From a virus (lineage: Duplodnaviria > Caudoviricetes): 24,992 nucleotides of DNA. Positions 1-24,992 of this stretch are shown piece by piece. Position 1 is the first letter of the stretch, and each line of letters opens with the position of its first letter. The stretch spans positions 1 through 24,992 of the IMG/VR virus record IMGVR_UViG_3300045902_000392, one strand, 5' to 3'. Under the pieces are notes generated by a model. It searched no databases. It worked only from the letters and a program-made list of their open reading frames with translations, and was not told the DNA's origin. A program made the translations under genes and the position numbers.

Positions 1-273
1 AAATCCATGCGCCATAACAATCTGTTCGGATGGGCATCCGGGAACAAAAAGTTCACCAGCGCGGAGCAATCTATCCAAATCGTCGGAGATGCTTTAGGGA
101 CCGCCCGGTGGTACAAGTCAAAAACATTCGTCGCGGCGATGCGGACATATAATCCGGCCAACCGATCCTACCCGGAGAAAGTGCGGCACGCCATGTTGCA
201 AATCGACAACGCTCCGGTCGGAACAATGCTCGTTCAACCCAATCAAGTCGCTGACGCAAAGATGCCTGAATAA
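1..273 (+). CDS. C-terminal part of a glucosaminidase/lysozyme-like cell-wall hydrolase (5' truncated)
   Basis: Frame open from base 1; NNLFGW...F.S.E.SI...WY....YNP...Y pattern resembles GH73-like glucosaminidases. Confidence 0.55.
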   Translation, partial: KSMRHNNLFGWASGNKKFTSAEQSIQIVGDALGTARWYKSKTFVAAMRTYNPANRSYPEKVRHAMLQIDNAPVGTMLVQPNQVADAKMPE

Positions 274-315
274 AATCTTTCGCATTTCACGGAACCTAGG
301 GTATGATTGTGACAT

Positions 316-1356
316 ATGAAGGCTGGTTCCGCCACCGCACCCTACACAGATGCCGTTTCTGCAATTCGACACATCGAAAATGCAACGACGGCATCTTTTC
401 TCTTTGGTGCTGACCCTGAAAAAACATACCGGATATTGGCACAATTGGTCCACCCGGACAAATTGGCGACGCAACCCGCCGCGATGCAAAAACGGGGAAA
501 TGATGCATTCGCCAAACTCAGTCAAATGTACGCGGCACTCAACGGCAAGACCGCACCAGTCGCGCCCGTTGTCTTCGGAAAGTGGATCGTCGAAAATCCC
601 ATCACCAGCGGAGACATCGCAGACCTTTACCAGATCACGGCCAGCACCCACAAACGCGCCGTCCTGAAGATCGCCCGATCCCACGGCGACAACGATCTGA
701 TGGACCGGGAAATCGCCGCTCTCAAGACACTGCAAAGTGACACCCGCTCCGACAAATTCAAGCACTACATTCCCCAAGCCATCGACAGCTTCAAAGCATC
801 CAATCGCCGCGCGGTCGTTCTCAGTATGGCTGAAGCGGAACTCCGGGAAGGCGGATTCGAACCGATGGTGTCGCTCGAACAGATCACATCGATCAAAGGG
901 AAGCTGGACATGCGGCATGTTGTCTGGATGACAAACCGGCTCCTGTCGGCTTTAGGATTCGTCCACAACAACGGAATCGTTCATGGTGCCATTGTGCCGC
1001 CACACCTGATGTACGGGCCGCTCTCACACACTTTAATGCTGGTAGATTGGTGCTATTCTATTGATGTGACGGCACCGACACACATTCCAGCTATCGTAAA
1101 GAACTACAAAGCGTGGTACCCACGGGAAGTATTGCGAAAAGAAAAACCGACTCCCGCGACCGACATTTTCATGTGGGCCATGATGGTACGGAACACGGCG
1201 GAAACCATTCCAACCCGGTTCAAAGGGTTGCTTGATTGGTGTTTGGCCGATTCTGCAAAAACACGTCCACAAAACGCTTGGGACGTACAAGATAAATGGG
1301 GTAAATTGGCACAAGAAGAATTCAGAAAGCCACGTTACCTCAAACTCACTCTCTAA
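316..1356 (+). CDS. J-domain-like (HPD) plus Ser/Thr kinase-like protein
   Basis: YR.LAQLVHPDK J-domain motif; kinase subdomains VLKIA, E, HNNGIVHGAIVPPH, LVDW, YPREV, TDIF, RP. Confidence 0.8.
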   Translation: MKAGSATAPYTDAVSAIRHIENATTASFLFGADPEKTYRILAQLVHPDKLATQPAAMQKRGNDAFAKLSQMYAALNGKTAPVAPVVFGKWIVENPITSGDIADLYQITASTHKRAVLKIARSHGDNDLMDREIAALKTLQSDTRSDKFKHYIPQAIDSFKASNRRAVVLSMAEAELREGGFEPMVSLEQITSIKGKLDMRHVVWMTNRLLSALGFVHNNGIVHGAIVPPHLMYGPLSHTLMLVDWCYSIDVTAPTHIPAIVKNYKAWYPREVLRKEKPTPATDIFMWAMMVRNTAETIPTRFKGLLDWCLADSAKTRPQNAWDVQDKWGKLAQEEFRKPRYLKLTL

Positions 1357-1377
1357 CCAACAAGGAAAATCAAACAT

Positions 1378-2382
1378 ATGGGCGGAACATCATTCTCCCG
1401 CGACGATTACGATGCACGCGAAGACTACCGTAGCAGCACCGGCACAACGGCATTCACTTACGATGCCGATGTGCGGGCCGGAAAAGCCATCGGCGTACAC
1501 GATCAAATGAACCCCTTCGGGGTGAAGTATCGCGAATCCCGCGACTCCCCGGAACACCCGATCACCATCCCTATTGGCGTGTCGATGGATCTGACCGGCT
1601 CCATGTCCACGGTGCCGAAGATTTTCCAGAAGGCCCTTGCGAAGTTGATGGGTCACTTTCTCGAAGACAAGGCCAGCGGCAAGCGCTACCTTGGCGAAGG
1701 ATACCCGGCCATCTGTATCGCGGGGCACGACGACTACGCGGCGATGGGCGGCGTGCAAGGCACCGTTCAGGTGGGTCAGTTTGAATCCGGCCTTGAAATC
1801 GACGACGATCTTGGGCGGCTGTGGTTCACTGGCAATGGCGGCGGCGGCGAACCCCGTGAAAGCTACGAACTGATGCTATACTTCTTCGCCCGGCACACGG
1901 CAACTGACCATTGGGAGAAGCGCGGTCGCAAAGGCTTCCTGTTCCTCTTCGGGGATGAAAAGGCTTACGCCCCGGTGAAAGCCGAACAAGTCCGGGCGCT
2001 CTTCGGCGACCAAATCGACAAGGACATTCCGATTAAAGACATTGTGCGGGAATGCTCCGAACGCTGGCACATTTTCTATGTACAGCCAAACATGACTTCC
2101 CACTGGCAGGAAGAACGCATCCTCAATTTCTGGCGCGAAACCATCAACCCGGAACACGTTCTCTTGCTGGACGACCCGAACAAGATTTGCGAACTCATCG
2201 TCTCTACGGTCGCGCTGTTCGAAGAGAACGCGGATCTGGCTGACCTGACCGCCGATGGTATCGCCACCGGGCTGGACAAGGCTCTTGTGCCGCTCTCCCG
2301 CAAGGTTGGCGACATCAGTAAGTACGATGCGTCCGGTCTTCCGGCGACAACTTCGACCAGCGGTGGTACCGAACGCCTGTGA
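1378..2382 (+). CDS. VWA-domain protein
   Basis: MIDAS-like DLTGSM, GNGGGGE..ESYEL, FLFGDE; AAGGA RBS upstream. Confidence 0.8.
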   Translation: MGGTSFSRDDYDAREDYRSSTGTTAFTYDADVRAGKAIGVHDQMNPFGVKYRESRDSPEHPITIPIGVSMDLTGSMSTVPKIFQKALAKLMGHFLEDKASGKRYLGEGYPAICIAGHDDYAAMGGVQGTVQVGQFESGLEIDDDLGRLWFTGNGGGGEPRESYELMLYFFARHTATDHWEKRGRKGFLFLFGDEKAYAPVKAEQVRALFGDQIDKDIPIKDIVRECSERWHIFYVQPNMTSHWQEERILNFWRETINPEHVLLLDDPNKICELIVSTVALFEENADLADLTADGIATGLDKALVPLSRKVGDISKYDASGLPATTSTSGGTERL

Positions 2383-3656
2383 TTCCACACGCACACATTG
2401 TAGCCGGGCTGACCTTCGGCGACGAAGGCAAGGGAACGTCGGTGGACTACCTTGCCCGGCTACATGGTGCGAATCTTGTTGTACGATACAACGGCGGGCC
2501 GCAATGCGCTCACAATGTCGTATTGCCTGACGGACGCCACCATACGTTCGCTCAGTTCGGGTCCGCCTATTTTGTGGTCGGGGTGAAGACCTACCTGTCC
2601 CGTCACATGCTTGTAGAACCATTCGCCTTACTCAATGAGGCCAAGACTCTACAGTCGGTGAACGGCGATAATCCTTTCGACAGGATCATCATTGATGAGG
2701 ACTGTCTAGTCATCACTCCGTTCCACTGGCTCATGAATCGTTGCCGGGAATCCCTTCGCGGTGATAATCGGCACGGTTCATGCGGCCACGGCGTCGGAGA
2801 AGCCCGCGCCGATCTATTGTCCGGCAAAACATCCCTCTTCGTCCGCGATCTCAAAAACCCCGCAATCACCGAAACCAAACTACAGTTGATCCGTAGCGAA
2901 AAAATTGATGCAATCCGCCGCTACGACATCGATCCAGAAACTCTTGACAATCGATCCGTCGAGGCCATCTACAACGAAAACGTCCGCGCGCTGTGCCACA
3001 TCTACCGGGACTTCCGCTCCCGTTTCGAGTTTGGCACCACCGACCGGCTGAAAGAAATGCTCACCAAGTCGGTGTCGATCTTCGAAGGGGCACAAGGCGT
3101 CCTTCTGGACGAACGGTATGGGTTTGCTCCCTACTACACATGGACCGATACAACCTTCGGTAACGCCCATGAACTTCTGAACGACACCGGCGTCGAATCC
3201 ACACGTATCGGTGTGTTGCGTACCATCTTGACCCGCCACGGTGCCGGGCCGTTCCCTACCGAATCAGAACAGGTCCGCTATGACGGCGACCACAATACAA
3301 CGAACGAATGGCAGGGACGCTTCCGTTTCGGACACATGGACATGCTGATGCTGAAATATGCTATGCGCGCCGCCGGGCCGGTCGATTCACTCTTCCTGAC
3401 CCATCTGGACAAGATCCCCGGTATGATGACGCGGTACTGTGTGTCCTATCAAGACATGGACGCTATTCCCTTTGGTGTGTCTACGAATCGGCTCATGAAC
3501 GCGGAACCGAAACAATACGACTACACCAAAAACATAACGCGCACCCTAGAGGATCATCTAGGAGTGCGCGTCGGGTATACTTCGTCTGGTCCGACCTATC
3601 AGGAGAAGACTAATCTTCTCCCATCAATGTTCCAATCCGCAAAACCTCTGCTTTAA
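2379..3656 (+). CDS. purA: Divergent adenylosuccinate synthetase (PurA-like)
   Basis: FGDEGKG, RYNGG, FEGAQG.LLD..YG..PY.T, TRHGAGPFPTE, LTHLD, SGP; GTGA overlap with the VWA gene. Confidence 0.85.
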   Translation: MIPHAHIVAGLTFGDEGKGTSVDYLARLHGANLVVRYNGGPQCAHNVVLPDGRHHTFAQFGSAYFVVGVKTYLSRHMLVEPFALLNEAKTLQSVNGDNPFDRIIIDEDCLVITPFHWLMNRCRESLRGDNRHGSCGHGVGEARADLLSGKTSLFVRDLKNPAITETKLQLIRSEKIDAIRRYDIDPETLDNRSVEAIYNENVRALCHIYRDFRSRFEFGTTDRLKEMLTKSVSIFEGAQGVLLDERYGFAPYYTWTDTTFGNAHELLNDTGVESTRIGVLRTILTRHGAGPFPTESEQVRYDGDHNTTNEWQGRFRFGHMDMLMLKYAMRAAGPVDSLFLTHLDKIPGMMTRYCVSYQDMDAIPFGVSTNRLMNAEPKQYDYTKNITRTLEDHLGVRVGYTSSGPTYQEKTNLLPSMFQSAKPLL

Positions 3657-4929
3657 CAGCGCGGGTAACGTCTTTGCCTTTCTTGGTCGCAGTCGCCTTT
3701 CCATCTTTGAAAGCGTGGAAGATGCTGGAGAATCTATAGGACTCTCCCTTCACGTCACCTTGAACCGGATGGTTGCGGAATTCGACCCGCAACTTACCTT
3801 CCCTGTACTCCATGAAAGAGCCAGCCATCGGAATGACCGTCACATCTTTGATTTTATGGTCGAACAGGTCACTCTTTATAAGGAACTCAACTCCCGCAAA
3901 CTTTGAAGCGAAGTTCTTCAGGATCAACCCCATTTGATCCGGGCTAACCGATTCCATGATATCTTCGCCAGCACATGCCTCTTCGGTTGGGTGATTGCTG
4001 TCACACTTATCACAGAACGGCGGCGCATCTTCCTTCACCACTTTGACCTTCTTCGGTTTTACTGATTCATTCCGAAGCTGGTACAGATCCCGGATGTCGC
4101 TGATCGCGTTCCGTCCCTTCGGTGTGATCGCACCACTCGAATTCACGTATTGCTTCACCTTAAGGTTGGCGACAATCGTGTCGTACTCAGTCGTGCTGAT
4201 ACCGGCATGACGCGCTTCGTCGCGGCGATAGGCGGGCTTGTAGGCGCGCAACAGCAACAGGACGATCTTCTCTTTCTTATCGAGATTGGTGCCGCTGTCC
4301 GGGAGCAACTGAGCGGCATTCTTGTCACTGATGATGAAGGTCAGTCCCATATCCTTGCCCATGAAAATGCTGTGCTGAACGACGCACATGTTTTCATGGA
4401 TCTTCACCGGCGCGATGCGCTTCGTGTTCGGATCACCGTTTTGCGGTACGGGAATTGACTTCAGCGTGACCAAATTCATGACCACGAAGTATTCACGCGA
4501 CCCACCGTCCCAATAGCTTGTTACGTCAACGCTGGCACCTTCTGGCATCACCTGAACCTTGAACTTCCGACCGGTGTAGTCGGGAAACGAGGCGTGCGCC
4601 AGCTTCTTCGCCATCGGATCGTTCGGTTCGAGCACGATGGTCTTGCTCTCATTGAGCAACTTTTCTTCGAGCTTGGTGGCGAAGACACCGGCTTCCGACA
4701 CATTGACCATTTCGGCCAGCTTGGTCGCCCCGGCAATTGTCTTGGCCCATTCCCGAAGCCGATTGATTCCTTTGTCGGTCATCGGCGCGGTGGCACCTTT
4801 GACTTTGCCGTCAGCAAACACACTGGCCCGAATGCGCGGACCAGATGCGCTCATCAAATTGGAGAAAACGACCAAGGCTTCTTTCACAGCCTTCGGTTTC
4901 TTGGTGGTGTCTTTCGGTTTGGTTGCCAT
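3610..4929 (-). CDS. Hypothetical, probable virion head/internal protein
   Basis: 439-aa ORF with Lys-rich N-terminus and repeated LNES/RNES/IMES sites; TAAATA box upstream at 4951-4956. Confidence 0.55.
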   Translation of the reverse strand: MATKPKDTTKKPKAVKEALVVFSNLMSASGPRIRASVFADGKVKGATAPMTDKGINRLREWAKTIAGATKLAEMVNVSEAGVFATKLEEKLLNESKTIVLEPNDPMAKKLAHASFPDYTGRKFKVQVMPEGASVDVTSYWDGGSREYFVVMNLVTLKSIPVPQNGDPNTKRIAPVKIHENMCVVQHSIFMGKDMGLTFIISDKNAAQLLPDSGTNLDKKEKIVLLLLRAYKPAYRRDEARHAGISTTEYDTIVANLKVKQYVNSSGAITPKGRNAISDIRDLYQLRNESVKPKKVKVVKEDAPPFCDKCDSNHPTEEACAGEDIMESVSPDQMGLILKNFASKFAGVEFLIKSDLFDHKIKDVTVIPMAGSFMEYREGKLRVEFRNHPVQGDVKGESYRFSSIFHAFKDGKATATKKGKDVTRAVKAEVLRIGTLMGED

Positions 4930-4966
4930 TATGAGTTTCCCGGAAGACAGTATTTACCTTTCGGCA

Positions 4967-5521
4967 CTATGCTTTGGATTTCGTAGTCGCCTTTTTCGCC
5001 GGTGCGCGTTTCCGGGGCTTCTTAGCCGCCTCAGCCTCTTGCGCGGGCGCGGGCGTACTCACGGGTACCGGCGCGGGCGTGGGAGCGCTCACGGGCGCGG
5101 GCGGGAGAAGATCGGGGAAGGCGGCGCGAACAAGGTCTTCGGTGATTTCCCAATCACTCAGATCCTTGGCGAAAATCTTCTCCACCAGCATGGCTTCAGT
5201 CACATGAATGGATTCAAGGATCTGAGCCAGCAAGTTTTCCTTCTTGGCTTGGTTGATGTGTTGCGCCGGTTTCTGGAAGAGATAGAAACGGCGGTACTCC
5301 GCATAGAGACTGTTGAAAGCCAGTCCAAGCGGAGAATCGTCCGGCGTGTACTTCGGAATCTCAGTGTCGAATTCAACAGTCGGATCGTATGCCAGCCGCA
5401 AGACTTCTCTTAAAGCCGGGGTGCCGACCGACCGGAGGTACGCGATCTTCTCATCAAGAGTTTCGAGTACAATTAGCCGATCAAAGTGTTCCGGGATCAG
5501 TAGCGATGTTTTCTGTGCCAT
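4967..5521 (-). CDS. Conserved T4-like phage protein (DUF6433-like) with Pro/Ala/Lys tail
   Basis: L...YDP...F....P.Y.P...L..E.RR.Y.F...K.E....Q.LE..H..EA pattern recalled from T4-like phages. Confidence 0.65.
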   Translation of the reverse strand: MAQKTSLLIPEHFDRLIVLETLDEKIAYLRSVGTPALREVLRLAYDPTVEFDTEIPKYTPDDSPLGLAFNSLYAEYRRFYLFQKPAQHINQAKKENLLAQILESIHVTEAMLVEKIFAKDLSDWEITEDLVRAAFPDLLPPAPVSAPTPAPVPVSTPAPAQEAEAAKKPRKRAPAKKATTKSKA

Positions 5522-5744
5522 CGCCTTGATTTAGCGTCGATGGAAACGCATCTTGAAGATATTTCAACAAATCGTAGTCTTCGACGTTGAAGGCATACCT
5601 ATGATTAACCTTCATCGCGCACATCAACATCTGCATAAGTCGCAAATCGGGATGGCGTTGCCAAAACTCAGCAATCCGGCGAAGGACTTCTTCTTTCTCT
5701 TCAGGGGTGTTGGCCCGGTTGGGAACCGGCTTTTTCTCTATCAT
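5481..5744 (-). CDS. Small phage protein (W...PDLRL.Q family)
   Basis: RIAEFWQRHPDLRLMQML motif; tightly packed in a minus-strand gene run. Confidence 0.65.
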   Translation of the reverse strand: MIEKKPVPNRANTPEEKEEVLRRIAEFWQRHPDLRLMQMLMCAMKVNHRYAFNVEDYDLLKYLQDAFPSTLNQGDGTENIATDPGTL

Positions 5745-5745
5745 A

Positions 5746-6096
5746 CTACCAATTTATCGTCATGGGCGGGAAAGCATGATTCGGCAAATGGAACCCCGGC
5801 TTGCTTTCGACGATCCCTTCCAGATGAGCGGACCATGTGTCCGCAAACCACTTAGGGACGTGTGATACAATGAACTTGTCTTGATCCCCATGAACGAAAA
5901 TTTCCGGGTATCGTGATTCATCATCATCACTATGAACCAACAGCGCACCTTGCGGGAAAGGATAGGCTTCAATCCCCTTGTCCCAAAAAGACTTAGCCCG
6001 GATGCCAATGACGAAGATGCTCCGATGATCGCGCAAGAGTTCTAGGAGTTCTGTGAATCCTAGTACTGATGTCATCGATGGGGCTTCTAGCGTCAT
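5746..6096 (-). CDS. Hypothetical protein
   Basis: Follows a sigma70-type promoter and abuts the next gene. Confidence 0.6.
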   Translation of the reverse strand: MTLEAPSMTSVLGFTELLELLRDHRSIFVIGIRAKSFWDKGIEAYPFPQGALLVHSDDDESRYPEIFVHGDQDKFIVSHVPKWFADTWSAHLEGIVESKPGFHLPNHAFPPMTINW

Positions 6097-6107
6097 TGTC
6101 CAATATC

Positions 6108-6137
6108 ACTATACCACGCCAAGGGCGGGCCTGTCAA
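6108..6137 (-). promoter_or_regulatory. Sigma70-type promoter TTGACA-N18-TATAGT
   Basis: Consensus hexamers with TG extension upstream of the 6096 ATG. Confidence 0.7.
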
Positions 6138-6143
6138 TAAATA
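6136..6143 (+). promoter_or_regulatory. T4-like late promoter box AATAAATA
   Basis: 7 nt upstream of the ATG at 6151; same box precedes dps. Confidence 0.6.
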
Positions 6144-6150
6144 CTTAAAT

Positions 6151-6657
6151 ATGATGTCCTTCAGCGACTTCAGCCGCATCCCGATGTCCCTGTTCGAAGA
6201 GGGCGGCGACACGATGTTCTACACATGGCGCGCCACAGATCGGGCAACCACGGTGAGTTTGCACCGGTTCGTTCAAACGCTGGTCGCGAATGGATCGCTT
6301 CCTTCTCCGTCTCTACTTCCGCCGGACATTCACATGTCCATCATCAGGTCAGAGAATGCCCTACCAAACTACGTGCCGGATAAACAGACGATCCGGGTCA
6401 AACCTCTCCAATGGCGACTGTTAGGCGGCAACCCAAACTACTACTTGGCAATCATCACCACACCACATGAGCGGATCAAGAAGCAACTGGAAATTGCCAA
6501 GAAGATGAAGGCTGAACTGGTCTTCCCCAACTTCCTTCCACACATCAGCGTCGCTCAGTTCAAGACCCGGCACATTGAATTCCAGCACCTTCCGCTACCA
6601 AAATTCGACATTGTGCTTGAAGCCGAAGAACGCCACAAATTCAACAAGTTCATGTGA
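6151..6657 (+). CDS. 2H phosphoesterase, Acb1/T4 57B-like
   Basis: Two HxS motifs (IHMSIIRS, FLPHISVA) at Acb1-like spacing and size; lies beside a tRNA cluster as T4 57B does. Confidence 0.7.
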   Translation: MMSFSDFSRIPMSLFEEGGDTMFYTWRATDRATTVSLHRFVQTLVANGSLPSPSLLPPDIHMSIIRSENALPNYVPDKQTIRVKPLQWRLLGGNPNYYLAIITTPHERIKKQLEIAKKMKAELVFPNFLPHISVAQFKTRHIEFQHLPLPKFDIVLEAEERHKFNKFM

Positions 6658-6666
6658 GAAACGAGG

Positions 6667-6864
6667 CTATCCCCAATCCACTTTCGATACCCGACCATCG
6701 GAGATTGAAAGTAGGATGCGGGTGTAGGATCGGTGGAGTCTATTCCTATAATCTAACCCGTCGCGCGACACGATCAAGTAATCGATGCCGTTGCGGGAAA
6801 GAAATTCCCGCGCACGTTGTTCGGTGTTGTGTAGCAAAACAGAGTACACGAATAGCCGATCCAT
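6667..6864 (-). CDS. Small hypothetical protein
   Basis: 65-aa ORF with protein-like composition, converging on the 2H gene. Confidence 0.5.
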   Translation of the reverse strand: MDRLFVYSVLLHNTEQRAREFLSRNGIDYLIVSRDGLDYRNRLHRSYTRILLSISDGRVSKVDWG

Positions 6865-7057
6865 CCACTAATTTAGCGGATGAGCACCCTTTCACCCGGC
6901 GAACCTGACTTTTTGCACTGGCGATGTTGTGCGCCAGCACTATTGCTTTTTCCGCCGCGATTTCGTCAAACTCCGGGAGCTTGGAAAGCACGGACTTGAA
7001 CTCCGTGACCAACCACGGCTCTGCTTGGAGCGTGACTGTAACAGTGTACAGCTTCAT
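6746..7057 (-). CDS. Hypothetical protein
   Basis: ATG downstream of TGGTATAAT; 3' end overlaps 6667-6864 extensively, so its extent is uncertain. Confidence 0.4.
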   Translation of the reverse strand: MKLYTVTVTLQAEPWLVTEFKSVLSKLPEFDEIAAEKAIVLAHNIASAKSQVRRVKGCSSAKLVDGSAIRVLCFATQHRTTCAGISFPQRHRLLDRVARRVRL

Positions 7058-7115
7058 GCCTATATTAGAGCGGATTATACCACCCATGTCAACCTAGTAA
7101 TTTGAACAGGTGTAT

Positions 7116-7192
7116 TGGAAGCCCCACCGGGACTCGAACCCGGATAGATCGGTTTAGAAGACCGATGCCTTATTCCGTTAGGCGATGGGGCC
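7116..7192 (-). tRNA. tRNA-Arg(TCT)
   Basis: Cloverleaf; TCGGT-CTTCTAA-ACCGA; encoded CCA. Confidence 0.9.
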
Positions 7193-7210
7193 GTGTATAA
7201 ATGCTCGAAG

Positions 7211-7435
7211 ATGACTGACAATCAGCGGGCCGCTCTACGGGAACTCATGAATACTCAACGCCACTACATTCTGGCCGCAACCCACTGCCCGGACCTTGTT
7301 CCAGACGCGCTACAGAAACTATGGTGTATCACGTCGATCATCGAAGACGGGATGGACATCAAACTCCATACGGCGGCGCAAATTGAAAAGACCGATGCCG
7401 AAGTTGCAGAGTTGAACCGAATGATGGTCCTTTGA
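7211..7435 (+). CDS. Small hypothetical protein
   Basis: ATG 7 nt after TATAAATG (7196-7203); fills the gap between two tRNAs. Confidence 0.55.
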   Translation: MTDNQRAALRELMNTQRHYILAATHCPDLVPDALQKLWCITSIIEDGMDIKLHTAAQIEKTDAEVAELNRMMVL

Positions 7436-7439
7436 AGGT

Positions 7440-7518
7440 TGGTGTCCCCGGTAGGATTCGAACCTACGACCTTCCGCTTAGGAGGCGGACGCTCTGTCCA
7501 GAACTGAGCTACGGGGAC
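7440..7518 (-). tRNA. tRNA-Arg(CCT)
   Basis: TCCGC-CTCCTAA-GCGGA; GGTTCGAATCC; CCA. Confidence 0.92.
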
Positions 7519-7588
7519 GCACGCGCTGGCGGCTCTTGTATTAGGGACCTTCGCTCTTACCTTCTGGAACGGTCAGGCAGACGGCCAG

Positions 7589-7990
7589 CTACTTCACGGT
7601 CGGGGCATCGGGCGGTCTGTCCGGGGTCCAAGTCTTGACCATCGGTTCCGCTGTGCGCATCCACACACTGTTGTTCACTCCTTTGGGTCCGTCCCACGGC
7701 GGTGAGCACCAGTACATGTATCCCTTTTCATCCACGCTGAAGGCTCCCGTGCCAACGGTGGAACACGCGCCCGGCCCGGCGGGTGGTAACGTCCTGTACA
7801 CCACATATGCTCCATCCGGGAGCGCTTCACAGTTCCTATCCGCGACACATACCACAATCGTGCCGGGGCGCGGTGTGATGATGCCGTATAGATTCCGCAC
7901 TTGATTCTTCATATCGGCGCGCGTCTGTGCGTACACAATTGCACCAAAGAGCAACAGTAAGCAACCGATGATGATGTCGCGGGTCTTCAT
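7589..7990 (-). CDS. Secreted/membrane-anchored hypothetical protein
   Basis: N-terminal hydrophobic signal-like segment; CTAAATA box upstream. Confidence 0.6.
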   Translation of the reverse strand: MKTRDIIIGCLLLLFGAIVYAQTRADMKNQVRNLYGIITPRPGTIVVCVADRNCEALPDGAYVVYRTLPPAGPGACSTVGTGAFSVDEKGYMYWCSPPWDGPKGVNNSVWMRTAEPMVKTWTPDRPPDAPTVK

Positions 7991-8006
7991 GAGCGAAACT
8001 ATTTAG

Positions 8007-8143
8007 GGGCCAGCAAATTGATCGGCCAAGGAATCTAGTCCGCTGACCTACCACTGGTCAACACCACCCACCAAAGGATGATGACGGGAATCGAACCCGC
8101 GCATGGCGGTTTGGGGCGATAACCTTGATCCTACGGCTGGCCC
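8007..8143 (-). ncRNA. YrlA-like Y RNA with circularly permuted tRNA body (Trp CCA-like loop)
   Basis: Terminal helix GGGCCAGC/GCTGGCCC, GGTTATC, T arm GCGGG-TTCGATT-CCCGT, looped acceptor CATCATCC/GGGTGGTG, then D arm GACC-AGTGGTA-GGTC; TGGTATGAT just upstream. Confidence 0.75.
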
Positions 8144-8182
8144 ATGTGAATATCATACCACACGCCCGCAATAAATAGAAGC

Positions 8183-8779
8183 ATGAAGGGCTTTCACCAG
8201 TTTCTCAAGGAATCCGTAGCCGACCATTCCACGGAGCACGAACTACCTATTCTGTTGGCGGACTTGCACGTGGTATCGATCAAGGTTCACAACTTCCACT
8301 GGAATGTGCGCGGTCCCTTCTTCGGCCCGCTTCACAAGCTGTTCGATGACATCTATGGTCACCTGAACGAACACATCGATGTGGTGGCCGAACGCATGCG
8401 TGCGCTTCGACTGGTCGCGCCCGGCTCCATGCAAGAGTTTCTGGACCTTGCTACGATCCAAGAAACCCCCGGCCAACTACAACCGGCAAAGAACATGCTC
8501 TTGGATCTTCACACCGATCTAATCGATCTCTCCGACCGGCTCAACACAATCATGAATGATGTGAACGACGAAGGCACCAAGAACATGATCGCCGATATGA
8601 TCGAATCCATCGACAAGGATGCTTGGTTCGTTCGCTCCCACGTCGCAACCGACGAAGAGTTGGAAGACAATGAACGGGAACCTGAACCGGAAGAAGAGCC
8701 TGAAGAGGACGATGACGCCGCCGATGATGAAGAGGCGGATGAGGAAGAAGACACTGACGAAGACGAAGAAGAGGAATGA
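8183..8779 (+). CDS. dps: Dps/ferritin-like DNA-protection protein with acidic tail
   Basis: HNFHWNVRGPFF..LH.LFD, D.VAERMRAL, DEGT, DK.AWFVRS. Confidence 0.92.
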   Translation: MKGFHQFLKESVADHSTEHELPILLADLHVVSIKVHNFHWNVRGPFFGPLHKLFDDIYGHLNEHIDVVAERMRALRLVAPGSMQEFLDLATIQETPGQLQPAKNMLLDLHTDLIDLSDRLNTIMNDVNDEGTKNMIADMIESIDKDAWFVRSHVATDEELEDNEREPEPEEEPEEDDDAADDEEADEEEDTDEDEEEE

Positions 8780-10068
8780 TGCTCACCTTCGGACAGTTTC
8801 TCTCAGAAGCGGTCAACAAGTCAGAGATTGAATCACTTCGAAAGGACGCCGCGATGTTCAGCAAAAACATCCGACGCATCAAATCTCCCCGCGATCTGTA
8901 CATAGTCGTCCAAGCCTATGACAAATGGCTGGCCCACATGGAAGGCATTCTCATGTCTGTCTTCTCCATCAGCGGATCACAAAAGCGCGAAAAGCCGCAT
9001 GAGACGTGGGAAGAAAAAGAGGTACGGACGAAGTGGTGGAACCTTCACATCGAAGGCACCGGCATCTTTTTTGTGGATTGGCCGCGCGGCTCCGACGTTA
9101 TCCGACCCGCCAACGGAGAGAAGTACAAGCAATTCCGCTACGACGGCAAAGAAGCGGAATGGACGAAGTACTACGCCGGATTCGACAAGGCGCGCAACAG
9201 CATCTACACGAAGTACGGTAAGCTGACCCGCGACATGTTCGCCGCGATGGATGAATGGCTGTCGCAAAAAGGCGACAGTCTGGAATCCTACCAGAAAAAG
9301 GAAGAGTTCAAGTTCGCCGATGTGCGTGTTCGTTTCCTGACCACGGATGAGACAGAACAACGCGACAAAGCCAAACTGAAAGAGTACCTTCACGCATTGA
9401 AAATCGCCACCGACCGGCTACGTCACTTTGGGTTTGGCACCATTCTCAAAGACCTGATCTTCGAAGCTGACTTCGCAACGAACGATTGGGCGGCGGGTAC
9501 ATACGATCACAACAACACCATTCGATCCACCATGTTCGGATACTCCGATCCGCGTGTCATCGCGCACGAAGTCGGACACCACGTCTATTCCCGTGTCCTC
9601 AAGCCTAGCCAGCGCGAAGGATGGATCAACCTCATCAAGAAGAATCAGGTGAGCTTCACGGACAGCGACATGCGATCCTTGCGCCGGGCCTATGATAAAG
9701 TCGTTGCCATCGCCTTGAAGGATATGGATGAGTGGCAGAATCAAATCAAAGGTGTGTGGGAGAATCTTCCCCGGTTCATCGACGACGCACAGGCGAAGGA
9801 CATGTACGTGACGTTCTGGAAGCAATACCAGCACGGTGGCGGCGACATGTACATCCCGTCCCCGTTCAAGAACGACATCAATGCGGCTTGGTCGAAATTT
9901 GAAAGGACAGCGGGAGTGCCGTTTGCCTATCACGTGCCGACCGGGTACTCAAACAAGAACCCGGAAGAAGCCTTCTGTGAGACGTTCTCCTACTACATCA
10001 TGGGGCGTGGGTTGACGCTGTTCATGGAGAACCAGTTTCTCCGCATCACCGGCTTCCCGGCTAAGTAG
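8776..10068 (+). CDS. Zincin metallopeptidase-like protein (lethal-factor-like), probable head-packaged
   Basis: IAHEVGHH and distal YS..NPEEAFCE.F..Y; ATGA overlap with dps. Confidence 0.65.
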   Translation: MMLTFGQFLSEAVNKSEIESLRKDAAMFSKNIRRIKSPRDLYIVVQAYDKWLAHMEGILMSVFSISGSQKREKPHETWEEKEVRTKWWNLHIEGTGIFFVDWPRGSDVIRPANGEKYKQFRYDGKEAEWTKYYAGFDKARNSIYTKYGKLTRDMFAAMDEWLSQKGDSLESYQKKEEFKFADVRVRFLTTDETEQRDKAKLKEYLHALKIATDRLRHFGFGTILKDLIFEADFATNDWAAGTYDHNNTIRSTMFGYSDPRVIAHEVGHHVYSRVLKPSQREGWINLIKKNQVSFTDSDMRSLRRAYDKVVAIALKDMDEWQNQIKGVWENLPRFIDDAQAKDMYVTFWKQYQHGGGDMYIPSPFKNDINAAWSKFERTAGVPFAYHVPTGYSNKNPEEAFCETFSYYIMGRGLTLFMENQFLRITGFPAK

Positions 10069-10276
10069 TGGCTTCTTCGCGCACCGGGCAGACTTTATCG
10101 TAGTCCGGCCAGATCGCAGACTCATTGCGAATCTGAATGCTGAACACCACCGGTACCTTCGGAAGTTCCGGCACGGGCCACTGACAACGACCAACCGTCA
10201 GTTTCGTCAAACGTTTGCGCCCGGCCATGTCCCATTTGGCCCATTTGCATCCGACACATCCCGGTTTGGTGTTCAT
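10061..10276 (-). CDS. Small Cys-containing protein, likely leaderless
   Basis: ATG 6 nt after TACAAT of TTGACA-N18-TACAAT. Confidence 0.55.
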   Translation of the reverse strand: MNTKPGCVGCKWAKWDMAGRKRLTKLTVGRCQWPVPELPKVPVVFSIQIRNESAIWPDYDKVCPVREEATT

Positions 10277-10318
10277 ACTCACATTGTAACTCGTTAAACC
10301 GAGTTCTGTCAAGAGATT

Positions 10319-10404
10319 TGGAGACGGCGGTGGGACTCGAACCCACATTGGACTTGCGTCCCCACCTTCGGAGGGTGGTGCCTGATCCTTTAGACTACGC
10401 CGTC
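10319..10404 (-). tRNA. tRNA-Arg(CCG) with long variable arm
   Basis: CCACC-CTCCGAA-GGTGG; variable hairpin GGAC-GCAA-GTCC; CCA. Confidence 0.85.
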
Positions 10405-10420
10405 ATACTGTAGAACCTGT

Positions 10421-11212
10421 TTAGGCCGCGCCCGGCAAACCGTTCGAAAGATCCACTTCGATGGGTCCGGGCCGGGTGATTGGTTCAACGGGCCGCTTCG
10501 CCCGATTCAATTTCCACCACCAGCCGCCCATGATGTGCGCCGGGGTCTTCCATACGCTGTGCATCTTCAGCGACAGCGTGTTTCCATGATACACCAGCGC
10601 CGGAATGTGCAACAACGACAACTGCAAGTAGCACATGTGAACACACTTGGGGTCCACGTCAATCGCGGTGACATGCATGCCGGTCTGGTAGTTGATCCCG
10701 GCTTCTTTCAGTTCGTGCGCCAGTCCGATCACGTTCGCCCCGGCACCGCATGCCGGTTCCTGAAGGGTGATGTATCCGTTCGTCTGAATCAACTCCCGCA
10801 TCTGGTCATCGATCAACATCCGGCCCATCATCCGGCACAATTCGTAGGGAGTGAAAAACTGGCCCGCGTACTTGTTGGTGATCTCCATTTCCCCGTAGAT
10901 CATTCCAAGAGCGTCATGCGGCTCCGCTTCGAGCGCCAAAGTCAGTTCCGCCAGCATCTTGGGAAAAAGTGCGATTTCTTCCGGCTGATAGAACTTGACG
11001 ATCTCCATGTATCGCTTTTCACGCTCTTCGGCCTGTGGAAGATCGACGGCATTGCTCATGCTAAGCGCCGCCATTTCAACGAAATCCGCGAAGACCTTGC
11101 GATAGTCTGTCCGGCGGGCCGCGTCATGGATCAGCTTGACGATGTTCTTTCGATGATGTGCGGGTGTAGACTGTTCAACGACCGGCGGGGCAGCGGCTTT
11201 CTTTTTCGCCAT
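10421..11212 (-). CDS. N6-adenine DNA methyltransferase-like SAM-binding protein
   Basis: GQFFTP, EPACGAG, IDVD, HGNTL; no NPPY/F motif seen. Confidence 0.8.
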   Translation of the reverse strand: MAKKKAAAPPVVEQSTPAHHRKNIVKLIHDAARRTDYRKVFADFVEMAALSMSNAVDLPQAEEREKRYMEIVKFYQPEEIALFPKMLAELTLALEAEPHDALGMIYGEMEITNKYAGQFFTPYELCRMMGRMLIDDQMRELIQTNGYITLQEPACGAGANVIGLAHELKEAGINYQTGMHVTAIDVDPKCVHMCYLQLSLLHIPALVYHGNTLSLKMHSVWKTPAHIMGGWWWKLNRAKRPVEPITRPGPIEVDLSNGLPGAA

Positions 11213-11268
11213 TTTTGTTCCAGTCTACCACGTTCTGAAAGCTACCCGAAGTCTAAACATCGAATGTC

Positions 11269-11604
11269 ATGACTACCACCAACAACATCACCATCGTCTC
11301 TCCGACGACTGGAAGTATCGTCCCGGAGTGGGTCACTGTAGAGGTAAAAATTACCGACGCTCCACTTCGCCACAACCTACAACTGTTCGTGTACTCCGCT
11401 GACGGCAAGTTCTATCCGCAACGCCTGCCGGTATACGATGCTAAGCGCGACGTGTATGTCATACAGTGCCGGGTCGGATTCACCGTGCCGAACGCACAAT
11501 CCTACACCATCGTAGCGATTTCGAACAAACGGGTATGGAACATTGACGCGGTGATTGATGACGATACCTTCGCATCAATTCCCGTGATCGTCACCCGTCA
11601 GTAA
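11269..11604 (+). CDS. Hypothetical beta-rich (Ig-like?) protein
   Basis: ITIVSP..GS.V pattern; CTAAACA box upstream. Confidence 0.6.
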   Translation: MTTTNNITIVSPTTGSIVPEWVTVEVKITDAPLRHNLQLFVYSADGKFYPQRLPVYDAKRDVYVIQCRVGFTVPNAQSYTIVAISNKRVWNIDAVIDDDTFASIPVIVTRQ

Positions 11605-11608
11605 GGAT

Positions 11609-11683
11609 TGGCCGCTTCTGTCGGGATCGAACCGACCTCTGTGGGTTTTCAGTCCACCGCTAATCCGTCTCAGCTAAGAAGCG
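11609..11683 (-). tRNA. tRNA-Phe(GAA)
   Basis: GTGGA-CTGAAAA-CCCAC; CCA. Confidence 0.85.
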
Positions 11684-11686
11684 ATT

Positions 11687-11732
11687 TGCGACTTTCGCGT
11701 CCTTGAGGAACGAGAAAGTCGCATTTTCTTTT
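11687..11732 (+). terminator. Hairpin plus T tract
   Basis: TGCGACTTTC...GAAAGTCGCA followed by TTTTCTTTT. Confidence 0.5.
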
Positions 11733-11807
11733 GGTGGCTGGTCGCGGTTACGATCCGCGCTCTATGGTTTTTCAGACCATCGCTTTCACCAGATTAGCTT
11801 ACCAGCC
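11732..11807 (-). tRNA. tRNA-Phe(GAA) with atypical T loop
   Basis: ATGGT-CTGAAAA-ACCAT; T loop ATCGTAA; CCA. Confidence 0.8.
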
Positions 11808-12123
11808 ATTGTCGTGGACTGTGTTGTTCAGCGTGACAATTGGCACACAACAAGTCGCACTTCTCAAGTTCTTCCCGAACGCGATCCCAACTTTTGTTGG
11901 TGCCGTCCGAAACACGAAACTCTTTGATCTTTGGGTCCCGGTGATGAAACTGAAGTGCTCCCATATTGCGGTTGTATCCACATCTTTGACACCGACCACC
12001 TTTGTACTCTACCGCCATCCGTTTTCTTTTTAACCGAAAAGCAGTAACCCGACATGTACCACAAATACTACCTTTGGTAGAATCGCGGCGCTCGAAATCT
12101 TTTTCACACACCGAACATATCAC
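11794..12123 (-). CDS. HNH endonuclease
   Basis: CQRCGY...LQFHHRDP..K.F...ELEKC.LLCANCH.E.H. Confidence 0.85.
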   Translation of the reverse strand: MICSVCEKDFERRDSTKGSICGTCRVTAFRLKRKRMAVEYKGGRCQRCGYNRNMGALQFHHRDPKIKEFRVSDGTNKSWDRVREELEKCDLLCANCHAEQHSPRQWLVS

Positions 12124-12139
12124 ATCGGTATGTAGAAAT

Positions 12140-12214
12140 TGGCTCTCCCGGCAGGACTCGAACCTGCGACTATTCGATTAACAGTCGAACGCTCTACCAC
12201 TGAGCTACGGGAGA
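12140..12214 (-). tRNA. tRNA-Asn(GTT)
   Basis: TTCGA-CTGTTAA-TCGAA; CCA. Confidence 0.93.
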
Positions 12215-12266
12215 ATGAAACTTGACATATACATACTGATTGACCGTTGTTCGGTCAAGAGTGACT

Positions 12267-12902
12267 ATGAAACTACTACTTCTGTTAGCCACGACCTTGT
12301 TGTCGGCTGTGGCTCAGTGCAAGTATCCCGGAGCGACGTTGACCAGTGACATCTACTGGTCGGCACAGCCACCCGCTGTCCGCGCGCTTCGGAATCCTTC
12401 TGGAAACGTGTCGCCTAGTGAAATGCAAACGAAGGCATTGGCACTGGCGACGCAAGGCTACAAAATCGATGTGCCGATCATGGTATGGGGATGGAACCCT
12501 GTTTGCATGATGGGCATGCGAAAAGACTAAGGCTACACTTGGGTGCCTTCTGCCCTTCAGCCGAATATCGTGATTGCTCCCGGCTTGGACATGCCCGGTG
12601 TCCCGGCTTATGATCCGAAGAATCCGCCGCCGGGGTCCATTATGGTTTCTATCGATGCCAAGGACTATCTGCCGTTTGACCCGCCGCCGGTTGTCGTACC
12701 ACCGGTCAACACCAAGGCCCTTGTGGGTAAGTGCTTCGACGGAAGCGCCATCTGTGGACTTGGACCGGGTGCGGCCACTGCCGATCTTCGAAAGGCCGCT
12801 GGATTGACCAGCGGGAAAGTCGTCACAGAGAACGGTGTCAAGTACATCTTCAAGTCTGTGGACAACCCGTTCGGATCATCAGCGTGGTTCGAGAAGCAAT
12901 AA
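12267..12902 (+). pseudogene. Secreted Pro-rich protein interrupted by one in-frame TAA (12528-12530)
   Basis: Signal peptide; ...MMGMRKD*GYTWVPSALQP... continues in the same frame; terminator follows. Confidence 0.7.
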
Positions 12903-12923
12903 CAAGATCTGTTCGTCAACTTT

Positions 12924-12950
12924 GGCCGGGCCTTCGGGTCCGGCCTTTTT
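12924..12950 (+). terminator. Intrinsic terminator with CUUCGG loop
   Basis: GGCCGGGCC-TTCG-GGTCCGGCC-TTTTT. Confidence 0.9.
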
Positions 12951-13038
12951 ATTTCGCGCCACGGTGACCGCCCTCACCCTCTTTGGACTGACTGTCTGGT
13001 GACCCAAGCCGTGCCCGGCGGCGGTCCCGTGGAAACTT

Positions 13039-13112
13039 TGGCAGGGGTGGAGGGAATCGAACCCCCATGATCGGTTTTGGAGACCGAGGCTTTACCATTA
13101 AGCTACACCCCT
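13039..13112 (-). tRNA. tRNA-Trp(CCA)
   Basis: TCGGT-CTCCAAA-ACCGA; CCA. Confidence 0.92.
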
Positions 13113-13119
13113 ATGGAAT

Positions 13120-13254
13120 TGGGGACCGTCCTTAACCGGGTTCTTTAACAACTATGGCCCCGATCATCCGTGGAACTTGAGGAAGGCGTCACCCTCTGCC
13201 TTCTTGATCTAACAAGTCCTCTGTTTCAATGCCGCTCGAAAGCGATTGACGGTC
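13120..13254 (-). ncRNA. Unknown ~135-nt structured RNA with acceptor-like stem and CCA end
   Basis: GACCGTC...GACGGTC-C-CCA; internal hairpins GAAGGC/GCCTTC and CGCT-TTCG-AGCG. Confidence 0.5.
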
Positions 13255-13262
13255 ATAAACTT

Positions 13263-13336
13263 TGGCACTCCGGGTAGGATTTGAACCCACATCTAACAGG
13301 TTTGGAGTCTGTCGCTTTACGTTAAGCTACCGGAGC
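13263..13336 (-). tRNA. tRNA-Trp(CCA), short D loop
   Basis: ACAGA-CTCCAAA-CCTGT; CCA. Confidence 0.8.
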
Positions 13337-13341
13337 ATATT

Positions 13342-13427
13342 GCAGCGATCTGACCGGACTCGAACCGGCGCACGGATGAGCTAAGCTCACCACCCAAGGA
13401 TCTACCAACTGAACTACAGATCACTGC
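13342..13427 (-). ncRNA. tRNA-like element with abnormal anticodon arm (TTA at apex), no CCA
   Basis: 11-bp terminal stem, D-like GTTCAGTTGGTAGATC, T arm GCCGG-TTCGAGT-CCGGT, arm GGTGAGC-TTA-GCTCATC. Confidence 0.6.
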
Positions 13428-13433
13428 AAACTT

Positions 13434-13508
13434 TGGAGCGGGCGGCGGCACTCGAAGCCGCATGGTCGGGGTGGAAGCCCGATACTCTTCCTCTTAAGCT
13501 ACGCCCGC
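13434..13508 (-). tRNA. tRNA-Gly(TCC)
   Basis: TCGGG-CTTCCAC-CCCGA; GCG..CGC-TCCA. Confidence 0.88.
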
Positions 13509-13512
13509 GTGA

Positions 13513-13589
13513 TGGTTGCCCCGGTCGGATTCGAACCGACGACCTCTTCCATGTCAAGGAAGCGCGCTGACCAACTGCGCTACGGGACA
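13513..13589 (-). tRNA. tRNA-Val(GAC)
   Basis: CTTCC-TTGACAT-GGAAG; CCA. Confidence 0.92.
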
Positions 13590-13594
13590 ATGAT

Positions 13595-13670
13595 TGGTTG
13601 CGGAAGTGGGATTCGAACCCACGACCTCTAGCTTATGAGGCTAGCAAGCTGACCACTGCTCTATTCCGCA
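13595..13670 (-). tRNA. tRNA-Met(CAT), initiator-like body without the three G-C anticodon pairs
   Basis: CTAGC-CTCATAA-GCTAG; CCA. Confidence 0.88.
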
Positions 13671-13681
13671 AACTTGTTCGA

Positions 13682-13828
13682 CTAGTGGCCGATCTCTTCG
13701 ATGATGCCGATGATTTCGGATGCGATCAACACCGTAGCGGGCCAGAACCCACCGGGGATCATGTACATCAAAGCGTAACCCGCGATCCGCACCGCACTCT
13801 TGATGAAGCTGATGGTTTGATGACTCAT
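13682..13828 (-). CDS. Small hydrophobic phage protein (48 aa)
   Basis: MSHQTISFIKSAVRIAGY...SEIIGIIEE; CTAAACA box 5 nt upstream. Confidence 0.65.
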   Translation of the reverse strand: MSHQTISFIKSAVRIAGYALMYMIPGGFWPATVLIASEIIGIIEEIGH

Positions 13829-13851
13829 GCCACTGTTTAGTCGGAGAACTT

Positions 13852-13928
13852 TGGAGCACCGGGCGGAACTCGAATCCGCTAAGATAGGTTTTGCAGACCT
13901 ACGCTTCGACCACTTCAGCATCCGGTGC
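13852..13928 (-). tRNA. tRNA-Cys(GCA)
   Basis: TAGGT-CTGCAAA-ACCTA; TCCA. Confidence 0.88.
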
Positions 13929-13941
13929 ATGTTGGGAACTT

Positions 13942-14068
13942 TGGTCGGGAAGGTTGGATTCGAACCAACGACAACGCGCTTATGATGCGATAACCTTCAT
14001 CAGTCGGCTGTCTCCAGCAATTTGGCGACGAAGACCTTTACGTGCTCTATCCACTGAGCTACTTCCCG
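13942..14068 (-). ncRNA. tRNA(CAT) with ~50-nt Y-RNA-like module inserted in the anticodon stem
   Basis: Normal acceptor, D and T arms plus CCA; insert CTTCGTCGCCAAATTGCTG-GAGA-CAGCCGACTGATGAAGGTTAT; removing it gives CGCGC-ATCATAA-GCGCG. Confidence 0.8.
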
Positions 14069-14235
14069 ATGCTTTGCTGATGTGCTTCTACTTCTTCTAC
14101 GATGTCTTCATCGGCTTGAATCTGCATTAACATTTCGCGCCAGCACCAACCACAAAACATGTCGGTGTTGATGACATCCTCAATGCGAAAATCTCTCCAG
14201 TTATGACCACATGATGTCGGTGACGATTCAGGCAT
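14059..14235 (-). CDS. Small hypothetical protein (58 aa, CxxC)
   Basis: Manually read ORF MPESSPTSCGHNW...FCGWCW...; fills the spacer between two RNAs. Confidence 0.4.
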   Translation of the reverse strand: MPESSPTSCGHNWRDFRIEDVINTDMFCGWCWREMLMQIQADEDIVEEVEAHQQSIGK

Positions 14236-14237
14236 TT

Positions 14238-14366
14238 TGGTGGACCGGGTTGGATTCGAACCAACGACCTACGGCTTAATAGGCGATAACCTTCATCAGT
14301 CGGCTGTCACCAGCAATTTGGGCGACGAAGACTTTTTACGTTGCTCTGCCACTGAGCTACCGATCC
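14238..14366 (-). ncRNA. tRNA(ATT) with the same Y-RNA-like insert
   Basis: Near-identical insert with GTGA tetraloop; removing it gives ACGGC-CTATTAA-GCCGT; CCA. Confidence 0.8.
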
Positions 14367-14369
14367 ATA

Positions 14370-14445
14370 GTGAACAGCAAGTTGTTCGGCGAACGGGTTT
14401 TTGTCAATTAACAGTTGAGATAACCATCCACCTATCGGCTGTCAC
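14370..14445 (-). ncRNA. Minimal Y-like RNA presenting only an Asn(GTT) anticodon stem-loop
   Basis: GTGACAGC-C-GA...GGTTATC-TCAA-CTGTTAA-TTGA...TT-GCTGTTCAC. Confidence 0.7.
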
Positions 14446-14452
14446 TGAAACT

Positions 14453-14653
14453 CTATCTTATCACTTCACGAACCAACCCCAAAACTCCTAGCCGGGACTC
14501 TTTCCCGTCTTCTCCGATGACTACTACATCAGCATCTTCGGTGTCGAAGTAGTGATTGAAGCGGTCTGGCAAACGGGCGGGAATCTCTTCCAGCGTATCC
14601 CATTCACCTTCGGCCTGAACGCCGGACGGAGTGAGTATTCGGAACTTGGTCAT
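14453..14653 (-). CDS. Small hypothetical protein
   Basis: 66-aa ORF filling the gap between two Y-like RNAs. Confidence 0.55.
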   Translation of the reverse strand: MTKFRILTPSGVQAEGEWDTLEEIPARLPDRFNHYFDTEDADVVVIGEDGKESRLGVLGLVREVIR

Positions 14654-14661
14654 ATTTGAAA

Positions 14662-14803
14662 GGAAGCGGCAAGCAAGGTATCGGCGACGGAGATTTTAGG
14701 CGTCCTACCATTAGACGACGCGCTCCGAAGAACGCGATGGGATTCGAACCCACATCTCCCCTTTTGCAGAGGGATAACCATCACCTATCGGCTTGCCACT
14801 TCC
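14662..14803 (-). ncRNA. YrlA-like Y RNA with circularly permuted tRNA-Cys(GCA) body
   Basis: GGAAGTGGCAAGC-C-GA/TT-GCTTGCCGCTTCC; GGTTATC; CCT-CTGCAAA-AGG; T arm; acceptor CGCGTTC-TTCG-GAGCGCG; then D arm. Confidence 0.8.
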
Positions 14804-14931
14804 TTTGTTCTCCCCAACTGAATCCATCTTACCACGATGGACCGGGGAGTCATTGTTCCTAAACAGGCTCTTCAATTGTCAATGATCTGTGCGCCGTTGC
14901 CGATTACGCGGGCGGCGCGGACTGCAAAACT

Positions 14932-15008
14932 TGGTGAGCCGGGTGGGATTCGAACCCACAACCTTCCGATTAAAAGTCGGCTACTCTAGTCCGTTGAGTT
15001 ACCGGCCC
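14932..15008 (-). tRNA. tRNA-Lys(TTT)
   Basis: CCGA-CTTTTAA-TCGG; CCA. Confidence 0.9.
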
Positions 15009-15100
15009 ATATGAATGGACCGGGCCAACCGCTTGTTAGGCGGCGACCGATCCGGCAACTCGTTTCTCGAACAAAATCAATTCCATTTCCTTTTTCCTTT

Positions 15101-15178
15101 TGGTGAGCCGGGAGGGACTTGAACCCCCAACCTTCTGCTTAAGAGGCAGCTACTCTAGTCCTATTGAGTTACCGGCCC
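15101..15178 (-). tRNA. tRNA-Lys(CTT)
   Basis: CTGC-CTCTTAA-GCAG; CCA. Confidence 0.9.
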
Positions 15179-15184
15179 AAAATT

Positions 15185-15274
15185 TGGCTCCGGGAGTAGG
15201 GTTCGAACCTACATATGGGCATAAAGCCACGCCGCATTAACAGTGCGGTGCCTTACCAGTTAGGCGATCCCGGA
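15185..15274 (-). tRNA. tRNA-Asn(GTT) with long variable arm
   Basis: CCGCA-CTGTTAA-TGCGG; 19-nt variable region; GCCA. Confidence 0.85.
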
Positions 15275-15293
15275 ATAGACAACTTACGTTGTT

Positions 15294-15369
15294 TGGTGAA
15301 CCCCGTGGGCAACGATCCCACAACCTTCCGGTTAAGAGCCGGATGCTCTGCCAATTGAGCTAGAGGTTC
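15294..15369 (-). tRNA. tRNA-Lys(CTT) with atypical T loop
   Basis: TCCGG-CTCTTAA-CCGGA; T loop ATCGTTG; CCA. Confidence 0.85.
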
Positions 15370-15371
15370 AT

Positions 15372-15449
15372 TGGTAGTCCCGGTAGGAATCGAACCTACA
15401 ACGGCCTGTGTGTAAGACAGGTGCCAGTACCAGTTCCGGCGACAGGACC
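15372..15449 (-). tRNA. tRNA-Val(TAC)
   Basis: CCTGT-CTTACAC-ACAGG; CCA. Confidence 0.87.
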
Positions 15450-15454
15450 ATGTT

Positions 15455-15529
15455 TGGAGCGGGTAACGGGATTCGAACCCGTGTCTCAGCGTTGGCAACG
15501 CCGCGCTTTACCGACTAAGCTATACCCGC
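15455..15529 (-). tRNA. tRNA-Gly(GCC)
   Basis: CGGCG-TTGCCAA-CGCTG; TCCA. Confidence 0.92.
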
Positions 15530-15620
15530 ATTTTGCAGCGGCGACTTCGACATGCACATCCCGTTTAGCCGCATCACAGGACACCAGCGCGCGTTTCTCA
15601 CGCATCCGGCGTCGATAGTT

Positions 15621-15708
15621 TGGAACACCCGGCGGGACTCGAACCCACATAGAGACTTTCGCCTCACACGTTCGTAGCGTGTTGCCTGATCCATTAGGCT
15701 ACGGGTGC
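15621..15708 (-). tRNA. tRNA-Arg(ACG) with long variable arm
   Basis: ACACG-CTACGAA-CGTGT; variable hairpin GAGGC-GAAA-GTCTC; CCA. Confidence 0.87.
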
Positions 15709-15715
15709 ATAGCGT

Positions 15716-15806
15716 GGTAAGCAATTGGATTGGAACGGGTCAACCACCGAAGTGGTCTTGGGATCGAACCAAGTTATACCAGATAACCGTTACCGGTCGG
15801 CTTACC
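15716..15806 (-). ncRNA. Y-like RNA carrying only a T arm and looped acceptor minihelix
   Basis: GGTAAGC-C-GA...GGTTATC...CTTGG-TTCGATC-CCAAG-ACCAC-TTCG-GTGGT...TT-GCTTACC. Confidence 0.7.
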
Positions 15807-16057
15807 TTGAAAATTGTTTAGGGGAAACTTTCCTACTTCAGTGTTCCTGTCTGTGTCACTCATCGCCGGGTCGCTACTCCGGTTCTGCTATACAGGACTG
15901 TTTCGGGGAGAGGGGATTAACCGCGCTTGACGCGCCCGTTAAATCGGCTACCGCACCAATTGAAGGTGACGAAGCGATTGCCACGGGCACACCGGGCGGT
16001 GTTTCCGTTTCGTTTATTGGCTACGTTCGTCATTTGAATGCGATGTCCTTCTGATTC

Positions 16058-16118
16058 TATTTATACATGCCGCTGAGCGGATGTCAACACTTTTTCGAAC
16101 TTTTTCTCAACTTTTTTT
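16058..16118 (-). promoter_or_regulatory. Composite promoter heading the RNA cluster: A-tract UP element, TTGACA, TATAAATA
   Basis: AAAAAAAG..GAAAAAG..GAAAAAGTG-TTGACA-N16-TATAAATA. Confidence 0.7.
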
Positions 16119-16163
16119 GGGAACGGGGCACGACGGTTATTGATCGTGCCCCGGCATCACCAA

Positions 16164-16622
16164 CTACCACTTGATCGGGATCATGCCCAACGCGGCGCTG
16201 TTGCTTTCGACTTCACCGCCCGTCGCGGCGGCAACAGCCTTGTCGCGGTCGTGCTGCGTCATGCCATCCGTCTTCATGCGCGGCTGAATCGTCTGGCGCA
16301 CCGACACCGGGACCGCCCGGACAGCCTTGAACGTCAGACCGTCGTCCTCATCGGCATCTTCGGTCAATTCGAAGAGAACGTCATAGACGCGGCCTTCTTC
16401 GAACGTCACGTCGTCCATGTCCACGCCCAAGTCGTCCAAATCCTGTCCATTGTTTTCCATCAAGTCGCGCACCACCAGTTCCAGATCGGGATGGTAAGGC
16501 GAAGACACGCTGATGACGACCGGCCAGACTCTTGTCATGGCGGTCGCGACCAAGCCCGTAAACTGGTCGCCCTTCTTGAACTGTGACCAATCGACTTCTT
16601 CGATGCTACTTGCTTTCTGCAT
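16164..16622 (-). CDS. Acidic hypothetical protein
   Basis: AAGGA RBS before MQKASS. Confidence 0.65.
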   Translation of the reverse strand: MQKASSIEEVDWSQFKKGDQFTGLVATAMTRVWPVVISVSSPYHPDLELVVRDLMENNGQDLDDLGVDMDDVTFEEGRVYDVLFELTEDADEDDGLTFKAVRAVPVSVRQTIQPRMKTDGMTQHDRDKAVAAATGGEVESNSAALGMIPIKW

Positions 16623-16648
16623 GTGTGTGTCCTTTCGATTGTGTCCGA

Positions 16649-17026
16649 TCACGCATTGGCATGATCGGGAATAGTGTCGGTTTGGGCTTGCATGTGCTGG
16701 ATGCCCTTTTCAGTCAGACGGTACCCCCACCGTTGTTGGGTCGGGATGCCTTCGGCGTCTTCCAGATACTCAATAGCACGCCGGATCGTATCAACATGGA
16801 GAGCCGCCATCGCTTCAAATTTCAGCGAATCGACAGCATCTTGATTGGCCTTCAGTTGGGCTTCGGAAAATTCCGGCACACGTTCGACCATCCCCTTTTC
16901 AATCAGGGTGTCGTAGTTGACCGCGAAAATGCCGTTCTGTCGCGCGATGAAGTGCTCACCGTGCGACAAGTGTCCTAACCAAAGGTCGGTTAAGATTCCG
17001 ATTTCTCTGTAGGTGTAATCGGCCAT
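16649..17026 (-). CDS. Hypothetical protein
   Basis: ORF in a co-oriented run; YRLTEKG wHTH-like end. Confidence 0.6.
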   Translation of the reverse strand: MADYTYREIGILTDLWLGHLSHGEHFIARQNGIFAVNYDTLIEKGMVERVPEFSEAQLKANQDAVDSLKFEAMAALHVDTIRRAIEYLEDAEGIPTQQRWGYRLTEKGIQHMQAQTDTIPDHANA

Positions 17027-17084
17027 GTGGAACGTCCGTGCTCTACTGTGATATTGTACCCCGCGTCGGATTGCAGCAACGTCG

Positions 17085-17477
17085 TCAATTCCCCTTCGAC
17101 TGTGCGGAGGGATTCAACGTCGCGGACTTCCCGGTCGTCGGTGCCTTCTTGGGTGATTTCAATTCGCATTTCTTCAGAATGACCTCATCACTGATTTTAT
17201 ACGCAAGGACGGCAAGTTGATGGTAATAACGCATCGTGTATTCCACGATTTGTTCCATTTGATCGCGGGTCGCCAGTATGCGCACCGGGATCATCCGTTC
17301 CGCATACACCTTGTCGCCGTCAAGCCATTGGCCCTTGGCAACCGGCAAGATGGTCATCCCGCCGCTGATCTTGCGAACATGAGAATCCCATACCCGGTGA
17401 TAGCGCAAACGGAAAGGTTTCCCTTCGTTGCTCACCGTGGGTACCAGAATTTCCCACAACTTCCTGTCGTCATTCAC
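17085..17477 (-). CDS. Conserved phage hypothetical protein, likely leaderless
   Basis: WEILVPT...WD..VR.ISGG.TI...GQW...ERMIPVRI; GTG 6 nt after TTGACG-N17-CATAAT. Confidence 0.7.
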   Translation of the reverse strand: MNDDRKLWEILVPTVSNEGKPFRLRYHRVWDSHVRKISGGMTILPVAKGQWLDGDKVYAERMIPVRILATRDQMEQIVEYTMRYYHQLAVLAYKISDEVILKKCELKSPKKAPTTGKSATLNPSAQSKGN

Positions 17478-17532
17478 CCTACCATTATGACATATGATTC
17501 AACAAACGTCAATTCGGAAGGCGTGATCGGAT

Positions 17533-17754
17533 CTATTCAAGCAATGCTTTTCGTTTTGGAAAGTCCAACGCGCGGACGAACTGTTCCATGATCGATTCGG
17601 TACACGTGAAGCACAGGTCTATCGAGTCCGTCACTTCGACCGTGCGGCCTTCGATCTGATCGCGTTCGGTGCCTACTGCGAATTCATAGGTGCGGCCCCG
17701 GCCTTCACGGTATTCTTTCCCGCACCGGTCACATTTCCAGATGGTGATCTTCAT
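17533..17754 (-). CDS. Small zinc-binding protein
   Basis: CDRCG...DLCFTC; ATGA overlap with rnh. Confidence 0.65.
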   Translation of the reverse strand: MKITIWKCDRCGKEYREGRGRTYEFAVGTERDQIEGRTVEVTDSIDLCFTCTESIMEQFVRALDFPKRKALLE

Positions 17755-18668
17755 TCGAATTGCAACCTTGCCGTGGATTTGGTCGGCTGTTCCGGCACCG
17801 GCGGCGGTGCCTGTACGGTGCCCGGCATGAACTCTGACAGATGTTCGACCAAATTGGACAGCCGGTTCGTCGCCAGATAGCTGTAGATTTTGTTCGCGGC
17901 CCCGACCGGCGGCTTGGCGAACTCTTCGAGGATGGTTTGCTGGATGTGATCCGGGGTCCGCGTCAAATCGACCAACTGTTCGTTGCGCCGATAGTTGCGA
18001 AGCATGCGCGAATCACAGAACGTTTCCGGCTCCTGTTCCAACCATACCGCCAACTTCTTGTCCATCACCGGCGATTGACGACCCTCAGTCATGAAGATGT
18101 CGTCCGGGGAAAGGAAGTTCGGCACACCGTCCGACCGGTCACCGCGCATGATGTGTTCTTTGAGGAACTGTTGCGGGTTCGGGCACACCACGAACTCTTT
18201 GGTGTAGGGACTGAACTGCTGGATGTTCGGCCAGCGCTGAAGCTGTTGGAAGTCCTTGTCACTCGAAATGATGACCACGTTTTCCAGCGGACTGAACCGC
18301 CGCGCCAACGTGGAAATGATATCGTCGGCTTCGGCTCCGTCGATTTCCATGACCTTGTAGGGGAACACTTCTGTGATCTCCCGGCGGACCATGCGGAGCA
18401 CTTCAAACAGGTGTTGCCAGTCGATATTTGAGTCTTCCCGCTCCCGGCGACGCCCGGCTTTGTAGAAGGGGAAAACATCACGCCGCCATGAGTTGTGGGA
18501 ATCCGTGCAAATGACCATACGACCGTGAGACTCACGGAATTGCGCATTGTACATTCGAAGCGAATTCAGTGTGACATGTCGAAACAAGCCTTCATCCAGC
18601 TTCGGCTGAGTCTTGACTTGCATCATGTAGTTGCTGATGACGACTTGGCTAAAGTCGAGTAGGATCAT
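17751..18668 (-). CDS. rnh: T4-like RNase H (5'-3' exonuclease, FEN family)
   Basis: MILLDFSQ, SWRR..FP.YK..R, EADDII, ISSDKDF.QL, GD.SDG.PN, RN..L.DL; 305 aa from the 18668 start. Confidence 0.92.
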   Translation of the reverse strand: MILLDFSQVVISNYMMQVKTQPKLDEGLFRHVTLNSLRMYNAQFRESHGRMVICTDSHNSWRRDVFPFYKAGRRREREDSNIDWQHLFEVLRMVRREITEVFPYKVMEIDGAEADDIISTLARRFSPLENVVIISSDKDFQQLQRWPNIQQFSPYTKEFVVCPNPQQFLKEHIMRGDRSDGVPNFLSPDDIFMTEGRQSPVMDKKLAVWLEQEPETFCDSRMLRNYRRNEQLVDLTRTPDHIQQTILEEFAKPPVGAANKIYSYLATNRLSNLVEHLSEFMPGTVQAPPPVPEQPTKSTARLQFE

Positions 18669-18816
18669 TTCGATTCTCCGAAGATGCCCACGGCACCCGA
18701 TACCGGCGAAAGCACACGCGGCACTCATAGTCCGGCCCGCCGCCCCACAATATGCCATCGTGGAAATTCCGGCACCACCAGCGTTTGAGATTGCTAATCC
18801 ATTCGCTCAATTGCAT
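18649..18816 (-). CDS. 55-aa Cys/His zinc-ribbon-like protein missed by the ORF track
   Basis: MQLSEWISNLKRWWCRNFHDGILWGGGPDYECRVCFRRYRVPW... Confidence 0.65.
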   Translation of the reverse strand: MQLSEWISNLKRWWCRNFHDGILWGGGPDYECRVCFRRYRVPWASSENRNDPTRL

Positions 18817-18847
18817 TTAGTGCCAGTTTATCAGTGGGTTTGGAGAA

Positions 18848-19153
18848 TCAAATTTGGGAAGATTTCGAGGCGCGGCCCACGGGAATATGCATCACCGGGG
18901 TCGCTTCTTTCGACTTGGGGTCCAGCTTGATGACGACAATTTCCGGCGGGACATACCGGAAAGGACGACCGGTACCCGACCATACCTTGCCAGCCGGGAT
19001 ACGGATCGCAACCATCTGCTCTTTCACATTGCGGCTTTCGATCTGCCAGATGTGCCCCGGTCGCTCATTGCGCATTTGCACACCGTTGAAAACCACGCCC
19101 GTCGCGGTGCTCAGATCACCATCGACGAATTCGTATCTGTATCCCATGCCCAT
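18848..19153 (-). CDS. Hypothetical protein
   Basis: Start at MGMGYRY, just after the RyR gene stop. Confidence 0.6.
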   Translation of the reverse strand: MGMGYRYEFVDGDLSTATGVVFNGVQMRNERPGHIWQIESRNVKEQMVAIRIPAGKVWSGTGRPFRYVPPEIVVIKLDPKSKEATPVMHIPVGRASKSSQI

Positions 19154-19157
19154 GTTG

Positions 19158-19493
19158 TTATCGTAGCAGTCGGCAAAGTTCGATGAACACCACATCCTTG
19201 GCGCGTTCGAGTTCGGACAGTTCTTCGTAGGGGACCATGCTTGGATGCTGTTTCGCGGCTTCGTCCTTGACCGGCCCATACGTCCAGCCTTTCGCCGCCT
19301 TGTCTTGCATCCACCAGTCATGCGTTTGCTTCGGCGTCAAATCCGGGTTCTCCAGATGGAACTTCACACCACCGATGAATGTTGTCTTCTGATCGTCTGT
19401 GGCTAGGTCCCACTCCGGGTAGTCTTTACCAAACTCCAGATTCAAGGCGCGGATCACGGCATAGATGTGCCGCGCAATCGCTTCGATAGTCAT
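19158..19493 (-). CDS. RyR-domain protein
   Basis: HD.WM..K...GWTYG..KD...KQHPSMVPYEEL.E.E.AKD; ATGA overlap with the upstream gene. Confidence 0.85.
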   Translation of the reverse strand: MTIEAIARHIYAVIRALNLEFGKDYPEWDLATDDQKTTFIGGVKFHLENPDLTPKQTHDWWMQDKAAKGWTYGPVKDEAAKQHPSMVPYEELSELERAKDVVFIELCRLLR

Positions 19494-20152
19494 TTGCCAG
19501 CCTTCTTCGCTTTCTTGTACACCACGATGCTTTGCAGATAGTTGACCAGCGCATCCATTTGGAACACGGTCATATTGCTGTACGCTTCGACCAACTCTTC
19601 GTCTTCTTCGGACGCCGCCGCGTATATCTCTTCGTAGGTTTTCTGGTAGGTGTGTGCTAATAGCGCACGCTGTTCCATCGTCAGAGACTCCCGCCACTTC
19701 TCCCGGCTAGGTGCTGGCAACTTCGGCTTGCGATGCAAACAGATGTCATCGATCACGCCATCGATATGATGCCGGATCTTGGTCAATTCGGAGTCTTCCA
19801 CTGGCCGGACGACGCGGGGCGGCTTGGGCTTCAGGGATCGGATGTGATCGTATAGCCGGGTGACGGTCTTCTTGTCCAGCGGAACCCCTTTGGTCAAGAG
19901 CCGGGCGACTGATCCAACCCCGATACACCCTTGCTCATCGCACGCGCGGGCGCGCTCCACAACATCCGCCGGAAATGGCTTTTCGTCGCTGAAGGGTAAA
20001 CGAGTAATCCGATTGTGGTGGATGAGGAAGTCGATGACCCACTGTTTCTGTTGGGTCGCTGTGCTGTTTTTGCGGTACCACGACAGCGCTTCAGAGACGG
20101 AACCGGTGAACGTGTCGCCGCGAAAGAATGGTTCGTCGCGAACCTTTTTCAT
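19490..20152 (-). CDS. Hypothetical phage protein
   Basis: Long ORF in a packed run; AL.WY and LVEAYS motifs. Confidence 0.7.
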   Translation of the reverse strand: MKKVRDEPFFRGDTFTGSVSEALSWYRKNSTATQQKQWVIDFLIHHNRITRLPFSDEKPFPADVVERARACDEQGCIGVGSVARLLTKGVPLDKKTVTRLYDHIRSLKPKPPRVVRPVEDSELTKIRHHIDGVIDDICLHRKPKLPAPSREKWRESLTMEQRALLAHTYQKTYEEIYAAASEEDEELVEAYSNMTVFQMDALVNYLQSIVVYKKAKKAGK

Positions 20153-20156
20153 GGCA

Positions 20157-20558
20157 TCACTTCGCTTTCGTTGGCGTTCCAAAGTTCCGCGTGATTTCCA
20201 CGTCGCGGAAAAACGTTTGCGCTTCGCCCGATTCGGTCGCGGCCTGTCGCTGTACCGTGCCCGTCATCAGGAAGCAATCATTGACTTCGACGATTTCTAC
20301 CATTGCGGCATAGGATACCGCAGTTTCGGGAATGATGCCAATTTTATGTTCGCGGGTTTCCACTTTCCAGTACCGCGTTCCATTCGATTCGATCACCTTC
20401 AGCAACTTCACATGGAACTCAGACCGCATGTTCAGTGAGCCAAGGAAATTCGCGGGATCGACAACGGGCGGCACCAATCGAAAATTTTTCATGACCGGGT
20501 TTTTCCCCGGTGCCCGGCTTCCCCGTGGTCTAGGCATGACTAGTTCCTGATCTGGCAT
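20157..20558 (-). CDS. Hypothetical protein
   Basis: GGAGAG RBS; directly downstream of a consensus promoter. Confidence 0.65.
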   Translation of the reverse strand: MPDQELVMPRPRGSRAPGKNPVMKNFRLVPPVVDPANFLGSLNMRSEFHVKLLKVIESNGTRYWKVETREHKIGIIPETAVSYAAMVEIVEVNDCFLMTGTVQRQAATESGEAQTFFRDVEITRNFGTPTKAK

Positions 20559-20574
20559 CGTTCTCTCCAAAGTC

Positions 20575-20603
20575 AGTATACATCATACCGACCTATATGT
20601 CAA
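20575..20603 (-). promoter_or_regulatory. Sigma70-type promoter TTGACA-N17-TATACT
   Basis: Near-perfect consensus and spacing. Confidence 0.8.
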
Positions 20604-21313
20604 TTCTTTACTTGCTCGAACTTCAGAATACCATCTTCGATCCAAGCAAAGTGCCGCCGTTGCGTGTCCATGCAAACGGACTGAAATCCATCCTTCTCCA
20701 CCCGGCGAATCTGGCGCGCTTCCGTGTGTCCGACCAATTGATTGACGCCGGGGATCACTCCCATTTCCGACCAGTCTGCCCACACCAACCCACCATAGAC
20801 GTTGTGAAAACTTCCACCACGCGACCGGCCAGCCTCAAGCCACGGATGCGGTACACCCTGACCAAGCGCATGCCGAATATCCGCTTCCTGTTGATGCATC
20901 CAATCCGGGAAGGACATTCCTTCCGGCACCTTCGCCAGTTGCGGCACCACCCCGGCATGAGTCAACAACCACCCATCCACGAACGTATGACACCGCATCC
21001 GCGCCCAATCTTTCAGTGTGTACTGTGGACGAATGATCGACGCCCGCAGATCGGAGTAGCCAGAACACCGAAAGGCCCGGATGCTGAACGCATAGTGAAG
21101 GTCGTGATTGCCCCACAACATCGTCCACTTCGGATCATGCAGTTTCTTCTTGACCCATGCGGTGATCGTGTGAGTGACTTCTGTCACACCGTTCCACGAA
21201 TCCCAATAGTCGCCAAGGCACACGACCGCATCCGCTTGCGCGGCGCGCTCTTCGGCCTGTTGGAGATAGATGGCGTCTTCGTGGATGTCGGCAACGATTA
21301 AGGTTTTTGGCAT
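20600..21313 (-). CDS. Calcineurin-like metallophosphoesterase
   Basis: DIH, GDYWD, GNHD, THAG, GHT motifs. Confidence 0.9.
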   Translation of the reverse strand: MPKTLIVADIHEDAIYLQQAEERAAQADAVVCLGDYWDSWNGVTEVTHTITAWVKKKLHDPKWTMLWGNHDLHYAFSIRAFRCSGYSDLRASIIRPQYTLKDWARMRCHTFVDGWLLTHAGVVPQLAKVPEGMSFPDWMHQQEADIRHALGQGVPHPWLEAGRSRGGSFHNVYGGLVWADWSEMGVIPGVNQLVGHTEARQIRRVEKDGFQSVCMDTQRRHFAWIEDGILKFEQVKN

Positions 21314-21879
21314 AGAACTTGGGTCGCACCATACTGTGCGATGAAGTAGGCGTCCGCAAGGTCTGAGAAGGGACTACCCGTTCCTTTCATTTTCGACCCA
21401 TACACGCTCTTCAAATCCATGTTTATGCGCTGGCTAAAAGCCTCATACATTGCCGGTTTGTCGGCTGTCCCTTTGCCGGTCCCGTGCTTCTTGGCGACCG
21501 TGGGCGCAATGACGTGAAACCTCATGCCCTTCATCCACAGATGGTGCTTCAACAAACCCGTGTTTTCGCCGATGTGAAATACCTTGCCGCGCGCGTTGAA
21601 GGCGTAGTCTTCCAACCACACTTCTACGTCGCCGCCGGTTTCCATTTCGATCCACCCGACAAAGGTCTGTGCAAGGAAATCAAACCGGGCTTCCTGTGAA
21701 TCAGTCTCCGGGTACGGAACCGCTTCGATGTTTTTCAATGGGGACTTTTTCTTCGAGTCCATCACGTAGATGAACTTCGTAGATGCAAAATCGGCTGGCG
21801 CGTGCATATCGATGCAAACACCAGCCGGACAAGTCATCGAATAGTCGATGCCGACCACGTATCGTGGTTTAGTCGTCAT
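21298..21879 (-). CDS. RuvC-like nuclease / Holliday junction resolvase
   Basis: GIDYS.T.P, LEDYAF, IGE..G.LK, P...KK..TGKG.A.K, DLADAY. Confidence 0.8.
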   Translation of the reverse strand: MTTKPRYVVGIDYSMTCPAGVCIDMHAPADFASTKFIYVMDSKKKSPLKNIEAVPYPETDSQEARFDFLAQTFVGWIEMETGGDVEVWLEDYAFNARGKVFHIGENTGLLKHHLWMKGMRFHVIAPTVAKKHGTGKGTADKPAMYEAFSQRINMDLKSVYGSKMKGTGSPFSDLADAYFIAQYGATQVLCQKP

Positions 21880-22045
21880 CGTCCTCATCCGCCGGTTCTA
21901 GGTCGTCATCGTCTTCTTCGTCTAGGTCCAGTGGCTCTCCGCAAAAAGGGCAAAATTGTGGCCCGTCAAAGGCTTCGTCGAATCGAAGAACAAACGTCGA
22001 TTCACAGTACTGGCAAATGATGCTAAGTTTCCGAAAGTCACTCAT
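21869..22045 (-). CDS. Zinc-ribbon protein with acidic tail
   Basis: CQYCES...FCPFCG plus D/E tail; CTAAACA box upstream. Confidence 0.75.
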   Translation of the reverse strand: MSDFRKLSIICQYCESTFVLRFDEAFDGPQFCPFCGEPLDLDEEDDDDLEPADEDDDD

Positions 22046-22090
22046 GCTGACACTGTTTAGGCGTCCGCAATTTTTGACATACAAGTGCGG

Positions 22091-22372
22091 TTATCTCTTA
22101 AGTACTTGATCTACAAGGACCCTGAAAATTTCCGTCATTCCTTCGAGTTGACGCTTGCATCGGGAGTCAAACGACACGTCATCGCGATGGTAAGACACGA
22201 TCTCAAATTCGACACCGGAGTGAAACCGTTCGAGCGGAAGCATATGAGCCGCGATGCTGTGGGCAAGCTGCGTTAAACGAGTCCCGGTGAATTTCTCTTC
22301 GCCAAGATATTCGTTGTCCTTGGTGCGGCTGTACGAAGCAAACTCCACGGAAATGCTGATCGATTCTGCCAT
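22091..22372 (-). CDS. Hypothetical protein
   Basis: ATG 7 nt after TAAATA, downstream of the nrdJ terminator. Confidence 0.55.
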   Translation of the reverse strand: MAESISISVEFASYSRTKDNEYLGEEKFTGTRLTQLAHSIAAHMLPLERFHSGVEFEIVSYHRDDVSFDSRCKRQLEGMTEIFRVLVDQVLKR

Positions 22373-22405
22373 CGGTTGATATTTACAGGAACCCCGTTGT
22401 TCAAG

Positions 22406-22432
22406 AAAAAGGCCAGACCCGAAGGCCCGGCC
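22406..22432 (-). terminator. Intrinsic terminator after nrdJ
   Basis: GGCCGGGCC-TTCG-GGTCTGGCC-TTTTT. Confidence 0.9.
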
Positions 22433-22455
22433 TCTTGACATATCGCTCTTTCAGG

Positions 22456-24321
22456 TTAGCGAATCGGGCATGCACCCGACACACATTCTTGCGACTCCAG
22501 ATCACCTTCCGCGATCTGATCGAAGTCGATAGCCTTGACCCGCGAAGACAAGCGCTGGAACTGTTCCTTGCTGATCTTCTCTTTCGGGGCTTGCTTGAAC
22601 CCGTGATCGGAATGGCACAGGAAGCTGATCGTCTTGATGTACTGAAGATTTTCAGCCAACCACGCCTTCAACTCCGGGATCTCTTCTTTCTTGTAGTAGA
22701 CCGTCACCGACACCGACTGATCCGCCCAATGCTGTTGGGCCATCTTGACGACATCCAATTGCTTCCACGTGTCCCAATCTTCGTCCGCGACCGGCATGCC
22801 TTCCGGTGCTTCCACGTAGAAATCCACCACCATCGTGTTGTTATCGTAGGTGCCATCGAAACGGATCACCGGTTCCATCTGGTGCTTGGCAGCACGAAGG
22901 ATCGGGATCAACGGATCGTTCGCCGCGAAACGGACACGCTGAATGATGTAACGGGAGAATGCCGGATGGATGCCTTCGTAGCCGTGCTGGTCAAGCAACT
23001 TGCTCACCGTGCCGGAAGGCTTCACGACCGTGGTGCGGATGGATTCGGGTACCTTGAGTTCCTTCGAGTAACGAACGTTCTCATCTTGGATCGCCGCATA
23101 CACCTTGTCCAAGGTCTTGGGGTTGAACAGCGGGCTTGCCAAGCATCCAGTGATGCCGGTGCCGATACGCATGTTCCGATGCACGACCGACTGAATGGAA
23201 GGCTGGTGATAGGTTTCCATCGCGACGCGCTTGCCATAGCGATGCATGAGCCGTGCGCCTTCGATGAATTCACCTTCGTCTTCCAGATTCATCAGCGGGA
23301 GTTCCTGAAGATTGCAGTTCTCACCCGACTCCAGTGTCGCTTCAGCACAAGGATTGACGCCTTCCGCCGTGTCCGGCTTCAGTTCACCCATGCGGCCATA
23401 CTTCTGGATGTTGGTGCGATTGACAATGCCAAACGGTTCACCGTCTTCGTAGGTCTTCCAGAAGGCCGGATGAAGGTCTTCCACGTCGTCTACAACGACG
23501 CTGAAATTGGCAAACGCCCGGTACGTCGGGATGTTGCCAAGGGACCACCGCTTCGCCGCCAAGTACACTTTGTCGTAGGGGTCGCCAAGGACGATGATCG
23601 CAGAGCGCCGGACATTGCCAGCAACGACCATTTCACCGGTGACACAGATGATGTCCGCCGCGTCCAGCGGACGGATGTGCTTGCCTTCCCGCTCTTTCAG
23701 GATGTTGCACAGCTTCTCCACAAAGCCAATCAACGGAATCGGGCCGGACGCAACGCCACCAAATCCTTTGATCTTCTGACCATACCCACGGATACAAACC
23801 GTGGAATACGAAAAGGACTTTCCGGTCACGAAGAACGATTCGAGCACGCGCCGCGTTAGCTCACACCAACCTTCGCGGGAGTCCGGCACGATGTAGTCAG
23901 CATCGTTCGTGTCCTTGTGAACAATCGTGACATCACGCTTGACTTTGGGCAACTTCGACACGAACCGGTTCTCAACACTCATTCCAACGCCGCCGCCCAA
24001 CATCAACATGTCTTGGGCGATCACGAAGTTGTTCCAGTCGGCTGTGTTGAAGTAGTAGCAGTTGTTCAGAGCACAACCGCCAATCTTTTCATGCGACGGA
24101 GCACCCGAAAACCACAAGCCGCGACCGGCAGGAATCGCCTTGCGGTTCATCATGAAATACCGCAATCGTTCCTTCTCTTGATCGCTCACCGGAACAGTTC
24201 GGGTGTTCCCGGCGATCACTCTGTCAACCGTCTCTTTCCATCCCTCTAAAACGCCGTTATCACGACGGCTATATGTCCGGCGATAGACAATCTTCGCCAA
24301 ATTACTCCATTCATTTTGCAT
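22456..24321 (-). CDS. nrdJ: Class II (B12-dependent, monomeric RTPR-type) ribonucleotide reductase
   Basis: RTYSR, PAGRGLW, LNNC, GGGVG, PDSREGW, VAGNVRRSA, NPCAE, CNL.E, VKPSGT, C-terminal C..GACPIR. Confidence 0.95.
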   Translation of the reverse strand: MQNEWSNLAKIVYRRTYSRRDNGVLEGWKETVDRVIAGNTRTVPVSDQEKERLRYFMMNRKAIPAGRGLWFSGAPSHEKIGGCALNNCYYFNTADWNNFVIAQDMLMLGGGVGMSVENRFVSKLPKVKRDVTIVHKDTNDADYIVPDSREGWCELTRRVLESFFVTGKSFSYSTVCIRGYGQKIKGFGGVASGPIPLIGFVEKLCNILKEREGKHIRPLDAADIICVTGEMVVAGNVRRSAIIVLGDPYDKVYLAAKRWSLGNIPTYRAFANFSVVVDDVEDLHPAFWKTYEDGEPFGIVNRTNIQKYGRMGELKPDTAEGVNPCAEATLESGENCNLQELPLMNLEDEGEFIEGARLMHRYGKRVAMETYHQPSIQSVVHRNMRIGTGITGCLASPLFNPKTLDKVYAAIQDENVRYSKELKVPESIRTTVVKPSGTVSKLLDQHGYEGIHPAFSRYIIQRVRFAANDPLIPILRAAKHQMEPVIRFDGTYDNNTMVVDFYVEAPEGMPVADEDWDTWKQLDVVKMAQQHWADQSVSVTVYYKKEEIPELKAWLAENLQYIKTISFLCHSDHGFKQAPKEKISKEQFQRLSSRVKAIDFDQIAEGDLESQECVSGACPIR

Positions 24322-24754
24322 ATGCTTGTTTACTCCCGGTCAGATACAATCCAACCGCTAAAATTTGTTCTGGTGTCGCGTTCGTTTTAATGCGATTCGC
24401 TAAGCAAGAAATGATCTGTACGTTGTCGCGCACGTATCCTTTGGCTGTATCGATACGATCAAGACTTGGACTATGATCGGTCCAAATTTTTTCGCCAGCC
24501 TGTAAAGGAATTCCCAAAATAGGGCAATGAGACGGAATGATGATGTCAGCCGGACTCAATGCGAATTCGAATCCATGCTTCTTTGCGCGCGCTTTAGCTA
24601 GATGAAACAGCCGTTTGGCGACTGAACTAGACCAGAAATGTCGGTGGGAGATTTCAGCACTTCCCCATCGCTGAATTCGACTATGATGCATCGCACAGTA
24701 ATGGGTAGAATGAACAGGCTTCGAGCAACCTGTCACTTCACAAATTTTCTTCAT
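24311..24754 (-). CDS. HNH-type homing endonuclease
   Basis: CPILGI, PSLDRID..KGY...NV.IIS..AN..K; N-terminal C..C/C..H module; AAGGAG RBS. Confidence 0.85.
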   Translation of the reverse strand: MKKICEVTGCSKPVHSTHYCAMHHSRIQRWGSAEISHRHFWSSSVAKRLFHLAKARAKKHGFEFALSPADIIIPSHCPILGIPLQAGEKIWTDHSPSLDRIDTAKGYVRDNVQIISCLANRIKTNATPEQILAVGLYLTGSKQAYAK

Positions 24755-24992
24755 TACTCCTTCCTTCGCCACGTATTTTTGGCGACAAAAATGGCGCGTC
24801 AGGCAGCGATGGCTGACGCGCCCGCCAATAAGATTCTGTCGGTTTGAAAACTATCGAATCCTGAAAGCTGTCGGGTATTTAGAAGATCGAACGACCTCTC
24901 GAAAAGAGACATTCATCCATACTAGTACAATACCTAACCTCTTTGTTTCGAACAACTTACGACCAAACAAAATTTTGCTTGGTCACTTATAT

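Follow-up and report, generated by a model that had tools for sequence, protein, structure and literature searches.

The closest described counterparts of the RNAs analysed here are the YrlA RNAs (Rfam RF02553). In the available portions of Chen 2014 (PMC4201824), YrlA is defined by a GNCGAAN0-1G motif, a YUAY element, a T arm that precedes the D arm, and a closed acceptor. These portions, together with those available of Wang 2018 (bioRxiv 10.1101/312249), describe a handle with free ends, an acceptor closed by a loop, no anticodon loop, conserved D and T arms, linkage to Ro60, and occurrence in phages. According to the published view, YrlA has neither a CCA end nor an anticodon loop and was born from dimeric tRNA transcripts. 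As for the Ro60 site, the available part of a review (PMC4726728) describes it as a bulged-C helix and reports UUAUC as a loop motif in animal Y RNAs.

Several other systems share features with the RNAs described below, which carry a Y RNA handle within a body whose arms follow in tRNA order (tRNA-order RNAs). Vertebrate Y RNAs and nematode stem-bulge RNAs have the same bulged-C Ro60 helix and UUAUC after the upper stem; in that part of the review, however, they are described without a tRNA domain, and the UUAUC match is a resemblance that does not imply homology. The b7a-tRNA (Burroughs and Aravind 2016, as described in the available portions of Wang 2018) is likewise a predicted tRNA-like RNA, occasionally found beside Ro60. 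It is defined beside Band-7 genes and may overlap with the tRNA-order class; no Band-7 gene was found near tRNA-order RNAs in the 5 genomes tested. Permuted and intron-bearing tRNAs of algae and archaea likewise have an extra anticodon-stem helix whose removal would restore a tRNA, but they use a bulge-helix-bulge and a splicing endonuclease, neither of which recurs in the tRNA-order RNAs or the phage records searched. No description of the tRNA-order layout was found in the literature searched, which did not take in Burroughs and Aravind 2016, Sim and Wolin 2018, and Sim et al. 2020, or in the available portions of PMC7824862, PMC8421152, PMC10272220, and PMC9569102.

The window, i.e., the whole stretch of 24,992 nt that was analysed, is a 25-kb virus record with T4-like RNase H, ribonucleotide reductase, and other large-phage genes. 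Six elements in it (A to F, Table 1) share the handle motif. Chance does not explain the elements: one handle motif was counted 3 times against 0.12 expected, with none of 100 shuffles reaching 3. The ordinary tRNAs of the surrounding array include Met CAU, two Asn GUU, Cys GCA, and three Lys, and the anticodon loops of A, C, and D equal those of ordinary tRNAs in the same array. Some array tRNAs are longer than usual (15185-15274, 13344-13424, 15621-15708, and 10319-10404), among them Asn and Arg with enlarged variable arms and a His that Rfam scores low, at 28 bits. Elsewhere in the window, a kinase, an uncharacterised 334-aa protein, and an adenylosuccinate synthetase-like gene lie in a row at 316-3656 (plus strand), a ferritin-like gene at 8183-8779, and an RyR-domain gene at 19158-19697.

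Table 1. Handle-bearing elements and the tRNA array of the window.
Feature	Positions	Strand	Description
A	13942..14068	-	tRNA-order Y RNA, 127 nt; CAU anticodon loop (13984-13982), A73, encoded CCA
Handle of A	13990..14040	-	51-nt insert separating tRNA positions 28 and 29; consists of an upper helix, a GAGA-closed helix with the bulged C, and a GGUUAU linker
B	14238..14366	-	tRNA-order Y RNA, 129 nt; AUU anticodon loop (14280-14278), A73, encoded CCA
Handle of B	14285..14338	-	54 nt between tRNA positions 29 and 30; closed by GUGA
C	14662..14803	-	YrlA-order Y RNA with free ends at the handle, a GCA anticodon-like loop, and a UUCG-closed acceptor
D	14368..14448	-	Short Y RNA; handle and hairpin with GUU anticodon-like loop, without tRNA body
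E	8007..8143	-	YrlA-order Y RNA; acceptor closed by a loop
F	15716..15806	-	Handle, T arm, UUCG-closed acceptor; without D arm
tRNA array	7116..15708	-	20 ordinary tRNA genes (21 ARAGORN calls, one being part of C); A and B lie inside

Both A and B have a 7-bp acceptor, a D arm, and a T arm. From 5' to 3', the acceptor and the D arm are followed by two or three bases of the anticodon stem; then come the handle (3' strand, GNRA loop, 5' strand), GGUUAUC, the remaining anticodon arm with a 7-nt loop, the T arm, A73, and CCA. The initial annotation had already pointed out that the 3' strand of the handle comes ahead of the 5' strand, and the joints are indeed GCTG-GAGA-CAGC in A (14018-14007) and GCTG-GTGA-CAGC in B (14314-14303). 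Its placement of the free ends at the acceptor stem with CCA is confirmed in the sequence of both elements, and its opposite arrangement for C was found as listed in Table 1. Read from the letters, tRNA order, free CCA-bearing acceptor ends, and a handle at 28/29 or 29/30 make up a predicted three-way junction. The two inserts are nearly identical, as had been stated (the same at 49 of 54 aligned columns), and so, besides the inserts, are the D arms and T arms. The acceptor stems and anticodon arms differ, again as the initial annotation had it. A combines CAU with A73, like Met tRNAs, and the body of B is nearest to the phage's own Lys and Arg tRNAs (0.69).

The claim that the breakpoints differ by one base also holds, with one qualification. 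For all five anticodon pairs to be Watson-Crick, A must be broken after 28 and B after 29; if G-U is allowed, however, A also closes after 29, and A and B alone are therefore compatible with one shared site. In predicted folds, the three-way-junction model exceeds the minimum by 6.0 kcal/mol in A and by 10.0 kcal/mol in B, and no handle pair probability is higher than 0.19; folding A or B as single sequences gives other structures. Because the model fold lies above the predicted minimum, it would need protein or tertiary help.

At the DNA level, a sequencing contig that is a possible source of this DNA covers 13900-14480 without a difference, and 8 sequencing runs (two RNA-labelled, probably DNA) contain no joint that skips the insert of A or B. 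The 161-nt spacer between A and B (14072-14232) is absent from two related phage records (G001 and G002) and is skipped by one contig of one sequencing run; it is an optional insert in the array. A promoter and terminator scan gave nothing above shuffles. A hammerhead reading of the CUGAUGA letters was dropped, since the letters are not conserved in the tRNA-order family. ARAGORN misses A and B without the intron option and miscalls them as Asp and Ile with introns allowed; tRNA finders thus miscall genes of this type.

In comparison with YrlA, A and B share the GNCGA handle motif, the YUAY linker, the conserved D and T arms, the Ro60 linkage, and the occurrence in phages. They differ in that their arms follow tRNA order, the handle is closed by a loop, the acceptor ends are free and carry an encoded CCA, and a 7-nt anticodon loop is present; the arm order and free handle ends of YrlA are found in C and E. 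UUAU occurs within GGUUAUC in all six elements of the window. None of them reaches the 69-bit Rfam threshold for YrlA: the best score is 25.4 bits for C, with 17.6 bits across the joint of D and B, and no other Rfam family exceeds its cut-off for A to F. A covariance model of the tRNA-order family (R1) scores A at 119 bits, A being one of its training members. A further parallel is the M. smegmatis YrlA, which according to the available portions of Chen 2014 (PMC4201824) is cut by RNase P and receives CCA, so that its acceptor ends become free, as in A and B. That molecule, however, is two pieces made by processing, whereas A and B encode the same end state in one chain.

Three related phage records (G001, G002, and G003) are 83-99% identical to the window over collinear blocks (83-93% for G001 and G002). 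The handle elements are kept at 87-100% in them, with compensatory changes; E lies beyond the stretch compared in G003, C is altered in G003, and D is 96-98% identical in all three. The handle of B differs, with compensatory changes, in all three relatives, so the near-identity of the A and B inserts is local to this genome; the handle of B was probably copied from A recently. Several paralogues with different loops coexist in one phage and are unchanged in the three relatives. The window has no Ro60 gene; Ro60 is encoded by G001 (559 aa) and G002, about 58 kb from the array, and G002 also has an Rnl2-type ligase. Among cultured phages, the only match is 41 nt of tRNA-Lys in 2 records.

Further handle-like RNAs were seen in these phages and in another one. 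Between C and D, a structured non-coding stretch (14480-14650, minus strand) is 87-95% identical in the three relatives and has a degenerate handle-like motif and no Rfam match; it may comprise a seventh Y-like RNA and, next to it, a second RNA. In G001, a second tRNA cluster (C1:37700-38300) has a tRNA-order handle RNA of about 102 nt with an encoded CCA and without an anticodon arm. A 462-kb phage (G004, C1:171500-191000) has 11 handle motifs, mostly in YrlA order and with varied anticodon-like loops, as well as Ro60 and two RNA ligases.

The wider family was collected by pattern scans of viral, metagenome, and genome collections with the motif letters and a 22/23-nt spacer fixed; the invariance of both is thus by construction. 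The scans gave at least 424 distinct matches, of which at least 265 are in tRNA order, at least 94 in YrlA order, and at least 65 unclassified, and the tRNA-order sequences form at least 86 clusters at 85%. A covariance model search also recovers variants of the family. A loose viral pattern (about 5600 matches) was set aside as mostly chance. According to record titles among the matches listed, the carriers include Nostocales, other cyanobacteria, Chloroflexia, Polyangiaceae, Chthonomonadaceae, Abditibacterium, and Gemmatimonadales. The papers on the Anabaena trn operon and on TrcR were checked for a link, and neither names Ro60 or TROVE in its main text.

Covariation supports the proposed structure throughout. 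For 49 of the 86 representatives (among the matches listed), RNAalifold on a MAFFT alignment gives the acceptor, the D arm, both handle helices, the distal anticodon hairpin, and the T arm. With pairs added by hand, 95% of cells pair, against 38-48% in slid controls; 26 of 36 pairs change on both sides, which is matched by none of 500 shuffles. For the split anticodon stem (27/28 with 43/42), the share of paired cells in the same 49 is 99%, and every helix of the family covaries. The bulged-C helix with its GNCGA-type 5' strand is present (helix 5 pairs in 97.6% of cells), and the pairs flanking its core covary, being Watson-Crick in 78 and 69 of 86 representatives among the matches listed, with shuffle maxima of 66 and 54.

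Regarding the remaining parts, the loops are tRNA-like, with U33 in 71/77 and purine 37 in 71/77 representatives among the matches listed (9/86 lack the 7-nt loop geometry and were left out). The anticodon arm is shortened in 11/86, among the matches listed, so the loop is not needed by all members. On the same basis, CCA is encoded in 31/86 representatives and not in 55/86, C73 occurs in 46/86, and positions -1 and 73 form a Watson-Crick pair in 65/86. The idea of C73 as an anti-charging mark was rejected, since C73 mostly closes an eighth acceptor pair. Some members (e.g., L306:456 and L385:5845) have a long variable arm as in class II tRNAs, which suggests that the handle has been repeatedly transferred between tRNA bodies.

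The family is closely linked to Ro60. Of ten neighbouring proteins tested, 8 carry TROVE plus vWA_Ro60, one is RtcB, and one is an RNA ligase. A profile built from six of these proteins places Ro60 on the same strand in 65/65 bacterial genome loci among the matches listed, and in 64 of them it lies downstream at a distance of no more than 1.5 kb; most of these loci are from related Nostocales. Another 15 of the 80 genome loci had been left out because, once duplicates were removed, they added no tRNA-order element. Across 101 genomes sampled evenly from one phylum, with 34 candidates scored per genome, the RNA was found in 12/16 Ro60-bearing genomes vs 0/85 others, and all 12 have a strong Ro60 match on the same contig. 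In the window, the inserts have GC-C-GA opposite UU-GC with the bulged C, and UUAUC, which is the anatomy of a Ro60 site, and the handle of A and B is a predicted Ro60 docking site. One Nostoc array (L366:6430-6465) also has a handle-like hairpin after its last unit, just ahead of the Ro60 start codon.

The tRNA-order RNAs are thus real, conserved, and widespread; they form a variant of the Y RNA family outside YrlA as defined and are probably not introns. The suggestion of the initial annotation that A and B are circular permutations of Y RNAs is backed by structure, covariation, and Ro60 linkage, and A and B are very probably Y RNAs in tRNA order.

Since many units lie in tandem, the register in which they are read was examined for 85 adjacent unit pairs in 64 loci, among the matches listed. 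Of the 77 informative pairs, 68 show better acceptor pairing within a unit, 9 show no difference, and none shows worse pairing, a result that unit calling partly favours. The 27/28 stem, which was not used in unit calling, pairs within units in 55/56 and across units in 6/56. The upper handle is less decisive (49 within, 16 equal, and 20 across). At the joint from B to A, 7 pairs form within vs 3 across. Judged by this pairing, tRNA order is the true register in tandem arrays.

This bears on published cyanobacterial predictions. The 'YrlA with long acceptor stem' of Chen 2014 (supplementary text 2 and Table S1, PMC4201824, as far as available) comes from the same loci, with the same motifs upstream of Ro60, and appears to span two tRNA-order units. 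In the supplementary alignment of that paper, the Calothrix, Stanieria, and Gloeocapsa entries run from handle to CCA to spacer to the next D arm. The Nostoc punctiforme entry of Table S1 (available portion) has 171 nt and ends 104 nt before Ro60, which fits a cross-unit span in the array of another strain. On these alignments, the published predictions appear to join two tandem units, i.e., to be in the wrong register. Among viral YrlA-order copies with a full acceptor, N73-CCA lies inside the closing loop in 15/63 of the matches listed, as expected if such copies came from tRNA-order units or tRNAs. YrlA-order copies such as C and E may have arisen from two tandem tRNA-order units read across their joint.

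As for tRNA identity, the anticodons are diverse, with 30 kinds among 62 tRNA-order members (among the matches listed). The discriminator fits the anticodon in 14/62 (shuffled 11.1, p 0.17) vs 282/332 real tRNAs of the same loci. Because C73 mostly belongs to the eighth acceptor pair, the test was repeated on the 19 CCA-encoding members, where it fits in 6/19 (shuffled 4.2). A34 occurs in 11/62 members vs 8/332 real tRNAs. Neither A and B nor the family are thus canonical tRNAs, the anticodon stem being interrupted and the acceptor identity uncoupled from the anticodon.

The preferred reading, to which we give about an even chance, is that A and B are unspliced, Ro60-bound tRNA mimics whose exposed anticodon loops bait host tRNA-cutting nucleases. 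Its parts differ in strength: the handle is quite likely retained rather than excised, while for nuclease bait as the main role the balance is roughly level overall. A and B would be released from the array transcript in the same way as the tRNAs around them, by RNase P cleavage and trimming of the 3' end, and phage-encoded Ro60 would bind the bulged-C helix of the handle. In the most speculative step, the tRNA body and its exchangeable loop might engage anticodon nucleases or other tRNA-binding enzymes; Ro60 might thereby be brought to tRNA-engaging enzymes and phage translation spared. A loop that is kept tRNA-like while the triplet varies, together with the match of the A, C, and D loops to array tRNAs, fits bait for anticodon nucleases. 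YrlA has itself been proposed as a competitive inhibitor of an anticodon nuclease (Hughes 2020, PMC7790460, available portions).

It is possible, if rather unlikely, that the tRNA body of such an unspliced Ro60-bound Y RNA is only a stable scaffold that tethers Ro60 to an exoribonuclease (e.g., PNPase) or gates the Ro60 cavity, with the anticodon loop as a relic. A scaffold or tether role was tested in Deinococcus and partly in Salmonella (Chen 2014, PMC4201824; Wang 2018, bioRxiv 10.1101/312249; available portions of both), and members with short or absent anticodon arms are compatible with it. A relic loop, however, does not account well for the retention of U33 and purine 37, for the five-pair stem geometry kept in 60/64 of the matches listed, or for the differing loops that stay unchanged across the three relatives.

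Less probable is that the intact RNA is aminoacylated and, controlled by Ro60, serves as a charged tRNA or donates its amino acid. The A73-CCA on a 7-bp acceptor in A and B, the Met-like combination in A, and the processing of the M. smegmatis YrlA described above would suit charging. The G-U third acceptor pair is an alanine signal, and 59/265 tRNA-order sequences, among the matches listed, combine it with an 8-bp acceptor and an encoded CCA, whatever the anticodon. Nevertheless, most representatives encode no CCA, the acceptor identity does not follow the anticodon, and on the ribosome an arm of 50 nt at 28/29 would be likely to cause a clash. The charging suggested in the initial annotation would in any case not extend to the whole family.

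A very doubtful alternative is that the handle is a protein-excised intron at 28/29, with Ro60 holding a latent tRNA until a nuclease excises the handle and a ligase joins the halves; the possibility of such processing was raised in Wang 2018 (bioRxiv 10.1101/312249). On paper, removal of the handle restores five Watson-Crick pairs in 60/64 cases, with the break after 28 in 53/64, and ARAGORN accepts 63/64 joined forms (all among the matches listed). However, the break slips against the fixed motif, being needed after 29 in 6/64 of the matches listed and in B, and a strict bulge-helix-bulge lies near the junction in only 4/64 of them, with none in B and that of A inside the handle. Ligases point both ways: RtcB is present in 5/5 bacterial carriers tested and adjacent in 1, but also in 10/14 control genomes, and the Rnl2-type ligase of G002 is set against the lack of RtcB and of a splicing endonuclease (PF01974, 0/4) in 4 phage records, two of which are <90% complete. 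The products would be mismatched tRNAs, for which the ordinary Met and Asn genes leave no need; many of the acceptors are eight pairs long, and A34 is frequent. Moreover, the CCA-ending copy in G001 has no anticodon arm to restore, the arms shortened in part of the family are similar in this respect, and the same handle occurs in D, which is without a tRNA body. The slipping break, the enzymes missing from the phage records, and the armless copy thus disfavour the small tRNA intron with RtcB-type ligation proposed in the initial annotation. No Rfam catalytic-core match to a group I intron was found for the inserts, which measure 51 and 54 nt. The general form of this idea has an equally slim prospect: the handle would be a Ro60-gated excisable module, bacteria and phages would store latent tRNAs activated by nuclease and ligase at 28/29, and YrlA would stem from tandem copies. 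If true, it would be a protein-spliced tRNA intron, a kind unknown in bacteria.

Decayed tRNA genes or an assembly artefact, to which the ARAGORN misses and the odd AUU anticodon of B might point, are hardly credible, as conservation in three relatives with compensatory changes refutes decay, the layout is common to at least 86 clusters, and contigs confirm the DNA.

One phage thus holds tRNA-order, YrlA-order, and minimal forms of the Y RNA side by side. The tRNA-order layout offers a simpler route to YrlA than the published one, namely, a handle entering one tRNA, tandem duplication, and reading across the joint. In addition, the tRNA-order units of cultured Nostocales provide a concrete test system for what the tRNA module of Y RNAs does, whether charging, nuclease bait, or latent tRNA.

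Follow-up and report, generated by a model that had tools for sequence, protein, structure and literature searches.

The stretch analysed here, referred to below as the window, comprises the 24,992 nt of IMG/VR record IMGVR_UViG_3300045902_000392 (Caudoviricetes; record 15% complete) and carries on its minus strand a tRNA cluster with 21 ARAGORN calls, together with genes for a T4-type RNase H, a B12 ribonucleotide reductase, and others among the 24 ORFs scanned with Pfam. A protein-kinase-domain gene, a gene for a 334-aa protein, and an adenylosuccinate-synthetase-like gene follow one another at 316-3656 on the plus strand, and a ferritin-like (Dps-type) gene lies at 8183-8779. The window also contains six RNAs built on a Y-type handle: five matches to the handle pattern, where 0.03 were expected, and a sixth copy, with GCCGT, at 8118. 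The features discussed are listed here.

14370..14445, minus strand: predicted short Y-type RNA gene, handle plus anticodon stem-loop (fold and relatives)
14438..14445, minus strand: outer stem, 5' strand, 8 bp (fold)
14435..14439, minus strand: GCCGA motif in the internal loop, equivalent to GNCGAAN(0-1)G, the presumed Ro60-binding motif (PMC4201824)
14424..14432, minus strand: inner 9-bp helix, 5' strand, with partner 14388-14396 (fold)
14419..14425, minus strand: GGUUAUC motif, which includes the YUAY of YrlA (motif match)
14404..14418, minus strand: anticodon stem-loop UCAA-CUGUUAA-UUGA, 4-bp stem (14415-14418 / 14404-14407), loop CUGUUAA (14408-14414), anticodon GUU (Asn) (fold)
14388..14396, minus strand: inner helix, 3' strand (fold)
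14370..14380, minus strand: outer stem, 3' strand, UU-GCU then GUUCAC (fold)
14238..14366, minus strand: tRNA-order handle RNA with CCA end, loop CUAUUAA (in homologue L074 too)
13942..14068, minus strand: second tRNA-order handle RNA, loop AUCAUAA (CAU)
14660..14805, minus strand: YrlA-type RNA with handle, Cys-GCA arm (CUGCAAA), T arm, closed acceptor, and D arm (Rfam YrlA 25.4 bits, E 0.02)
15716..15806, minus strand: handle RNA that has a T arm and a closed acceptor but lacks an anticodon hairpin
8007..8143, minus strand: second YrlA-type RNA, no anticodon-like loop (homologue L254)
12140..12214, minus strand: tRNA-Asn(GUU), loop identical to that of the short RNA (ARAGORN, Rfam)
15185..15274, minus strand: tRNA-Asn(GUU), loop identical to that of the short RNA (ARAGORN, Rfam)
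16058..16088, minus strand: promoter-like site preceding the cluster, TTGACA-N17-TATAAATA, seen by eye and unchanged in L127; TATAAATA is the T4 late promoter consensus

The short RNA at 14370-14445, hereafter the element, folded on the minus strand with a minimum free energy of -19.4 kcal/mol (z = -1.70; 9 of 200 shuffles were equally stable), which beats shuffled sequence only modestly, so that the case rests on comparison; the plus-strand reading folded at chance level (z = -0.57) and was rejected. In the 8-bp terminal stem, AGCCGA faces UUGCU in the arrangement of a Ro60-type bulged helix, and, as at the Ro60 site in PMC4201824, these strands would be expected to pair around a bulged C, in a putative register. 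The motif GCCGAUAG, near the 5' end, is one letter from the GNCGAAN(0-1)G consensus, and the YUAY motif, within GGUUAUC, is followed by a 4-bp hairpin at the position of the YrlA 'V' hairpin. Set against a tRNA anticodon arm, the loop reproduces Y32-U33-NNN-R37 exactly, whereas the stem has 4 bp and a C-C mismatch at the fifth pair; 13 of 17 letters are as in the arm of the tRNA-Asn at 12140, the best match among 26 distinct Asn arms. Neither the fold nor a T-arm scan, which found no T-arm motif, revealed a T arm, D arm, or closed acceptor stem at 14370-14445, and no tRNA cloverleaf with acceptor stem and CCA was present or called by ARAGORN. An earlier note on this DNA had described a 76-nt element lacking D, T, and acceptor arms whose handle is topped by TCAA-CTGTTAA-TTGA, leaving the strand unstated, and this anatomy is borne out on the minus strand. 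Its statement that the loop equals those of both Asn(GTT) tRNAs is also correct (12178 and 15237); however, CTGTTAA occurs at four sites in the window (these two, the element, and 3653) with 1.4 expected, so the 7-mer match alone is weak evidence. At its gathering score and E-value thresholds, Rfam placed 14370-14445 in no family; the best YrlA score near the element was 17.6 bits, out of register, compared with a cut-off of 69, and a YrlA match at 14319-14407 (E 3.8), joining the 3' half of the element to the D arm of the next RNA, was rejected, as it disrupts both folds.

The hairpin is unchanged in two loci that are ∼90% identical to the window over the cluster (L074 and L077), in L099, and in contigs of runs X12, X14, X19, and X20; two runs labelled RNA-Seq are probably DNA, consist of contigs, and have no bearing on transcription. 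Differences among these close relatives sit in the linkers, apart from two inner-helix changes (14388 and 14392) that preserve pairing, and the similarity of the X12, X14, and X19 contigs ends at 14446-14452, the 5' edge of the element. All of the roughly nine variable places fall outside the 15-nt hairpin, which has a chance of ∼0.14 by hand estimate and is not significant alone. From this conservation and pairing at the DNA level, the element is almost certainly a Y-family gene for a discrete, structured RNA. In run X19, two abutting contigs of like depth join the 3' half of the element to another 5' half, which agrees with the Cys-GCA YrlA at 39 of 43 letters; these contigs suggest a relative with a head swap or deletion at the place of the element.

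The six handle RNAs of the window comprise two YrlA-type RNAs, one with a T arm and no anticodon hairpin, two in tRNA order, and the single short element. Four of the six carry, directly after GGUUAUC, a 7-nt loop whose second letter is U and whose last two are A, and the anticodons of these loops are GCA, GUU, AUU, and CAU. The RNA at 14238-14366, which starts 3 nt past the 3' end of the element, begins with the acceptor and D arms, continues with the handle, which is capped by a GNRA loop, and ends with the hairpin and the T arm. This tRNA order, with an encoded CCA and the handle between the D and anticodon arms, recurs at 13942-14068 and in L109, L114, L115, and L110, the last without any anticodon hairpin; these RNAs are a genomic counterpart of the RNase P-cut YrlA of Mycobacterium smegmatis, and possibly an ancestral form of Y RNA. 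A second tRNA-Cys called by ARAGORN (14727-14804, minus strand) was discounted, being the front part of the YrlA-type RNA at 14660-14805 with its Cys-GCA 'V' arm. In L130 (genome G004), the homologue of that RNA is missing eight bases of the inner helix of the handle and has altered T and acceptor stems, with the Cys loop intact. Two further anticodon-like 7-nt loops lie between tRNA genes on the minus strand without a Y handle (CUAACAA, 5 bp, 15033-15039; GUGGUAA, 8 bp, 14829-14835), and both hairpins are kept in L127 and L130, the latter loop with pairing-preserving stem changes. Some 240 structured bases (15810-16050, minus strand; no Rfam family) separate the promoter-like site from the first handle RNA and are possibly another RNA gene; the block that holds them is 93% identical in L074. 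A promoter consensus scan of the window found nothing and missed the site at 16058-16088, which could drive the tRNA cluster. A genome related to the window (G001) has eight handle motif matches across three tRNA clusters, and a second short handle RNA of that genome (L250, G001:209610), in a different cluster, has no clear anticodon loop.

To recruit relatives, seven viral scans, one metagenome scan, and one genome scan were run with the handle letters only, the loop being excluded; one of the nine covered 39 of 64 parts. The first viral scan returned 102 matches, mostly due to chance, of which four were real. In total, 466 motif candidates were reduced to 196 by a two-helix filter, which lost the real-looking L183, L190, and L220 and retained some doubtful members, then to 187 without a T arm, and to 107 clusters at 85% identity. 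The eighth inner pair, which lay outside the selection, was paired in 75 of 92 unbulged members compared with 38.8 when partners were shuffled. Changes on both sides of the outer stem occurred in 16-19 of 35 aligned members, which had been selected for pairing. Owing to misalignment of the inner helix in a MAFFT alignment, RNAalifold recovered the outer stem and only three inner pairs from it, and inner pairs were therefore counted by anchoring.

Among the 106 other members, a YU-NNN-R-N loop on a stem of 3 bp or more was present in 29 compared with 3.1 in shuffled heads (maximum 11 in 2000 shuffles), a YU-NNN-AA loop in 17 compared with 0.7, and a loop equal to that of one of the 389 tRNA genes in the fetched loci in 15 compared with 0.7. 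When stems were kept and the loop alone was shuffled, 27 of 67 showed a tRNA-type loop compared with 6.6, and flanking DNA gave 7.8% and 1.3% for the YU-NNN-R-N and YU-NNN-AA patterns, respectively. The p values of these loop tests are too small because members are related, and once the variable letters had been clustered by single linkage at 60%, the remaining 77 clusters gave 15.2 tRNA-type loops compared with 2.4. A clean tRNA-type loop is lacking in 77 of the 106 relatives.

The 30 anticodons, including that of the element, were UUU (six), GCA (five), UUG (three), GUU, GCU, UCU, and CAA (two each), and eight singles, with Lys, Cys, Gln, Ser, Arg, Leu, and Asn represented, and this spectrum was more concentrated than that of the tRNA genes found in those loci (p = 0.003). 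The Asn loop sits on other stems in L366, L373, and the YrlA-type L175, and L355 has a Ser loop on the TCAA/TTGA stem of the element. Gln, Thr, Lys, and Ser heads all occur within a single handle lineage (L133, L301, L306, L327, L356, and L387). A tRNA with the same anticodon was present in the fetched flank, which was short, for one of 42 matching heads. The constraint on the loop that the earlier note had proposed to check among homologues is found for a tRNA-like loop, at ∼9 to 24 times the rate of shuffled heads and with stems rebuilt and anticodons swapped, but not for Asn specifically. At the level of the family rather than from this copy alone, the head is probably kept by selection as a tRNA mimic and is not debris.

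Two genomes that are ∼90% identical to the window over the cluster (G001 and G002) each have a TROVE frame of 560 codons, a full-length Ro60 whose match to Deinococcus radiodurans Rsr spans the entire protein (E 6e-107) and which matches vertebrate Ro60 as well; in G001 it lies ∼58 kb from the element on the opposite strand, and no Ro60 gene was found in the window record or in G004 (26% complete). TROVE genes were present in 33 of 45 viral records with short handle RNAs, a subset of the clusters to which the TROVE search was confined without the metagenome loci, compared with 5 of 44 control records, which were drawn from presumed chance hits. One of the five TROVE-positive controls (L134) is a true member, and none of the other four had a clear short handle RNA in the corresponding position. 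The association held in near-complete records with short handle RNAs (13 of 14) and, by hand count, in records <100 kb (16 of 26 members compared with 2 of 36 controls); 23 of the 33 TROVE genes lie ≤3 kb from the short handle RNA, also by hand count. The spacing seen for YrlA (Ro60 within 4 kb, same strand) is absent for the element, and as to distance it holds for the same 23 of the 33 family records. Handle motifs also occur in three of five records of cultured phages searched: a short handle RNA adjoins the Ro gene in Streptomyces phage Jollison (Cys-GCA loop) and in mycobacteriophage Alice (TCAA/TTGA stem, loop CUAUCAC), and Atu_ph07 has two, far from its Ro gene. A blastn search of the element with its neighbour against cultured phages gave matches to tRNA parts only, none covering >80% of the query. 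TROVE is known from some jumbo phages (PMC7824862). Taken with the motif, this co-occurrence makes it very probable that the handle of the element is bound by phage Ro60.

The YrlA RNAs known from bacteria and from mycobacteriophages (RF02553; Chen et al., 2014) share with the element GNCGA near the 5' end, YUAY, the terminal stem, a hairpin directly after YUAY, and, judged from its relatives G001 and G002, a Ro60 gene in the genome, and are defined by GNCGAAN(0-1)G, YUAY, the 'V' hairpin, and the T, acceptor, and D arms (PMC4201824). The element differs in having no T, acceptor, or D arm, although in YrlA no other conserved blocks are as long; it is not recognised by the Rfam model, and in its nearest relative Ro60 lies ∼58 kb away. 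In the published YrlA alignment, inspected by eye, the 'V' hairpin of five of the seven rows has a 3-bp stem and a 7-nt loop with AA at its end, and in three of these rows it is fully canonical (two with Arg UCU, one with Met CAU); the M. smegmatis row is anticodon-like, the Salmonella row lacks the hairpin, and the available part of that paper does not term it an anticodon arm (PMC4201824). On these five rows, the 'V' arm reads as an anticodon-like arm, and since it is the same hairpin, the element may be described as a pared-down YrlA without T, acceptor, and D arms, outside RF02553 but Y-RNA-like in its predicted workings. In being short, built mostly as a single long hairpin, and situated beside a tRNA-like Y RNA, it resembles YrlB (S. 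Typhimurium and M. smegmatis) and Yrn2 (D. radiodurans) (PMC4201824). No description of a handle-plus-anticodon RNA was found in the literature searched, although subscription papers, which lay outside its scope, may bear on novelty.

Our preferred reading, offered tentatively, is that the element is a bait, held by Ro60, for host defence nucleases that attack tRNA; having no acceptor end, it cannot decode. The short Y RNA would be cut from the transcript of the tRNA cluster, and because the tRNA-order sibling starts 3 nt downstream, RNase P trimming of the sibling would free the 3' end of the element. The phage Ro60 ring would then hold the RNA by its handle, and the head, a tRNA-Asn(GUU) anticodon stem-loop, would attract host enzymes that attack anticodon arms, such that the particle may bind, compete with, or sense a defence nuclease. 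This is favoured because heads swap on a fixed handle, the commonest anticodons overlap known targets, and such enzymes act on isolated stem-loops: AriB cuts Lys, Thr, and Asn tRNAs, including tRNA-Asn(GUU) (PMC12409363), colicin E5 targets tRNA-Asn(GUU) and cuts minihelices (PMC1635277), PrrC cuts 17-mer stem-loops (PMC3014915), and Cas13b6 cuts isolated stem-loops (PMC13692257). YrlA has been proposed as a competitive inhibitor (PMC7790460), and a Ro60-like protein of phage Bas63, gp130, which may lie outside the Ro60 group considered here, counters the Ppl defence (PMC11482910). The T5 tRNAs that oppose PARIS, retron-Eco7, and PrrC share the battlefield and, in Lys UUU and Asn GUU, some anticodons with the Y heads (PMC12409363, PMC11555353, PMC10264068). 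These are whole tRNAs that restore translation, often with resistant changes, unlike the unchargeable element with its wild-type loop; phage tRNAs are described as evading nucleases (PMC10264068, PMC11555353), with competition for nucleases raised as a possibility (PMC12409363). Weighing against a simple decoy are the two ordinary phage Asn tRNAs with the same wild-type loop, the many degenerate heads, and the absence of RtcB from G001-G003 (an Rnl2-type ligase is present in G002 and G003 and absent from G001; PF09511 matched nowhere, controls included, and is uninformative). The lack of a Ro60 gene in the window record and its remoteness from the element in G001 also count against this reading. 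A bait would further have to compete with the whole host tRNA pool, and PrrC reads base modifications and other tRNA parts beyond the loop (PMC3014915). The suggestion of the earlier note that the element is a decoy or guide for such enzymes is hence plausible in its first half, while guiding finds no support.

The element could instead be a relic, a YrlA now without T, acceptor, and D arms, whose short hairpin only stabilises or gates Ro60, as YrlB or Yrn2 might, the loop having no role and being either ancestral or newly acquired by recombination with tRNA genes nearby. This reading stays live because the hairpin descends from the YrlA 'V' arm, anticodon-like in most published rows, and an ancestral hairpin needs no new function to explain its presence; the many members without a clean loop, the closeness of the element's arm to the neighbouring tRNA-Asn, and the non-significant conservation among close strains all fit it. 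On the other hand, 7-nt YU-NNN-R loops persist where helices and linkers have diverged beyond alignment, stems are rebuilt, often from the handle's own UAUC, and the anticodon spectrum is skewed, such that a relic, in either form, is considered unlikely, if still a serious contender. That the hairpin arose by chance in a spacer is largely refuted already: the modest fold z and the weakness of the 7-mer match by itself would allow it, but the handle motif, the sharp edge of conservation, the 107-cluster family, and the TROVE link leave it with hardly any credence.

Tethering is the demonstrated role of one bacterial Y RNA, Yrn1, which links Rsr to PNPase (PMC4201824), and an equally unlikely reading makes the element an adaptor of this kind, tethering Ro60 to a housekeeping partner that reads anticodon arms, be it a modification enzyme, a synthetase, or the ribosome, and redirecting or protecting that partner. 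Several handle RNAs with different heads per genome, as with the eight motif matches of G001, fit a set of adaptors. So do 13 of 30 anticodons ending in U and 9 of 30 in A, the classes that are modified at position 37; however, Ser and Leu anticodons also occur (7 of 30), whose synthetases are not known to read the anticodon, and swapping heads on one handle suits conflict better than a fixed partner. Alternatively, and very improbably, the loop would act as a tripwire: a host tRNA nuclease would cut it, the RNA would be destroyed or opened, and Ro60 would be freed or an end exposed, by which the phage would sense the defence, although we know of no effector downstream of freed Ro60 here. Bound Y RNA does inhibit Rsr in rRNA maturation in D. 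radiodurans (PMC4201824), and for the Salmonella rsr-yrlBA-rtcBA operon the ends of cleaved tRNAs serve as a signal (PMC7790460), but Salmonella YrlA is reported not to be cleaved in vivo (PMC7790460), though its row in the published alignment lacks the hairpin.

The role of bacterial and phage Ro60 and Y RNAs is a long-open question, with a role demonstrated in one or two species only, and a handle with the anticodon arm alone isolates the part that selection seems to watch. If the bait reading holds, the short Y RNA links Ro60 to the conflict over tRNA cleavage. A wider proposal, possible but somewhat doubtful, is a modular counter-defence in which one Ro60 ring takes interchangeable mini Y RNAs, their heads matched to host tRNA nucleases and the 'V' arm, an overlooked anticodon arm, being the working end of this branch of Y RNAs. 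The idea is testable now because cultured phages that grow on harmless laboratory hosts (Jollison and Alice) carry such RNAs beside the Ro gene. If true, phages would possess a non-protein, reprogrammable library of baits, and its anticodon spectrum would reveal the tRNA nucleases that they meet, including unknown ones.
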